Positions 1 to 64,000 are shown, counted from the stretch's first letter. The stretch: DNA of 64,000 nt from Thermoanaerobaculia bacterium (GCA_963816185.1 CAWFJJ010000030.1:1-64000), one strand, 5' to 3'. Notes: generated by a model from the sequence alone, not told the origin. Program-made: numbers and translations.

Positions 1-695
1 GTATTTGTACGAACGAATTGACTATGACTGAGGTCTGGTCACGCGCTTCCCAGGGGGAGAGAATTTATGACGGCTTCAGCCTTATGAGTAAAGATAAGAT
101 AATATTGGACCTTAGTGAAAGTCTTTGCTCCAATCATATTGGCATATCGACCTATTGCGTTTACCAATGATTCGTGCATGGTATTGACTGTCCAACAGTT
201 ACTTGAAAATCTGGACAGAGCGCAGACTTATTGGCGCCCTCCGGCTCCGGAACGCTTGATTTTAAAGATGTCGGACGAAACGTATCAAGTTTCCAACAAG
301 TTATCATAACCTGGATGGAACGTGAATTATCAGAAGAATGTGGGTTGGATAACAATCAAAAGGGATTGATCCAATCCAAGCTTATAGGCTTTGCGAGGCT
401 CCTAAATCGCGGAGGTAAACCTGAATTTTTTGGGATATCGCTAATAAACGCCCCATCTAATTCATTACGGATTATTAAAAAAGAAGCAATCTTTATTGAC
501 GATTTAAAAAAACACAAAATTAACTTATCAAATTCCGATAATTTAATTTTAACTTTAAAGAATATAGAGAGGGAAAATGAGAAAAAATTTTCGTTCCCTT
601 TATATTTAAATTATAAATTTATGTTGGATTATATCTCTTCGGCGCAGGATTTTCCTTCTTTTATTAACTTTATTAAAAGTGAATTGAATGGGTAG
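1..695 (+). CDS. AT-rich NUDIX-like hypothetical protein, 5'-truncated and frameshifted
   Basis: Joined frames give SNHIGIST-IAFTND...QSADLLAPSGSGTLD...MERELSEECGL...IGFARLLNRGGKPEFFG; RELxEExG resembles a Nudix box; much lower GC than neighbours. Confidence 0.5.
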
Positions 696-1199
696 TTTAA
701 ATTACAAGGCCTATAAATTCTGCCCCAAATGCGGCGGAGCTTTAGAGAAGCGCCTCCTCAAGCCCGGGGAGCCCGAACGCCTGGTGTGTCGCCGCTGCGC
801 TTCGTCTTTTATCTCGACCCCGAGCTGGCGGCCATCGCCGCGGTGCCCCTGGATGGCGGGGTGGTCCTGGTGCGCCGCTCCATCGATCGGGGCTACGGCC
901 TCTGGGTGGTGCCGGGCGGCTTCGTGGACGTGGGGGAACCGGTCGAGGCGGCGGTGGTGCGGGAGACCTTGGAGGCTGCCCGGCTAATGGTGCGGTGGAG
1001 CGCCTCCTCAATGTCTATTCTTACCGGGACAGCACCACCGTGGTGGTGGCTTACCTCACCCAATATCTGGGAGGCGAATTGGCCGCCGGAGATGAATCCC
1101 GCAGGCCGGGTCTTCGCCCCGGCCGAGATCCCCTGGGACTAAATTCCCTTCCGCTCCACCAAGGCGGCCCTGAACGATTACCTGAAGCTCCGTGCTTAA
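688..1199 (+). CDS. NUDIX hydrolase with N-terminal Zn ribbon (frameshifted)
   Basis: FCPKCG...VCRRC, then PGGFVDVGEPVEAAVVRETLE Nudix box across ORFs 688/729/995; ends IPFRSTKAALNDYLKLRA*. Confidence 0.85.
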
Positions 1200-1298
1200 G
1201 GGTTTACCAGTAAAAATTCTTGTGAACAGGCTCACCAGGCAGGTGAGGCCGTAAATGACGAACATGTACAACCCGATTTTTCTGGTTAGGGAGTTCAT
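1197..1298 (-). CDS. Small single-TM peptide (about 33 aa; 3' end uncertain)
   Basis: Strong SD AAGGAGGAG-AAA-ATG; MNSLTRKIGLYMFVIYGLTCLVSLFTRIFTGKP; as written the frame runs on to 1056, antisense to the NUDIX gene. Confidence 0.45.
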
Positions 1299-1672
1299 TT
1301 TCTCCTCCTTTGGCAATAAATCAGGGTTAACTGTGTCTTTAGTCAAATAACCACGCAACGCCCTTCTTGCGGCGGTGATTTTTTCCGGCCGGTTATTGAC
1401 CTTTGAGCCACAGGCGCAGCAAGCTAAGGTAAGTGGCGCTGACGTAAGCCCAATAAAGCATGATACCCAAGGCCATCGGTTCTCTCCTTTACGGCAGAAG
1501 GCGGCAATTTGCGCTTCTTGGCCAATTTTGGTAAGCCCGTGATTTGTATAATTAGACGTGGCTCGGGCCGATTTGTTAAGCCGGCGAGGTTAAGCCGCGA
1601 AAAATCGAGGGATGACTGTAGGGGCGGACCCAAGTGTCCGCCCTGATTTAGGGCTTTTAAAAGGATACGACC

Positions 1673-2225
1673 ATGAACGATTACCGCGCCAGACTGCTGC
1701 GGCTGCTCCGGGAGAAATCCTTCCGCTACAGCCCCGATAAACCCTTCACGCTGGTGTCGGGCCGGGTGAGCCCCTATTACATCGACTGCCGGCCGGTGAC
1801 CCACAACGCCCAGGGCCTTTTCCTGATCGGCGAGATTTTTGGGAACTGCTTCGGGACCTTCAGGTGGCGCCGTGGGGGGCCTCACCATGGGGGCGGACCC
1901 CATCGCCCATGCCATTGCCCTCACCAGCTACCTGAAGGGCCGGCCCATCAACGCCTTTTCGGTGCGCAAAATGACCAAGGAGCACGGCACCGGCGGTCTG
2001 GTGGTGGGGGACGTCAAACCCGGCGATCAGGTGGCGATCCTGGAAGACGTCGTCACCACCGGGGCCTCCACCCTGAAAGCCATCGCCGCGGCCCAAGATT
2101 TCGGCCTCGAGGTGGACCGGGTCCTGATCCTGGTGGACCGGCAGGAAGGGGGCCGGGAGGCGGTGGCCGCGGTCAGCCCCCGGGTGGAGGTGGTCTTTAC
2201 CCTGGAAGCCTTGAAAAATCTTTAG
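1673..2225 (+). CDS. pyrE: Orotate phosphoribosyltransferase (frameshifted)
   Basis: [31 protein letters not shown] motif [11 protein letters not shown]. Confidence 0.92.
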
Positions 2226-2318
2226 GTAATCGGGCTGCAGACTTGCAGGAGGGTTGGCGCATTGCTAACTTATTAATAGGTTAGTAAACTCCCGAAAGGC
2301 GGAGATTAAAGTAAAGCG

Positions 2319-4120
2319 ATGCTCAAGTCCTTTGCCAGTTTGCGGAGTCGCGCCATTTTCCTGGTCCTGCTGGCCATCCTGCCGCTGTTGGCCTTGAGCT
2401 CTATTCCTATTTCAACCAACGGGAGCGGGCCATTCGTGAGGTGCAAAGGGACGAGCTGGTGCGGCCAGAAACCTGGCCACCATCCAGGAGACCCTGATCA
2501 CTAGCACCCGGCAGCTGCTGGCGACCCTGGCCCGACTGCCCCAGGTGCAGCGGCGGGACCGGGACGCCTGCAACGCCTTGTTTACCGAGCTGCTGAAGCA
2601 AAACCCGTATTACGCCGTCATCGGCGGGGGTAGACCCCGACGGCTGGATGTTCGCCTGCGCCCCGGCGGTCTCCAGACCGGTCAACATCGCTGACCGCCT
2701 CTGGTTTCAAAAAGCCATCCAGACCCGGGACTTTTTCGTCGGTGAACCTCTCCTGGGCCGTATCAGCGGCAAGTACGGCATTAATATGTCCTACCCTATT
2801 CTGGGCGACGGGGGCCGGCTCCAAGGGGTGCTCACGGCCGCCTTAGACCTGCATTGGCTGGGAAGCCTGCTGGCCAAGAGCGATTTTCCGCCCGGCACCG
2901 CTATAGGTTTAATCGACGCCACCGGGAAGATTCTTTTCCGTTATCCCGAACCCCTGAAATATATCGGCAGAATGATGCCGGAGGCGCTCATCAAGGCCAA
3001 AACCGACCGGAACGAAGGGGTGGTGGAGGAAGTGGGATTGCCGGGAGATGTGCGTCTCTTCGGTTTCGCCCGGCTGTCGCCCCCCTGGCAGGAGCTGCGT
3101 GTGGCCGTCGGCCTTCCCAAGGGTTGGGCTGTTGACAAGGTTAATCAGGACCTGCGGCGCAACCTCAGCTGGTTGGGACTCGGTGGCGATCTTGGCCCTG
3201 GCCGCGGCCTGGTTCGGCGGCGGGCCTGGTTATGGTGCGGCCGGTGAGGAAATTGCGCCATCTCACCGACCGGCTGGCCCGGGGGATTTGAGCCGCGCCG
3301 GTCCCGCCTACCCGGTGGGGGAACTGGGGCTGCTGGCGCAGGACTTCGACCGCATGGCCGAACGCTGCAGGAGCGGGACGCCGATCTCCAGAAGACCGCC
3401 GCGGAACTGCGGCAGCGGGCCCAGGAGCTGGCCGCCGCCAACCAGGAACTGGAGAATTTCACCTATTCCGTGGCCCACGACCTCCGGGCGCCGCTCCGGG
3501 CCATGGGCGGCTTCGCCCGGATATTGTTGGAGGACTATCCCGATCAGCTCGATGCCGAGGGCCAGAGATACCTGCATATCATTCAGCAGGAAGCCCGCAA
3601 GCTGGGGCAGCTCATCGACGATTTGCTGGCCCTGGCCCGCTTGGGGCGCAAGGAACTGAGCCCGGCCCGCCTCGATCTGGCTGAGCTGGCCCAGGTGGTT
3701 TTTGACGAGTTAAAGGCTGCCTATCCGGAAAGAAACCTGCAAATCGAGGTCCAGCCTCTGCCCGCAGTTCTGGGGGACCGGGTGATGTTCCGCCAGCTCC
3801 TGGCGAACCTGTTGGATAATGCCCTCAAATTCACCCAAAATCGGGACCCCGCCTTGATTCAGGTGAGCGGCTGGAGTGCTGGGCAAGAAAATATCTATTG
3901 TATCAAAGACAACGGCGTCGGGTTCGACATGAGGTATGTGAACAAGTTATTTGAAGTCTTTCAACGGCTGCACTCGGAAGAGGAATATGCCGGGACCGGG
4001 GTGGGGCTGGCCATCGTCAAGCGGGTCATTGACCGCCATGGGGGCCGGGTGTGGGCTGAAAGCCAGCTTGGCGAAGGCGCCACTATCTGTTTTGCCCTCC
4101 CCCAGAGAGAAGAGGCTTGA
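2319..4120 (+). CDS. Sensor histidine kinase, Cache-HAMP-HisKA-HATPase (frameshifted)
   Basis: TM, Cache-like region (NIADRLWFQKA), HAMP GELGLLAQDFDRMA, H-box HDLRAPL, NLLDNALKF, DNGVG, GTGVGL. Confidence 0.9.
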
Positions 4121-4219
4121 ATTTTATCATCAATTCCCCTATCATCCAATGACAAGTTCAAGGTTCAAAGCTCCAGGTTATCAAGTAAAATTCGGGATTC
4201 TTTTTAAAAGGGAAGCATC

Positions 4220-4654
4220 ATGGAATATAAGGATGTGGATATTTTGCTGGTGGAAGACAACCCCAATGACGTGGAACTCACCCTCAGGGCCTTGAAGAAA
4301 CACAACCTGGCCAACCAGGTGCACGTGGCCCGGGACGGGCAAGAGGCCCTGGACTTCATGTTCGGCGCCGGTCCCCTCGCCGAAAACAAATGCAATCGCC
4401 TGAAGGTGATCCTCCTGGACCTGAAGCTTCCCAAGGTGAGCGGTTTAGAGGTGCTGAAAAAATTAAAGAGCGATGCGCGCTGCAAAACCGTGCCGGTGGT
4501 GGTGCTGACGTCGTCCCAGGAAGACCAGGACATCCAGGAGTGCTACAAGCTCGGGGTGAACAGCTACGTGGTCAAGCCGGTGGAATTCGAGGCCTTCGCC
4601 AAGACCGTGGCGGATCTGGGACTATACTGGATGCTGGTGAACAAACCGGCGTAG
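4220..4654 (+). CDS. Single-domain response regulator (Rcp-like)
   Basis: [26 protein letters not shown]. Confidence 0.93.
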
Positions 4655-4727
4655 CCGGGTCTGGAGTAGGGGGGCAGCGTGCCGCGGTGCCCTCGATTGA
4701 TCTCTGCCATAAAACCCCATCACTTCA

Positions 4728-4990
4728 TTAATCCGACCTCTTTGAAGCGCCCGGCTCGCCGACCATAAAGGCCGTGGACCGCAGGCCGACCAGCGGCCAC
4801 AGCCCCAGGCGCCACCAGGAGGCCGCCGGCTGGAGAGCATCAGGCCCAGGCAGACCAGGGTTCCCAGGGCGGCGATGGTATTCCCCAGGGGCACCGGCCG
4901 GGGATGCAGGGCCTCGGGCCATCCCCGATGACACAGGTCTAACCGGGTGAGGCTGCGGCGCAAGACCGGAGCCCCACCTTCCCAGGCATC
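4728..4990 (-). pseudogene. Internally deleted APC amino-acid permease remnant
   Basis: N-terminal LRRSLTRLDL joined to a C-terminal VPLGNTIAALGTLVCLGLML/QPAASWWRLGLW motif of AA_permease_C type. Confidence 0.5.
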
Positions 4991-5062
4991 GCCGTGGGTC
5001 GCTTGCTTCGCCCCGGGGACCGGCTTCAAGGCCGCCGGAATGCCCCCGGCCTTGACTTCTGC

Positions 5063-5671
5063 TCAGAAATCTACGGCCTCGGCGCTAATTTGCAGCTTGG
5101 CGAGCCCGACCGGCCCGGGCGGCAGGCTCACCACCCCGGTGACAGTCAGTGGTTGGCTAATGGGGATGGAGGTGAGGCGCGCCACCTGTTTGGGGTCGGA
5201 GAGCTTGCCGAAGAGCACCTCCACCATGCCCTGCGGTGACTTGAGCATCACGGATTTGTGGTTAACCAGCACCGGCCCCGCCTCCCCCTTGACCGTCACC
5301 CGGGCGCCCAGGTATTGGTCCTTGCTGGCCAGAAGCTGGCTGACCGTCAGAGGCTCCGGTGCGGCGGGCGGTTGGAACTGTGGCGGCTGCGGCGGCGGGG
5401 CGACGGCTTCCGGCAGGAGCGCCGCCGGCTTTTTTAAGACCATCAGCAGGGCCTGCTGACTGACCTCCAATTTGTCGACCTTCTCTCCCAGGGCCTTGAC
5501 TTCTTTTTTGAGGTCCTTGATCTCCCCGCGCAATTCTTCGTCGGCTTGGTTACTTGGAGAGCAGGAGGGGATTAATAATAGGATAATCAGGAGAGTAACG
5601 AGCTTCACCCCAAGGCCGGCGCCTGGAGTTCCCAATCCCTTGCGTTGATCCATAGTTTTCTCGGGTCTCAA
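5063..5671 (-). CDS. Lipoprotein with coiled coil, Pro linker and OB-fold-like C-terminus
   Basis: LLIPSC lipobox-like site, heptad region, GARVTVKGE...PLTVTGVV. Confidence 0.65.
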
Positions 5672-5805
5672 TTATTTGGTTTTTGCTGACCGCTACTAGC
5701 TTTTTCATACAGTTAAATGTGGTAGGCTGTCAATCTGGAATTTACCTGGCGGCCCAGGAGAGTTACAATGGGGAACGAAGAATCGGAGGAAGGAGAACAG
5801 CACCT

Positions 5806-6774
5806 ATGGCCCGCATACTGGTAACCGGCGGCGCCGGGTTTATCGGCTCGCATCTGGTGGAACGGCTCCTCGGCCAGGACCATGAAGTCATCTGCCTGGA
5901 TAATTACTTCACCGGCTCCAAGGGCAACCTGGGGCACCTGCGGGACAACCCCCGGCTGGAGTTGATCCGCCACGACGTGGTCAACCCCATTAAGTTGGAG
6001 GTGGACCAGGTCTATCACCTGGCCTGCCCAGCCTCGCCGGTGCACTATCAATATAACCCGGTCAAGACCATCAAGACCAATGTCCTGGGGACCCTCAATA
6101 TGCTGGGGCTGGCCAAAAGGGTCAAGGCCCGCATCCTGCTGGCCTCCACCTCCGAGGTCTACGGCGATCCCCAGGTCCATCCCCAAAAAGAGGCCTACTG
6201 GGGCAACGTCAACTCCATCGGGCTCCGCAGTTGCTACGACGAAGGCAAGCGCGTGGCGGAGACCCTGATGATGGATTACCACCGCCAGAACCGCGTGGAC
6301 ATCCGCCTCCCCCGCATCTTCAATACCTTCGGTCCCCGGATGGCCATCAACGACGGCCGGGTGGTGAGCAACTTCATCGTCCAGGCCCTTACCGGCGGCG
6401 AGATCACCATCTACGGCGAAGGCCAGCAGACCCGGTCCTTCTGCTATGTCTCCGACCTGGTGGAGGCCCTGATGCGCCTGATGAACCGGCCGGAGGTCTT
6501 TGAGCCCGTGAATCTGGGCAACCCGGACGAATTCACCATCATGGAGCTGGCCAATAAGGTCCTGGCCTTGATCGACACCCCTTCGGCCCTCAGCCACCGC
6601 CCCTTGCCCCCCGACGATCCGGGGCGAAGGCGCCCGGACATCACCCGGGCCCAGGAATTATTGGACTGGCAGCCCACCGTGCCGCTGGAGCAGGGACTGC
6701 AGCAGACCATTCCCTATTTTGCCGCGAAGCTCAGAGCAGAGGGCTACCAGGTGGTGGGTAAGATCAAAAATTAG
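5806..6774 (+). CDS. uxs: UDP-glucuronate decarboxylase (SDR family)
   Basis: [41 protein letters not shown]. Confidence 0.93.
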
Positions 6775-6972
6775 CGGTCAGCATCAGCAATCAGCTTTCA
6801 GCTAAGCCCATGGATCTGATTTTGCGCCGTCATTGCAAGCGGCACCCATCTAATCGAACCGGAAAGGCTACTTCTCTTATCCCCTCTCCCCGATGGGGGA
6901 GAAGGTTAGGGTGAGGGGGAAGACAATTTTACTTGACGGTAGGCAAATAACCGATCTTTGGGTTCCGTAAGA

Positions 6973-7637
6973 AATGACAACTCTTACGCCAGTCCATTAA
7001 GTTTCGCCTCATCCCGCTGCTCCTGGTCTTCCTTTTGGTGCTGCTGCCGGCGTGCGGCCAACCGGCCGGTCCGCCCCGGGAGGCCAAAGTGACCCGGGTG
7101 ATCGACGGCGACACCGCCGAGTTGGCAGGCGGCGCCCGGGTGCGGTTTTTAGGGATCGATGCCCCGGAAATGGCCAGAGACGGCCACCCGGCGGATTTTC
7201 TGGCTCAGCAGTCCAAAGATTATGTGGTCGAACTGATCCAGGGCAAGACGGTGCGCCTGGAATATGACCGGGAGCGCTACGACCGCTACGGCCGCCTGCT
7301 GGCCTATCTTTACCTGCCCGACGGCGCCATGGTCAACCTGATGGTGGTGCGCCAGGGCCTGGCCCGGGTCTATTCCCAGGCTCCCAACCTGCGCCACCAG
7401 GAGGCCCTGAACGCCGCCCAGCAGGAGACCATGGCCGCCGGCCGGGGCCTCTGGCAGAAACCCCTGGCGCAGCAGCAAAATGAGACCTATTACCTGGGAA
7501 ATAAGAACAGCCTGCGCCTGCACCGCCCCAACTGCCCTCTGGCCGCCCGCATGAAGCCGGCCAACCGGGTGCGCTTCAACTCCCTCAAAGAAGCCTACTC
7601 CCAGGGCTACAGCCCCTGCCGCAGTTGCAAACCTTAG
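6973..7637 (+). CDS. Thermonuclease (SNase) lipoprotein with C-terminal Ada-type Zn-binding domain (start frameshifted)
   Basis: VIDGDT, VRFLGIDAPE, DRYGRLLAY; HRPNC...PCRSCKP. Confidence 0.88.
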
Positions 7638-7984
7638 CAGCAGTAGCCAGTAGTCAGTTTTCAGTAAAAAGCAGGTGGCGCAGGCGTCTCGCCTGCGGCC
7701 AGAACCCCAGTTGCGCTCCTAACCGTAGGGGCGGGCGCTCACGTATCTCGCCCCATAGCTGGTGAGCGTCGCTTTCTGTTTCAGGGTGCCTTAAACGGCC
7801 CTGTAGGGGCGGCCTCAAGTCGCCCTGCACTGCGCTTCTAATCTGACTCAAATACTGGCCCCAGCCTGCCCCATTTGCTCCAGCCGAACGAAAAGCTGAA
7901 GCCGGGGAAGCCCGGATGGCTATCCAACAAAAGGCGAGGCTCCCAGGCCGAACCTGATTATACCATGAAAACTGAAACCGGTCT

Positions 7985-8495
7985 TTACATCGCCCCTTCA
8001 TGCTCCAGCAGCCAGCGTTTCCTTCCAATCCCGAACTATACCCACCCAGGGAGCCGTCCGCGGCAATCACCCGGTGGCAGGGCACGATGATGGGCACGGG
8101 GTTGCGGCCGTTGGCCTGGCCCACGGCCCGGCAGGCTAAGGGCGAGCCGGCGCGTCGGGCCAATTCTTTATAAGAGATGGCCCGGCCCCGGGGAATCTGC
8201 CGCAGTTCCTGCCAGACCCTTAGTTGAAAAGGCGTGCCCTGGAGGTCCAGAGGCAGGTCGGCAAAGTCCGTGGCCCCTGCGTCGAAATACCGGCTCAGGG
8301 CCTGCTTCGTGGCCTCAATCATGGGCCGCAGCGCCGGTGGGGGAGGGGACCCCGGCGAATTTTCACAACCCTTATCGGCAAAATCCAGGGCCGCCAAGCC
8401 TTTAGCCGTAAAAGTTAGAAGCAGCGCCCCTATGGGGGTGTCTCCAAACAAACGGTCCATTCCTGAGACTTATTTTTCTGCGTTTTAGCTCTCAT
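7985..8495 (-). CDS. ogt: Methylated-DNA-protein-cysteine methyltransferase (frameshifted)
   Basis: GTPFQLRVW, RAVGQANGRNP, PCHRV active site; SD AAGGAG upstream of ATG 8495; ends KRWLLEHEGAM*. Confidence 0.9.
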
Positions 8496-8586
8496 TTGCT
8501 TTCACTCCTTGATGGTTATCTGGCCAATTATGGGGCTTGGGGGAGAGGGCGGCCGCCGTAGGGCTGCTGTCCCACGCACCAAGGTG

Positions 8587-11121
8587 TTATAATTTCTCCA
8601 TATACCTCTTCAGTCGCCAACGCCTGATCCAACGCGTCAGGGAGCCGGCGGGGGCGGCGGCCCTGGCCTGCCGCCAGTTGGGGTTGAAGATCAGCTCCAG
8701 CAGATGTACCGAGGGCCGGCCCGCCGCGGCAAAGCGCGCCCGGCAGGCGGCGCAGTAGGTGATCAGGTCATGCCCGGCCTCCGCCAGGCAAACCTCGGTC
8801 ATCTCCTGGGCCAGGGCGGGGGCCACCGCGGGCACCATACCGCCGGAGCCGCAGCAGAGACTGCGCTCCCTGGAATGGGCCATCTCTTCAAAATCGTGCC
8901 CGGTATCATGCAATAATCGGCGCACCGACTCGTGGATCAGGGGAGCCTGCCGGGCGCCGCAGGCATCGTGGATATTAAAGATTTCCGCCCGGCTCCCGTC
9001 CAGGCCCTTCGGCAGGCCGGTTTCCGCCATTACCTCATAGATGGAGCGCGTCTTGATGCCCGGCAGTAAATCCTGAATGGTGTGGAGGCAGTGGGTGCAG
9101 GCGGCGATGAGTTCCGTGGCCCCCAGTTTTTCCAGCTCACGAGCCACGCCGCCGGCCACCCGTTCCAGCACCTGCCGTTCCCCCAACAACTGGCTGGGCG
9201 CACCGCAACAGTTGAGCAGGATGCCGGTATCGGGGAGCCGCTCCCGCAGGTAGGCATAGGCCGCCTTGACCAGGTGGGGGCTGTGGCCCGGCAGGGCACA
9301 GCCCGGGAAGAAGACCCGGCGGGCCTTGCCGGTGGCCGGGTCCGGCCGGCTCAGGGCAAAGGTGGGGTGCGTCCCCCGGCGCACGTAGTTTTGCACGCCC
9401 TGGTGCGGCGCCAGCGGCGCCTTGCCTTGGGCCACCAGGCGCTCCCGGACCTCCAGACAGGCCTGGCCGAGGTGCAATCCCTGGGGACAAACCGCCTGAC
9501 AGAGGCCGCAGATGTGGCAGGAATAAGGAATGACCGGTTCGGCCTCCCCCCGATCCCCCAGAAGCTGCACCAGCTCTTTTCCGGTGGGGGGGGAGGTGTG
9601 CACAAAGTGCCTTAAAAAGGTGCAGTTGTCGATGCATTGCGAACAACTACAATCGAGGCACCGTTCCGCCTCCTCTCGGGCCGCGGCCGGGCTGAAACCC
9701 TGCTCCACCTCCGCCGAAGGCACTGCCAGACGTTCTTGGGGGTCCAGTTCGGGCATTTCCTGCCGGGGGACCGGAGAGACTCCCGTGGTGTCCACCACCA
9801 GGCCGGTGCTGCGGCTGGTCAGGGGCGGCAGGCTCTCCGGCAATTCCCGGCCTTGCAGGTAAGCCTCGATGGCCAGGGCGGCCCGGCGGCCCGCGGCAAA
9901 GGCAGCCACCGCGGTGCTGGGGCCGGTGTTCAGGTCGCCGCCGGCAAAGACGCCGGAGATGGGGGTGGCCAGGCAAACCGGGTCCGCGTCCAGCTTCGCC
10001 TTTGATGAGGTATCGAACCCCATCCCGGGGCCGAAGAACCGGAAATCCGCGGTCTGACCCACCGCGATGATGACCGTCTCTACCTCCAGGGTATGCTCAG
10101 ATCCTGCTACCGGAACGGCGCGGGGCCGCCCCTTGGCATCCGGTTCCCCCAACTCGGCCTTCCGGGACATTAGCCCCCTGACTCGGCCATCTCCCAAAAT
10201 GCGGAACGGCAGGGTGAGGAAGTGGCATTGCACCCCCTCTTGCTGAGCCGCGGCCACCTCCGATGCCAAGGCCGGCATGAGGGCCGCGGTGCGGCGGTAC
10301 AGGATATGGACTTCCCTGGCGCCCAGCCTTCGGGCGGTGCGGGCCGCGTCCAGTGCGGTATCACCCCCGCCGATAACCGCCACCCGCGGGCCGATCTCCG
10401 GGGGGGCGCCGGAGTTGACCGTTTTCAGAAAATCCAGGCCGTACCAGACTCCGGAAAGTTGTTCGCCGGCCGCCTCCAGGAGCAGGCTCTTGTGGCAGCC
10501 CACCGCCAGGAAGACCGCGGCGAAGTCCCGACGCAGCTCCTCCAGTTGGACGTCCCGTCCCAGCCGGGTCCGCAGGCGCACCTCGACTCCCAGCTTTTTC
10601 AAGAGGCCGGTCTCCCGGTCCAGGACCTCCCGGGGCAGGCGATAAGCCGGCACATAGAGGCGCAGGGCGCCGCCTAAATGCGCTTCGGCCTCGAACAGGG
10701 TCACCCGGTAGCCTTTGAGCCTGAGCTCATAGGCGGCCATGAGCCCGGCCGGGCCGCCGCCCACCACGGCGACGCCTTCCGGCCTCTCCGGGCCAGGAGT
10801 AACTTGCGGCGCGGCTTCCGGGTTCAGGTCGGACAAATATCTCTTCAGTCCGGCAATGGCAATGGCCCCGCCCAGAGACCCTCGGGTACAGGCGGCCTCG
10901 CAGGGCCGGGCGCAGATGCGTCCGAGAATCCCGGGAAAGGGGCAGCGCTCCAGCACCACCGCCAGGGCCTCGGCCGTCCTGCCTTCCTTCAGGTAACGCA
11001 TCTGGTCCCGCACCCGGATATCCAGGGGACAGGCGGCCTGGCAGGGGGGCGGCTCCTGCCCGATGCACTCCGCCATGATCTTGTCGCGCCTATTCATGGA
11101 CAGATTTTCTTTTTGGGTCAT
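8587..11121 (-). CDS. GltD-like FAD/NAD(P) oxidoreductase fused to 4Fe-4S dicluster and CCG domains
   Basis: PPCQAACP, GRICARPCE, GGGPAG, GGGDTA, CLDCSCSQC, CHICGLCQAVCP, CCG x2. Confidence 0.88.
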   Translation of the reverse strand: MTQKENLSMNRRDKIMAECIGQEPPPCQAACPLDIRVRDQMRYLKEGRTAEALAVVLERCPFPGILGRICARPCEAACTRGSLGGAIAIAGLKRYLSDLNPEAAPQVTPGPERPEGVAVVGGGPAGLMAAYELRLKGYRVTLFEAEAHLGGALRLYVPAYRLPREVLDRETGLLKKLGVEVRLRTRLGRDVQLEELRRDFAAVFLAVGCHKSLLLEAAGEQLSGVWYGLDFLKTVNSGAPPEIGPRVAVIGGGDTALDAARTARRLGAREVHILYRRTAALMPALASEVAAAQQEGVQCHFLTLPFRILGDGRVRGLMSRKAELGEPDAKGRPRAVPVAGSEHTLEVETVIIAVGQTADFRFFGPGMGFDTSSKAKLDADPVCLATPISGVFAGGDLNTGPSTAVAAFAAGRRAALAIEAYLQGRELPESLPPLTSRSTGLVVDTTGVSPVPRQEMPELDPQERLAVPSAEVEQGFSPAAAREEAERCLDCSCSQCIDNCTFLRHFVHTSPPTGKELVQLLGDRGEAEPVIPYSCHICGLCQAVCPQGLHLGQACLEVRERLVAQGKAPLAPHQGVQNYVRRGTHPTFALSRPDPATGKARRVFFPGCALPGHSPHLVKAAYAYLRERLPDTGILLNCCGAPSQLLGERQVLERVAGGVARELEKLGATELIAACTHCLHTIQDLLPGIKTRSIYEVMAETGLPKGLDGSRAEIFNIHDACGARQAPLIHESVRRLLHDTGHDFEEMAHSRERSLCCGSGGMVPAVAPALAQEMTEVCLAEAGHDLITYCAACRARFAAAGRPSVHLLELIFNPNWRQARAAAPAGSLTRWIRRWRLKRYMEKL

Positions 11122-11225
11122 TTGGTCCGGTTTAGCTGGTTGGGATATCTAATGAAAACCCTTGATTGCCGGCGGTAATGGAGAGGCGCCGTAATTGGGA
11201 TATATCTGGGGTCGCCCATCCTGGA

Positions 11226-11789
11226 TCAATCTGGGGCGCCTGTCGGCTCATTGCCGGTAAATTCCTGGATGACATAGCTCTCTTTGCCTTTAATCGAGGC
11301 CCCCACGCCCAGATGGGTAAAAGCGGGGTTGAGGATATTGCTGCGATGGGCCGGGGAACTCATAAAACCGTTGACGATGAGCCGGGCCGCAGTCTCAACC
11401 TCGGAGTAGTCATTTTTCAAACCCATGTGGATATTCTCGCCGGGCTTGCCCCTTTTGCCGGTCCACGCCGGCTCATGCTGATCAAACCGCTCTAACTTCA
11501 TATTACCGGTAGGATCGCTCTGGCTGAAGTAGTGCTTTTTGATCAGATCGTCACCTTTTTCCCGAGCCAAAGTCGTCAGCGCCTTATCCTGATTCACCGG
11601 GGCCAGACCATTTTTGCGGCGAGCCTCATTGGTTAAATGATAGACTCGCTGCTCCAACGCCTTGGGGTGCTCAATGCCGGTTTTTAAGGCCCCCGATTGA
11701 GTTCTGAGTTGCCCCCAGGCTGAGGGCAGATAAAGGAAGATCGCCGCGCTCACCGCCAGTCCCATGGCCCATTTCGAGGTGGACTTCAT
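11226..11789 (-). CDS. CAP/SCP domain secreted protein
   Basis: Signal peptide, TNEARRKNGL, GENI, FMSSPAHRSNIL. Confidence 0.88.
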   Translation of the reverse strand: MKSTSKWAMGLAVSAAIFLYLPSAWGQLRTQSGALKTGIEHPKALEQRVYHLTNEARRKNGLAPVNQDKALTTLAREKGDDLIKKHYFSQSDPTGNMKLERFDQHEPAWTGKRGKPGENIHMGLKNDYSEVETAARLIVNGFMSSPAHRSNILNPAFTHLGVGASIKGKESYVIQEFTGNEPTGAPD

Positions 11790-11933
11790 CCTGTGCCCTC
11801 CGTAGCAGGTATCAAATATAATTATAGCCCCACCGGCGGCGACAATAAAGATTTTTACCAGAGAGCCAGGGGCCAAAATAGCCAGGGCGGTTCGAGAACC
11901 GCCCCGGCACTGCCTGGCATCTGCAAGAGTGCC

Positions 11934-12479
11934 TCATGGTTTCTGCTTGGAGCTGGCCCCGAAACTTTGGGTGACAAAATACTCCTTGCCCTTGGTCGAG
12001 ATGCCTATTCCCAGATGAGTAAAAGCAGGTTCGAGGATATTGCGGCGATGGCCTGGGGAGACCATAAAGCCGTCCACGATATTACGGGCCGCGGTCTCAG
12101 GGTCGCCACTGCCGACTACGCAGATATTTTCTCCGAGCCCGGCCATCCTTCCCTTATCCGGTCCTTCCTTAGCATACAGCTCTTTAATGGTTTTTCCTGC
12201 CGCATCAGTGTGGCTGAAGTAGTGGTGTTTGAGCATGTCGTCACTTTTTTCCCGAGCCAACGTCATCAACGTCTGATCGGGATCCAAAGGGGAGAGGCCG
12301 TGTTTGCGACGGGCCTCGTTGGTAAGCTGAAAAACTTGTCGTTCCAGGACCTTGGGGTGCGTAATGCCGCTATTTCCTGCCCCGGAATGAGTTCTAAGCT
12401 GTCCCCAGGCCAAGGGCTGCTGGAGCAAGGCCGCCAACAGCACTGCCAGGCCCAGGGCCCATTTTGTGGTGACCGCCAT
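11934..12479 (-). CDS. CAP/SCP domain secreted protein (paralog)
   Basis: TNEARRKHGL, YFSH, GENI, FMVSPGHRRNIL. Confidence 0.9.
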   Translation of the reverse strand: MAVTTKWALGLAVLLAALLQQPLAWGQLRTHSGAGNSGITHPKVLERQVFQLTNEARRKHGLSPLDPDQTLMTLAREKSDDMLKHHYFSHTDAAGKTIKELYAKEGPDKGRMAGLGENICVVGSGDPETAARNIVDGFMVSPGHRRNILEPAFTHLGIGISTKGKEYFVTQSFGASSKQKP

Positions 12480-12714
12480 GCCGTGCCCTCCCTAGCAAGT
12501 CCTCGATGCTCAATTTAATTATAGCTCCATCAGCACCCACAATAAAGAAATTTGGCCGGGGGTTTGACCTGAACGGCCTTTAGAATTACCTTTTAACTAA
12601 ACCAGGATGAATGCCAGAGGAGTGTACGCCCCCGCGCTCCGCCTAAGACCAAAAAGCGGCCGCACCTCTCAAGGTTTGGCCGCCATTGGCAATTTCCCAC
12701 AACCAGGCTGGTTC

Positions 12715-12860
12715 AGACCAAGTTGCGCCCAAAAAAGTAATATTAATTCTGTCCTTCTGAACGGAGCGTAGCGAAGTGAAGAATCTCTCGTTGGGAAAAG
12801 AAGAGATTCTTCGCTGCGCTCAGAATGACAATCAATACCTGTATGACGGCAACTTGGTCT
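12715..12860. mobile_element. MITE-like element with 12-bp TIRs around a palindromic core
   Basis: AGACCAAGTTGC (12715-12726) / GCAACTTGGTCT (12849-12860); inner TGTCCTTCTGA...GAAGAATCT...AGATTCTTC...TCAGAATGACA. Confidence 0.55.
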
Positions 12861-13687
12861 CAGACCGTTTCGTACTTAAACAGCGGACATCCCTTGCAGA
12901 CATCCATGCCCGGCCATGGTTCGCCGCCTTTACCCAAGACGGAAGGACCGCCCGTCTCGGTAACGCGCTGCAGCAATTGCGCGGCGCTGCCTTTGATCTG
13001 GGTTCCGGGGATAAACAGATTCACCATGGACATATCAGTTTTACCGGAAGTCTTGCTGCCGGCGCACATGGTAGTCATATTGGCCGTATGGTTGTTAAAG
13101 GCCCATACCGAACCGGAACACACCGCCGAATTAGGCGTATGATTAAAGGTAAGGTTGCTGTGGCCGGTGGCGGCCATATAGTCATTGAGCACATGGTAAG
13201 CCTGGTACGGCAGCAGCATAAAGAAGACGATATCCGGATCGACTCCCGACTCGTCGAAAGTGGCCAGGGGCGCGGTGTAGATCCCGTAGCAACTGCCCAG
13301 AGGCAACTTGGCTTTACCCACCGGCGCCTGCCAGGCCAGCTCCTCGTTCCGCAGATATTTCATGTGCCGTTTGGTGTCTTTTTCCTTGTCCAACTCCCGG
13401 AAGCCGAACACCGGTTCGGCATTTTCGCATAAAAGCATGTTGGCGGGCATAAACATGGCCTTATGCCCCCCCCGGGCCATGGCCAGACGTTGACAATAGG
13501 TCAGTTTGGCCTTGGCTTTGGCGTTGATTTTGTACTTGGAGATTTCGGCCTCATCCGCGCAGAATTTGATGCCCACCGGATCAGAATCCACCCGGATATA
13601 GTAAATGTACGTGTCCGCTACGTCCGTATAAGTCAACTGCTCCTTTGGTTTTGCGGCAATCGCGGCTATGGCTTCTTGTAGTCCCAT
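12860..13687 (-). CDS. DUF169 family protein
   Basis: PVGIKF, TYCQ...AR, LCENA, APL, PDIV, AVCS; C-terminal CKGC. Confidence 0.8.
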   Translation of the reverse strand: MGLQEAIAAIAAKPKEQLTYTDVADTYIYYIRVDSDPVGIKFCADEAEISKYKINAKAKAKLTYCQRLAMARGGHKAMFMPANMLLCENAEPVFGFRELDKEKDTKRHMKYLRNEELAWQAPVGKAKLPLGSCYGIYTAPLATFDESGVDPDIVFFMLLPYQAYHVLNDYMAATGHSNLTFNHTPNSAVCSGSVWAFNNHTANMTTMCAGSKTSGKTDMSMVNLFIPGTQIKGSAAQLLQRVTETGGPSVLGKGGEPWPGMDVCKGCPLFKYETV

Positions 13688-13717
13688 ATTTATTCTCCTT
13701 CATGTCTCTGCATTGCA

Positions 13718-14308
13718 TTATGGTTTTTGGTCGGCGGCCGGTGGCAACCTATCGAGTAAGCCCTTCGTCCCGGGCGTCTCGGTATAACTATCCAGGATCA
13801 CTTTGACCCTGCGAAAATCCGGCAGCTTGCGCTTCACCCGTTTGAAGAGCACGTATACCGGGATATACAGCAGGATGAAGATGCCGATATAGCCCAGAGA
13901 GAAGCCGACGAAGGGCAAGGGGAACTCCACTTCCAGAAAACGGTACTGCATCCAGCCCAAGATTAAGAAGACGGGCCAGAAAAACGTTGCCGAAAGAGCT
14001 ATCTGCATGAAGAAAGACTTGTTGAAGGCCTCGTTGGCCACCTGGTTGGCCGCCTCATAGGCCGGTCGATCTCCTGCCTTTAAGGCCTCCATGGACAAAT
14101 CCTGGTATTTCTTGGCTTCGCCGGCTACCTCCTGGCAGCGGCGCCGCACCAGGAAAGACGCCAGGAAGGAGGTAAACTCCCCCACCAGCAAGGCGAGAAC
14201 GGCCGCCGCCAAGGTGCCCAGGAGAAAATCGGCCAGGGCGTGACCCGTGATCCGGTAGGACCAGATCAAGTAAGGGTCTAGCCATTGAAAAAACGGTGGC
14301 ATCTCCAT
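13718..14308 (-). CDS. Membrane protein, TM-coiled coil-TM-TM (DUF106/EMC3-like layout)
   Basis: Hydrophobic helix, helical charged segment, then FFMQIALSATFFWPVFLILGWM and a third TM. Confidence 0.65.
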   Translation of the reverse strand: MEMPPFFQWLDPYLIWSYRITGHALADFLLGTLAAAVLALLVGEFTSFLASFLVRRRCQEVAGEAKKYQDLSMEALKAGDRPAYEAANQVANEAFNKSFFMQIALSATFFWPVFLILGWMQYRFLEVEFPLPFVGFSLGYIGIFILLYIPVYVLFKRVKRKLPDFRRVKVILDSYTETPGTKGLLDRLPPAADQKP

Positions 14309-14514
14309 AGGGGTCCTGTGCTGCTCAAGCTGAACCGCGGCCGGAGGCGAAGAATCCCCTCCGCCCGCCCGGACCATTAAGGCGCGGCCCGGGGTGACAA
14401 ATCAGAGGTTCAAAGGCCTGCTTCGTTCGGCGGCGGCGCCCCGGACCTGAAAGGCCGCCCCAGCAGATGGGCCTGAACTCGATGATACCGACCCCTGGCC
14501 GCGACTTTGCCATA

Positions 14515-15678
14515 TTACATTCCCGGAAGGATGGAATGACCCATGAAGCCCTTGGTCAGATAACCGATGCCCACGTACACCGCCAGGACCACGAAGATGC
14601 GCTTCAGCCAAACCTCGGGGATCTTCTTGGAAGTGACCGGGCCAAGGACGGAGCCGATGGCGATGCCGATGAGTTCGGTGCTGATCAGGATAAAATCCAC
14701 CGGCACCTGCCGCATCACCATCATGTTGAAGATGTTGACGATCATGCCTACCAGCACCGCCAGGGCCGAAGTGCCGGCCACGATGAACATGGGCAGACCG
14801 GCCACGGAGGTGAGGAAGGGCACGTAGAGGAAGCCGCCGCCCACCCCGATCAGGGCCGAAATGCCGTTGATGGCAAAGCCGCCCAGGAGGGGCCAGATGG
14901 GGTTGAAGGAGAATTCCTGGCCATAAAAAGTAAAAGCGATTTTGCTGAAACCCCAATGCGTGACCTGCACCCCTTTGGCATGTTCGGCAGAGACCTCGCT
15001 GGATTTCTTGATATGGGCCGCTTCAAAGGCCTTGGCCGCGGCCTTGGCCGCCTTCTTCTTGGCCTGTCCGGCGGGGGTGGTTTCATAGAAGAGCACAAAG
15101 GCGACGGCAAAGACGATGATCCCGAAAAACCCCACGTACGTGCTGACATTCATTTTGCCGACGGTCAGCAGGGGGACCAGGTAGCCGGCGAGGATGCCGC
15201 CCACCGCCAAACATAAGCCCAAGGGGAGCACCAGTCGTCCCATGCGGTAATAGGTGAAGGAAGAGATCAAGGCCGACAAACCCACCAGATACTGGTTGCT
15301 GGTGCGGATGGAATCGGTCAGCATCTTGTTCAAACCAGGGCTGGTTTTCTTGAAGGTGCTGGCGTAGTCCGACAAACCGTAGACACTGATATGACCGACC
15401 CCCGCCATGATGCCGCCAAAGGCGCCCACCGACGAGAAGATCCAGCCGACCCAGATGCCCCAAAGGATGTAAAACAGGAAGAAATGATGCGGCGCCCCGG
15501 GAATCCCCATGAAGCCCTTGGGCATATCAGCGTGGATCATTCCCGGGCCCGTGCCGACCGGGGTCTTGGCGATGGCGTCCTCCAATTTGCCCGCCAGGGC
15601 CGGCTCGGCCAGGAGTAAGGTGGCCAGCACGGCCAGGGCGGCCAGCACCCCGAGGGTTACCAGATACTTTTTCCACAT
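14515..15678 (-). CDS. Sulfite exporter TauE/SafE family protein
   Basis: VGAFGGIMAG, IGVGGGFLYVPFL, VAGTSAL; multiple TMs. Confidence 0.85.
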   Translation of the reverse strand: MWKKYLVTLGVLAALAVLATLLLAEPALAGKLEDAIAKTPVGTGPGMIHADMPKGFMGIPGAPHHFFLFYILWGIWVGWIFSSVGAFGGIMAGVGHISVYGLSDYASTFKKTSPGLNKMLTDSIRTSNQYLVGLSALISSFTYYRMGRLVLPLGLCLAVGGILAGYLVPLLTVGKMNVSTYVGFFGIIVFAVAFVLFYETTPAGQAKKKAAKAAAKAFEAAHIKKSSEVSAEHAKGVQVTHWGFSKIAFTFYGQEFSFNPIWPLLGGFAINGISALIGVGGGFLYVPFLTSVAGLPMFIVAGTSALAVLVGMIVNIFNMMVMRQVPVDFILISTELIGIAIGSVLGPVTSKKIPEVWLKRIFVVLAVYVGIGYLTKGFMGHSILPGM

Positions 15679-15804
15679 AACTAACCTCCGAATCATAAAA
15701 ATGGCAGATGATAAAAATTAAGTTTAGGGGCTGAGACGTCGGCTGCTTGACGAGGACCGTCTGCACCTGTCCCCACCCCCGACAGAGATTAAGCAAAAAG
15801 AGTA

Positions 15805-15858
15805 AGCAAGAAACCTGCCAAGCTCAAGAAAAAGGTGTAAATTTATAAGATATTGATA
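15805..15858 (-). promoter_or_regulatory. sigma54 promoter and IHF site of the TauE operon
   Basis: TTGGCAGGTTTCTTGCT (GG-N10-GC, 15805-15821); TATCAATATCTTA matches WATCAANNNNTTR (15846-15858). Confidence 0.8.
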
Positions 15859-16125
15859 TTATAGTAATAAATTAGTTGTCTTCTCGGTTGGGGCTTGACA
15901 ATAGTTAAGAGGTTAGGGTTAACGTGAGTTAAATAATTTAACTTTTCAATCCTTAACCCGAGACCCCCCAGCATCTGCCGGCCATGTTTAGCCGGACCAG
16001 CTGAGGTCCAGACCAAGGCCCTCCCGCAGAGCCCCGGGGATAATCACCAGAACGCTTTTCGCTAAAAATATAAAGGGCGAATGGCCGGTTCGCCCCCTCT
16101 GACCACTGGCAACTGACCACTGCCT

Positions 16126-17097
16126 TTACCTGGCCGGCCCCGTCTCCACCGGCTCCTTGCTGCGGCTCCAGTCGATCCAGCCTCCCGCGTAAACATGCAG
16201 CTTCTCCAGGGGATAGCCCGCCAGGTAGAGGCTCACCAGGGTGTAGCTGGCGGTCACGTTTGTGTGGCCGTAAATATAAATGTCCTTATCCGTGGTGATC
16301 CCCCGGGCGGCATAAATCTCCTTGAGTTCGGCGGCGCCCTTCCAGCAGCCCTTCTGAGGACCCGCCGCCACCCGGTTTTCCTCCCAAAATACTCCCACCG
16401 CCCCGGGGATGCGTCCGGGCCGCGGGGCGCCCTCTTTGGCGCCTTCCCCCAGGTAGAGCCGCGGGGTCCGGGTGTCCACTATAACCTTGTCGGGTGCGGC
16501 CAGGGCAGCCTCGACTTCGGCCCGATTAGCCCACAGAAAATCCTTTGGGGGCTCCGCCGGGAACCGGAAGGTGGCGGGCTTGACCTGGGGCGAAGTGAGT
16601 TGGGTCGGATAGCCCTTGGCCTTCCAGGCCTCGATACCGCCGTCCAAAAGGCGCATCTGGCTAAGGGGAAAGCCGTAATGGGCCAATACCCACCACAGGC
16701 GGGTGTGGTCGCATTGGTCCGAATAGATGACGACATTATCGTGGCTGCCCACGCCCAGGCGGCCCAAAAGTTTTGCAATGTGCGGGGCCGAGGCCGGCAG
16801 GCCCGCCACTGGCTGCTGCCGGTCCTCGATCTCCGGCCGCCACATCTGCATGGCGCCGGGGATGTGGCCCAGGTAATACTTGGCCCGGTGGCGGAAATCG
16901 ATGATCCGCAAGTTGGGATCAGGTTTACCGAGGAGGTCCTTCAACTCCTCCGCCTGGATCAAGACCCCGGAGTGGACGTAATCCCCCAGGGGAACGCCCT
17001 CAGCCAGGTGCGGGAGCAAAGCCAGGGCCAGCCAGGCCAGGAGCAAGGCCAACGGGATGAGCAGGGGCAACCACTTTCTCTGCCAGCTAAGGGACAT
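16126..17097 (-). CDS. Exported tandem rhodanese (sulfurtransferase family)
   Basis: Signal/TM, YYLGHIPGA, RLLDGG, GRIPGA, YAGGWIDWS; catalytic loop reads YGHTNVTAS. Confidence 0.85.
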   Translation of the reverse strand: MSLSWQRKWLPLLIPLALLLAWLALALLPHLAEGVPLGDYVHSGVLIQAEELKDLLGKPDPNLRIIDFRHRAKYYLGHIPGAMQMWRPEIEDRQQPVAGLPASAPHIAKLLGRLGVGSHDNVVIYSDQCDHTRLWWVLAHYGFPLSQMRLLDGGIEAWKAKGYPTQLTSPQVKPATFRFPAEPPKDFLWANRAEVEAALAAPDKVIVDTRTPRLYLGEGAKEGAPRPGRIPGAVGVFWEENRVAAGPQKGCWKGAAELKEIYAARGITTDKDIYIYGHTNVTASYTLVSLYLAGYPLEKLHVYAGGWIDWSRSKEPVETGPAR

Positions 17098-17129
17098 TCA
17101 ATCACCTCCCGCCTTCGGACTGACCGCCT

Positions 17130-17852
17130 TCAAATATCCACCGATTCGCCCCGCCGGGCTTTGATTTTCTTGATGGCCAGCGGCAGCAGGGCGACCAGAC
17201 CCACCAGAATGACGCCGATGATCAGCCAGATGGAAACCTGGCCCCGGAGGAGCGGCAGCAGGTGGCTGGAGACCAGGATCAGCGCGATGGTCCAGGGCAG
17301 CATGCAGACGCAGGTAGCCAGGGCATAAGGCAGCAGGGGAATCCGGGTAATGCCCAAGGCGTAGTTGAGCAAAACATACGGCACTCCGATGAGCCTGGCG
17401 AGGGCCACGATTTTCCAGCCGTGCTGGGCCACTTTCTCATCCAGATGGGCCAGCCTGGTCCCCCAGATCTTGGACGCCACCCAGTCCCGGGCCAGGTAGC
17501 GGGCCACCAGGAAGGCCAGAGAGGCCCCGATCGTGGACCCGATGGTGGTATAGACCACCCCCAGGACAGGCCCGAACAGGACGCCGCCGGCCAGGGTGAG
17601 GACTAAGCCCGGGAACAACAGAATTGGGGCGATGGCCCAAACCAGCAGGTAGATCAGGGGGCCCCACATCCCATAAGAGGCAATAAACTGTCGCAGACGG
17701 TCTTCCTGCAGGTAATCTTGCAGATGCAAGGCCCGGGCCGCGATGAACAGGCCGACCAGAGCCAGCAGCAAGATTAGGGGTCGGGTAAAGGAGGCCTTTT
17801 TCGGGGGTGCAGCCACTACGATCTCGGGCATTTCCGGCATTGGCATTCTCAT
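17130..17852 (-). CDS. TVP38/TMEM64 (VTT domain) membrane protein
   Basis: FPGLVLTLAGGVLFG, GASLAFLVARY, LARL..PY.LLNYALG. Confidence 0.88.
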   Translation of the reverse strand: MRMPMPEMPEIVVAAPPKKASFTRPLILLLALVGLFIAARALHLQDYLQEDRLRQFIASYGMWGPLIYLLVWAIAPILLFPGLVLTLAGGVLFGPVLGVVYTTIGSTIGASLAFLVARYLARDWVASKIWGTRLAHLDEKVAQHGWKIVALARLIGVPYVLLNYALGITRIPLLPYALATCVCMLPWTIALILVSSHLLPLLRGQVSIWLIIGVILVGLVALLPLAIKKIKARRGESVDI

Positions 17853-18051
17853 TAAATTGGTGATTTTTAAAATATGGTCGCGTTTCTTGTCAGCCCCCCA
17901 CTCCCCCCACAGGTGGGAGAGGACGCCATCCGGGATATCCTGCTTCATCCCCTCTCCCCCAATGGGGGAGAGGGGCAGGGTGAGAGGGAATTATCTCAAT
18001 TCCACTGCCGCTAAAAATGTCTGATCAACTACCCAAAATTGGTTAATTTAG

Positions 18052-18732
18052 TCACTTGGCGCCGGTGGCAGCCACTAACTCCCTGGCGGCTCGGACACTG
18101 CGCCGGCTGGCCCGGAGAGACGAGTGGGACCGCTTCAAAAAATCCACCAAATCGGCATAGGTGTCGATGTCCTGCCAGTACGGCAACAGGTGGACTTTCA
18201 GGTCAAGTTCCGAGGCCCGGCTCAAGGTGTCGGCCAACACTGAGCCGGTGGACCAGGCCAGCCCCTCAAACAGTCGCGGGTGCAGGCCCTTGAGCCCGAT
18301 CAGATAATAGCCGCCGTCCCGGGATGGGCCCAGGACTACCTGGGCCGAGCCGGCGGCTAATTTCTCCACAGCCTCCAGCATAAACTCCCCCGGCAGATCC
18401 GGGGTGTCGCTGCCCCGCAACAGGACAACGTCGTAGCCCGCCTCGAATCCCCAGGCCAAGGCCCACGCCTGCCGTTCCCCGAGGTCCCGGCCTTCCTGTG
18501 CCACCAGTTGTGCCATTGGAGGAGCCAGACTTTGGAAAAACCCGACGGCGCCGGCGGGGGTATAGGCGAGGGCCAGCTCCATTCCGCGCAGCCGGGCCGT
18601 CTCCTCTATGATATCTTCTAAGAAGCAATGATACAAGCGGCAGGCCATTTCGGGAGAAAAGGGCGGGGTTAGGCGGGTTTTTACTTGCCCCGGGAGCGGT
18701 TCCTTGGCAAAAATGATGGTCAGGGTGGTCAT
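18052..18732 (-). CDS. DUF2064/TIGR04282-type transferase (ArsS-associated)
   Basis: IFAKEPLPGQVKTRL, QEGRDLGER, GSDTP, LGPSRDGGYYLIG, DIDT. Confidence 0.88.
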   Translation of the reverse strand: MTTLTIIFAKEPLPGQVKTRLTPPFSPEMACRLYHCFLEDIIEETARLRGMELALAYTPAGAVGFFQSLAPPMAQLVAQEGRDLGERQAWALAWGFEAGYDVVLLRGSDTPDLPGEFMLEAVEKLAAGSAQVVLGPSRDGGYYLIGLKGLHPRLFEGLAWSTGSVLADTLSRASELDLKVHLLPYWQDIDTYADLVDFLKRSHSSLRASRRSVRAARELVAATGAK

Positions 18733-18771
18733 GTCTCAAGTAGAATCTCGGAGTAGGACGCGCTCTCATCC

Positions 18772-19464
18772 ATGAATCCGGTTATCTCCATCATCCTGCC
18801 TGTGCTCAACGAGGCCGGGCTCCTGGCCGATACCCTGGCGGGCCTGCCGGCCGCACCCGACCTCGAGATCATCCTGGTGGACGGCGGCAGCGCCGACGGC
18901 ACCTGGGAACTAATGGGCCGTTGGCCTCACGTCCGCGGTCTCCGGGCCCCCCAGGGCCGGGGCTGCCAGATGAATGCCGGGGCCCGGATCGCCCGGGGCC
19001 AACTGCTGGCCTTCCTGCATGCCGATACCCGCTTCGAGCCGGCTCATCTGGCGGCCCTGCGCCGGGCCGCGGCCGATCCGACCTTTGCCGCCGGCGCCTT
19101 CGAATTGTCTCTGCTGCCGCCGCGGCCGGCCCTGCGCTTCATCGCCTGGGGCGCCAATTGGCGCAGCCGCCTCTGCGGATTGCCCTACGGCGACCAGGTT
19201 CTTACCCTGCGCCGCGACCTGTTCTACGCCCTGGGTGGCTTCGCCCACCGCCGGCCCGAGGACCTGGACCTGGCGTTTCGCCTCCGACGCTGCACCCGGT
19301 TGCGCCTGCTCCACCCGCCGGTGGCCAGCTCCGGCCGCCGCTGGCTGGCCCAGGGCTATCTGGCCACCACCCGCCGCCACTGGCTGGCCCTGGCCCAACA
19401 CCTGGCCGAACGCACCTTCACGAAGCGCTGGCCGGCGCTGGGAGAGTTAAAAAGCCAGGGGTAA
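18772..19464 (+). CDS. TIGR04283-type GT2 glycosyltransferase (ArsS-associated)
   Basis: SIILPVLNE, VDGGS, QMNAGA, FLHAD, PYGDQ, ED, SSGRRW. Confidence 0.88.
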   Translation: MNPVISIILPVLNEAGLLADTLAGLPAAPDLEIILVDGGSADGTWELMGRWPHVRGLRAPQGRGCQMNAGARIARGQLLAFLHADTRFEPAHLAALRRAAADPTFAAGAFELSLLPPRPALRFIAWGANWRSRLCGLPYGDQVLTLRRDLFYALGGFAHRRPEDLDLAFRLRRCTRLRLLHPPVASSGRRWLAQGYLATTRRHWLALAQHLAERTFTKRWPALGELKSQG

Positions 19465-19533
19465 AGGGGAAAGGAGGCAAGAAAAAAGAATGTGTGCCCG
19501 GCTTTTCCTTTTCCCTTTCCCTTTACCCCTCAT

Positions 19534-20496
19534 TCAATTCCCCGTCAAACACCCGCCGCAGGAAGACCCACCCCCAGTCGTGCAGCCGTAGCAGTGGTCC
19601 CCCAGGCGGATGGGCCGGTGTGCCAGTTTAGGGAGGTCGAACTCCCAGATGGTCTGAGGCAAGCCCTCGGCCAAAGGCAGATCCAGGGCCTGGTTGAAGT
19701 CGCAGTCAAACAGGCGGCCCTCCCAGGAGACGCTGATCAGGTTCCGGCACATCAGGCCGGTGACGGTGTTCGGATTGAAGCCGGCGGCCAGTTTACCCAT
19801 GTAACGCTCGAAATTTCTGGATTTCTCCAGGAACTCCTTGAAGCGGCCGATGGGCATGTTGAGCAGGGTATACAAATTATTGAAATCGATGTCGTAGCGT
19901 TCTTTCAATTCCCGCTGGAAGCGGTCTTCCAGGGCGGCCTGCTCCGGCGGCAGATAGGCCCCGGCCGGATTGAACATCAGGTGCAGTTGCAGGTCCGAGC
20001 CCCGGACGCCGTAGCCCACGCGGTTCAGACGGCGCAAGGCCTCCAGACTTTTGCGGAAGACCCCCGGTCCCCGCAGGCGATCCACCGGGTCTTCCTGGAA
20101 ATAGGGCAGGGAGCAGACCAGTTCCACGCGGTGATCCCGAAAAAATTCCGGCAGATGCTCAAAGTCCGGCTCCAACAAAATGGTGAGATTGCAGCGCACC
20201 AGGATATGCGTGTCCAATTGGGCCAGACGTTGCACCAGGTATTCAAAATGGGGATTGATTTCCGGCGAACCACCGGTCAGGTCCACCATGGGCAGGGACC
20301 AGCGGGCCACCGCATTGATGACCGCTTCGACCGTCTCCAGCCCCATCTGTTCGGGACGGTCGGGACCCGCGGCCAAATGGCAGTGGCGGCAGGCCTGATT
20401 GCAGCGCCAACCCAGGTTGACCTGCAGGGTGTTGACCGCGGCGGCCCGGAGGTCCGGAAAGCCGGATTCCTCCAACTTGCGTGCAAAAGGCAGCAT
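19534..20496 (-). CDS. arsS: Arsenosugar-biosynthesis-type radical SAM protein (DUF3641)
   Basis: TLQVNLG, CNQACRHCH, DLTGGSPE, LMCRNLISV, DCDFN, HCYGCTTGGGSSCGG. Confidence 0.88.
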   Translation of the reverse strand: MLPFARKLEESGFPDLRAAAVNTLQVNLGWRCNQACRHCHLAAGPDRPEQMGLETVEAVINAVARWSLPMVDLTGGSPEINPHFEYLVQRLAQLDTHILVRCNLTILLEPDFEHLPEFFRDHRVELVCSLPYFQEDPVDRLRGPGVFRKSLEALRRLNRVGYGVRGSDLQLHLMFNPAGAYLPPEQAALEDRFQRELKERYDIDFNNLYTLLNMPIGRFKEFLEKSRNFERYMGKLAAGFNPNTVTGLMCRNLISVSWEGRLFDCDFNQALDLPLAEGLPQTIWEFDLPKLAHRPIRLGDHCYGCTTGGGSSCGGCLTGN

Positions 20497-20676
20497 TAGT
20501 TATCCTTATGGCATTTGCCGTTTCCTTTATTTATCCCGTCTCTCTTAAAAAATGAATGGGGTAAACGGCGAAAAGGGGAAAGGGGAAAAAGGGAAAGGTC
20601 TGGATTAGATTTTTTCCCCTTTTCCCCTCTTCCCCCAGAAATTTTTAGTGAGGGGATAAATAATTGTGAAGCTTGT

Positions 20677-21009
20677 TTAAATACTTATTTTATCAACCAC
20701 ATTATGTACTTGTATGCCGTGGATCAAGGTGGCGCCGCCCCGGATGGCCGCGGCCACGTGGATGGCTTCGGTCATCTCCTCCATATTGGAACCGGCCTCC
20801 AGGGAGGCCCGGGTATAGGCGTCGATACAGTAAGGGCACTGCACGGCGTGGGCCACCGCCAGGGCGATCAGGGCCTTCTCCCGCCCCGTCAGGGCCCCGG
20901 CGGCCATGACCCCCTGGTAATAATTCATGAAGAAGTCAAAGAGTTCGGGGCGATGCTTGCCGATCTCCTTAAACCTCTCCAGGTCATCCTCCTCGTAATA
21001 ATGCGACAT
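20677..21009 (-). CDS. ArsS-associated peroxidase-like CMD/AhpD protein
   Basis: GALTGREKALIALAVAHAVQCPYCIDAY...AAIRGGATLIHG. Confidence 0.88.
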   Translation of the reverse strand: MSHYYEEDDLERFKEIGKHRPELFDFFMNYYQGVMAAGALTGREKALIALAVAHAVQCPYCIDAYTRASLEAGSNMEEMTEAIHVAAAIRGGATLIHGIQVHNVVDKISI

Positions 21010-21068
21010 GACCCCTCCCACAGAATTAGTTTATCAAAAGCCAGTTCAAAAAAGGTTAACAGGCAGTT

Positions 21069-21098
21069 AAAAAAAGGGCGGGTTTTAACCCGCCCCCT
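21069..21098 (-). terminator. Intrinsic terminator after the GAF gene
   Basis: AAAAAA GGGCGGGTT-TT-AACCCGCCC. Confidence 0.7.
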
Positions 21099-21123
21099 GA
21101 ATTTATCGGGATAATTCGCCCCT

Positions 21124-22191
21124 CTAAAACCGGGTGAACCCGGCGAAGCTGTAGATGTCGCCCATCATCTCTTCATATTCGCCCTTGAGCTTCTGGTACA
21201 TGCGGGCGTTTTCCATGGCCAGGGCCGCTTGTTCGGCCAGGGAGGAGATAAAGGTGATCTCATCGTCGGTAAAATCCCGCAATTCGGCGGTATAGATGCG
21301 CATGACGCCAATGACGTTGCCCTTCAGGGTAATGGGCACCGACAGAATGGACTTGATGCCTTCCTCGGAGGATTCCTTGGGGAAGGTGGCCCGGGAATCG
21401 CTGGCGACATCATAAATGGAGACCGCCTTACCCATCATGGCCTCGGCAATGGATTTGTCAGTGGTCACCGTGCCTTTGTTGATGTAACGGTCGCTGAGGC
21501 CGTAGGACGCCACCAGTTCCATCTTCTGGCGTTTTTCATCCAGCAGGCGCACCGCCGCGGCCTTGATATCCAGGGCGGTGACCGCGGTTTTAACCAGCAT
21601 ATGCAGGACCTTCTTGACATCCAGGGTCGAATTCACCGCCTTGGCGACTTCCAGCAAACCCTTAAGAAAATTGAGTTCCCGGACCCGGGCCTCGAAGATG
21701 CGGGCATTGCTGATCAGTTGGGCCCCGAGCTCCGCCACGGCGCTGGCGAAATCCACCTCGTCCATGGTAAATTCGTGCGGTTCGGCGGTGACCAGGCGCA
21801 AGACCCCGTTGACCTTGCCCCGGAACATCATGGGGATGGCCGCCAGGCTGGCGATCCCTTCTGCCTGCGCCTCTTTGGGATACTGCATGCGGGGATCGTT
21901 GGTGGCATCGAAAATGGCCACCGGCCGGCCGGTCAGGGCCTCGGTGACGCTCTTATCCAAGCCCACCGCGCCTTTCTGGAGGTACTTTTCACTCAGGCCC
22001 ACCGCGGCGGCCAATTCCAGGGTGTTGGTTTTCGGGTTGACCAGGCGGATCGTCGCCCCTTTGAGATTCATGGTCTGGGTGATTTCCCGCACAATAGTCT
22101 CCAGTACGTCGTTCACCGCCAGATGAGAACTCAAGGCCTTCGCGATCTCCTGGAAACTATGCAGATACAACCTTTCTTTCGATGACGCCAT
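21124..22191 (-). CDS. Stand-alone tandem GAF-GAF protein
   Basis: Two repeats of ATIRL...GLS..Y..KG...EGI.S...P...G.V.GV.R...F..DE; no output domain. Confidence 0.85.
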   Translation of the reverse strand: MASSKERLYLHSFQEIAKALSSHLAVNDVLETIVREITQTMNLKGATIRLVNPKTNTLELAAAVGLSEKYLQKGAVGLDKSVTEALTGRPVAIFDATNDPRMQYPKEAQAEGIASLAAIPMMFRGKVNGVLRLVTAEPHEFTMDEVDFASAVAELGAQLISNARIFEARVRELNFLKGLLEVAKAVNSTLDVKKVLHMLVKTAVTALDIKAAAVRLLDEKRQKMELVASYGLSDRYINKGTVTTDKSIAEAMMGKAVSIYDVASDSRATFPKESSEEGIKSILSVPITLKGNVIGVMRIYTAELRDFTDDEITFISSLAEQAALAMENARMYQKLKGEYEEMMGDIYSFAGFTRF

Positions 22192-22768
22192 GACCGCCCC
22201 TCCTCCTTTGCAAGCTTTAACGGGTGGGAACTTATCTCTGTGACTGGTTACCGTGGTACTGCCATATTATCAGATACCCTGGCAGAGGAACAGTTCCTTC
22301 AAAAGTTTCCTCTGTCCAGCTAAAATAAGTCTTCTTTCCCCCCGGAGCAATACTTATCTTGCAAAAGCTTGTAGGGGCGGTTCTCGAACCGCCCTGCGTT
22401 ATCCCCGGACTGCCTAAATTCCACTGAAAACCTTGCCGCTCAACCAACATTTGGTGGGGCGGGCGTCTCGCCCGCCATTTTCTTTGGTGGCGCCGGCGTC
22501 TCGCCTGCGCAATAAAATAGGTTGAGAAAATGCTATGTGGCACTGTCCAACCAGGCGAATCGTTTCCTTTTGAGCCTTGGCACCTCTGTGTCTTGAGGTG
22601 GCGTTTGCCAAAAGTTCCTTCCTCTTATCCCCTCTCCCCCCAACGGAGGGAGAGGGTCAGGGTGAGGGGAGCAGAGGCGGTTCACCAGCCGTTCGCAGGC
22701 TTCTGTGCTTGGTCAGATTCTTTTGCAATCTTTTGTTTTTAGACCTAAATTTTTGCTATAGTGAATTT

Positions 22769-24280
22769 ATGGAATTTAAGCCCCTCTATTTCGCCGACAA
22801 ATTGACCATCATCAATCCCCACGGCAGCATCGGGGTGGTCACCCTCTGGTCCAAAGTGGATTACGTCATCGAACGCTTCCGCCAGGCCGGCGTCGACCTA
22901 AACCCCACCACCAGCCCCATCGCCGTCTTTGGCAACCTCTACGGCAACGGCCTGCGGGAGATGCTGCGGAATCTGCTCTATAATCCGCAGATTCAAGTGC
23001 TCTCTGATTTGTGGGAATGATCGGTCGGGGTCGTGCCAAGGAATTAATAAATTTTTTTAAATTGGGTACGGAACCGGTAGATTCAGTCCTTAGTACAATT
23101 ATAACTGAGTCCCCACCAGGCGTACGAAAGGTATCAATTTGCAAGTATAGCAGACACAAATCTCCTCATTGATGAATTGGTTAAACCAGAGAATTCAATT
23201 TTCATGCAAAAGGACATTTGAATGATTAGTGCTAGCCTGAACCTTCGATCCGCAAAAAGATGAAGATTGTTAATGAAATTAGTAAATATTTTTCTTACTT
23301 TAACCCCACAGATAATCAGAACCAGTTAGAAGATCATCTACGAAAGAAAAGGGTACCCCTTACCGGAAGTGGAAGTGCAATACTTCCCCAGCAACCCCCG
23401 AGCCCATCTGGTGGTGCAGGACACCATCCTCGATGCCTGGAAAGAAGTCCTCCATCTCCTCAGCCGCTTCGGCCACCGCGTCACCCTGAAGAAAGGCGAG
23501 CGCCTGGAACTCCAGCACGTCAAGGTGGTGGTGGAAAAGCCCCGATTCGAGGCTAACGATAAACTACAGCGCCGTCAATCTGGACGCTGATCGCCTTCGG
23601 CACTACCAGGAAGAGATTCTTTCGGGCGAAATGCGCCCGGATGAAACCTATAATTACGGCCATCGCCTTCGTAATTACTTCGGCGTAGACACTCTGGTGG
23701 CCTGTGCGGACCGCTTGCGGCGCGACTCGGAGGACCGCAAATCATACGTCACCCTCTGGGACAACACCCGCGACCTTGGCCAGGTGGAAGGCCGTCCCTG
23801 CCTGGTCTCCCTCTATTTTCGCAAGTTCGAAGGAAAATTGACCCTGAGCGCCACCTTCCGCACCCACAACGCCATGGACGCCTATCCCATGAACCTTTAC
23901 GGGCTCATGCCATCCAGAATTGGGTGGCCAAAGAGGCCGGGCTCGCCCCCGGCGCCCTGGTGGTCATCAGCCACTCCCTGGGCCTGGACCCCAAAGAACT
24001 GGACCGGGCCCTGCTGATCATCGGGAAGCGCCCCTTCAAGGTGCGCCTGGACCCCATGGGCTACTTCCGCATCACCCTGGACGGCAAGGACATCCTGGTG
24101 GAGCACCGCTTCGAGGACGTCACCCTGAAAGAATACCGCGCCAGGAAGGCCGCGCGCCTGCAGCACGAAATCGCCCGGGACGTAGCCCTGTCGGACATCA
24201 ACCACGCCATCTACCTGGGCCGCCAGCTGGCCCGGGCCGAGATCGCCCTGCAGGAAGGCCGGGAGTTTGTGCAGGAATAG
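22769..24280 (+). CDS. MtrA-like / thymidylate synthase-like / DUF4346 fusion (frameshifted)
   Basis: GVVTLWS...GNLYGNG...LRNLLYNPQI..ICGND; YNYGHRLR, LWD, RPCL, FRTHN..AYPMN; LDPMGYFRI...HAIYLGRQLARAE. Confidence 0.8.
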
Positions 24281-24299
24281 CTTAATTCATGGCATTGCT

Positions 24300-24370
24300 G
24301 TAGCCGCAGGCTTCAGCCTGCGCTTGAGGCCTCATCCCAAAAACCTCGCAGGCTAAAGCCTGCGGCTACC
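24300..24370. repeat. Inverted pair of GTAGCCGCAGGCTT(C/T)AGCCTGCG REPs
   Basis: Same unit near 43560 and 61553. Confidence 0.75.
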
Positions 24371-24595
24371 AAAGCAAAATAAATGTCGGGTGGGCAGGCA
24401 CTATTTCTTTATTCTAGTGGCACAGGCCTCTGGCCTGTGATCGCAGGCTAAACGTCCATGAACCACCAATGCCCCATCCCCGAAATTGAAAATTCCCCTT
24501 GCTCCCCTTGTTCAAAGCGGGGGTTCAAAGTCCACCTTTGAAAAAGGGGGATTTAGGGGGATTTGGGTCTTCACGCTAACACCTGCGGCTACCAA

Positions 24596-25282
24596 ATGGC
24601 TCAATCCCCCTCCCTCTTCCTCATCGGCACGGTGCACGGCGACCCCCGGGGCTATGCGCGCGCCTTCAAGTTATTGGAGCTTTTTCAGCCGGACCTGATT
24701 ACGGTGGAAATCAGTCGCTTCTCGCTGCGCTACCGGCTGCGCCAGGAGCCGAACTGGCAGCGTCTCTGGCAGCAAGCCCTGGCGGCCTTGCCCGGGGCTG
24801 CGGCCGGCCATCTGGCCCTCCGGCGGCTGGCGGCCCAGGTGGCCCTGCCTTTTGAGGTGCGGGCGGCTCGGGACTACTCCCGGCAGTACGGCATCCCCTG
24901 GCGGCCCCTGGACCTGGGCGGCCCCTCCCGGCGCCATCTGCCCCGCTACGCCCGGGAGCTGATCTCTCCGGAAAACTTCCAGACCTTGCTGACCACCGAG
25001 GATGAGCCCCTGGAAGACTTTGTGGCCCGGGAATACCGGCGGGCCCGGCTAACCTGCGGGCGGCCCGCCTGGCGGCTGCCGGGCCTCGATCCCGAAACCC
25101 GCCGGCGCGAGCGGCTCCAGGTCCGTCGGCTCCGGCATTATCTGAGCCGTTATGACCACGTGGCCCATTTGGGTGGCTGGGAGCACCTGGCGCCCTGGCG
25201 CGACGGCGACGGCCTGTGGGCCGGATTAGTGGATCTTCAACCCCTGCGGTTGTTCCTTGATGAGGCCGATAATATGCTATAG
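24596..25282 (+). CDS. Hypothetical protein, TraB/GumN-like fold
   Basis: LFLIGTVHGD...QPDLITVE...RRRE...HLGGWEHL pattern. Confidence 0.6.
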   Translation: MAQSPSLFLIGTVHGDPRGYARAFKLLELFQPDLITVEISRFSLRYRLRQEPNWQRLWQQALAALPGAAAGHLALRRLAAQVALPFEVRAARDYSRQYGIPWRPLDLGGPSRRHLPRYARELISPENFQTLLTTEDEPLEDFVAREYRRARLTCGRPAWRLPGLDPETRRRERLQVRRLRHYLSRYDHVAHLGGWEHLAPWRDGDGLWAGLVDLQPLRLFLDEADNML

Positions 25283-25458
25283 ACCGGAGACGGGAGACGG
25301 AGGACGGGAGTAAGATTATTTTTCCGATCCCCAAATTCATCTTCTTCCTCCGGTCTCCCGTCCCCGGTCCCCCGTCCTTTAGCTGACCGCTCAAAGCCAT
25401 TAGACACCGGGAAAAATTCGTGCTAAGTTAAGGCGTTATTATTTCCTGGAAGGATATC

Positions 25459-26127
25459 ATGGAGCTCAGACCTATAAAACTGCCCATCGGCGGCGACCGG
25501 ACCATCCGGGCCGTCTTGGGCGTGCCCCGCACCACCACCATGGCCGCCATCCTGGTGCTGGCCCACGGGGCCAACAACGATATGGATTACCCCCTGATCG
25601 CCGGGTTGCACGATAAATTGGCCCGGCAGGGTCTGGTCACGGTGCGCTTCAATTTTCCCTACTCCGAAGCGGGGCGCAAACGGCCCGACCCGGACGCCAC
25701 CCTGGAGGGCATCTATCGTCTGGTCCTGGAGTACGTGGCCGAACTGGACGAATTCAAGGGGCTGGCGCTCTACCTGGGGGGCAAGTCCATGGGGGCCCGC
25801 CTGGCGGCCCAACTGGTGGCCCGGGAGGTGGGGGCCAGCGGCCTGGTCTTTTTGGGTTACCCCCTGCACCCGCCCGGGCGGCCGGAGCAGTTGCGGGATC
25901 AGCCGCTCTACCTGCTGCCCTGCCCCAGCCTGTTCATCGAAGGGGCCCGGGACCCTTTCTGCCGCCTTGACCTGCTGGGGCCGGTCCTGGGCAAGATGCC
26001 GGTGCGCACCGATCTCCACCTGATTCCGGGCGCGGGCCACTCCTTTGAGTCAAATCACGGCAGCGTGGCCCCGGAATTGCTGGACGAAATCTGCCGGGTG
26101 ATCCTGGGCTGGCTGGATAGTTTGTAA
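25459..26127 (+). CDS. Alpha/beta hydrolase (KANL3/Tex30-like)
   Basis: LAHGA, RFNFPY, GGKSMG, LGYPLHPPG, G.RD, GAGH. Confidence 0.88.
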   Translation: MELRPIKLPIGGDRTIRAVLGVPRTTTMAAILVLAHGANNDMDYPLIAGLHDKLARQGLVTVRFNFPYSEAGRKRPDPDATLEGIYRLVLEYVAELDEFKGLALYLGGKSMGARLAAQLVAREVGASGLVFLGYPLHPPGRPEQLRDQPLYLLPCPSLFIEGARDPFCRLDLLGPVLGKMPVRTDLHLIPGAGHSFESNHGSVAPELLDEICRVILGWLDSL

Positions 26128-26303
26128 AGCAGTAGTCAGGGGCCGGTAGCCAGTTTTTCTTCTGGCAGACTGAGATTGGCAACTGGCTTCTGTTTTGAAA
26201 TAATTTGGGGCGTGCCTTGCCCGCATTTACTATGCACAGGGTGTGCACCCTGCTGAGAAAATCTTTAACTGGCCACTGACCACTGGCCACTGGCAACTGA
26301 ACT

Positions 26304-27677
<1,374 letters not shown>

Positions 27678-27925
27678 TGGTCAGTGTAGGGTGGGCATTG
27701 GCCAGTAAAAAAATAGATTAGGGAAATTATGCCTCTCGCACAAGGTAGAGGGTTCTGGTGACGGTGCATAACGATATTTATCAATCTTTGTCATTGTCGC
27801 ACAGCGCGTCTCGCCTGTGCTCAAACTGGCTTCGAATCATCCCAAACTAGCCCCACTATATTCACCGCAGGGCCGTGCCACTAAGGCTCGCCCCAAAGAG
27901 AATTTCAAGGGGGACCAGAAGGAAA

Positions 27926-28801
27926 ATGACTGCCTCGTTTCTGGATTTAAAGCCGTTTCCGGTCAAGGAAGCCGAAGCCGTGATCCTGCCCGTCCCTTAC
28001 GAAGCCACCGTGTCCTACGGCGGCGGCACTAAAGATGGCCCGGAGGCCATCTTGGCGGCTTCCCGGCAGGTCGAGCTCTGGGACGAGCAGTATGACTGGG
28101 ACCCCAGCCAGGCCATTAAGCTGGCCACCGCCCTGCCGGTCTTCCCGGAGGTCTCGGGTCCCCAGGCCATGCTGGACAAGCTCCGCCGCCTGGTGCAACC
28201 CTGGATTTCCCAGGGCAAATTCATCGCCGCCCTGGGGGGCGAACACACCATCACCACGGCCCTGGTCCAGGCGGCCCAGACCCGCTATCCGGATATGTCG
28301 ATGGTGGCCCTGGACGCCCACGCCGACCTGCGGGACAGCTACGACGGCAGCAAGTTCTCCCACGCCTGCGTTCTGCGCCGCCTCTACGAACTGGGCCGGC
28401 CCCTGACGCTCCTGGGCACCCGCGCCTATTCCCAGGACGAGTACAACCTGATGCGGGTGGCGCCGCGCTTCAAAATGTTCAAGGCGACCGAACTCCACAC
28501 CCCGGAAGGCTGGCAGGCGGCTCTCGACCACCTCCAGGCCATCCCGGGCCCGGTCTATCTCTCCATCGACCTGGACGCCCTGGACCCGAGCCTCATGCCC
28601 GGCGTCGGCACCCCGGAACCCGGCGGCCTCACCTATTACCAGGCCCTCACCCTCATCGAGACCCTGACCCAACGCGGCCCCATCATCGGCCTCGACCTGG
28701 TGGAACTGGCCCCCATCCCGGGCCAGCACACGAGCGAATTCACCGCGGCCCGGCTGTTATACAAGGCGTTAGGTTATATTTATCACAACCGGATGAAGTG
28801 A
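27926..28801 (+). CDS. speB: Agmatinase
   Basis: GGEH, DAHADLR, SIDLDALDP, GTPEPGG. Confidence 0.92.
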   Translation: MTASFLDLKPFPVKEAEAVILPVPYEATVSYGGGTKDGPEAILAASRQVELWDEQYDWDPSQAIKLATALPVFPEVSGPQAMLDKLRRLVQPWISQGKFIAALGGEHTITTALVQAAQTRYPDMSMVALDAHADLRDSYDGSKFSHACVLRRLYELGRPLTLLGTRAYSQDEYNLMRVAPRFKMFKATELHTPEGWQAALDHLQAIPGPVYLSIDLDALDPSLMPGVGTPEPGGLTYYQALTLIETLTQRGPIIGLDLVELAPIPGQHTSEFTAARLLYKALGYIYHNRMK

Positions 28802-28891
28802 TTGTCTTTCTCGTTCCCAAGTTTGTGAACTTGGGAACGCAATTATGGCCCAAGCTGCGCTTGGGCGAACTGATAGAGCAGGCTTCCTAAA

Positions 28892-29972
28892 ATGAAACGC
28901 AAACACCAAGACTTTCACGACGGCGCCCAAGGACGGCCTGACGCCCCTGGCCCCCCTGGACCTCAATAAGATTGAGGATTTCGACCAGCTCCTTCAGGCC
29001 ATGGGGCAGACCGCCTTCGGCGGCCGCAATCTGGGCGAGGCCGCCGACGTCCTGGAGGCCATGCTGCGGGACCCCGACTGCACCGTGATCGGCACCTTTT
29101 CCGGGGCCATGAGCGTCGCCAAGATGGGTCTGCTCATCTGCGAGATGATCGATCGCGGCTGGCTCCAGGCGGTGATCACCACCGGGGCCCTGGTGGCCCA
29201 CGGCTTCATCGAGACCCTGGGCCGGGCGCATTACAAGTATCCCGAAAACGTTTCCGACCGGGTGTTGTTTCAGCAGGGTTATAACCGCATCTACGACACC
29301 CTGGAGATGGAAAGCAACCTGGATTATGCCGAAGACGTCTTCCGGTCGGTGCTGGAGAAGCTGGATCAGGACCAGGTCTGGTCCTCCGCCGGCCTCTGCC
29401 GGGAATTGGGCAAATACCTGGCGGAGCACACCGACGCCCCGGGCCTCTTGCGCAACGCCTATCTCAAGGGGGTGCCGGTCTACATCCCGGCCTTCACCGA
29501 TTCGGAACTGGGGCTGGACCTGGCAGGCTACATGGTGCGCCGGGCCCTGACGGCCGGGCAGAAGTTTCCCGAAGCCCTGGGGGCATTGTCGTTAAAATTC
29601 AATCCTTTTGTGGACCTGGGGGCCTATGCCCAGCAGGCCCTGGCCGCCAAAAAGTTGGGCATCTTCACCATCGGCGGCGGGGTGCCCCGCAACTGGGCCC
29701 AGCAGGTGGCGCCGTACCTGGAATTGCTCAGCACCCGTTTGGGGGTCGAGTTGCCGGAAGTACGCTTTCAGTATGGCGTGCGGATCTGCCCGGAGCCGGC
29801 CCATTGGGGCGGCTTGAGCGGCTGTACTTATCGGGAAGGGGTTTCCTGGGGGAAATTCGCCGCGCCGGAGGATGGCGGGCGCTTCGCCGAGGTCTTGTGC
29901 GACGCCACCATCGCCTGGCCGCTCCTCCTCAAAGGCGTCAGCCAACGCCTGGAGAAGCAGCCGGCGATTTAG
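28892..29972 (+). CDS. Deoxyhypusine synthase-like / homospermidine synthase (frameshift near start)
   Basis: TAFGGR, ITTGA, YNRIYD, PAFTDS, IGGGVPRN, GGLSGCT..EGVSWGK, DATIAWP. Confidence 0.88.
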
Positions 29973-29991
29973 GATCAGCCTAAAAAAAATC

Positions 29992-30123
29992 TCAGCCGGT
30001 TCCGAATCTCAAGAAGGCCATGCCGGCCAGGAGGGCGAGCGAGGCCAGTATGGTCAACAGGGCATATTCCGCTACCCTGGTCCGAAAGTCATCCGGCGGT
30101 GGTTTTCTGTTTTTCTTACTCAT
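29992..30123 (-). CDS. 43-aa Flp-pilin-like small membrane peptide (below the ORF-track cutoff)
   Basis: MSKKNRKPPPDDFRTRVAEYALLTILASLALLAGMAFLRFGTG; EYALL followed by a hydrophobic helix. Confidence 0.5.
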   Translation of the reverse strand: MSKKNRKPPPDDFRTRVAEYALLTILASLALLAGMAFLRFGTG

Positions 30124-30306
30124 CTCCAGCTTGCCTGCTTAACTGGATTGTGCCAAATTTCCCAGCCGATTTCCGCTCAGCCGGACAGTAATTAGTTCTT
30201 TACATCTTATTTAATAAGGCAAGTGATTACCGGCTGTAAATCAGGCGATTCCTGAATTTTATCGGGGGAATCCCTCGTTTTTGGCTGGAGAAAGTCGAAA
30301 CGGGGA

Positions 30307-30984
30307 TTAATCCAGCAGAGTTAGTTTAGACGGGTCCAGCGCTTCCGGGGGGCCGGGCGGCAGGCCGCAGGCGGCGCAGGTGCAGAGTTTCCCTTCCTTG
30401 ACGGCCCGGCGTCCTTCTTTGACCAGGAAGACTGCGATGAGCAGGCCGATCACCGGGTCCGCCTGCCAGAGGCCGCCAAAGTAGTTGAGTCCCAGGCCGA
30501 TGAGCAGGGCCACCGATAACAGGCCGCAGGCCAGGGTCTGCTTGGAGTCGGCCTTCAGGCTGACGCTCCCCAATGACTTGCCGGTGCGTAATTTAACGAG
30601 ATATAACGCCGGCATGACCAGGCTGGAAGCCAGGGCCACGCCGAGGCCCAGTAGACTGGGCGCGGGGATTTCGGCATAGAGCAATTTTTCGGCCGACTCA
30701 TAGAAGATATAGGCGGCCAGGCAGAAGAAGGTGTAGCCGATGATCTTGACGGCCCGGCGTTCCAGCCGGGCTTCTGCGGCCTCGGACAGGTCCCGGTGCG
30801 GGTAGAACCGCCAGATCATCACCCCGCCGGAGAGGCACTCCAGCAGGCTGTCCAGGCCGAAGCCCACCAGGGCGATACTGCCGGAAAGATACCCGGCCAG
30901 CAGCGCCAGCAGGCATTCCACCACGTTATAGCCCACGGTGAAGTAGGAGAGGAGCAGGGCCTGGCGTTTTAGAATTTTGGTCAT
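30307..30984 (-). CDS. Cation transporter (CDF/TMEM163-like)
   Basis: YNVVE, SIALVGFGLDS, ADSKQT, WQADP; Cys-containing tail. Confidence 0.85.
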   Translation of the reverse strand: MTKILKRQALLLSYFTVGYNVVECLLALLAGYLSGSIALVGFGLDSLLECLSGGVMIWRFYPHRDLSEAAEARLERRAVKIIGYTFFCLAAYIFYESAEKLLYAEIPAPSLLGLGVALASSLVMPALYLVKLRTGKSLGSVSLKADSKQTLACGLLSVALLIGLGLNYFGGLWQADPVIGLLIAVFLVKEGRRAVKEGKLCTCAACGLPPGPPEALDPSKLTLLD

Positions 30985-30986
30985 AA

Positions 30987-31856
30987 TTATGTAGGGGCGG
31001 TTCTCAGCAACCGCAAGACCGGAGACCGGGGACACGGCGCACCGGGGCAATGACCTGGGACCGGAGCCGTGTCCTCATTTCTGCCGGTCTCGCCGTCCTC
31101 CGTCTTCCGCTCGATAAATAAAGATTTCAATCTCTCAAAATAATCCCTGCCCCCCACCAGATAGGTGTCGTTATGGTGCGCCCCGGGGATGATATAGAGT
31201 TCCTTGGGGTCCCGGGCCGCGGCGAACAGGCGCCGGCCCATCTCCACCGGGATGATCTCGTCCTGGTCGCCGTGAATAATGAGCAGCGGCGCCTTCAGTT
31301 TAGCAATTTTCCCCAGGTTGTCATAGGGTATGCTGGGCCGCCAGTCGAACCTGAAGGGCGCGAAGAGTTTGGCCATGTCCGAGGAATTGGTGAAGGCCGA
31401 CTCGATGATCAAAGAGCGGCAAGGAACCCGGACCGCCAGGTCCGTGGCCAGGGCGCTGCCCAGGGAGCGGCCGAAAAGGACGATCTCATCGGCGGGCATC
31501 TGCCGGGTCTCCGCCACGTAACGGTAAGCCGCGGCCGCATCCTTAAAAGTCCCTTCCCGGCTGATCCGGCCCTCGGATTTGCCGTATTCCCGGTAATCGA
31601 AGATGAAGACCTGAACCTCGGCCAGGTCGTGCAGCAGCTTGAGGTTTTCCAGGCGATGGCTGATGTTGCCGGCGTTGCCGTGAAACCACAGCAAGACCGG
31701 GGCGGAGGCCCTGGGCACCCACCAGCCGTGCAGCCGCACCCCGTCTGCGGCCGTGCACCAGACCTCCTCAAACTCCAGGCCATAATCACCCGGGGTGCCG
31801 ACCAGGTCAGGATCGGGGAAAAAGACGATGCCCTTTTCGGAAAATTCCAGGATCAT
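30987..31856 (-). CDS. Alpha/beta hydrolase (ABHD13/Bem46-like)
   Basis: FHGNAGN, DYREYG, GRSLG, IHGDQD, GAHHND; 3' end runs into repeats. Confidence 0.88.
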   Translation of the reverse strand: MILEFSEKGIVFFPDPDLVGTPGDYGLEFEEVWCTAADGVRLHGWWVPRASAPVLLWFHGNAGNISHRLENLKLLHDLAEVQVFIFDYREYGKSEGRISREGTFKDAAAAYRYVAETRQMPADEIVLFGRSLGSALATDLAVRVPCRSLIIESAFTNSSDMAKLFAPFRFDWRPSIPYDNLGKIAKLKAPLLIIHGDQDEIIPVEMGRRLFAAARDPKELYIIPGAHHNDTYLVGGRDYFERLKSLFIERKTEDGETGRNEDTAPVPGHCPGAPCPRSPVLRLLRTAPT

Positions 31857-31894
31857 AAACAGCTTAGGTTTGAGGCTGGATGATTAATCAAGTA

Positions 31895-32656
31895 TCAAAA
31901 TATTGGGCCTTCGGATTTATAAAAAGCGGATAAGAAATAAACCATCTCCATGGGCAACCCTTGCGAGTCTATTTCGGGTTGCTGCGGGATGCAAGAGAGA
32001 TTATCAAAGCCGATTTTGGCGGTGATCGCCGCGCCCAGAGCGTCCAAGATATCGTCTTTCTTAACTTCCTTCTGAGAATAATTCACTGACTCTACAATAG
32101 TTTTCGCGGGTGGATAAATAGACTGGAGTATCTCGAGGCGCTCCTGGTAACCAGTTGCCTGCCGCTTGGGATGGTGCAGCGGCCGGCAACGATTCAAGCT
32201 CCAGAAGCAAAGCTCGGGATGAATTTCCCTGACAGAATTCCTGGCCTCCGGGTTGCTTGCCAGGAATTCATCCACTTCACGAATTTTGCCGACGATATTC
32301 CAGGTCGCCTTAAATATCCGCGTGCCGGTTAATTCTTCATTTTTGGCGATGGCTTGGTCATAGGACTCAGCATAAACCGCGGGCCGGCAAGGAACCCGGA
32401 AGACGGCGGACCTGCGGGGCCCGATCAATTTCCGGGCCTCCTTGTCGCAGCGCCTTTCTTGACGCTCCATAGAACCTTTGGTGCGGCTGCCTTCCCTCAA
32501 GCCGATGGGGATGTCCACCAGAATCAAGGCCGCGGCGGCGTGCTTCTCCCACAGTTGGGAGAAGCTTCTGAATAAATTTACCTCCCAATCGTCGAACAGG
32601 GATAGTTTTACTGCCAGCCAACCTCCCTTGCAGCCATCGACGCCCAAGAAGTCCAT
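31895..32656 (-). CDS. DUF429 (RNase H-like) protein
   Basis: GVDGCKGGW, VDIPIGL, RRCD, EIHPE, DDILDA. Confidence 0.85.
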   Translation of the reverse strand: MDFLGVDGCKGGWLAVKLSLFDDWEVNLFRSFSQLWEKHAAAALILVDIPIGLREGSRTKGSMERQERRCDKEARKLIGPRRSAVFRVPCRPAVYAESYDQAIAKNEELTGTRIFKATWNIVGKIREVDEFLASNPEARNSVREIHPELCFWSLNRCRPLHHPKRQATGYQERLEILQSIYPPAKTIVESVNYSQKEVKKDDILDALGAAITAKIGFDNLSCIPQQPEIDSQGLPMEMVYFLSAFYKSEGPIF

Positions 32657-32929
32657 CAATCTTAGCCTTTAATATGCAGTGAGCAGTGATGAGAAAAGAC
32701 TTAGAAGGCTTGGGACCAGATGTCAAGCAAAATTAAGCCGATTGGCATACTTGCGGCTGGGTTGGCGGATGCTGCACCAGGGATGGGGCCAGCAGCCTTG
32801 GCCAATGGCCCCTATATGTCAATGGGCCGCAGGCCAACCGGGTTAAAGGGAAACCCCTGCCCGCGACCACCTCTGCCTCGACGGACTCAAAAATATCCCT
32901 ATGATGAACCACGTCCCCCGTTAATTCGC

Positions 32930-33445
32930 TTAGAACACCAATGCTCCCAAAATCCCTGAGCCAATGATGATTAATGATGGATCGATTTTGGTAAAGGTCA
33001 GCAGCGCGAAGCTGATCACGGCGATGCCTGTCGTGGTCTGGTTAATCAAGGAGCCTTGGCCCAAAAAGACGAGCACCGCAATGAGCAGTCCCACCACTGC
33101 CGGCTTGATTCCTGCGAAACCGGCCCTTACCGCCCAGAGCTCTTTATAACGGAGGTAATACTTGGTAACCAGGGTGACAATAATGACGCAGGGCAGATAA
33201 CTGGCGAACATGGCCACCAGGGCCCCCACCAGGCCGCCCACCTTAAACCCCAAAAAGGCATTCATCACCGTAAGCGGCCCAGGGGTCACCTGGCCGATGG
33301 CAATGGCGTCGATGAATTCCTTATTGCTGAGCCAATGATAATGATTGACGAATTCTTGCTGCAGCATGGGGATCATGGCGTAGCCGCCGCCGATGGTCAG
33401 GGCGTTGGCAATGAACAGGATGGCGGCCATTTTCAGCAGGACCAT
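32930..33445 (-). CDS. chrA: Chromate transporter, short-chain half
   Basis: IGGGYAMIP, GQVTPGP. Confidence 0.9.
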   Translation of the reverse strand: MVLLKMAAILFIANALTIGGGYAMIPMLQQEFVNHYHWLSNKEFIDAIAIGQVTPGPLTVMNAFLGFKVGGLVGALVAMFASYLPCVIIVTLVTKYYLRYKELWAVRAGFAGIKPAVVGLLIAVLVFLGQGSLINQTTTGIAVISFALLTFTKIDPSLIIIGSGILGALVF

Positions 33446-33976
33446 TTAATCCCTCCGGTACAGGACCAGCCCCAAAGCCCCTGCGGCCAGGAGGATGCCG
33501 ATAGGGTTAAGTTTAAAGATATCCAGGGCCAGAAAAGCGCCCACAGCCAGCGCCGCGCTACGGTAATCCGTCACCAGCCTGACAAACATTTTATAAACGA
33601 TGGAGGCCAGCAAACCCACCACCGCCGCGGCCACCCCTTTCATCACCGATTGCAGCAGGGGGTTGTCTTTCATATAGAGATAAAAGGCCGCCAGCAGAAT
33701 AGCCAGCACCGTGCCGGTAAAGGCCTGGCCCACCGTGGCGGCCAGCGCCCCCCACAATTTCCGCAGTTTGTAGCCGATGCAAATGCCGGTGTTGACTATA
33801 GGCGGGCCGGGGGTCATCTGGCCGATGGCAAAGCTCTCCACGAATTCATCGTGGGTAATCCACTTGCGTTTATCCACCAATTCCCGTTCAAAGAAGGCAA
33901 CCATGGAATAGACGCCGCCGAAAGAGAAGCTGCCGATTTTGAGGAAGACCAGAAAAATCTTTTTTAGCGATAACAT
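33446..33976 (-). CDS. chrA: Chromate transporter, short-chain half
   Basis: FSFGG, GQMTPGP. Confidence 0.9.
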   Translation of the reverse strand: MLSLKKIFLVFLKIGSFSFGGVYSMVAFFERELVDKRKWITHDEFVESFAIGQMTPGPPIVNTGICIGYKLRKLWGALAATVGQAFTGTVLAILLAAFYLYMKDNPLLQSVMKGVAAAVVGLLASIVYKMFVRLVTDYRSAALAVGAFLALDIFKLNPIGILLAAGALGLVLYRRD

Positions 33977-34099
33977 GATGTTCTCCGCTCAATTAACCAT
34001 TCATCAGCATTGCTGAATTAAAGGCGGCATAGACCCTTGGCCGGAAACTGCTTCCCCCAGCCGCTCCCGGAAACGGCCTGAGGTTAGTAACGGATCGGT

Positions 34100-34262
34100 T
34101 GAGCGGCGCTGCCGGGCTGGTGAAACCGAGGAAACTCACCTGATAAGGCAGCAGCAGAAAGGCCCCGGAGACTCCTCCCCTGGAGGTGCAGATGGACACC
34201 CCCATGGCGCTGAGGGGCGGGATAAGCGGGTTGACCTCTACCCCCGAGACGGGAAAGAGCCT
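34100..34262 (-). pseudogene. N-terminal remnant of a TauE/SafE family gene
   Basis: LFPVSGVEVNPLIPPLSAMGVSICTSRGGVSGAFLLLPYQVSFLGFTSP; no proper start codon and the frame then decays. Confidence 0.6.
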
Positions 34263-34467
34263 CCCCAGAGCTTCCTTGTGAAATTTTTCCCAATATTAAG
34301 CCAAATTGAGAGCGCCTGTCAAATAAATTCTTCTCCAGGCGGCCTGAGGGTGAGAAGAAATTTTTTACCGGTATTGTTTAGTAATTATAGTTAGTTAATC
34401 GAAAGGGTCGCCAGCCGTATAAAAATTTGCACCGGAACCGCTGCCAGGGCGTGAGGGGTGATAAGGA

Positions 34468-34524
34468 TAACTTATTGAAAGTTAAGGCAAAAAAACAATT
34501 GCGCAATTTGGCATGCCCAATGCA
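34468..34524 (+). promoter_or_regulatory. sigma54 promoter with upstream IHF-like site
   Basis: TTGGCATGCCCAATGCA (GG-N10-GC, 34508-34524); TTTCAATAAGTTA on the minus strand at 34468-34480. Confidence 0.75.
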
Positions 34525-34534
34525 TGTAATATTA

Positions 34535-34647
34535 GCAAATACGAACCAAGTTAAGGATTCCCCCATCCCCCCCTTAAGCTAAAGTTCGTATCCATTTCTC
34601 CTTTCACCCACTGGCCGGGTCTCCCCCACTCGGCCAGTACCTTTTTT
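34535..34647 (+). ncRNA. Candidate sigma54-dependent sRNA (about 113 nt) with C-rich loops
   Basis: Stems ATACGAAC/GTTCGTAT and TTAAGG/CCTTAA with a C-rich loop, CTCCTT linker, terminator ACTGGCCGGGT/ACTCGGCCAGT followed by T6. Confidence 0.65.
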
Positions 34648-34725
34648 GGGGGAAGTTGGGCAGTTGAGCTTCAGGAGCTGGCGGCAACCCCTTAACTTAA
34701 GCAATACCAAATGGTCTAATTAGTC

Positions 34726-35076
34726 ATGCAGGGCATGCGGCGCCATCATCTTCTCCACTGGGCAGTAATTTTCTGCTCCCTGCTGCTACCCCTGACCGCG
34801 GTAGCCGGGCCCGCCTTGCCAAACCCGGGCTCGTCCGGCTGCGGTATGGTTGCCTGCCATTGCCCCTGCTGCCAGCCTGGCAACAAGCCCCAGTGCCACA
34901 AATCGTCGCCTTCGCCTTGCGGCTGCACAAGCCTGCCCGGTCTTCAAGCCAGCCGGTTCACCCCCGAGGGTGAGGGGGGCACAGTTTATCAGCCGCTATC
35001 GCTAAACCCGGCGCCGAAACTGTTTATTCTCGCCATCTATCATCCGCCCAAGAATTTTCTCCTGTCTTCACTGTAA
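34726..35076 (+). CDS. Cys-rich leader-type ORF ending IYHPP (DUF2946-like)
   Basis: Signal/TM, CGMVACHCPCC..C..CGC, C-terminal AIYHPPK. Confidence 0.6.
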   Translation: MQGMRRHHLLHWAVIFCSLLLPLTAVAGPALPNPGSSGCGMVACHCPCCQPGNKPQCHKSSPSPCGCTSLPGLQASRFTPEGEGGTVYQPLSLNPAPKLFILAIYHPPKNFLLSSL

Positions 35077-35204
35077 TGCGGCAATTTTTTTCACCTGCTG
35101 ACGCCAGGGATTATATGTCCCGGCGCCACTAATGATCACCTGCCTCTCCAAGCGGAGAGGGGGCGGGGTTCGCCTCGTCTAAACCAAGAAATGGGAGAAA
35201 TAAT

Positions 35205-35558
35205 ATGTCTCAAAAGAGCAAATTGCTGGTTTGTTTGGCCCTGATCCTGATACTGAGTCCGGCCTCCGGAGCCTTAGCGAGAGGCATGGGCGGTGGTGGC
35301 GGCATGGGCGGCGGCGGGGGCATGGGCGCCGGTGGCTCCATGATGTCCGGCAACATGGGCAATATGAACAACCAGGGCATGGATCAGAATCAGATGAACC
35401 GGCAGAACATGGGCAACATGAATGGCATGAGAATGAATAATCAGGGACAGGCGCCGGCCGGTACCTGGGTTCCCAATGGCAACATGGACAACAGGGGAAA
35501 TATGGGTAACGGCAATATGCCTGCAAACGGGATGGGTTCTGGGCAAGGGCCGAATTAA
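35205..35558 (+). CDS. Secreted Met/Gly/Asn-rich low-complexity protein
   Basis: SD GGGAGA, signal peptide ending ALA, MGGGGG and NMGNM repeats. Confidence 0.7.
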   Translation: MSQKSKLLVCLALILILSPASGALARGMGGGGGMGGGGGMGAGGSMMSGNMGNMNNQGMDQNQMNRQNMGNMNGMRMNNQGQAPAGTWVPNGNMDNRGNMGNGNMPANGMGSGQGPN

Positions 35559-35631
35559 AATTAAAGCCTTGAACTCTGGAGTTTAGAGGACCGCCACCCG
35601 GCGGTTCAGGGTATCAAATTTAAAGAGAAAT

Positions 35632-35665
35632 GAAAGGGGCGACCCGTACGGGGTCACCCCTTTCT
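35632..35665. terminator. Hairpin between convergent genes
   Basis: GAAAGGGGCGACCC-GTACG-GGGTCACCCCTTTC. Confidence 0.6.
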
Positions 35666-35689
35666 TGCGTCTTGGCGTGAGATTCTGCT

Positions 35690-38326
35690 TTACTCCCAGG
35701 ACTCCTCGATCTTGGTGAGCACCGCCAGTTTTCCCGGCTGGACCTTGCGATAGACCTGGGCCGGCTCTTTCTGGTGTCCGTCCACGTAAAGCAGGTCGTG
35801 CTCGATGGAGATGCCGAAGAGCCGTTCGTTTTCCTGGAGGTAAGGCAGGATCAGGTCCCAGTCCGCCGCGCTGAGGTCGACGATCTCGCCGCCGTTTAAC
35901 TGCTCGTCCACCACCTGCTGGTAGGGGTCGCGGATATAGAGGGCGCCGCCGGAGGCCAGGGAAAAGAGGTTGGAGCCGGGGTACGGGGTGCGCTGCGGTT
36001 TGAGACGACCCCGGGGGTCGTACTCCAGGCCGTTGACGATGACGAAGCCGCCGTCTTTGAAGACGTCGCCGGCCATGAAGGATTCGGCCAGGAAGTCCAG
36101 GGCGGTGCCGTTGATCACCACCCGGGGGCGGCCCACGGCGTTGATCAGGGGCCGGCCGGCGGCGTTGCCCAGGATGTAGACCTCGCCGCCCTTGGCGCCG
36201 TACATGAAGGTCTGGCCCACGTCGCCGTGCACCACCAGCTTGCCCCGCTTCATGATCTGGCCCAACTGGTCCTGGGCGTTGCCGTGGATCTGAATGCTCA
36301 TGCCGTCGATGCCGGAGGCCAGGTAGTCGCCGGTGCTGCCGTAGGCGTCGATCACCACCCCGTCGGTGTTGAGCCCGAAGCCGCAGCCCAGGAAGCGCTG
36401 CCCCCGGTAACCGTAAGTGAGGAATTGCCTCCAGCCCAGCTTGAAGGCCTGACACATGAGCCGGGCGTCGCAGTCATCCCCTTCCGGGGGAAAATCAGCG
36501 GCATCCAGGATCAGGATGGCGTCGGCCTGCTGGGGCGCCGGCAGTTGCTCCCGGCTGTCCCAATCAACCCGGCGGTAGCGGCTGCTATGCTTTTCGCCCA
36601 CGGTCGGGGTCGCCTTCAGGATAAGGGTCAAGGTCTCCATGATGAGATGCAGGAGGTTGCTGCGCTTCTTGTCGCCCGGGTCGTAACGGCGGTCCAACAG
36701 CAGGGTCAGACCGTTGATGGCCGCGGCCTTGAGGGCGTCGCCCCTGGCGGCCTGGTCGCCGACGGCCGCCAGGAACTCCCGGAAGGTGGCGTAGGAGATG
36801 GTGGCGGCCCGCTCCCGGATCGCCCGGTAGAGTTGCTCCCCGCTCTGGTCCTTAAGACAAGTGCTCACCAGGCGCACCACCTCGTCGTCTTCCTGGAGGT
36901 CGATCTCCAGCACCGTGCCGTTCCAGGGCCGCTGATGCCAGGGCACGGTCTTGGGCTTGCCGAACTTGTCGTGGCAGGAAAGCACCCGGCCACCGTTTTT
37001 CGGTTCCAGGGAGAAGATAAAGGAGCCGCCGTCGGTGGCGCTGCCGCCCCGGGCGTTCCAGTAGAGGTCGGCCACCGGGCAGACCCGGGGGTCTTCCGCC
37101 GCCAGACTGGCCAGGGTGGCGTCGATGGCCTGCTTTTCCGAGCAGACCAGGCCGATCTGCACCTCGCCGTCATGCAGGGCAAAGACCTGGGGCCGCAGCA
37201 TGGAGGTGTCGGTGATGCCGATGAGGTCGAAGCTCTTCCGCTCCGGGTCGTTCCGGGCAATGATGAAGAACCAGGGGCCGTCGGGCGAGCCGTGGATGTT
37301 GGCGGCCTGGAGCTGCCGGTAGACGTGCTGCCGCTCCGGCGGCAGCAGGTCGAAGTCCCGCTCCGTGGTGGGGGCCATGGACTCGATGACGTATTCCAGG
37401 GGATAGCCGTAGAGCCGGTGCCACAGGTCGAAGGTGAGCACCGCCACTTCCGTGTCCGTCAGGAACTGGGGATAAAAATGGCGCTGGCTCAGGTATTCGC
37501 TCACCGAGAAGTAATTGGCGAAGTCGCCGTTGTGTACCAGGGCGGTGTTGAGCGCCGCGAAGGGGTGGGCGCCGCCGGGGTGCCACACCCGGCCCCGGGT
37601 AGGATAGCGCTGGTGGGCGATCCAGATATGGGCCTTGAAGTCCAGCAATTGGTAATAATAGGCCGCTTCTTCGGCATAGCCCACGATCTTCAGGATCAGC
37701 ATGTTCCGGCCCTGGGACATGACGAAGGCCTTCTTCTCGCCCAGGGAGGCGTAATAGGCCTCGTTCAGCTTGTAGCAGTTCTGGGCCACATACTCGTCTT
37801 CCACCTTGCGCCAGGCCAGGCCGTAAAGCTTGTGCTGCTGGATGAAGTGCTGCAAAACCTCGGGCTTGACCCGCACGAAATATTGCCAGACGTCCGGCGG
37901 CTTGACCACCAGGCCCTTGATGTCCTGCCAGTTGTCCACGGTGGGCTGGCGCCGGGCGTGGTCCACCCGAAACACCGGGGTGATGAACTGGGCCTCCACC
38001 TTGGCGCGAGCCTCGGTATCCAGGTAAGCGACCTGGATGAGATAATCGTCATCCAGGATCTCCTGGGAGACCCCGAGGGTTGCCGCGTCCAGCCCCACCG
38101 CGGCGATACCGCCGCCCTTGCCGTTGCCCCGGTTGTGCATCTGGATGGAGGGGGTGACGATGTGGCGGCCGGCCACCGGCACGCTGGCGGCAAAGCCCGT
38201 GACCCCGCAGCCGCCTTCGTCCGCGGCCTTCTGGATACGCCCCGCCGGATAAGGCGAAGTGAAATCGCGGCGGGTGTCGAGGAGGGCCAGACCGGGGTGA
38301 TTATGCAAGTTGCGCTTAGACTTCAT
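35690..38326 (-). CDS. gltB: Glutamate synthase subunit: class II glutamine amidotransferase fused to GXGXG domain
   Basis: EGG-CGV N-terminal Cys, AHQRYPT, GAHPF, HNGD, DGP; GQRFLG, GDYLAS, GNAAGR repeats. Confidence 0.88.
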   Translation of the reverse strand: MKSKRNLHNHPGLALLDTRRDFTSPYPAGRIQKAADEGGCGVTGFAASVPVAGRHIVTPSIQMHNRGNGKGGGIAAVGLDAATLGVSQEILDDDYLIQVAYLDTEARAKVEAQFITPVFRVDHARRQPTVDNWQDIKGLVVKPPDVWQYFVRVKPEVLQHFIQQHKLYGLAWRKVEDEYVAQNCYKLNEAYYASLGEKKAFVMSQGRNMLILKIVGYAEEAAYYYQLLDFKAHIWIAHQRYPTRGRVWHPGGAHPFAALNTALVHNGDFANYFSVSEYLSQRHFYPQFLTDTEVAVLTFDLWHRLYGYPLEYVIESMAPTTERDFDLLPPERQHVYRQLQAANIHGSPDGPWFFIIARNDPERKSFDLIGITDTSMLRPQVFALHDGEVQIGLVCSEKQAIDATLASLAAEDPRVCPVADLYWNARGGSATDGGSFIFSLEPKNGGRVLSCHDKFGKPKTVPWHQRPWNGTVLEIDLQEDDEVVRLVSTCLKDQSGEQLYRAIRERAATISYATFREFLAAVGDQAARGDALKAAAINGLTLLLDRRYDPGDKKRSNLLHLIMETLTLILKATPTVGEKHSSRYRRVDWDSREQLPAPQQADAILILDAADFPPEGDDCDARLMCQAFKLGWRQFLTYGYRGQRFLGCGFGLNTDGVVIDAYGSTGDYLASGIDGMSIQIHGNAQDQLGQIMKRGKLVVHGDVGQTFMYGAKGGEVYILGNAAGRPLINAVGRPRVVINGTALDFLAESFMAGDVFKDGGFVIVNGLEYDPRGRLKPQRTPYPGSNLFSLASGGALYIRDPYQQVVDEQLNGGEIVDLSAADWDLILPYLQENERLFGISIEHDLLYVDGHQKEPAQVYRKVQPGKLAVLTKIEESWE

Positions 38327-38605
38327 TGATTTCCTCTTTTAGCTATCAGCTCTCAGCTTTCAGCAGTCAGCTAAAGGCTTAATTCCGTATATGCACAAAT
38401 CTCGTTATGTAACGCCGGCGCCCTTGCCGGCGCCTGAACCGCCGAGGGCGGCGGTTCTACATCTTCTTTTTCATAGGGCGTGCCGCACACGCCGAATTGC
38501 TATATGTATCCGTGAAAATCCTCAAATCCCCCTAAATCCTCCTTTTTCAAAGGGGGACTTTAATGCCGTGTGACTATCCCCCCCTTTGTAAAAGGGGGGT
38601 TAGGG

Positions 38606-39919
38606 CAGGCCTGTCCGGCAGGTAATTTGCATGGGTCAGAGGGCCGGGACATTAGCGGGCACCACCTAAGTTGAATAAAGTTAATTGGCCATAATCAGGT
38701 GGATCAGAGATTCGTGGACAGAGTAAAGCCCAGAGATTGCAGCGCTCCATGATCAGGTTTTTGACCAGTCGGGTGAGGTCCAAGATGGACCAACCCGCCC
38801 AGCTCCGCACCTTCAGCCACAGGAGCAGCAGGTAAGCGATCATGGCGGTCCAGATTTGGATGAGCACGGCATTCTCTGAGGTTCCATAAAACGCCTTAAT
38901 CTTGAGGTTTTGCTTGATCCAGCGGAAAAACGTCTCGATCTGCCAACGCTGCCGATAGAGATCGGCCACCGTTTGGGCGGGTAGGTCCGGCAGGTTGGTC
39001 AGAAACACATATTCCTTGCTGTCTGGGTCCCGATAATGCACCAGGCGCAAGGTTTCGGGATAGTGACGCCGGCTGTAAGGAGTACTGAGCCGGACGAGCT
39101 GATCGGCCGATACCGGCGAGCCGGACGAGCCGGGCCGCTCCTCGAGGACTCGATAATGGATGTGGCGGGGCAGCCGGGTGACAAACCCCACCTCGCGGCG
39201 GTGCAGGGAGTTAAGCCAGGCAAAATCGACATAGCCCCGGTCCAGCAGCACCAGATCGCCGGGGGCGAAGTCCAGGCGTCGAGCCACCTCCAGTTCATGG
39301 ACCTGGCCGGCGGTAACCTGCAAGTCCTGGGGAGCGCCCCCCGAGTCCAGGAGGACGTGGAGTTTGACGGCGTTTTTGCTGGGCTGGAAATTGGCCCAGG
39401 GAAAGAGACTGGCGCAGACCGGCACGTAGGTGGCATCCAGGATCTTCACCCGCCGGGCCTCGGACTGGCGGCCGGCTTCGGCCTGAAAGCGCGCCAGCAA
39501 TTTCTCGTAGGTCTTCTGAAAGATGAGGGCGGGGCGCTTCTCGTTGGCTTCGGCCAGGGTGGAACGCTTGGCGGGGGTGAGGCCCAGATGGTAGAGCTTC
39601 TGCCGATGCCGGCCCAGGCTAAAGACCAGGTCACGCAGGCTCTTTTTGCCGCTCAATTGGGCATAGAGCATGGCCACCAGTTGGGACCAGTAAGATAATT
39701 TTCGGGGCTTGGGACCCTGCCAGGAATGAGTCTCCACCTGGTGCTCCAAAATATGTCTCGGGAGAAGTTGTAGCATGTTACCCAGAACGGTGTTATTATG
39801 TGCCATAAGCCCCTAACCCCCTTCGATGCTTGGTTTTTTCGGCAAAAAAATTATAGCATCTATGGGTCGTTTTGGGGCTTTTTCTTTTAAATCCAAGTGT
39901 TGTCTACCGGACAGCACTG
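38606..39919 (-). mobile_element. IS4-family insertion sequence with 9-bp target duplication
   Basis: Imperfect TIRs CAGGCCTGTCCGGCAG / CAGTGCTGTCCGGTAG; DR GGGTTAGGG at 38597-38605 and 39920-39928. Confidence 0.9.
38652..39806 (-). CDS. IS4 DDE transposase (DUF4372 + DDE_Tnp_1)
   Basis: SLRD, RSTLAEAN, LDAT, KLH, DRGY, YRQRWQIETFFRWIKQ. Confidence 0.95.
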   Translation of the reverse strand: MAHNNTVLGNMLQLLPRHILEHQVETHSWQGPKPRKLSYWSQLVAMLYAQLSGKKSLRDLVFSLGRHRQKLYHLGLTPAKRSTLAEANEKRPALIFQKTYEKLLARFQAEAGRQSEARRVKILDATYVPVCASLFPWANFQPSKNAVKLHVLLDSGGAPQDLQVTAGQVHELEVARRLDFAPGDLVLLDRGYVDFAWLNSLHRREVGFVTRLPRHIHYRVLEERPGSSGSPVSADQLVRLSTPYSRRHYPETLRLVHYRDPDSKEYVFLTNLPDLPAQTVADLYRQRWQIETFFRWIKQNLKIKAFYGTSENAVLIQIWTAMIAYLLLLWLKVRSWAGWSILDLTRLVKNLIMERCNLWALLCPRISDPPDYGQLTLFNLGGAR

Positions 39920-39935
39920 GGGTTAGGGGGGATTT

Positions 39936-40005
39936 AGCTTTTAAGCTTTTAAGCTTTTAGCTGAAAGCTGAAAGCTGATCGCTGACAGCTGACCGCTGAC
40001 CGCTA
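39936..40005. repeat. Heptamer tandem repeats (GCTGA(A/C)(A/C)-type)
   Basis: gctgaaagctgaaagctgatcgctgacagctgaccgctgaccgct; similar runs near 6772, 38340 and 63733. Confidence 0.8.
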
Positions 40006-40015
40006 TCTACGCAAA

Positions 40016-40750
40016 TCATCCTCCACGGCCATCAAAGTATCCAAATGCGCCACCTCTGCGGCCCCCATCCCCGGGGCCTACCGCGCCCTGCCTTCCCCGT
40101 TCCCCCCCCAAGTTCCGGCGGTGCCCCCCCGGCCCAGCCCGGCCGGCTCCTTTGCAGCGCAGGCTTCCAGGGCCCCTCGCGGTGCCATCTCCCCTCGCCC
40201 CCACGATGGCCTGGCCAGTCAAGGCCTGCGAATCCGCCGGAGCCACCAGGGTCACCTGATCGCGGATGCCTTCGGCCTTGAGGAACTGGTGCACCTTGGG
40301 GATGCCTCCCGCCGCCTTCTCTCCTCTCCGGCCCCCCCCCGCCCCCCGCCCAACCCCCCTGTGGCCCCTACCACGCGTTCCTCTTTCCCGAAGACCCCCC
40401 CCCCCCCCTCCCCGCCCACTCCACCCCCCATCCCCGCTCCCCGCCCGGGCGTGGGTGAGCTCCCCCCCCCGAGCCCCCCCCTCCCCCCCTCCCCCCCATC
40501 CTTCTCGCCCCCCTCCACCCCCCCGCTCGTTCCCCCCTTCCGTCCTACCCCCCAGGTAGCTGCCGGACTTGGTGTGGACGCCGTAGGGGCAGACTTCCAC
40601 GCATTTGCCGCACTTGATGCAGGCGGATTCGTTGCGCCAGACCCGGTACTTGCTCAAGGGCGTGCGGAACCGGCTCGGGGTGGGAACCGGCTGCCAGGGC
40701 TGGCCCTCGGACCAGGCTTCCTCGGGAACGATTTTTTCGGCTAGTGACAT
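40016..40750 (-). CDS. Second glutamate synthase FMN/Fe-S subunit paralog, middle garbled or collapsed
   Basis: CIKCGKCVEVCPYG at the N-terminus and IPKVHQFLKAEGIRDQVTLVA near the C-terminus, separated by G/C homopolymer-rich noise. Confidence 0.55.
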   Translation of the reverse strand: MSLAEKIVPEEAWSEGQPWQPVPTPSRFRTPLSKYRVWRNESACIKCGKCVEVCPYGVHTKSGSYLGGRTEGGNERGGGGGREGWGGGGEGGARGGELTHARAGSGDGGWSGRGGGGGGLRERGTRGRGHRGVGRGAGGGRRGEKAAGGIPKVHQFLKAEGIRDQVTLVAPADSQALTGQAIVGARGDGTARGPGSLRCKGAGRAGPGGHRRNLGGERGRQGAVGPGDGGRRGGAFGYFDGRGG

Positions 40751-40867
40751 ATGATCAGTCTTCTTCAAATGGGTAATTTCGATATTTATTCCTGTAGGGG
40801 CGGACCTCTGTGCCTGCCCATCAGGTATCTCGCGACACCGGAGGCCCGCACCCACGCAGATGCGCCC

Positions 40868-42280
40868 CTACTCCCCCACCCGCCGGTTCTCGCCTTCCGG
40901 CCGGGAGAAGAGCGGGGCAAAGATCTCTTTATCCAGGTCTTCCTTGAACATGATCCGGCCCACTTCGCCGCGCAGGCGCCGCACTTCCCGCATGCCCATG
41001 GCGCCCATGACTTCCAGGAGCTGGTTGTTCCAGGCGCCCACCAGGTTGACCATGCGCTGGGCCCCCCGCTTGACGTTGAGGTTCCCCAGGTCGATGGGGC
41101 AGGGGTTGTCATCCTGACATTCCTTGCACAGGCGGCATTCCAGCGAGAGCAGCAGGGCGGTGTCGGCCAGAATGGCGTCGGCGCCGCAGACGATGGCCTT
41201 GGCCACGTGCTCCGCCAGGGCGATGCCGCCGCCGGCCAGCAGGGTGACCGCGTCCCGCAGCCGGTCTTCCACCAGCTTCAGGTGGCAGCGGCGGATCATA
41301 TCCTTCAGGTGCATCTCGCCGGCGTCTCCCACCCCCCGGGCGTGATCCGAACCCGCCAGGTGGAGAACCTCGGCGCCCGCCGCGGCCAGGATCGAGACCC
41401 GCTCCGGGGCCTTGCTGTCCGCCGGCACCCTGATCCAGACGAGCAGCCGCGGGTAACGCTGCTTCAGGGCTTCCATCTGGGCCACCACGCCGGGATGGTC
41501 CGGAATTTCCACCGCGGGCACCTGGGCCAGCAACGGGTCATCCAGGTGCTTAAAATTAGCCGGCAGCATCGGCACCAGCCGGCTGGCCGCGGGGAGCAGA
41601 TCCTCGCCGATGCTCTTCCGGGGCAGGACCGCCAGGGAGCCCAGGTCCTGGGCCGCGGCAGCCATGATCTGGCGCAGCCGGGCCGGGTCGGCGCTCACGG
41701 CCGGTTCCCCCAGAATCACCGGCAGGGGAATCTCCAACAGCGGCGTCGGGGTAATCTGCATCTCGCCCTGGTCATCGAAGGCCAGAAACATGGGTTTGCG
41801 CCCCAGATCGACGGTGGTGCTGATGTATTCCCGGCCGTGGATGCCGTCCCGGGTGGGCCGGACGATCTCCGACATGTCGGTCCAGCAGGAGTCGAAGCCC
41901 TCGCCGGCAAAGACCCCGCCATAGCCGGCCCCGGAGACCGGGATCTTGCCGGTTTCCGCCTGGTTCCAGGTCGTGGCGATGATCTCCGGCGTCCAGTAGT
42001 CGTCCCCTAACTGGCGGTACTGCGGGTTCATAGCCTTGAAGATCAGCTCCCGGGGGCAACCCTGGACGCAGCGGTAGCAGTCCCGGCACATCGAGTCGAT
42101 GGTGTCCACGAACTGCGTCCGATCGAAGCCCCGTTTCCGGTAGGCGTCCACCGGACAGACTTCCTTGACGCACTTGGCGCACCTTAAGCAGCCTTCGTTC
42201 CAGTCCATCACCGTGCTTTTGCCCGGGGGAGAGAAACGGGGCGGCACCTGGCGCACATGAATATGGTATTTGACAGGCAA
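40868..42280 (-). CDS. Glutamate synthase FMN-binding subunit with 4Fe-4S domain
   Basis: CLRCAKC...CP, CRDCYRCVQGCP, DMSEIVRPTRDGIHGRE, GGI...KAIVCGAD, CRLCKEC...CP. Confidence 0.85.
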   Translation of the reverse strand: MPVKYHIHVRQVPPRFSPPGKSTVMDWNEGCLRCAKCVKEVCPVDAYRKRGFDRTQFVDTIDSMCRDCYRCVQGCPRELIFKAMNPQYRQLGDDYWTPEIIATTWNQAETGKIPVSGAGYGGVFAGEGFDSCWTDMSEIVRPTRDGIHGREYISTTVDLGRKPMFLAFDDQGEMQITPTPLLEIPLPVILGEPAVSADPARLRQIMAAAAQDLGSLAVLPRKSIGEDLLPAASRLVPMLPANFKHLDDPLLAQVPAVEIPDHPGVVAQMEALKQRYPRLLVWIRVPADSKAPERVSILAAAGAEVLHLAGSDHARGVGDAGEMHLKDMIRRCHLKLVEDRLRDAVTLLAGGGIALAEHVAKAIVCGADAILADTALLLSLECRLCKECQDDNPCPIDLGNLNVKRGAQRMVNLVGAWNNQLLEVMGAMGMREVRRLRGEVGRIMFKEDLDKEIFAPLFSRPEGENRRVGE

Positions 42281-42480
42281 AATCCTTCTCCTACTAAAGC
42301 TTTAATCCGAAAAGTTTTTATTTTATCGAGACAAAATTGGGAAAGGGGACAAACGGGGAAAGTCGAACTCGAAAATCGGCTTTTTGGTTTCGAAATTAAG
42401 TGTTAGGGGTTTTTCTTTCTCTCGAAACTTGAAACTCGAAACTCGAAACTTGTTTTTTACCCTTTTACCCTTTTCGCCTT

Positions 42481-42885
42481 TTACCCCATGTTTTTAAGAC
42501 GGCTTTCACCCAGGGTTTCCAGGCGGGCCTTGACTTCTTTAATTATCGCGGCCAGGGCCTGGCCATCACCCGGCGTCACCAGGGAGCGTCCCAGGCGGTC
42601 GGCCTCCAGGCCGATCTCTTCCAGATAGCCCTGGACATATTTCACCCGGCCCCCCAGGCGGCGGCTGCCATCCTCGTAACGGCAGGAGGCCTCAGCGCAG
42701 CCGATGACCCAGACCAGGTCCACCGGGGTCGCCAGGGTGCGGAGCATCTGAAAAGACTCCACCTTGCTGCTGCAAGGCTCCGACAGCACCCGCAGGCGGG
42801 CCTGGCCCTTCCCCCATTTGGCCTTGAGGACTTCCGGGTCCGGCACCGCTTGCTGACAGGCGTAAATCACCACTTCCATTGCCAT
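42481..42885 (-). CDS. MvhD/FlpD-like [2Fe-2S] subunit
   Basis: YAC...PCSSKV...VIGC..SCRY..G...IGLEADRL pattern. Confidence 0.75.
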   Translation of the reverse strand: MAMEVVIYACQQAVPDPEVLKAKWGKGQARLRVLSEPCSSKVESFQMLRTLATPVDLVWVIGCAEASCRYEDGSRRLGGRVKYVQGYLEEIGLEADRLGRSLVTPGDGQALAAIIKEVKARLETLGESRLKNMG

Positions 42886-43156
42886 AGATTTTTGCCTCAA
42901 GGGGCCGGAAAGCGCCGGCTCCAGCGAAATGCAGGCCAGGGAGGGCCTCCCTCCCTGGCCGCGAGAGAAATCGATTAATTATGCCATACAAGAATAAGAA
43001 TTGCAACAGTTTGCGGTGCGCCGTTGCCATTCCTTAGAGCCACAATAATGTCAACTTTTATGTCATTCTGAGCCAGGTCGGCGGATAAGCAACCCGGTTC
43101 CGATGCGGCCCTCAGTTGACCTCTTCCCGGGGCACAGCTCCAGCGGCGAATGCCCC

Positions 43157-43543
43157 TTACTTGCCCGCCCGGCTCTTCCTTTCGTCAATGTCGCCGGGGT
43201 ACATCACCGCGTCGTGGCCCCGCTCCCGGGTGCGGATGCGGATCACTTCATCCACCGGATAGACGAAGATGAGGCCGTCGCCCGCTTCGCCGGTATAGGC
43301 CGCCTTCATGATGGTGTCGAGGACTTCGTCCAGGTTCTGTTCGCTCAGGACGATATTTACCTGGATCTTGGGGAGCAGGTCCACCTGGTAGCTGCCGGAG
43401 CGGCCCGCCAGGCTGATGCCGCCCTGGCGGCCGTGGCCGCGAATCTCAAAGACGTTCAGCCCCACGATGCCCATCTCCTTCAGGGCCTCCTTGACATCGT
43501 TGAGCTTGTCTTCCCGAATGATGGCTTCGACTTTCTTTAACAT
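43157..43543 (-). CDS. glnK: P-II nitrogen regulator
   Basis: KKVEAIIR, GHGRQGG, T-loop Y, LLPK, TGEAGDG, IRIRT; adjacent to amt. Confidence 0.92.
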   Translation of the reverse strand: MLKKVEAIIREDKLNDVKEALKEMGIVGLNVFEIRGHGRQGGISLAGRSGSYQVDLLPKIQVNIVLSEQNLDEVLDTIMKAAYTGEAGDGLIFVYPVDEVIRIRTRERGHDAVMYPGDIDERKSRAGK

Positions 43544-43624
43544 AACAGCCTCGTGTTTGTAGCCGCAGGCTTTAGCCTGCGCTGGATGCCGCAAATCTGT
43601 GATTTAGCTGAAAGCTGACAGCTC

Positions 43625-44851
<1,227 letters not shown>

Positions 44852-44987
44852 AACTTTTCCCTATTTGTCTGCACAATTGTCAGAAAGGCGCAAACCAATC
44901 CTAAACGTAGGCCAGGGAAATTTCCCTGGCCTGCGTTTTCGGGTTAACTTATCGGTTATTTTGATTAAACGGCTAGTCTGCCGGCCA

Positions 44988-46325
44988 TTACATGATCGGC
45001 AGATATTTCTCAATCTCGTAGGCGCTTACGTGAGTCCGGAAGGCGTCCCACTCGATCTTCTTGTTCTCGATGAACTTGTTGAAGATGTGCTCGCCCAGGG
45101 CTTCCTTCACCACGGCGCTCTTTTCGACCTCGAGCACCGCCTCATAGAGGCTGCCGGGCAGTTCCTGAATGCCCAGCTTGGCCCGTTCGGCGGCGGACAG
45201 ATGGTAAATGTCCACTTCCACCGGCTCGGCCAGCTTGTAGTTCTTTTCGATGCCCGTGAGGCCCGCGGTGATCATCGAGGCGAAGGCGAGATACGGGTTG
45301 CAGGCCGGGTCCGGGGCGCGGTATTCGCAACGGGTGGCGGCCTCTTTGCCGGGTTTGTACATCGGCACCCGCACCAGGGCGGAACGGTTGCGGCGGGACC
45401 AGGCCACGTAGACCGGGGCCTCGTAGCCCGGCACCAGGCGCTTGTAGGAGTTGACCCACTGGCTGCAGATGCCGGTGATTTCCCGGGCGTGCTTCAGCAG
45501 GCCGGCGATATAGCATTTGGCTTCGGCGGACAGATTATACTGGTCGCTGGCATCGTGGAAGGCGTTCTTGTTGCCCTTGAAGAAGGACTGGTGGGTGTGC
45601 ATGCCGCTGCCGTTGATCCCGAAGATCGGTTTCGGCATGAAGGTGGCATAGACCCCGTTGATCATGGCGATGGACTTGACCGTGGCCCGCATGGTCATGA
45701 CCTTGTCGGCCATGGCCATGGCTTCGTCATAGCGCATGTCGATTTCGTGCTGGGACGCGGCCACTTCGTGATGGCTGTACTCCACCCGGATGCCCAGTTT
45801 CTCCATGGCGAAGATGGTGTGGCGCCTCAGGTCGTTGGCCAAATCCAGGGGCGCTGAGTCGAAATAACCGCCGGTGTCCAGGATCTCAGTGCCGGTGTTA
45901 TCCGCAAAGTAAAAGTATTCCAACTCCGGACCCAGGTAAGAGGTGTAGCCCTTCTCCGCCGCCTTGGCCAGCACGCGCTTCAGGGCATAGCGGGGGTCGC
46001 CGGGATAGGGGGAGCCGTCGGGCTGCAGGATGTCGCAGAACATCCGGGCCACCGGCCGCTCATCCGGGCGCCAGGGCAGGATCTGGAAGGTGTTGGGGTC
46101 GGGCTTGGCGATCATGTCGCTTTCTTGAATGCGGGCAAATCCCTCAATGGAGGAAGCGTCGAACCCCATGCCTTCGGTCATAGCCTCTTCCAGCTCGGAA
46201 GGGCGGATAGCAAAACTCTTCATTACTCCCAAAATGTCCGAGAACCAGATCTGGATAAAGCTGACTTCCTTGTCCCGAACGGCCTTGAAAACATCTTCTA
46301 CCGTCTGGCAGGTATGACAGTGCAC
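44988..46325 (-). CDS. glnA: Glutamine synthetase type I
   Basis: FDASSI, HHEV, TFMPKP, NGSGMH, NSYKRLVPGYEAP, EYRAPD. Confidence 0.96.
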   Translation of the reverse strand: MHCHTCQTVEDVFKAVRDKEVSFIQIWFSDILGVMKSFAIRPSELEEAMTEGMGFDASSIEGFARIQESDMIAKPDPNTFQILPWRPDERPVARMFCDILQPDGSPYPGDPRYALKRVLAKAAEKGYTSYLGPELEYFYFADNTGTEILDTGGYFDSAPLDLANDLRRHTIFAMEKLGIRVEYSHHEVAASQHEIDMRYDEAMAMADKVMTMRATVKSIAMINGVYATFMPKPIFGINGSGMHTHQSFFKGNKNAFHDASDQYNLSAEAKCYIAGLLKHAREITGICSQWVNSYKRLVPGYEAPVYVAWSRRNRSALVRVPMYKPGKEAATRCEYRAPDPACNPYLAFASMITAGLTGIEKNYKLAEPVEVDIYHLSAAERAKLGIQELPGSLYEAVLEVEKSAVVKEALGEHIFNKFIENKKIEWDAFRTHVSAYEIEKYLPIM

Positions 46326-46363
46326 GTTAATCCTCCTGAGAATAAGATTATTTAGTTCAATCC

Positions 46364-46466
46364 AGCAATTTTTATACCAAAACTGTTTTTAAGTAAAGTC
46401 AATGACTTAGCTAAATGCAGCTTACATATTTGTAGAAAATCGGCATTCTGTGCTTACAAGTTTGTA
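46364..46466 (-). promoter_or_regulatory. sigma54 promoter of glnA with IHF-like site and two TACA-N4-TGTA boxes
   Basis: TTGGTATAAAAATTGCT (46364-46380); AGTCAATGACTTA (46397-46409); TACAtattTGTA (46423-46434); TACAagttTGTA (46455-46466). Confidence 0.8.
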
Positions 46467-46743
46467 CGTTTTGGCGAGACCAACAGCTAATCTCCCGGCT
46501 CTCTGGGCACCGCGGACCACCAGCGAAGATGAAATTGGGAAGAGTGGAAAAAATCGGTTGAGACGAGACCCGGTTTGCTTCTCCAGGAAAACTAAAGTTC
46601 TCCCGGCTGCTTCTATTGGTCTTTTACTTTAATCATTGGCCGCACCACAAACAACCGGGGGAAGGATTTTTCTGAAAAAAATTCTCCCTTTAACTCGTTC
46701 CCAAGTGCAACTTGGTGAACGAGAAAAAAGGGCGGGGGTACCA

Positions 46744-46779
46744 AAAAGGCGGAGGGACCGCTTAGCGGCCCCTCCGCCC
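46744..46779 (-). terminator. Intrinsic terminator of the NifA-like gene
   Basis: AAAAA GGCGGAGGG-accgcttagcgg-CCCCTCCGCC. Confidence 0.65.
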
Positions 46780-46808
46780 GATGAGCTGCTGGGAATTTTG
46801 TGGTCAGT

Positions 46809-48332
46809 TTAACTCAAGCCGGCCCGGAAGCTCCGGGTTTCGATGCTGTACTGCTTGATCTTGTAGCCCAGGATCCTGAGGCTGGTGTCCAGCAGATGCG
46901 CCGCCTTGCTCTGGTTGCCCCGGGTCTGGCGCAGGGCCTCGGTGATCAGCTCTTTCTCCAATTTCTCCACCTGGGAGGCCAGGCCGCTGGTGGCGGAGGC
47001 GCCGGGCTCCTGACGCTGCAAAGAAGCCGGCAGGTGCACGCTGAGGATGGTGTCCTCATCGCAGACCAGCACGGCCCGCTCGATGATGTTTTCCAGTTCC
47101 CGGACGTTGCCGGGCCAGGGATATTGCATCAGCAGGTCCAGGGCCGGAGCCGACAGGCGTTTCACCGGTTTCTGGTGCTCCGTGGCGTACTTGCCGAGAA
47201 AATGGTCCGCCAGTAAGGGAATATCGGCCATGCGCTCCCGGAGGGGCGGCAGATAGATGGGAAAGACGTTGAGGCGGTAGTACAGGTCCTCCCGAAAGGT
47301 GGCCTTGGCCAAGGCCTGCTCCAAATCCCGGTGGGTGGCGGCCAGCAGCCGGACGTCGGCCTTCAGGGTGGCGGTGCCGCCCAGACGGGTGAACTCCCGC
47401 TCCTGGATGACCCGCAGCAGCTTGAGCTGGACGTTGGGGCTCAGGTCGCCGATTTCGTCCAGGAAGATGGTGCCGCCCTGGGCCAGCTCGAAGCGGCCCT
47501 GCTTGCGCTGCAAGGCCCCGGTGAAGGCGCCCCGTTCGTGGCCGAAGAGCTCGCTCTCCACCAGGGTCTCGGGCAGGGCGGCCACGTTGACCTTGATGAA
47601 GGGCTTGTCGGCCCGGAGGCTGTTGTAATGGACGGCCGAGGCCACCATTTCCTTGCCGGTGCCGGATTCGCCGCGGATGAGGATGGTGGCGTTGCTCTTG
47701 GCCACCCGGTCGATCATCTCGAAGACCTGGCGCATGCGCCCCGAGGTGCCGATGATGTTGCCCATCTGGTAGCGCTCCTGCAACTGGCCTTTCAATTTCA
47801 AGTTCTCGTTTTGGAGACGCTCTTTCTCCCGGTCGATGAGCAGCAGGTTGTTGACCGTCTGGGCGATGATGGAGGCGATGATGGTGAGCAGCCGCAGGTC
47901 GTGGTCCAGGTCCAGTTCCCGGTGCAGGCGGTCCACCGACAGGGCCCCGATGGTCTGGTGGTTGATCTTGACGGGCACGCAGATAAAGGAGATTTCGTCC
48001 TTCTCCCGGGTGCCCCGGGAGCGGGTGCGGTTCAGAAATAAGGGCTCCTGGCTGACCACCGGGACCACCGCGGGCTCGCCGGTCTCCACCACCCGGCCGG
48101 TGATGCCCTCCCCCAATTTGTAGCGGCCGCGTTTGCGGGCCTCGGCGGTGAGGCCCTGGGCCACCTCGATCTGCAGCTCCGTGGTTTCGGGGTTGAGGAT
48201 GGAGATGGTTCCCCGGCGCATGCCCATGCGTTGGGCCAGGATCTGCAAAATCCGCTGCAAAGTCTTGGGCAGGGGGCCCGGGGCACTCAAGGTATCGGTA
48301 ATCTCGTAAAGCAGGGTCAATTCGTCATTCAT
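46809..48332 (-). CDS. NifA-like sigma54 activator (GAF-AAA+-HTH)
   Basis: YKLGEGITG, SFICVP GAF; GESGTGKE, GAFTGA, Fis HTH. Confidence 0.93.
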   Translation of the reverse strand: MNDELTLLYEITDTLSAPGPLPKTLQRILQILAQRMGMRRGTISILNPETTELQIEVAQGLTAEARKRGRYKLGEGITGRVVETGEPAVVPVVSQEPLFLNRTRSRGTREKDEISFICVPVKINHQTIGALSVDRLHRELDLDHDLRLLTIIASIIAQTVNNLLLIDREKERLQNENLKLKGQLQERYQMGNIIGTSGRMRQVFEMIDRVAKSNATILIRGESGTGKEMVASAVHYNSLRADKPFIKVNVAALPETLVESELFGHERGAFTGALQRKQGRFELAQGGTIFLDEIGDLSPNVQLKLLRVIQEREFTRLGGTATLKADVRLLAATHRDLEQALAKATFREDLYYRLNVFPIYLPPLRERMADIPLLADHFLGKYATEHQKPVKRLSAPALDLLMQYPWPGNVRELENIIERAVLVCDEDTILSVHLPASLQRQEPGASATSGLASQVEKLEKELITEALRQTRGNQSKAAHLLDTSLRILGYKIKQYSIETRSFRAGLS

Positions 48333-48594
48333 GCGGTTTACCTGAAGGGTATATTTTGAACTGATTTGTTATTCATTTTCGTTTATTTTAGGGTAGATTG
48401 CAAACAAATTATTACGAAAATGTATCACGTATAAACTTTTGAGACATTTTGAGAATATTCCGGGGGGATAGGGTGCCGCTCCGCCCGGTCTTGAAGCAGA
48501 GAGGCCGGGCTTTCTCCTTGACACTCTCCCGATACATGGTTAATTTTAAACACTTAAGATACCCAATTAATTATTTCGGGCGCGCGGGCCTCGC

Positions 48595-49381
48595 ATGCGG
48601 AACAGATTCTTCTACCAGACCGGCCATTCGGTCATGGGCTTCGTGGATTACATGGGCGACCTGGCCCTGTTTTTCTTGGATGCCTGCCGCACCCTGCCGC
48701 ACCCGCCCTGGTTTTTCCGGGAGATTATCGCCCAGATGTACCACCTGGGGGTGAAGTCCTTCTCCCTGGTGGCGGTGGCCTCCCTGGCCCTGGGCCTGGT
48801 CCTGGCCATGCAGGGGGTCATCGTCTTGACCATGTTCGGGGCCACCAACTACATCGCCACCAGCGTGGCCTTCACTTTTTTCCGCGGTTTGGGGCCGATT
48901 TTGGCGGGCATCATGTTGGCCTCCCGGGGCGGCGCCGGCATCGGCGCGGAGATCGGCTCCATGCGGGTGACCCACCAGATCGACGCCCTCACCGTCTCGG
49001 CGGTCAACCCCATGAAGTACCTGGTGGTCACCCGCATCGTCGCCTGCATGTTGGTGATGCCCCTGTTGACCATCGCCGCCAATCTCATCGGCATCCTGGG
49101 AGGAATGTTCATCGGCGTCTTCCAGGTGGGCATGACCTCCACCTATTACTACACCCTGACCATCAAGTACCTGAGCTTGCGGGATGTGCTTGCCGGGGAT
49201 CTTCAAGACCTGCGTCTTCGGCGTCATCATCGGCACCGTAGCCTGTTTCCACGGCTACTCCACCGAACACGGCACCTTTGGGGTGGGCCAGTCCACCAAG
49301 ACCTCGGTGGTGGCGGCTATTATACTGATCCTGGTTTCCGATGTCTTACTCACCAAACTCATCCTCATCCTCTGGCCTTAA
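48595..49381 (+). CDS. mlaE: MlaE-family ABC permease (frameshifted)
   Basis: LGPILAG...GAEIGSMRVTHQIDAL, P.KYLV..R, GVGQST..SVV. Confidence 0.9.
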
Positions 49382-49400
49382 CGCCGAGGAGGCCCCCAGG

Positions 49401-50174
49401 CTGACGGCGGCGCCCGGCGCCCCGTTGATTGCCTTTCGGGGCATCCATAAGGCCTTTGGGGATAACGTCGTGCTTGCGGGGGTGGACCTGGAGGTCTTCC
49501 CCGGGGAGACCGTAACGGTCATGGGTCGCAGCGGTTCCGGCAAAACCGTCTTGACCAGCATGCTGGTGGGGCTCAATCTCCCGGATCAGGGTTCCATCCA
49601 GTTCGCCGGCCTGGAGGTCACCCAGTTCAAGACCGACTCCGACTGGCGCGACCTGCGCCTCAAAACCGGTTATCTCTTCCAGGGCTCCGCCCTGTATGAT
49701 TCCATGACGGTGGGGGAGAACGTGGCCTTTCCCATGGTGCAGCACACCGACTGGAGCGAGGCGGAGATCGCCCGGCGGGTGGCCGAGAAGCTGGACCAGG
49801 TGGGCCTGGCCGGCACCGAACCCATGGAGACTACCGAACTTTCCGGCGGCATGCAGCGCCGGGCGGCCCTGGCCCGCAGCCTGGCCCTGGACCCGGAGAT
49901 CATCATTTATGACGAACCCTCGGCGGGACTGGACCCGATTACTGCCGATGAGATCGGTCATTTGATGCGGCGCCTGCAACAGGCCCTCAAGGTTACCTCC
50001 ATCGTGGTCACCCATGATCTCCGTCTGGCGCAGTTGGTGGCCGACCGCCTGGCCCTGCTGCATGAGGCCCGCTGGGCCTTTCAGGGCACCTATGACGAAT
50101 TTCTCCAGTCCTCCCATCCGGAGGTGCTGCGTTTTCTCCACAAGGAGCCGCCCCAGGAGGATAAGGCGACATGA
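49401..50174 (+). CDS. mlaF: MlaF-family ABC ATPase (start uncertain)
   Basis: GRSGSGKT, LSGGM, YDEP.AGLDP, VTHD. Confidence 0.9.
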   Translation: MTAAPGAPLIAFRGIHKAFGDNVVLAGVDLEVFPGETVTVMGRSGSGKTVLTSMLVGLNLPDQGSIQFAGLEVTQFKTDSDWRDLRLKTGYLFQGSALYDSMTVGENVAFPMVQHTDWSEAEIARRVAEKLDQVGLAGTEPMETTELSGGMQRRAALARSLALDPEIIIYDEPSAGLDPITADEIGHLMRRLQQALKVTSIVVTHDLRLAQLVADRLALLHEARWAFQGTYDEFLQSSHPEVLRFLHKEPPQEDKAT

Positions 50175-51186
50175 TTTCCCGAAGATATGAAACCATCGTG
50201 GGCATGTTTGTGGTGGCCTCCCTGGTGGCCCTCCTGATCATGGTGCTCATCATCGCCCGCCAGGAAGGGCTGTTTCAGCAATATGTGGAGTACCGGGTGA
50301 TTTTCAGCAACGTCAGCGGGCTTAAGGTCGGCTCCGAAGTCCACCTGGCCGGGGTGACGGTGGGCAACGTCAAGGAAATCATCATTACCCCCAAAGGCAA
50401 TTCCATGGTGACCTTCCAAGTCATCAAGAAATACAGCGACCGGGTCCGGCAGGATTCCCAGGCTTCCATCGGCTTTATGGGGCTGCTGGGGGAAAAGAGC
50501 CTGGACCTGACGGCGGGCTCTCCCGCTAGCTCGCCGATTCCCCCGGAGGGGCTGGTGGCTTCGGTAGAGCCCCTGGACATCACCCAGCTGCTGGCCAAGG
50601 CCGGCCCCAGCCTGGAGAACCTGCAAAAAATCCTCAGTAACCTGGCCACCCTCACCGATTCTCTGGTGGGCAAAGAAGGTGGGATGGACTAAGACGCATC
50701 GATGCAATCCAGGAGATTATGAATAAGATCAACACCGGCCAAGGCAGCCTGGGCTTGCTGGTCAACGATCCGAAGCTCTACCAGGATACTAAAGAAACCA
50801 TTGCCAAGATCTGGAAGGTCTTTATCGATGTGGAGAAGGGTACGGGGGCGATGGGCATCCTGATCAACGATCCCAAGTTCAAGGCCCAGATGCAAAGGAC
50901 TATGGAAAACCTCGAGGGCAGCACGGTGATTCTGAGCAAGAGTTCCGCCGATGTTAAGGAAACCACGGTACGGCTGCCGGAGATTTCCAAGAAATTGGAT
51001 GATTTCATGACCGATCTGAAAAAGGCCGGCCAGAGTCTGCCGGGACTGGTAACTTCCGGCGAGACCACTCTCAGTGATGTGGATAAGATCTCCAAGGCGG
51101 CCCAGAAGTCCTGGCTGCTCCGGAAAAATGTGCCGCAGCCCAAGGAGCGCACCATCCGGATGGATGCCGATCCGGGAAAGGATTGA
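50171..51186 (+). CDS. mlaD: MlaD/MCE protein with long helical tail (frameshifted near 50690)
   Basis: VSGLKVGSEV.LAGV.VG.V, GLLGEK; GQGSLGLLVND repeats. Confidence 0.85.
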
Positions 51187-52050
51187 GCATGCCTGGATAC
51201 GGGCGTTGGTTATTGATGCTTTGCCTGGTGGCCTGGGGCTGCGCTTCGGCGCCAACCAAGGAGAACTTGCAGAGCCAGGCGGTGTCCCTGAACGACCAGG
51301 GATATCAGTATTATCGCCAGAGCCGCTTCAACGTGGCCGCAGGCAAGTTCGCCGAGGCCCTGAAGCTCAACCGCCTCATCGACCGCCGGGTGGGCATCGC
51401 CGCCAACCTCAACAACCTGGGGGTCATCGCCCAGGAGCAGGGCGACCCGAAGCAGGCCGTGGTTTACTTCCAGGAAGCCCTGGAGATCAACCGGCAACTG
51501 CAAGACCCCGCGGGCCTTTCCGAAACCCTGAACAACCTGGGACTGGTGTACCTCTCCCAGGGGCGGGTGAATGAAGCCCAGACGGCCTATCTGGAGGCCC
51601 TGGACCAGGCCCGGCTGCTGCCGCCGGGACCGTTGCTGGCCCTGTCCCTGACCCACCTGGGGGATGTGGCCCGGGTCCGCAAGGATTATGATCTGGCCCT
51701 GAACTATTACCACCAGGCCCTGAGTAGTGGATGAAGACCGGAAAGACGCCCGGGGCCGGGCCCTGCGCTGGGAGCGGCTGGGGCGAACCTTCCTGGATCT
51801 AAAGGATTATGCCCGGGCCGACCTTTATCTGCGCGATGCCCTGCGGGACTTCCGCCGCCTGGAGGACACCGACGGCCTCGCCGACACCTTGAAGGACCTG
51901 ACCCGGTTGGCCCTGGCGCGGGGGGATAAGCCGGCGGCGGCCCTCAACGGCCAACTCCTGCTGGAGATCTACCAGGCCCGGGGCCAGGAGCAGGAGGTTA
52001 AAAAGTTAGAGGAATTATTGCAGGCCGGCGGCGTAAGCAGTAGCCAGTAG
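51183..52050 (+). CDS. TPR lipoprotein (frameshifted)
   Basis: AWGC lipobox; LNNLG TPR repeats across ORFs 51183 and 51727. Confidence 0.8.
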
Positions 52051-52104
52051 GGCGGCCTGTGGCCGCCGAATTTCGGCTAATAACTCGGAACTCGAAACTC
52101 TTCG

Positions 52105-52716
52105 ATGGCTATCTTCCTCCACTGGATCAAACACGTCATCAAGACCTACGGCTACCTGGGGGTGTTCGGCTCCCAGATACTGGGCATGTTCGGCCTGCCG
52201 GTGCCGGACGAGACCATCCTGACCTTCACCGGCTTTCTCATCTTCAAAGGCATTATGCATCCCCTGCCGGCCTTCCTGGCCGCCTTCCTGGGCAGCATCG
52301 GCGGCATTACCCTGAACTACCTGGTGGGACGCTACATCGGCTTTCCTCTGCTGCACCGATACGGCGCTTATCTGCACCTTACCGACGAAAGGATCAACCA
52401 GTCCCATCGCTGGTTTGCCAGATACGGCAAATTTGCCTTATTTTTCGGCTATTTCTTCCCCGGACTGCGCCACCTGACGGCCTTTACCGCCGGCGCCTCC
52501 CGCCATGAGTTTCGGCAGTTCGCCCCCTACGCCTATAGCGGCGGCCTTTGCTGGGTGGCCATCTTCCTGATCCTGGGGTATTTCCTGGGGGAGGCGTGGC
52601 CTAAGATCGTCCCTCAGGTCCGGTCATATCTCTGGCTGGCGGTGGGAACGGTAGTCTTCCTGGTCTTGGGCTACTATTTAGGAGTACGCCTGCGAAATTC
52701 TGCCCGCCGCCAATGA
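52105..52716 (+). CDS. DedA family membrane protein
   Basis: GLPVPDE, Y.VGR..G, FFPGLRH. Confidence 0.9.
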   Translation: MAIFLHWIKHVIKTYGYLGVFGSQILGMFGLPVPDETILTFTGFLIFKGIMHPLPAFLAAFLGSIGGITLNYLVGRYIGFPLLHRYGAYLHLTDERINQSHRWFARYGKFALFFGYFFPGLRHLTAFTAGASRHEFRQFAPYAYSGGLCWVAIFLILGYFLGEAWPKIVPQVRSYLWLAVGTVVFLVLGYYLGVRLRNSARRQ

Positions 52717-53027
52717 GCCGGGCGGTGCTGCGATTTCCATCCAAGATATAGGGGCGGCTCGCGAGCCGCCCCTACTGGCTTCGCCAGAATTACTGCTCAC
52801 CACCCCCAAAATCAGGGTAAAAAGTAGCCAGATCTTCCTGGTACGGTGTCCATTCATCTTGGCCTCCCTTTTGGTGCGGATGGTCATAAACTTTTTCATA
52901 AATTAAACACCCGCGGAGGCGAGTCAATCGCTCTCAATAAAGCCTATCCTTCTGGACAAGTGTTGACTAAGGTCGGGCCGGTAACTACCTTAACTGAAAA
53001 CTGAAAACGCTACTGTGGAGGCGAACG

Positions 53028-54155
53028 ATGTTTGGGCGACGTGTGCGACTGTTCAAGCTCCTGGGTTTTGAGGTGCGCATCGATCTGAGTTGGCTGGTCA
53101 TTGCCGTGCTGGTGACCTGGTCCCTGGCAAAAGGGCTCTTTCCCTCCTATTACCCGGACCTGGATACAGAGGTTTACTGGGGCATGGGAGTGGCCGGAGC
53201 CCTGGGTCTCTTTGCCTCCATCATCTTCCACGAATTTTGCCATTCCCTGGTGGCCCGCAAGTTCGGCATGCACATGAAGGGCATCACCCTGTTCATCTTC
53301 GGCGGGGTGGCGGAGATGGGGGACGAGCCTCCCACCGCCCGGGCCGAATTTCTCATGGCCCTGGCTGGGCCGGTCTCCAGCATTTTTCTCAGCGGCGTCT
53401 TTTATTGGCTTTACCAGTTGGGCCTCGGCGGCGACTGGAACCAGGCGATCAGCGGGGTGCTGGGCTATCTCTCCATGATTAACGCCTTGCTGGCCGCCTT
53501 CAATCTCCTGCCGGCCTTTCCCCTGGATGGCGGCCGCATCCTGCGGTCGGTTCTCTGGGGAGTCAAACAGGACCTGCCCTGGGCCACCCGGATCTCGGCC
53601 GGGATCGGCTCCGCCTTCGCCATCCTCCTGATTTTCCTTGGTGTTATCTCGGTGCTCCAGGGCAACGTCATCGCCGGCCTCTGGTGGTTTCTGATCGGCC
53701 TGTTCCTTAGGGGCGCGGCCCAGATGTCCTATCAGCAGCTCCTGGTGACCCGGGCCCTGGAGGGCGAGCACATCAGCCGCTTTATGACCCGCAATCCCGT
53801 GACCGTGCCGCCCACGATCACGGTGGCCGAACTGGTGGAAAATTATCTCCTGCACCACCATTTCAAGATGTTTCCGGTAGTGGATGATGGACGCATCATC
53901 GGCTGCGTTACCACCAGGGACGTCAAGGCAATTCCCAGAGAGAAATGGGCTGAAGAGAGCGTGGGCGAGATCGCCGAAGGCTGCCCTCCGGAGATCTTCA
54001 TCACCCCGGAGACCGACGCGGTCAAGGCCCTGGCCATTATGAATCAGACGGGCATGAGCCGCCTCTTGGTAACGGAAGGCGAGAAGTTGGTGGGGCTCCT
54101 GACCCTAAAAGACCTGTTGGCCTTCCTCTCCCTCAAGGTGGAATTGGAACGGTAG
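53028..54155 (+). CDS. Site-2 protease (M50) with CBS pair
   Basis: HEFCH, AGP, FNLLPAFPLDGG, two CBS domains. Confidence 0.93.
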   Translation: MFGRRVRLFKLLGFEVRIDLSWLVIAVLVTWSLAKGLFPSYYPDLDTEVYWGMGVAGALGLFASIIFHEFCHSLVARKFGMHMKGITLFIFGGVAEMGDEPPTARAEFLMALAGPVSSIFLSGVFYWLYQLGLGGDWNQAISGVLGYLSMINALLAAFNLLPAFPLDGGRILRSVLWGVKQDLPWATRISAGIGSAFAILLIFLGVISVLQGNVIAGLWWFLIGLFLRGAAQMSYQQLLVTRALEGEHISRFMTRNPVTVPPTITVAELVENYLLHHHFKMFPVVDDGRIIGCVTTRDVKAIPREKWAEESVGEIAEGCPPEIFITPETDAVKALAIMNQTGMSRLLVTEGEKLVGLLTLKDLLAFLSLKVELER

Positions 54156-54590
54156 AGTAACGTGGCACCGGCCTCCGGCCTGTGATGGCTCTAGGCTGGA
54201 AGCCTGCGCCACTAGCCCGCCGCCGCGCCCGGCGGCGTCACAATTTTCTTACCCTAAGCCAGGGAAAGCTGCCCGGAGTGAGCAACTCCACGGCCAGGCC
54301 CAGGGCGGCCTGGTCGGGGGCCGGTCTTTCGACCCGCACCACCAGGCCCCGGGAGCTTAAGCGCCCGGCCTGGCGCCGCTTATCACCGGGAGTTGCGGGG
54401 TTAATGCTGACCTTGCGGATCCGCCCATATCGGCTGTTTGCCCCTTTTTGATTAATCCGGGATGGATAAAAATGGGCAAAAAATTGGCCTCCCGGCCGGC
54501 TAAACATGACAACCGGCAAAAAATCATCTATAAATCATCCTTAGTGGAATCTTGGACCCCAATGAGTAAGGGCCACAGGGAGTTGCGCTG

Positions 54591-56042
54591 ATGTCGGCAA
54601 AGTTGAAATTTGACAAAGTGTTGGTCGCCAACCGGGGGGAGATCGCCGTGCGCATCATGCGCTCCGCCCAAGAGCTGGGGCTCAAGGTGGTGGCCATCTA
54701 CGAGGAGACCGACAAGAACGCCTATCACATCATGCGCGCCGATGAGGCGGTCTGCATCGGCTCCGGCCCCCGAAAAGATTACCTGAATATCCGCAAGATT
54801 ATCGCCGCGGCCAAAGAGACCGGCGCCCAGGCCATTCACCCGGGTTACGGCTTCCTGGCGGAGAATCCCGACTTCCCGAAGGCCTGCACCGAGGCGGGCC
54901 TGGTGTTCATCGGGCCGCCCCCGGAGGTGATCCGCGACCTGGGGAGCAAGGTCATTGCCCGGAAGCTCGCCCAGGAGACGGGCCTGCCGGTGATCCCGGC
55001 CACTGCCAACCTGCCCCACGGGGACCTGGGGGAACGGCAGGCCGTCGAGTTTGCCTCCCAATACGGCTATCCCATCATGATCAAGGCGGTCTCCGGCGGC
55101 GGCGGCCGCGGCATCCGCCAGGTGGAGGATGAAAAGGAACTGCTGGCCGGGCTGACCCGTTCCCGCTCCGAAGCCCTGATGTCCTTCGCCGATGACAGCA
55201 TCTACCTGGAAAAGCACGTCCGGCGGCCCCGGCACGTGGAGGTGCAGATCCTGGCTGATAATTACGGCAACGTGGTCCACCTGGGCACCCGCAACTGCTC
55301 CATCCAGCGCCGCCATCAGAAATTGATCGAGATCGCCCCCGCCGGCCTGGCGCCGGCCCTCACTGCCGAAATCTGTGCCGCCGCGGTGCGGGCCGTCCGG
55401 GCCGCCCATTATCTCAGCGCCGGCACCGTGGAGTTCCTGGTGGACCCGGACAACGCCTTCTATTTTCTGGAGGTGAACACCCGCCTGCAAGTGGAGCACA
55501 CGGTTACCGAAGTGCTCACCGGCATTGACATCGTCCGCGAACAGTTTCTGATCGCCATGGGAGAGCCCATCAGTTTCACCCAGGAGCAGGTGGCGGAGCG
55601 GGGCTATGCCATCGAACTCAGGATCAACGCCGAAGACCCCAAGAACGACTTTCTCTCCAGCCCCGGAATGATCCGGGTCTATGTATCCCCCGGCGGCCCC
55701 GGGGTCCGGCTGGATGGGGCCATCTATCAGGGTTATGAAATTACCCCCTTTTATGACTCCATGATGGTCAAGCTCACGGTGTACGGCTTCACCTGGCGGG
55801 AGGCGGTGGACCGCATGTCCCGAGCCCTCCAGAGCTTCCTCATCGTCGGAGTGACTACCACCATTCCTTATTTTCAGCAGATCGTCGAGGAACCCGACTT
55901 CATCGCCATGAAATTGGACACCAGCTATATCGACGAACACCCCGATCTACTGAACTATCAGGAGGTGGAACGGGAGGTGGACAAGATCGCCCGCCTCATC
56001 GCCGAGATCAACGCCCACGAGAAGAACCCTTACGTCCAGTGA
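54591..56042 (+). CDS. pycA: Biotin carboxylase (pyruvate carboxylase subunit A-like)
   Basis: ANRGEIA, HPGYGFLAEN, GGGGRG, QRRHQK, EVNTRLQVEH, RINAED. Confidence 0.88.
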   Translation: MSAKLKFDKVLVANRGEIAVRIMRSAQELGLKVVAIYEETDKNAYHIMRADEAVCIGSGPRKDYLNIRKIIAAAKETGAQAIHPGYGFLAENPDFPKACTEAGLVFIGPPPEVIRDLGSKVIARKLAQETGLPVIPATANLPHGDLGERQAVEFASQYGYPIMIKAVSGGGGRGIRQVEDEKELLAGLTRSRSEALMSFADDSIYLEKHVRRPRHVEVQILADNYGNVVHLGTRNCSIQRRHQKLIEIAPAGLAPALTAEICAAAVRAVRAAHYLSAGTVEFLVDPDNAFYFLEVNTRLQVEHTVTEVLTGIDIVREQFLIAMGEPISFTQEQVAERGYAIELRINAEDPKNDFLSSPGMIRVYVSPGGPGVRLDGAIYQGYEITPFYDSMMVKLTVYGFTWREAVDRMSRALQSFLIVGVTTTIPYFQQIVEEPDFIAMKLDTSYIDEHPDLLNYQEVEREVDKIARLIAEINAHEKNPYVQ

Positions 56043-56368
56043 GCAGTTGTCAGGGGTCAGGGGCCAGAAAAGCAGTGATCAGTAATCAGTTATCAGTGGC
56101 CAGAAAAATCTAACTGTTCACCAAAACGGGAAAATTGCAGTGAACATTGGGAAAGAATAAAATATGATAAGAAATTATTATTAATTCCAAAACTTATCAA
56201 GGTAATTGAATTAAAAGCTAAAACTCTTGCGGTTCCTAAATGAGAAGTTTTAGAATGAAAAATAAATAAGAAATCATTATTCCTTTCCCAGGTCATCCAT
56301 TTATAGAAGTTTGGGGAAAGCAATTTCTATATTCTGATTTATATGAATTAGTTGGCGAAAAAAGATTT

Positions 56369-57412
56369 ATGACAACTTTTACCTTTAAGAAGAAGTCAGA
56401 GGCATATATAAAATATAAAACTGAAATTACAGGAACAATATTTTATTCAAGAGAAGAAATTAATAGAATCACCCAATCCAATAATCAATTTGAAGCAGAT
56501 AAGATTAAAATTGAAGCATTTATGGATTTGGAACAGGATTTAAAGGAAAATCTAAAATATGGTGGTGTTTCTGTCGCTGATATTGAAGTAATATCATTTA
56601 CACCTTACAAAAATGAAATTGAATATTATGATTCTGGTGGAAAAAAAGTTCCTAATATAATTTATATTGATTATAAATCTACGCCAAATGACGATATATG
56701 ATTTAATGTATCATAATTTAGTTGTAAGTAAATTCAATCATGGCACAGAATTGATTGAGTATGAGAAGGAAAAGCTTATAGGAATTACATTAGGAAAATA
56801 TGGTAATATAAATCCCAAAGTTACTAAAAGCATTTGGATATGATAGAGATAAAGTTATTAACTGTAAAAATATCTGGTATCATTGTTATCTTAGTAAAGG
56901 AAAGAAGAAAGACTATAACAGAAGAGGAAAAAGCAAAATTAGATGATTTAAAATTTATTTTTATGGTGAATAATCTCAGGATATTTCTTGAGGAGATTAA
57001 TAAATGTAAAGTTTATAGTAATGAATTAAAAATAAAAGCAGACATATTTAAAAATCTTATGTTGGAATTAGAGAAATTTGAACCTCATATATTATTATAT
57101 GGCAAAAAACAGGTATATTGGGATATTCAATCTTATCTGCATATAGTTCTAAATCATGTAGAACAACTTCAACTCGGCAGATTTAAATCTAAATCATCAT
57201 TTCCATATAAGCATAATGATTTGTAAATGTTAATAGAGCAAGTTTTGATAAGAATTGAAGATGAAATAAAGAACTATTTTAAGAAATATCCAGATGGGGA
57301 ATTTAGAAGAGGTGGACCAATGAGTGTTTTTTATAACAATGATTATTATTCCCTCAATATTGATAAAAATGGTAGATTAGTAAGTTTTTATTCTTCACCC
57401 ATTCCCTGCTAG
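56369..57412 (+). CDS. AT-rich hypothetical protein, probably one broken gene of about 350 aa
   Basis: Co-oriented ORFs 56369, 56834 and 57227 abut; C-terminal HIVLNH...KSSFP...GRLVSFY. Confidence 0.5.
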
Positions 57413-57576
57413 TAGCCATTCTTTAAAAGGAGATATCTCTATTATTTTGTAATACTCTAAAAATTCATCGAAGGTAAATTGTTTAAACCATACCTGATTT
57501 GACCAATATCTGCAAAATCTTCAAAATATAAAAACTAAAAACTCGAAACTCGAAATCTAAAATCTCGGAAACGGTC

Positions 57577-59232
57577 ATGGAAACGCGCATCACTAGAGAG
57601 ATGCAGCCGGCCGCCATCCTCGACACCCTGCGGCAGGCGGACGGCTACTACCTGTGCAACAGTGAGCGGGACGTCTCCCAATCCGACTTCAAAAACCGGC
57701 TGATGCCCATGACCAGCGTGCGCGTGGCCCCGTACCGGGAGGCCGCCGGCTTCTTCTCCGTAGAGGTGAGCGGCGGCGCCTCGGTGCACGTGGACCTGAT
57801 GCGCCGGCTGGTCAACCCCTTCAAACGGCTGCGCATCATCCGCAAGGCCATGCCGCAGACCCTGCTGCAAACGGTCTGCCGGGGGGCCTCGCTCTTCGGC
57901 TACCGCCACTATCCCGAAAACGTCATCCGCCTGGTGGTCCGGGAATTTGCCCGATACGTGGACGTCTGGCGGGTCTATGATTTTCTCAACCACGTGCCTA
58001 ACATGATCCCGGTCTTCGAAGAAGTGCAGCGGTCCGGGCGGCTGCTGATGCCCAGCATCTGCTTCTCCACCGGCAAGGAGCACACCGACGCCTACTACGT
58101 GGCCAAGGTCCGGGAGATCCTGGCGGTCACCGGCCCCGACGTCATCATCTCCATCAAGAACTACGCCGGTTTGGGGACCCCCAAGCGTATCGGCCACTTG
58201 GTGGAGGCCCTAACCCAGGCCTTTCCCGACATCATCCTGCACTACCACGGCTGCAATACCGACGGCAACGACATCGGCCGCATGAGCGCCGCGGTCCTGG
58301 CCGGAGTGAAGATTTGCGACGTGGCGGATCATGGTTATGGCTCCATTTACGGCCAGGCCCCGGCCCTCACCCTGATTCAGGCCCTGGAGGACTACAACAA
58401 AGAGCCCGCCGGGGTCGATATTCCCGCCCTGATCAAATCTTCCGACCTGCTGCGCCGGGAGCGCAAGATTTATGAGCCCTTCGAGAGCCCCTTCCGGGGC
58501 CACGACCCCACCGTGACGCATTACAAGCTCACCGGCGGCGCCGTGGGCAGCGCCTTTGAGCAGGCGGACAAGGGCGGCTTTCTGGACCGCATGCCCCAGA
58601 TTCTGGAGGAGATGGGGCGGGTGCAGGTGGAACTGGGCAACTGGTGGTCCGTGACCCCGGGCTCCCAGATCATCTGGACCACCGCGGTGAACAACGTGCT
58701 TTACGGCCGCTACGAGCGGCCCTCTCTGGACCTGAAGAACCTCCTCTTGGGCCGCTACGGGCCGCTGCCCTTCTATGAGCCCGAGGACTGGATTTACGAA
58801 AAGGTCCTGGAATACCAGCGCTACGACGGCAAGAAATGGCCGCAGATCCTGGCCGGCGAACGGGGCCTGGTGAAGCCGGCGGAACCGGACCTCGAGCAGG
58901 AGCGCAGCCGTTTGCAGGCGGAATTGGGCCGGCCGGCCTCCGCTGAGGATCTGGCCCTGTACCTGCTGTTTCCTTTCGATGCCGCCTCGTATTTCAAGTT
59001 CGAGGCCCAATACGGCAAGACCTGGCTGCTGCCGCCGGAGGTCTGGTTCCGCCGGGGCGGCTTCAAGGACGGCGAACGTATCGGCTTCACCGACGAATAC
59101 GGGGTGCCCCATTACATCGAAGTGATCTCCACCCGCCGGGAGGGCGACAACGTCCTCACCACCCTGGTGGTGGACCACAGCTTCCAGACCATCAGCGTCC
59201 AGGTGGCTGGCGATAAAGCGGCAGTGGCCTAG
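57577..59232 (+). CDS. pycB: Carboxyltransferase (pyruvate carboxylase subunit B-like), no biotinyl domain
   Basis: RDVSQS, SVEVSGGA, QTVCRG, KNYAG, VTPGSQ; no EAMKM motif. Confidence 0.8.
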   Translation: METRITREMQPAAILDTLRQADGYYLCNSERDVSQSDFKNRLMPMTSVRVAPYREAAGFFSVEVSGGASVHVDLMRRLVNPFKRLRIIRKAMPQTLLQTVCRGASLFGYRHYPENVIRLVVREFARYVDVWRVYDFLNHVPNMIPVFEEVQRSGRLLMPSICFSTGKEHTDAYYVAKVREILAVTGPDVIISIKNYAGLGTPKRIGHLVEALTQAFPDIILHYHGCNTDGNDIGRMSAAVLAGVKICDVADHGYGSIYGQAPALTLIQALEDYNKEPAGVDIPALIKSSDLLRRERKIYEPFESPFRGHDPTVTHYKLTGGAVGSAFEQADKGGFLDRMPQILEEMGRVQVELGNWWSVTPGSQIIWTTAVNNVLYGRYERPSLDLKNLLLGRYGPLPFYEPEDWIYEKVLEYQRYDGKKWPQILAGERGLVKPAEPDLEQERSRLQAELGRPASAEDLALYLLFPFDAASYFKFEAQYGKTWLLPPEVWFRRGGFKDGERIGFTDEYGVPHYIEVISTRREGDNVLTTLVVDHSFQTISVQVAGDKAAVA

Positions 59233-59441
59233 AACTTCCTCTTTGGCGGAAAAATTGGCGGTATAAGTGTATTGTAGGGGCGGTTCTCGAACCGCCCTCT
59301 TCATTATTGGTTAATCGGATCGGTCAAAACATTTAACAGTCCAGCCGGTTCTGGGTCTAAACCATCAAAGGCCGCCGACACCAACCTGGGCGGCCCGGGC
59401 AAACTCACCTTAAGTGGTTTTGCCGATTTTCTCAGGAGGAT

Positions 59442-59793
59442 ATGAACATGCAGAAGTGGTCCAAGACCTTGATGGCCGGGGTGATCGCCGGTAGTCTGCT
59501 TTTGGGCAGTTTGCCCGCCCTGGCGCAATCGACTTACGACCCGAAAATCGATGCCCGGGAGCAGCGCCAGCAGGAGCGCATCCAGCAGGGGGTCCAATCC
59601 GGCCAATTGACCTCGCGGGAAGCCAATCACCTGGAGGCGCAGCAAGGCCGAATCCAGGCCAGGGAAGACCGTATGAAGGCCAACGGCAATCTCACGCCCC
59701 GCGGAGCGGGCCAGATTGACCCGGCAGCAGAACCACGCCAGCCGCAACATCTACCACAAAAAGCACAACGAACGGACCGCCGCTTCTCAGTAA
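59442..59793 (+). CDS. Secreted Gln/Arg-rich helical repeat protein (frameshifted)
   Basis: SD AGGAGG, signal peptide, RIQQGVQSGQLT..E, NGNLT..ER..L...NIYHKKHN. Confidence 0.75.
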
Positions 59794-60112
59794 GGAGCGC
59801 CGCACCCCAATCGACTAACCAGGGGGCCTCGGCCCCCGCTTTTTTATGTAGAACCGCCGCCCTCGGCGGTTCTCTAAACTTGGTGGGGCGGCCGTCCCCG
59901 GCCGCCTCCTCTTCCGGTGGCCCCGCGCCCGCCTGGGCCGCGCCGGCTAAAGCCGGTAACTACCAAAAACTAATCATAAAATAGCTTGCAGTTAATTTTA
60001 TCGGCCTAATCTTTAGGCGCGGCGGATTGTTTTATGGTCTGCCGGTACTTATTTTGTTACCATGAGCCCTGCTGCTTCTTATCAGCCTATGCTCCCATCC
60101 GGGAGACCAGCC

Positions 60113-61537
60113 GTGAACGTCCTGATCATCGCCGCCAACCGTAACCGCCACCCGGCCCCGGTTATCCCCTACGGCGCCTGCATGGTGGCCGAAGCCACGG
60201 CTGCGGCCGGCCACCAGGTCGAGTTCCTGGACCTCATGTTCAGTCCGACCCTAAGGCCGCGTTGGCCAGCACCTTACAAAAAACACCCGAGGTCATCGGC
60301 CTGTCGGTCCGCAACCTGGACAACAACGATATGCAGGCCCCGGTGGAATTCGTCACCGCCCTGACCGAGATCACCCGCACCGTGCAGCAACTTTCGACCG
60401 CCCCCCTGATCCTGGGCGGCCCGGCGGTGGGAGTGATGCCGGAGTCGCTCCTCCGCCGCACCCAGGCCGCCTGTGCCGTCCTGGGGGATGGCGAGACCGT
60501 CTTTCCGGCCCTGTTGCGGGCCTTGAACCATGGCGGCGGCTTTGAGGGAGTGCCGCGGCTCGCCTGGCTGGACCATGGTCATTACCGCACGAGCCGCCAC
60601 CGTCCGTAGCGACCTCAGCCCCCAACTCTGCACCCCGGACTACCCCCGCTGGCTCGACCTTAAGGCCTACCGGGCCAACCTGACCTCGGTGCCGCTCCAG
60701 TCCAAGCGGGGCTGCCCTTTCCCTTGCATCTATTGCACTTACGGCCTCAGCGAAGGCCGGGAGTATCGTCTGCTCCCGCCGGAGGAGGTGGCTGCGGCGG
60801 TGCAGCGCCTGGCCGCCCTGGGCTGCCGGGATCTCGAATTCGTGGACAACGTCTTCAATGCGCCCTACGATCACGCCCTGGCGGTGTGTAACTATCTGGC
60901 CCGCAGCCGCCCGCCGGTGCGCCTGCAAACCCTGGAGCTGAACCCGGCCTTCGTCGACGACCGGCTGCTGCGCGCCATGGAGCAGGCCGGCTTCGTGGGC
61001 GTAGGGGTGACGGCCGAAAGCGCCGCCGACCCGGCCCTGGCCGGCCTGAAAAAGGGCTTTACCGCCGACCAGGTGGAACGGGCCGCCGCCGCCATCCGCC
61101 GCAGCCCGCTGCCCTGCTTCTGGATCTTCATGCTGGGCGGGCCGGGCGAGACCTCGGCCACGGTGATGGAAAGTCTCCGGTTCGCCCAAAGGACCCTGCG
61201 GCCGGGGGATGTGGCCTACTTCAACGTGGGTATCAGGATTTATCCCGGCACCGAGTTGGAGTTCATCGCCCGGCGGCAGGGGATCTTGAACTGTTCAGCC
61301 GAGGAGATGCTGGAACCGGCTTTCTATTTTTCTCCGGAACTGGATTATGCCTGGACCCTGGACCAGGTGCGCCGGGCCGCCGCCGACCAGCTGAATCTCT
61401 TGCATGCGGCCTCCCTGAGCCACCCCTGGCTGCCGGCGGTCAACCGCCTGTTCAGCCGGCTGCCGGTGAGCCGCCCCCTGTGGAGGCATACCCGGGCCAT
61501 CCGCCGGGTAGTCCGGGCCTTGGGCCGGGATATTTGA
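60113..61537 (+). CDS. B12-binding radical SAM protein (frameshifted)
   Basis: PVIPYG, IGLSVRNLD, ILGG; KRGCPFPCIYC, FVDNVFN, GGPGET, IRIYPGT. Confidence 0.88.
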
Positions 61538-61618
61538 CTGCCTCAGCCCCTGGTAGCCGCAGGCTTTAGCCTGCGCTGTAGCGGTACACCCCTCGTGGGG
61601 GCACAGCCCGTTGTTCAC

Positions 61619-61815
61619 TCGTTCCCAAGCTCCAGCTTGGGAACGCAATTTTAACCCAAGCTCCTGCTTGGGTTTCTGGATTTCGGTTCCCAGGTTATAC
61701 TTGGTCACCCAATTTGCCCCAAAGCTTTGCTGGTGGATCTTGCCAATGCAGCACACGTTTTTTCCGGTTCCCAAGTTGCCCTTGGGAACCCAATTTGACC
61801 TCAAGCTTCGCTTGG
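61619..61815. repeat. Three tandem GTTCCCAAG-N-CTTGGGAAC palindromic repeats
   Basis: Copies near 61620, 61685 and 61766; same family near 28812 and 46696. Confidence 0.75.
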
Positions 61816-61976
61816 TAGTCTTAACACCTTTTTTAATCAGGGCCTCAAGGCAGTTCTCTTTACTCCCTCCCCCTTGAGGGGGGAGGGCCGGGGTGGGGGT
61901 GGCGAGCGCTTTTCTCCACCCTGGTTAAAAACTAAAAACTTGAAACTCGAAACTCGAAAACTCCTCCGAGGTCTTG

Positions 61977-63053
61977 ATGCCCCACGGCAAGCCCCCCGCC
62001 GTCCGCCTGGCCGCGGTCGCCACCGCCACCCCGCCCTATGTGGCGGACCAGCGGGAGGCGGAGGCCTTTTTCCTGCGGCATTACGGCCCGCGGCTGAGCC
62101 CGCTCTCCCTCCGGCTGCTGCGGAAATTTCTGGCCCACCCCAGCATCCGGCAGCGCCGCTTCGCCCTGGGCACCCCGATTGCCTGGTGGCGGAAGACCCG
62201 GACCAACGCATCGAGCGCTTCACCCGCTGGGCCCTGGACCTCTCCGAACAGGCCGGCCGGGAGGCCCTGGAACGCGCCGGCCTGGCGCCGGCGGACATCT
62301 CGGCCCTGGTGGTCAACACCTGCACCGGCTACCTCTGCCCCGGCCTCTCCAGCTACCTCCTGGAGCGGCTCGACCTGCCCCGGCAGATCCGGGCCTACGA
62401 CCTGGTGGGCGGCGGCTGCGGCGGCGCGGTCCCCAATTTCCAGGCCGCCCAGGAATTTCTCCTGGCCCAGGGCGAGGGCGCCGCCCTCTGCGTCTCGGTG
62501 GAGATTTGCAGCGCCACCTTCCACCTGGAGGACGACCTCAGCCTGCTGCTCTCCAACGCCCTGTTCGGCGACGGCGCCGCGGCCGCGGTCCTCTGGACCC
62601 GGCCCCGGGGCCTGGAACTCGTGGCCTCCAGCAGCTTCCATGCGCCGGAGGACCGGGAGGCCATCCGCTACGTCCATAAACACGGCCAGCTTTACAACCA
62701 GTTGTCCCGCCACCTGCCGGCCATCGTCAATAAGGCGGTGGCCCGGGCCGTCCACCACGTCTTGGAACCCCGGGGCCTGACCGTGGCCGACGTGGCCCAC
62801 TGGGCCCTGCACGGCGGCGGCGACAAGGTCCTGACCGCCGTGGCCCGGGAACTCGCATATCCCCGCCGACAAACTCCTCCCCACCCGGGACATCTTGGCC
62901 CGCTACGGCAACATGTCCTCCCCCTCGGTCCTCTTCACCCTCCAGGAGATCATGCACAACGGCCTCCGCCCCGCCGACTGGGTCCTCCTGGCCTCCTTCG
63001 GCGCCGGCCTCTCGGCCCACGCCTTGCTGCTGGGTCGACCTGTAGGGCGGTGA
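61977..63053 (+). CDS. Type III polyketide synthase (frameshifted)
   Basis: TCTG...P, GGGCGGA catalytic Cys, VEICS, LFGDGA, HGGG, YGNMSS, FGAGL. Confidence 0.9.
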
Positions 63054-63145
63054 ATTAGTTGAAGCGTTCATCCCAAGCCTTTATGCCTGGTGCTTCAGCA
63101 CTTGCCGGAAATAAAATCCATAGGGAAAGAATATGGCTCCTTAGG

Positions 63146-63655
63146 TCATCCCAAATAAAACCGCCACTTACAAAACATCCCCTCCGGATGCTTATCCGGC
63201 GGCGCAAAAACACACTCCGTCTGAATCCGCGCATCGATCTCCTGGGCGAAGCTCGAAAATTCCCGCCGGTGCATCTCCTTGCAGTGATATTCCTCCAGGC
63301 CCCGCTGCAGCCGGGCCTCCTGGGTGGGGCAGGCGGGCACGGTGATGATGACTTCCTCGGGCTTTTCCTCAATCTGATAGCCCACCAGAATATGCCAGGG
63401 CCAGTAGCGCAGGGCCCGGACGAAGCCCTTTAAGCCCCGCTCCTGTATCTCGAAGCGCTTTAAAATATCTCTGGCCCCCAGGCCCGCCACCCGGTCCCAG
63501 ACCTTTTCGTTCAGCCGGTCCGCCGTGGCCTCGTCAAACCTTTCGGTAATATAGAGATACCAGAACGAGTCCATCTGCCGGTAATGCCGCAGCAAAAACT
63601 GCAGATACTGCCGCAACTCCGCGGCCTCCATGCCCTCAAACATCGTCAGGTCCAT
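63146..63655 (-). CDS. DUF6125-like protein
   Basis: D.FW, CPTQEAR...C, FAQEID...CVFAPPD..P...CKWRF. Confidence 0.7.
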
Positions 63656-63815
63656 ATCTGCCCCATAAAATGCGCTAAATGCTTGATTTTTTACCCCCCT
63701 TTATCAAAGGGGGGTAGGGGGGATTTTGTTTTTGCTGACCGCTGCTAGCTGACAGCTGAAAGCTTTTGATATATGCTCGCATCTTATAATCGAACTCCAT
63801 TTCACGTCAAGCGCT

Positions 63816-64000
63816 ATGGATTTAATCCCCTTCACCCTGAGCTGGACCCCGGTGCTGCTGCTGGCGGTGCTGGCCGTGGCCTTTAAACGCTCGGCCCTGG
63901 AGCTCTCCCTTTATGGCCTGGGGTTCACCGCCGCCCTGGCCTATCTGGCCTTTCAGACGCCCCTCTCGGTGATTTTCCTGGCCGGGCTGGACGGGGTGGT
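63816..64000 (+). CDS. Probable L-lactate permease, 3'-truncated
   Basis: MDLIPFTLSWTPVLLLAVLAVAFKRSA... TM start typical of LctP. Confidence 0.5.
   Translation, partial: MDLIPFTLSWTPVLLLAVLAVAFKRSALELSLYGLGFTAALAYLAFQTPLSVIFLAGLDGV

Follow-up and report, generated by a model that had tools for sequence, protein, structure and literature searches.

The stretch between positions 34,468 and 34,647 of the 64,000-nt DNA analysed here, which is called the window throughout, raises the question of whether a promoter-like element followed by inverted repeats, C-rich loops and a run of T residues makes up a gene, and if so, what its product is and on what it would act. The preliminary description of this DNA had pointed out an IHF-like site, an exact GG-N10-GC promoter and, behind it, about 113 nt that would fold into a nested stem with a C-rich loop, an unpaired linker and a terminator hairpin with a second C-rich loop and T6. 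Each of these elements is present at the positions given below, and the lack of a sizeable plus-strand ORF over the ~113 nt is borne out by a reading of 34000-35100 and by an ORF scan. Judged by comparison with related genomes, the stretch is very likely the gene for a small regulatory RNA, and we are confident that it specifies a conserved non-coding RNA with sigma54 promoter architecture. The features of the window copy, all on the plus strand, are as follows.

34418..34432, plus: UAS-like putative enhancer, TATAAAAATTTGCAC, imperfectly palindromic and of the TAhAA-N4-TTGhAC type
34465..34481, plus: IHF-like AT-rich site in the interval between enhancer and promoter, GGATAACTTATTGAAAG, recognized by reading
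34509..34524, plus: sigma54 -24/-12 promoter, TGGCATGCCCAATGCA, with GG at 34510-11 and GC at 34522-23 and 10 nt between them
34535..34647, plus: predicted small RNA of ~113 nt, its 5′ end placed by promoter spacing and its 3′ end by the T-run
34539..34591, plus: whole 5′ hairpin, from the fold and from compensatory changes
34539-34546 / 34584-34591, plus: outer stem, AUACGAAC pairing with GUUCGUAU
34551-34556 / 34572-34577, plus: inner stem, UUAAGG pairing with CCUUAA
34557-34571, plus: C-rich loop of 15 nt, AUUCCCCCAUCCCCC
34592-34609, plus: unpaired CU-rich linker of 18 nt, CCAUUUCUCCUUUCACCC, an anti-SD mimic and the proposed seed
34610..34647, plus: intrinsic terminator with an 11-bp stem (hairpin 34610-34638), loop CUCCCCC and T6 at 34642-34647

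The minimum free energy fold of 34535-34647 consists of the nested hairpin, the linker and the terminator and has a predicted energy of -32 kcal/mol, compared with a mean of -15.5 kcal/mol for shuffled versions of the same segment (z -6.16), none of the 200 shuffles folding as stably. Taken alone, the promoter match or the terminator match is no more than chance: the strict sigma54 promoter pattern occurs 6 times in the assembly versus ~10 expected from base composition, and a scan for terminators over 33900-35200 returned 1 site versus a shuffle mean of 2.2. The locus nevertheless stands above chance because the combination of promoter, stems, linker and terminator is repeated in every one of 83 genomes from one bacterial order.

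Source of the DNA and distribution of the RNA family

Contig C30 begins with the window as its first 64 kb, and several observations bear on where this DNA comes from. The first ~120 kb of C30 have a GC content of ~59%, versus 67% in the remaining assembly, and a GltB-like neighbour of the RNA gene (878 aa; 35690-38326, minus strand) shares up to 94% identity with metagenome-assembled genomes of the Desulfobaccales. Within an 18-kb piece spanning the shift in GC content, C30:112001-121400 matches the Desulfobaccales genome G043 at 92-93% and a second genome of that order, G041, at 78-87%, whereas the match of C30:121433-130000 is to a congener of the assembly, at 83-90%; the join itself has no tRNA. 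By these comparisons the window is part of a Desulfobaccales fragment joined to a foreign genome of 67% GC, for which a chimera arising in assembly or binning would most simply account. The window's own organism is represented by ~121 kb only, and comparisons guided by the taxonomy assigned to the assembly mislead. A DNA search for the RNA in 40 relatives of the assembly, for example, gave 0 matches, which is uninformative because the ~121 kb that begin with the window come from a different organism; in its own assembly the window RNA is single-copy. The Desulfobaccales are widespread, mostly uncultured sulfate reducers and acetate oxidisers of sediments and wetlands, and to our knowledge almost nothing is known of riboregulation in this order.

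Searches with blastn recovered the RNA from five of five Desulfobaccales genomes, with 1-2 full copies in each and some of them in tandem, and from a syntenic locus (L011), where it is 82.5% identical over 120 nt and the flanks cannot be aligned. Nine copies with their promoters excluded make up alignment A2, in which the three helices were set by hand before a covariance model (R1) was built from the RNA columns only, because MAFFT had shifted one arm; MAFFT and RNAalifold alone missed the outer stem, the 3′ arm of which was misaligned. This model scores the window RNA at 113.1 bits (34532-34647) and matches 83 of 83 genomes of the Desulfobaccales, the order to which G041 belongs, with 1-7 copies per genome that are often arranged in tandem. 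In an even sample of the phylum comprising 151 genomes, strong matches were confined to the 5 that belong to this order, and weak matches of 33-35 bits came from 4 genomes outside it. The word orphan used in the preliminary description was therefore not borne out, since what had seemed a solitary gene belongs to an order-wide, multi-copy family.

Covariation among relatives, which the preliminary description had put forward as a check, supports all three helices. When 56 R1 matches were re-aligned to the model (alignment A3), 96.3% of cells were paired and 24 of 26 pairs had changed on both sides versus 5.0 in shuffles, pairing counts that are inflated by the fit of A3 to the model and that are not independent across genomes, which are mutually related. 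None of 500 shuffles equalled the observed covariation, and sliding the partners cut pairing to 23-44%. Compensatory changes among these 56 members are found in every helix (9 of 9 pairs in the outer stem, 5 of 6 in the inner stem and 10 of 11 in the terminator, where 98.5% of cells in A3 are paired), and the unpaired C-loop and linker do not vary. Three segments are invariant in the nine copies of A2: the C-run of the loop, UUUCUCCUUU in the linker and, in the terminator loop, CCCCC. A short form of ~80 nt dispenses with the long 5′ hairpin and keeps the 5′ segment GGUUACCCCC, the linker and the terminator.

No family in Rfam 15 matched at gathering score across the whole 64-kb window, and when the threshold was relaxed to an E value of 10 over 34200-34900, the 4 matches returned were at chance level (E 3.7-9.1), none of them overlapping the RNA. 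Neither did the openly accessible part of the literature that was searched yield a description of this RNA family. In both respects the RNA is undescribed, as the preliminary description had supposed. From these alignments, 34418-34647 of the window is a complete, self-contained gene and one diverged paralog of a multi-copy family extending across the Desulfobaccales; the family is new, and the kind of small RNA that it represents is already known.

The surroundings of the copies offer another way of reading the conserved segment. The window copy has chrA and small ORFs as neighbours; a co-oriented ORF begins 79 nt after the T-run, hisI-hisG lie downstream of copies in ~20 of 37 loci, and in the pairing calculations described below few control duplexes are as strong as that of the hisG start region. 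The RNA could on these grounds be a 5′ leader or attenuator of the ORFs at 34726-35076 and 35205-35558, or of hisI-hisG elsewhere. We regard such a role as very unlikely since the gene downstream varies from place to place: a convergent gltB-like gene with no co-oriented ORF follows the copy at L011, an Fe-S protein gene follows the copy in G043, and zur-znuA are divergently placed beside copies in ~7 loci. Tandem copies, moreover, each have their own promoter and their own terminator, and the ORF at 34726 has no SD. Homology to G043, the closest relative, covers 34275-34657 at 88% and stops 10 nt past the T-run, and both of the window's small ORFs are absent from the G043 locus. That the segment instead encodes a small protein, or is a coincidence of motifs, has in our estimation a probability close to negligible. 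Short ORFs do overlap the gene (a 14-codon ORF on the minus strand, one of 43 aa at 34579-34710 on the minus strand and one of 51 aa at 34427-34582 on the plus strand), but indels of 1-2 nt between copies argue against a coding frame, and substitutions in the stems are compensatory and show no codon periodicity. Coincidence would be in keeping with promoter and terminator matches that are each within chance alone, but not with the conservation of the whole architecture throughout the order. We thus return to a free-standing small RNA gene as the preferred reading of the locus. Among public sequencing runs, one metatranscriptome contig matches 35297-35467 only, which lies outside the RNA gene, and a second run, of unknown kind, contains DNA of the relatives.

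Sigma54 promoter, putative enhancer and candidate activator

The promoter of the window copy agrees with TGGCAC-N5-TTGCA at 9 of 11 positions. Because R1 holds no promoter columns, the sequences upstream of its matches provide an independent test, and 54 of 56 family members carry, at a fixed distance upstream, a GG-N10-GC element with at least 9 of 11 matches to this consensus, versus a control rate of 2.1% in random 85-nt windows from the same loci. One of the two exceptions has no upstream sequence, its locus ending there, and the other reaches 8 of 11. The sigma54 promoter proposed in the preliminary description, and the conservation in relatives of promoter together with stems, are both upheld by these counts and by the presence of the RNA in every genome of the order, and the small RNA gene is very probably sigma54-dependent.

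Probable transcription by sigma54-RNA polymerase calls attention to the region upstream, and here the preliminary description had overlooked the enhancer-like TATAAAAATTTGCAC at 34418-34432. Palindromes of the type TAhAA-N4-TTGhAC precede the RNA start by 94-130 nt in 43 of 55 members (a hit cut by the end of its locus was left out), compared with 216 of 5000 random 230-nt windows from the same loci (4.3%). The motif precedes long forms, short forms and one member outside the order (L136). A ATAACTTATTGAAAT-like sequence occupies the equivalent place in most of 11 copies inspected; the site in the window matches the IHF consensus WATCAANNNNTTR by eye, on the opposite strand and with 1 mismatch. 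Genes for the remaining components are at hand in the order, with rpoN (PF04552) in five of five related genomes and 18-27 activator-like genes, resembling those for enhancer-binding proteins (EBPs), in each of these five.

A dedicated activator was sought in the vicinity of the RNA genes. Within 1.5 kb on either side of the long-form loci no real activator gene was found; a GAFTGA-like match in L124 was rejected as an activator, its C-terminus being unlike that of an EBP and giving no match to other EBPs. Of the four distant relatives outside the order, however, three (L133-L135) have an NtrC-type gene immediately upstream. For the short form, a separate model (R2) was used together with, as query, the EBP located 2 kb from the short form in G041 (L141:6591-7940). 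Retaining R2 rows of at least 77 bits gave 64 rows in 63 genomes, the lower rows being long forms, and retaining EBP rows of at least 67% identity gave 75 rows. In 46 of the 63 genomes short form and EBP ortholog share a contig and are separated by 1.5-8 kb (median 2.4 kb), 37 of these 46 having the two on the same strand; they are on different contigs in 14 genomes, and in 3 no EBP ortholog above the threshold was found. This linkage amounts to conserved synteny among related genomes, not to proof of regulation, and makes the EBP a candidate dedicated activator. Together with the palindrome, rpoN and the complement of activator-like genes, it agrees with control by an enhancer-binding protein as envisaged in the preliminary description, whose interpretation of the RNA is supported in every part that can be examined in silico.

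The fragment that includes the window carries an NtrC-type gene of its own (26304-27677), which was considered as the cognate activator and set aside; its identity is 42% to the EBP linked to the short form and 51-53% to the EBPs beside the distant relatives, the usual paralog level, and these values are not decisive. The assembly has no ortholog of the linked EBP, the best match being 44%. Regulator and target alike are inferred from relatives because neither a porin homolog nor an ortholog of the linked EBP is present in the window's ~121-kb piece.

Predicted pairing with a porin leader and proposed mode of action

The 16S rRNA of G041 and of another related genome, G059, ends in GGAUCACCUCCUUUCU, and the invariant linker has CUCCUUUC, 8 nt of the anti-SD, in common with this 3′ tail. 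Since it contains this segment of 16S rRNA, the linker should be able to pair with SDs of the GGAG type, in agreement with the anti-SD character ascribed to it in the preliminary description. Exact complementarity over 19 nt occurs only in the small RNA genes themselves, and when up to 3 mismatches were allowed the 19-nt complement again fell mainly in these genes, other matches being about as frequent as for a reversed-pattern control. The exact 12-nt complement, by comparison, occurs at 10 sites outside the small RNA genes in 5 genomes, versus a single site with the reversed control. One leader, GGAAAGGAGAAAUUGGU...UUUAAGGGGGGAAUGAUG, accounts for two of the 10, which were found in G082 and G043, and behind it lies a gene for a protein with a signal peptide and porin-like sequence (P0001). 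No Pfam match to P0001 was found, and homologs of the gene are present in 62 of the 83 genomes. Other 12-nt sites belong to a MucR-like gene, a small Cys-rich ORF and a gene for a sugar-nucleotide enzyme.

From 30 loci 24 porin leaders were recovered, with 7 loci giving none, and these were compared with control leaders, of which the 351-392 used in the different comparisons were drawn from the loci at hand, not from whole genomes. The sequence GGAAAGGAGAA is present exactly in 16 of 24 porin leaders (controls not counted) and with up to 2 mismatches in 20 of 24, versus 7 of 392 controls. A run of at least 5 G within 22 nt of the ATG is found in all 24 and in 9 of 392 controls. Both features occur together in 20 of 24 porin leaders and in 0 of 392 controls. 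Duplex energies computed between the loop-to-linker segment and leaders from -70 to +15 separate the two groups: for the long copy of G041 the porin median is -40.9 kcal/mol, versus -19.2 kcal/mol for 351 controls, 1 of which reaches the porin median, and for the window RNA the corresponding values are -39.7 and -19.5 kcal/mol, with 7 of 351 controls reaching the porin median.

The predicted duplex resolves into two sites of different character. At the linker site, ~-48..-29, the median energy is -20.6, and shuffled linkers give a median of -12.1 and, as the best of 40, -16.4. At the C-loop site, ~-17..+5, the median is ~-20.9 (-20.85) and the best of 40 shuffled loops reaches -20.95; as the best shuffled loop equals what is observed, pairing at this site is due more to composition, with a C-run opposite a G-run, than to order. 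A mismatch always lies inside the linker site (GAGAAAyUGGU versus ACCAwUUUCUC), and no covariation was found between the RNA and the porin leaders. The leader can form a hairpin of its own, GGAAAG/CUUUCC, so that conservation of the leader could have another cause. In the window's own 125 kb no porin homolog was found, and the targets predicted there are G-rich and mostly spurious ORF starts. None of 5 related genomes gave a match to the Hfq family (PF17209), which was recovered from 5 of 14 named genomes in a control search; strong pairing of C-rich with G-rich segments at two sites fits an Hfq-independent mode. A seed complementary to the SD and start of a conserved target is thus present, as complementarity only. 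For the SD pairing that the preliminary description had postulated, the porin mRNA provides a conserved candidate, complementary at SD and AUG to the C-loop and in the upstream leader to the linker, and the mRNA of this porin-like outer-membrane protein is the best candidate target.

These observations can be arranged into a scheme in which an NtrC-type enhancer-binding protein would bind the palindrome ~90 bp upstream and be brought by an IHF-like bend to sigma54-RNA polymerase waiting at the -24/-12 promoter, whereupon transcription would start near 34535 and end at the intrinsic terminator to give an RNA of ~113 nt. Two invariant segments of this RNA, the C-rich loop together with the 3′ arm of the inner stem and the CU-rich linker, would then pair in trans, in a manner not requiring Hfq, with G-rich and GGAG-rich ribosome-binding regions. 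On the porin-like mRNA the linker would engage the conserved GGAAAGGAGAAA block at ~-48 to -29 and the C-loop would engage UUAAGGGGGGA over the SD and AUG at ~-17 to +5. The ribosome would be occluded, and porin synthesis lowered, when the signal of the activator is present; there would be further targets beyond the porin mRNA. We consider it somewhat probable that the RNA represses translation by pairing with SD regions, that of the porin leader among them, and we lean to the same degree toward the explanation as a whole, a sigma54-driven family of small RNAs occluding the SD and AUG of porin mRNA. What comparison has shown is that the family exists, how it is built and how its promoter and enhancer are arranged, that it is linked to an activator gene and that it is complementary to the leader; its expression, the direction of regulation and the activator and signal involved are inferred.

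Two other accounts accept the sigma54-driven RNA and differ in what they have it do. It may titrate a protein or the translation machinery rather than bind specific mRNAs, with variants in which it acts as a decoy that sequesters a CU-rich-RNA-binding protein or dampens strong SDs globally. Several copies per genome, three unpaired C- or CU-rich elements per RNA, a linker that copies the general anti-SD of 16S rRNA and not a gene-specific sequence, and loop pairing with the G-run that is driven by composition would all be expected of such a role. In the porin leader, however, 12-16 nt matching the linker are conserved at a distance of 30-48 nt before the AUG, a place for which a general SD gives no reason. 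There is no known protein that would be a candidate partner, a sponge of the CsrA type is ruled out by the lack of GGA motifs in the loops, and titration appears unlikely overall. Pairing with the porin leader might alternatively activate, by remodelling the leader hairpin GGAAAG/CUUUCC or by stabilising the mRNA, given that the linker site falls inside this potential hairpin and that pairing there need not block the ribosome. The second site, however, covers the SD and AUG (-17..+5), and pairing over these elements represses in the cases known to us, leaving activation, in our view, quite improbable.

Relation to known small RNAs

Small RNAs that depend on sigma54 make up a short list, comprising Qrr, Pxr, GlmY/Z and CrcZ, and the present family is a well-supported addition to it. 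The family now has a defined anatomy, with a sigma54 promoter preceded by an enhancer and an IHF-like site and followed by an RNA that has two invariant seeds and a terminator. A porin target and a dedicated activator, both of them candidates, make concrete experiments possible in a cultured representative.

In number and arrangement the family calls to mind the Qrr RNAs of Vibrio, in which several sigma54-dependent paralogs of ~100 nt answer to one NtrC-type regulator, LuxO, one copy being linked to the regulator gene, and which pair with mRNA leaders and need Hfq. The family described here differs from Qrr in sequence, fold and taxon, gives no Rfam match, and is found in an order of which five of five genomes searched gave no Hfq family match. 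For the probable mode of action the closest analogue is RoxS/RsaE of the Firmicutes, Hfq-independent RNAs whose unpaired C-rich regions pair with G-rich SDs and repress translation. Unlike the window RNA, RoxS/RsaE is not sigma54-dependent, has targets in central metabolism and belongs to another taxon, and its model gives no match in the window. The predicted pairing would provide an example of Hfq-independent, C-rich, anti-SD-type recognition outside the Firmicutes. With respect to the target, MicF, MicA, RybB and OmrA/B are trans-acting RNAs whose pairing sites on mRNAs for outer-membrane proteins coincide with the SD and AUG or lie close to them. Their transcription uses sigma70 or sigmaE, they require Hfq, and they share no sequence relationship with the present family.

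By function and layout Pxr is the closest of the known RNAs. According to reports on Myxococcus xanthus and its relatives, Pxr is ~108 nt long, has a predicted sigma54 promoter and a fold of multiple stem-loops, and adjoins the sigma54-dependent response-regulator gene pxrR/nla19 (PMC5568312, PMC5684412). More precisely, pxr lies between pxrR/nla19 and an NADH dehydrogenase gene in the Cystobacterineae and its RNA forms three stem-loops (PMC5568312); paralogs stand in tandem in some genera, each with its own sigma54 promoter, in a host that has no hfq (PMC5568312, PMC5684412). Development of fruiting bodies is under the control of Pxr, for which no targets are known (PMC11928866). The preliminary description had named two traits of Pxr, of which the sigma54 promoter agrees with both reports (PMC5568312, PMC5684412) and the C-rich loops were not confirmed, the phrase having 0 occurrences in the accessible text of PMC5684412. 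The distant relatives at L133-L135 resemble Pxr in lying directly downstream of an NtrC-type gene. The window copy differs from it in having chrA and small ORFs as neighbours with no adjacent activator, in a fold of two hairpins, one of them nested, as opposed to three stem-loops, and in its host, a member of the Desulfobaccales and not of the Cystobacterineae. With E values up to 10 allowed, no match to the window RNA came from any Rfam family, among which Pxr would count if Rfam contains it.

A further likeness is found in another sulfate reducer, Desulfovibrio vulgaris, where, according to the report, Dv_sRNA2 is encoded downstream of the sigma54-dependent regulator gene DVU0679, the regulator binds upstream of it, and its function is unknown (PMC3333781). 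The resemblance lies in the description of a sulfate reducer with a small RNA downstream of a sigma54 activator gene. Dv_sRNA2 and the myxobacterial Pxr might belong with the present RNAs to one class spanning the phylum, a reading that draws on the relatives found here in other orders of the Desulfobacterota. It is a rather doubtful idea that the family represents, for the Desulfobaccales, an old class of sigma54 small RNAs linked to activators and spread across the phylum, which as anti-SD mimics would set porin levels in a manner independent of Hfq; if true, the class would constitute a post-transcriptional arm of the role proposed for sigma54 as a controller of the cell exterior.

Origin of the window DNA

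Judged from its sequence, contig C30 of assembly G000 is a chimera, with the apparent join at C30:121400-121433, beyond the window (C30:1-64000). Bases 1 to approximately 121,400 have 59% GC and match the Desulfobaccales genome G043 at 92-93%, and the DNA from approximately 121,433 onward has 67-70% GC, its match being a congener of the assembly (83-90%). At the join (121400-121433) there is no tRNA. Because C30 is chimeric, an annotation of the window based on the taxonomy of the assembly would be wrong.

Genes flanking the small RNA

The following features lie on either side of the predicted small RNA (sRNA).

Features of the window around the sRNA (coordinates, strand, description)
26304-27677, +, NtrC-type response regulator with REC, sigma54-interaction and HTH_8 domains
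32930-33976, −, pair of adjoining PF02417 chromate-transporter genes, each half-size, encoding 171 and 176 aa
34084-34293, −, N-terminal remnant of a membrane protein; GC-rich, 77-82% nucleotide conservation across six related loci
34726-35076, +, small ORF with a signal-peptide-like start; no Pfam match
35205-35558, +, small ORF with a signal-peptide-like start; no Pfam match
38652-39806, −, 384-aa ORF that by eye looks like an IS4-type transposase

The NtrC-type gene precedes the sRNA by 7 kb, and an EBP-like (enhancer-binding protein) gene in G043, the closest relative, is likewise about 7 kb from the orthologous sRNA copy. The window gene and the EBP that is linked to short-form sRNA copies are not orthologs. 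Closer to the sRNA, the DNA of the chromate-transporter pair is 88-92% identical to that of relatives. The neighboring membrane-protein gene is truncated in the window, where chrA follows it, and its counterpart at L011, a syntenic locus, has divergent orientation and encodes the complete protein of 314 aa; the protein looks by eye like TauE/SafE, and the window remnant gave no Pfam match.

Downstream of the sRNA, one member of the small ORF pair is Cys-rich (CHCPCC, no SD) and the other is Gly/Met/Asn-rich; as a guess, the two may encode metal-binding proteins. Counterparts of both are missing from the locus of the closest relative. In a soil metatranscriptome run, one 171-nt contig maps to window positions 35297-35467 with 1 mismatch.

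The porin leader and hisG as candidate targets

The leader of the porin-like gene, a candidate sRNA target (L172:1467-1540, minus strand, with homologous leaders at L180-L209), contains an additional conserved block, GGAAGGAGGUGGG, that is positioned upstream of both sRNA-complementary sites. This leader also has the potential to form its own hairpin, GGAAAG/CUUUCC, around the linker site. A porin paralog in G043 contains internal stop codons.

Among loci with long-form sRNA copies (L100-L132), about 20 of 37 have hisI-hisG 3′ of the sRNA and co-oriented with it, and other long-form copies adjoin znuA and a Fur-family (zur-like) gene. Of the control duplexes with the sRNA, the one at the hisG start region (GGAGGUAUAUGGGGGUGG) ranks with the strongest, which makes this region a possible second target.

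Distant relatives outside Desulfobaccales

Distant sRNA relatives from genomes outside the order (L133, L135 and L136) also occur as tandem pairs, in which each copy has its own TGGCA-N7-TGC promoter. At L136, a perfect palindrome, TACAAAAATTTGTA, occupies the enhancer position.
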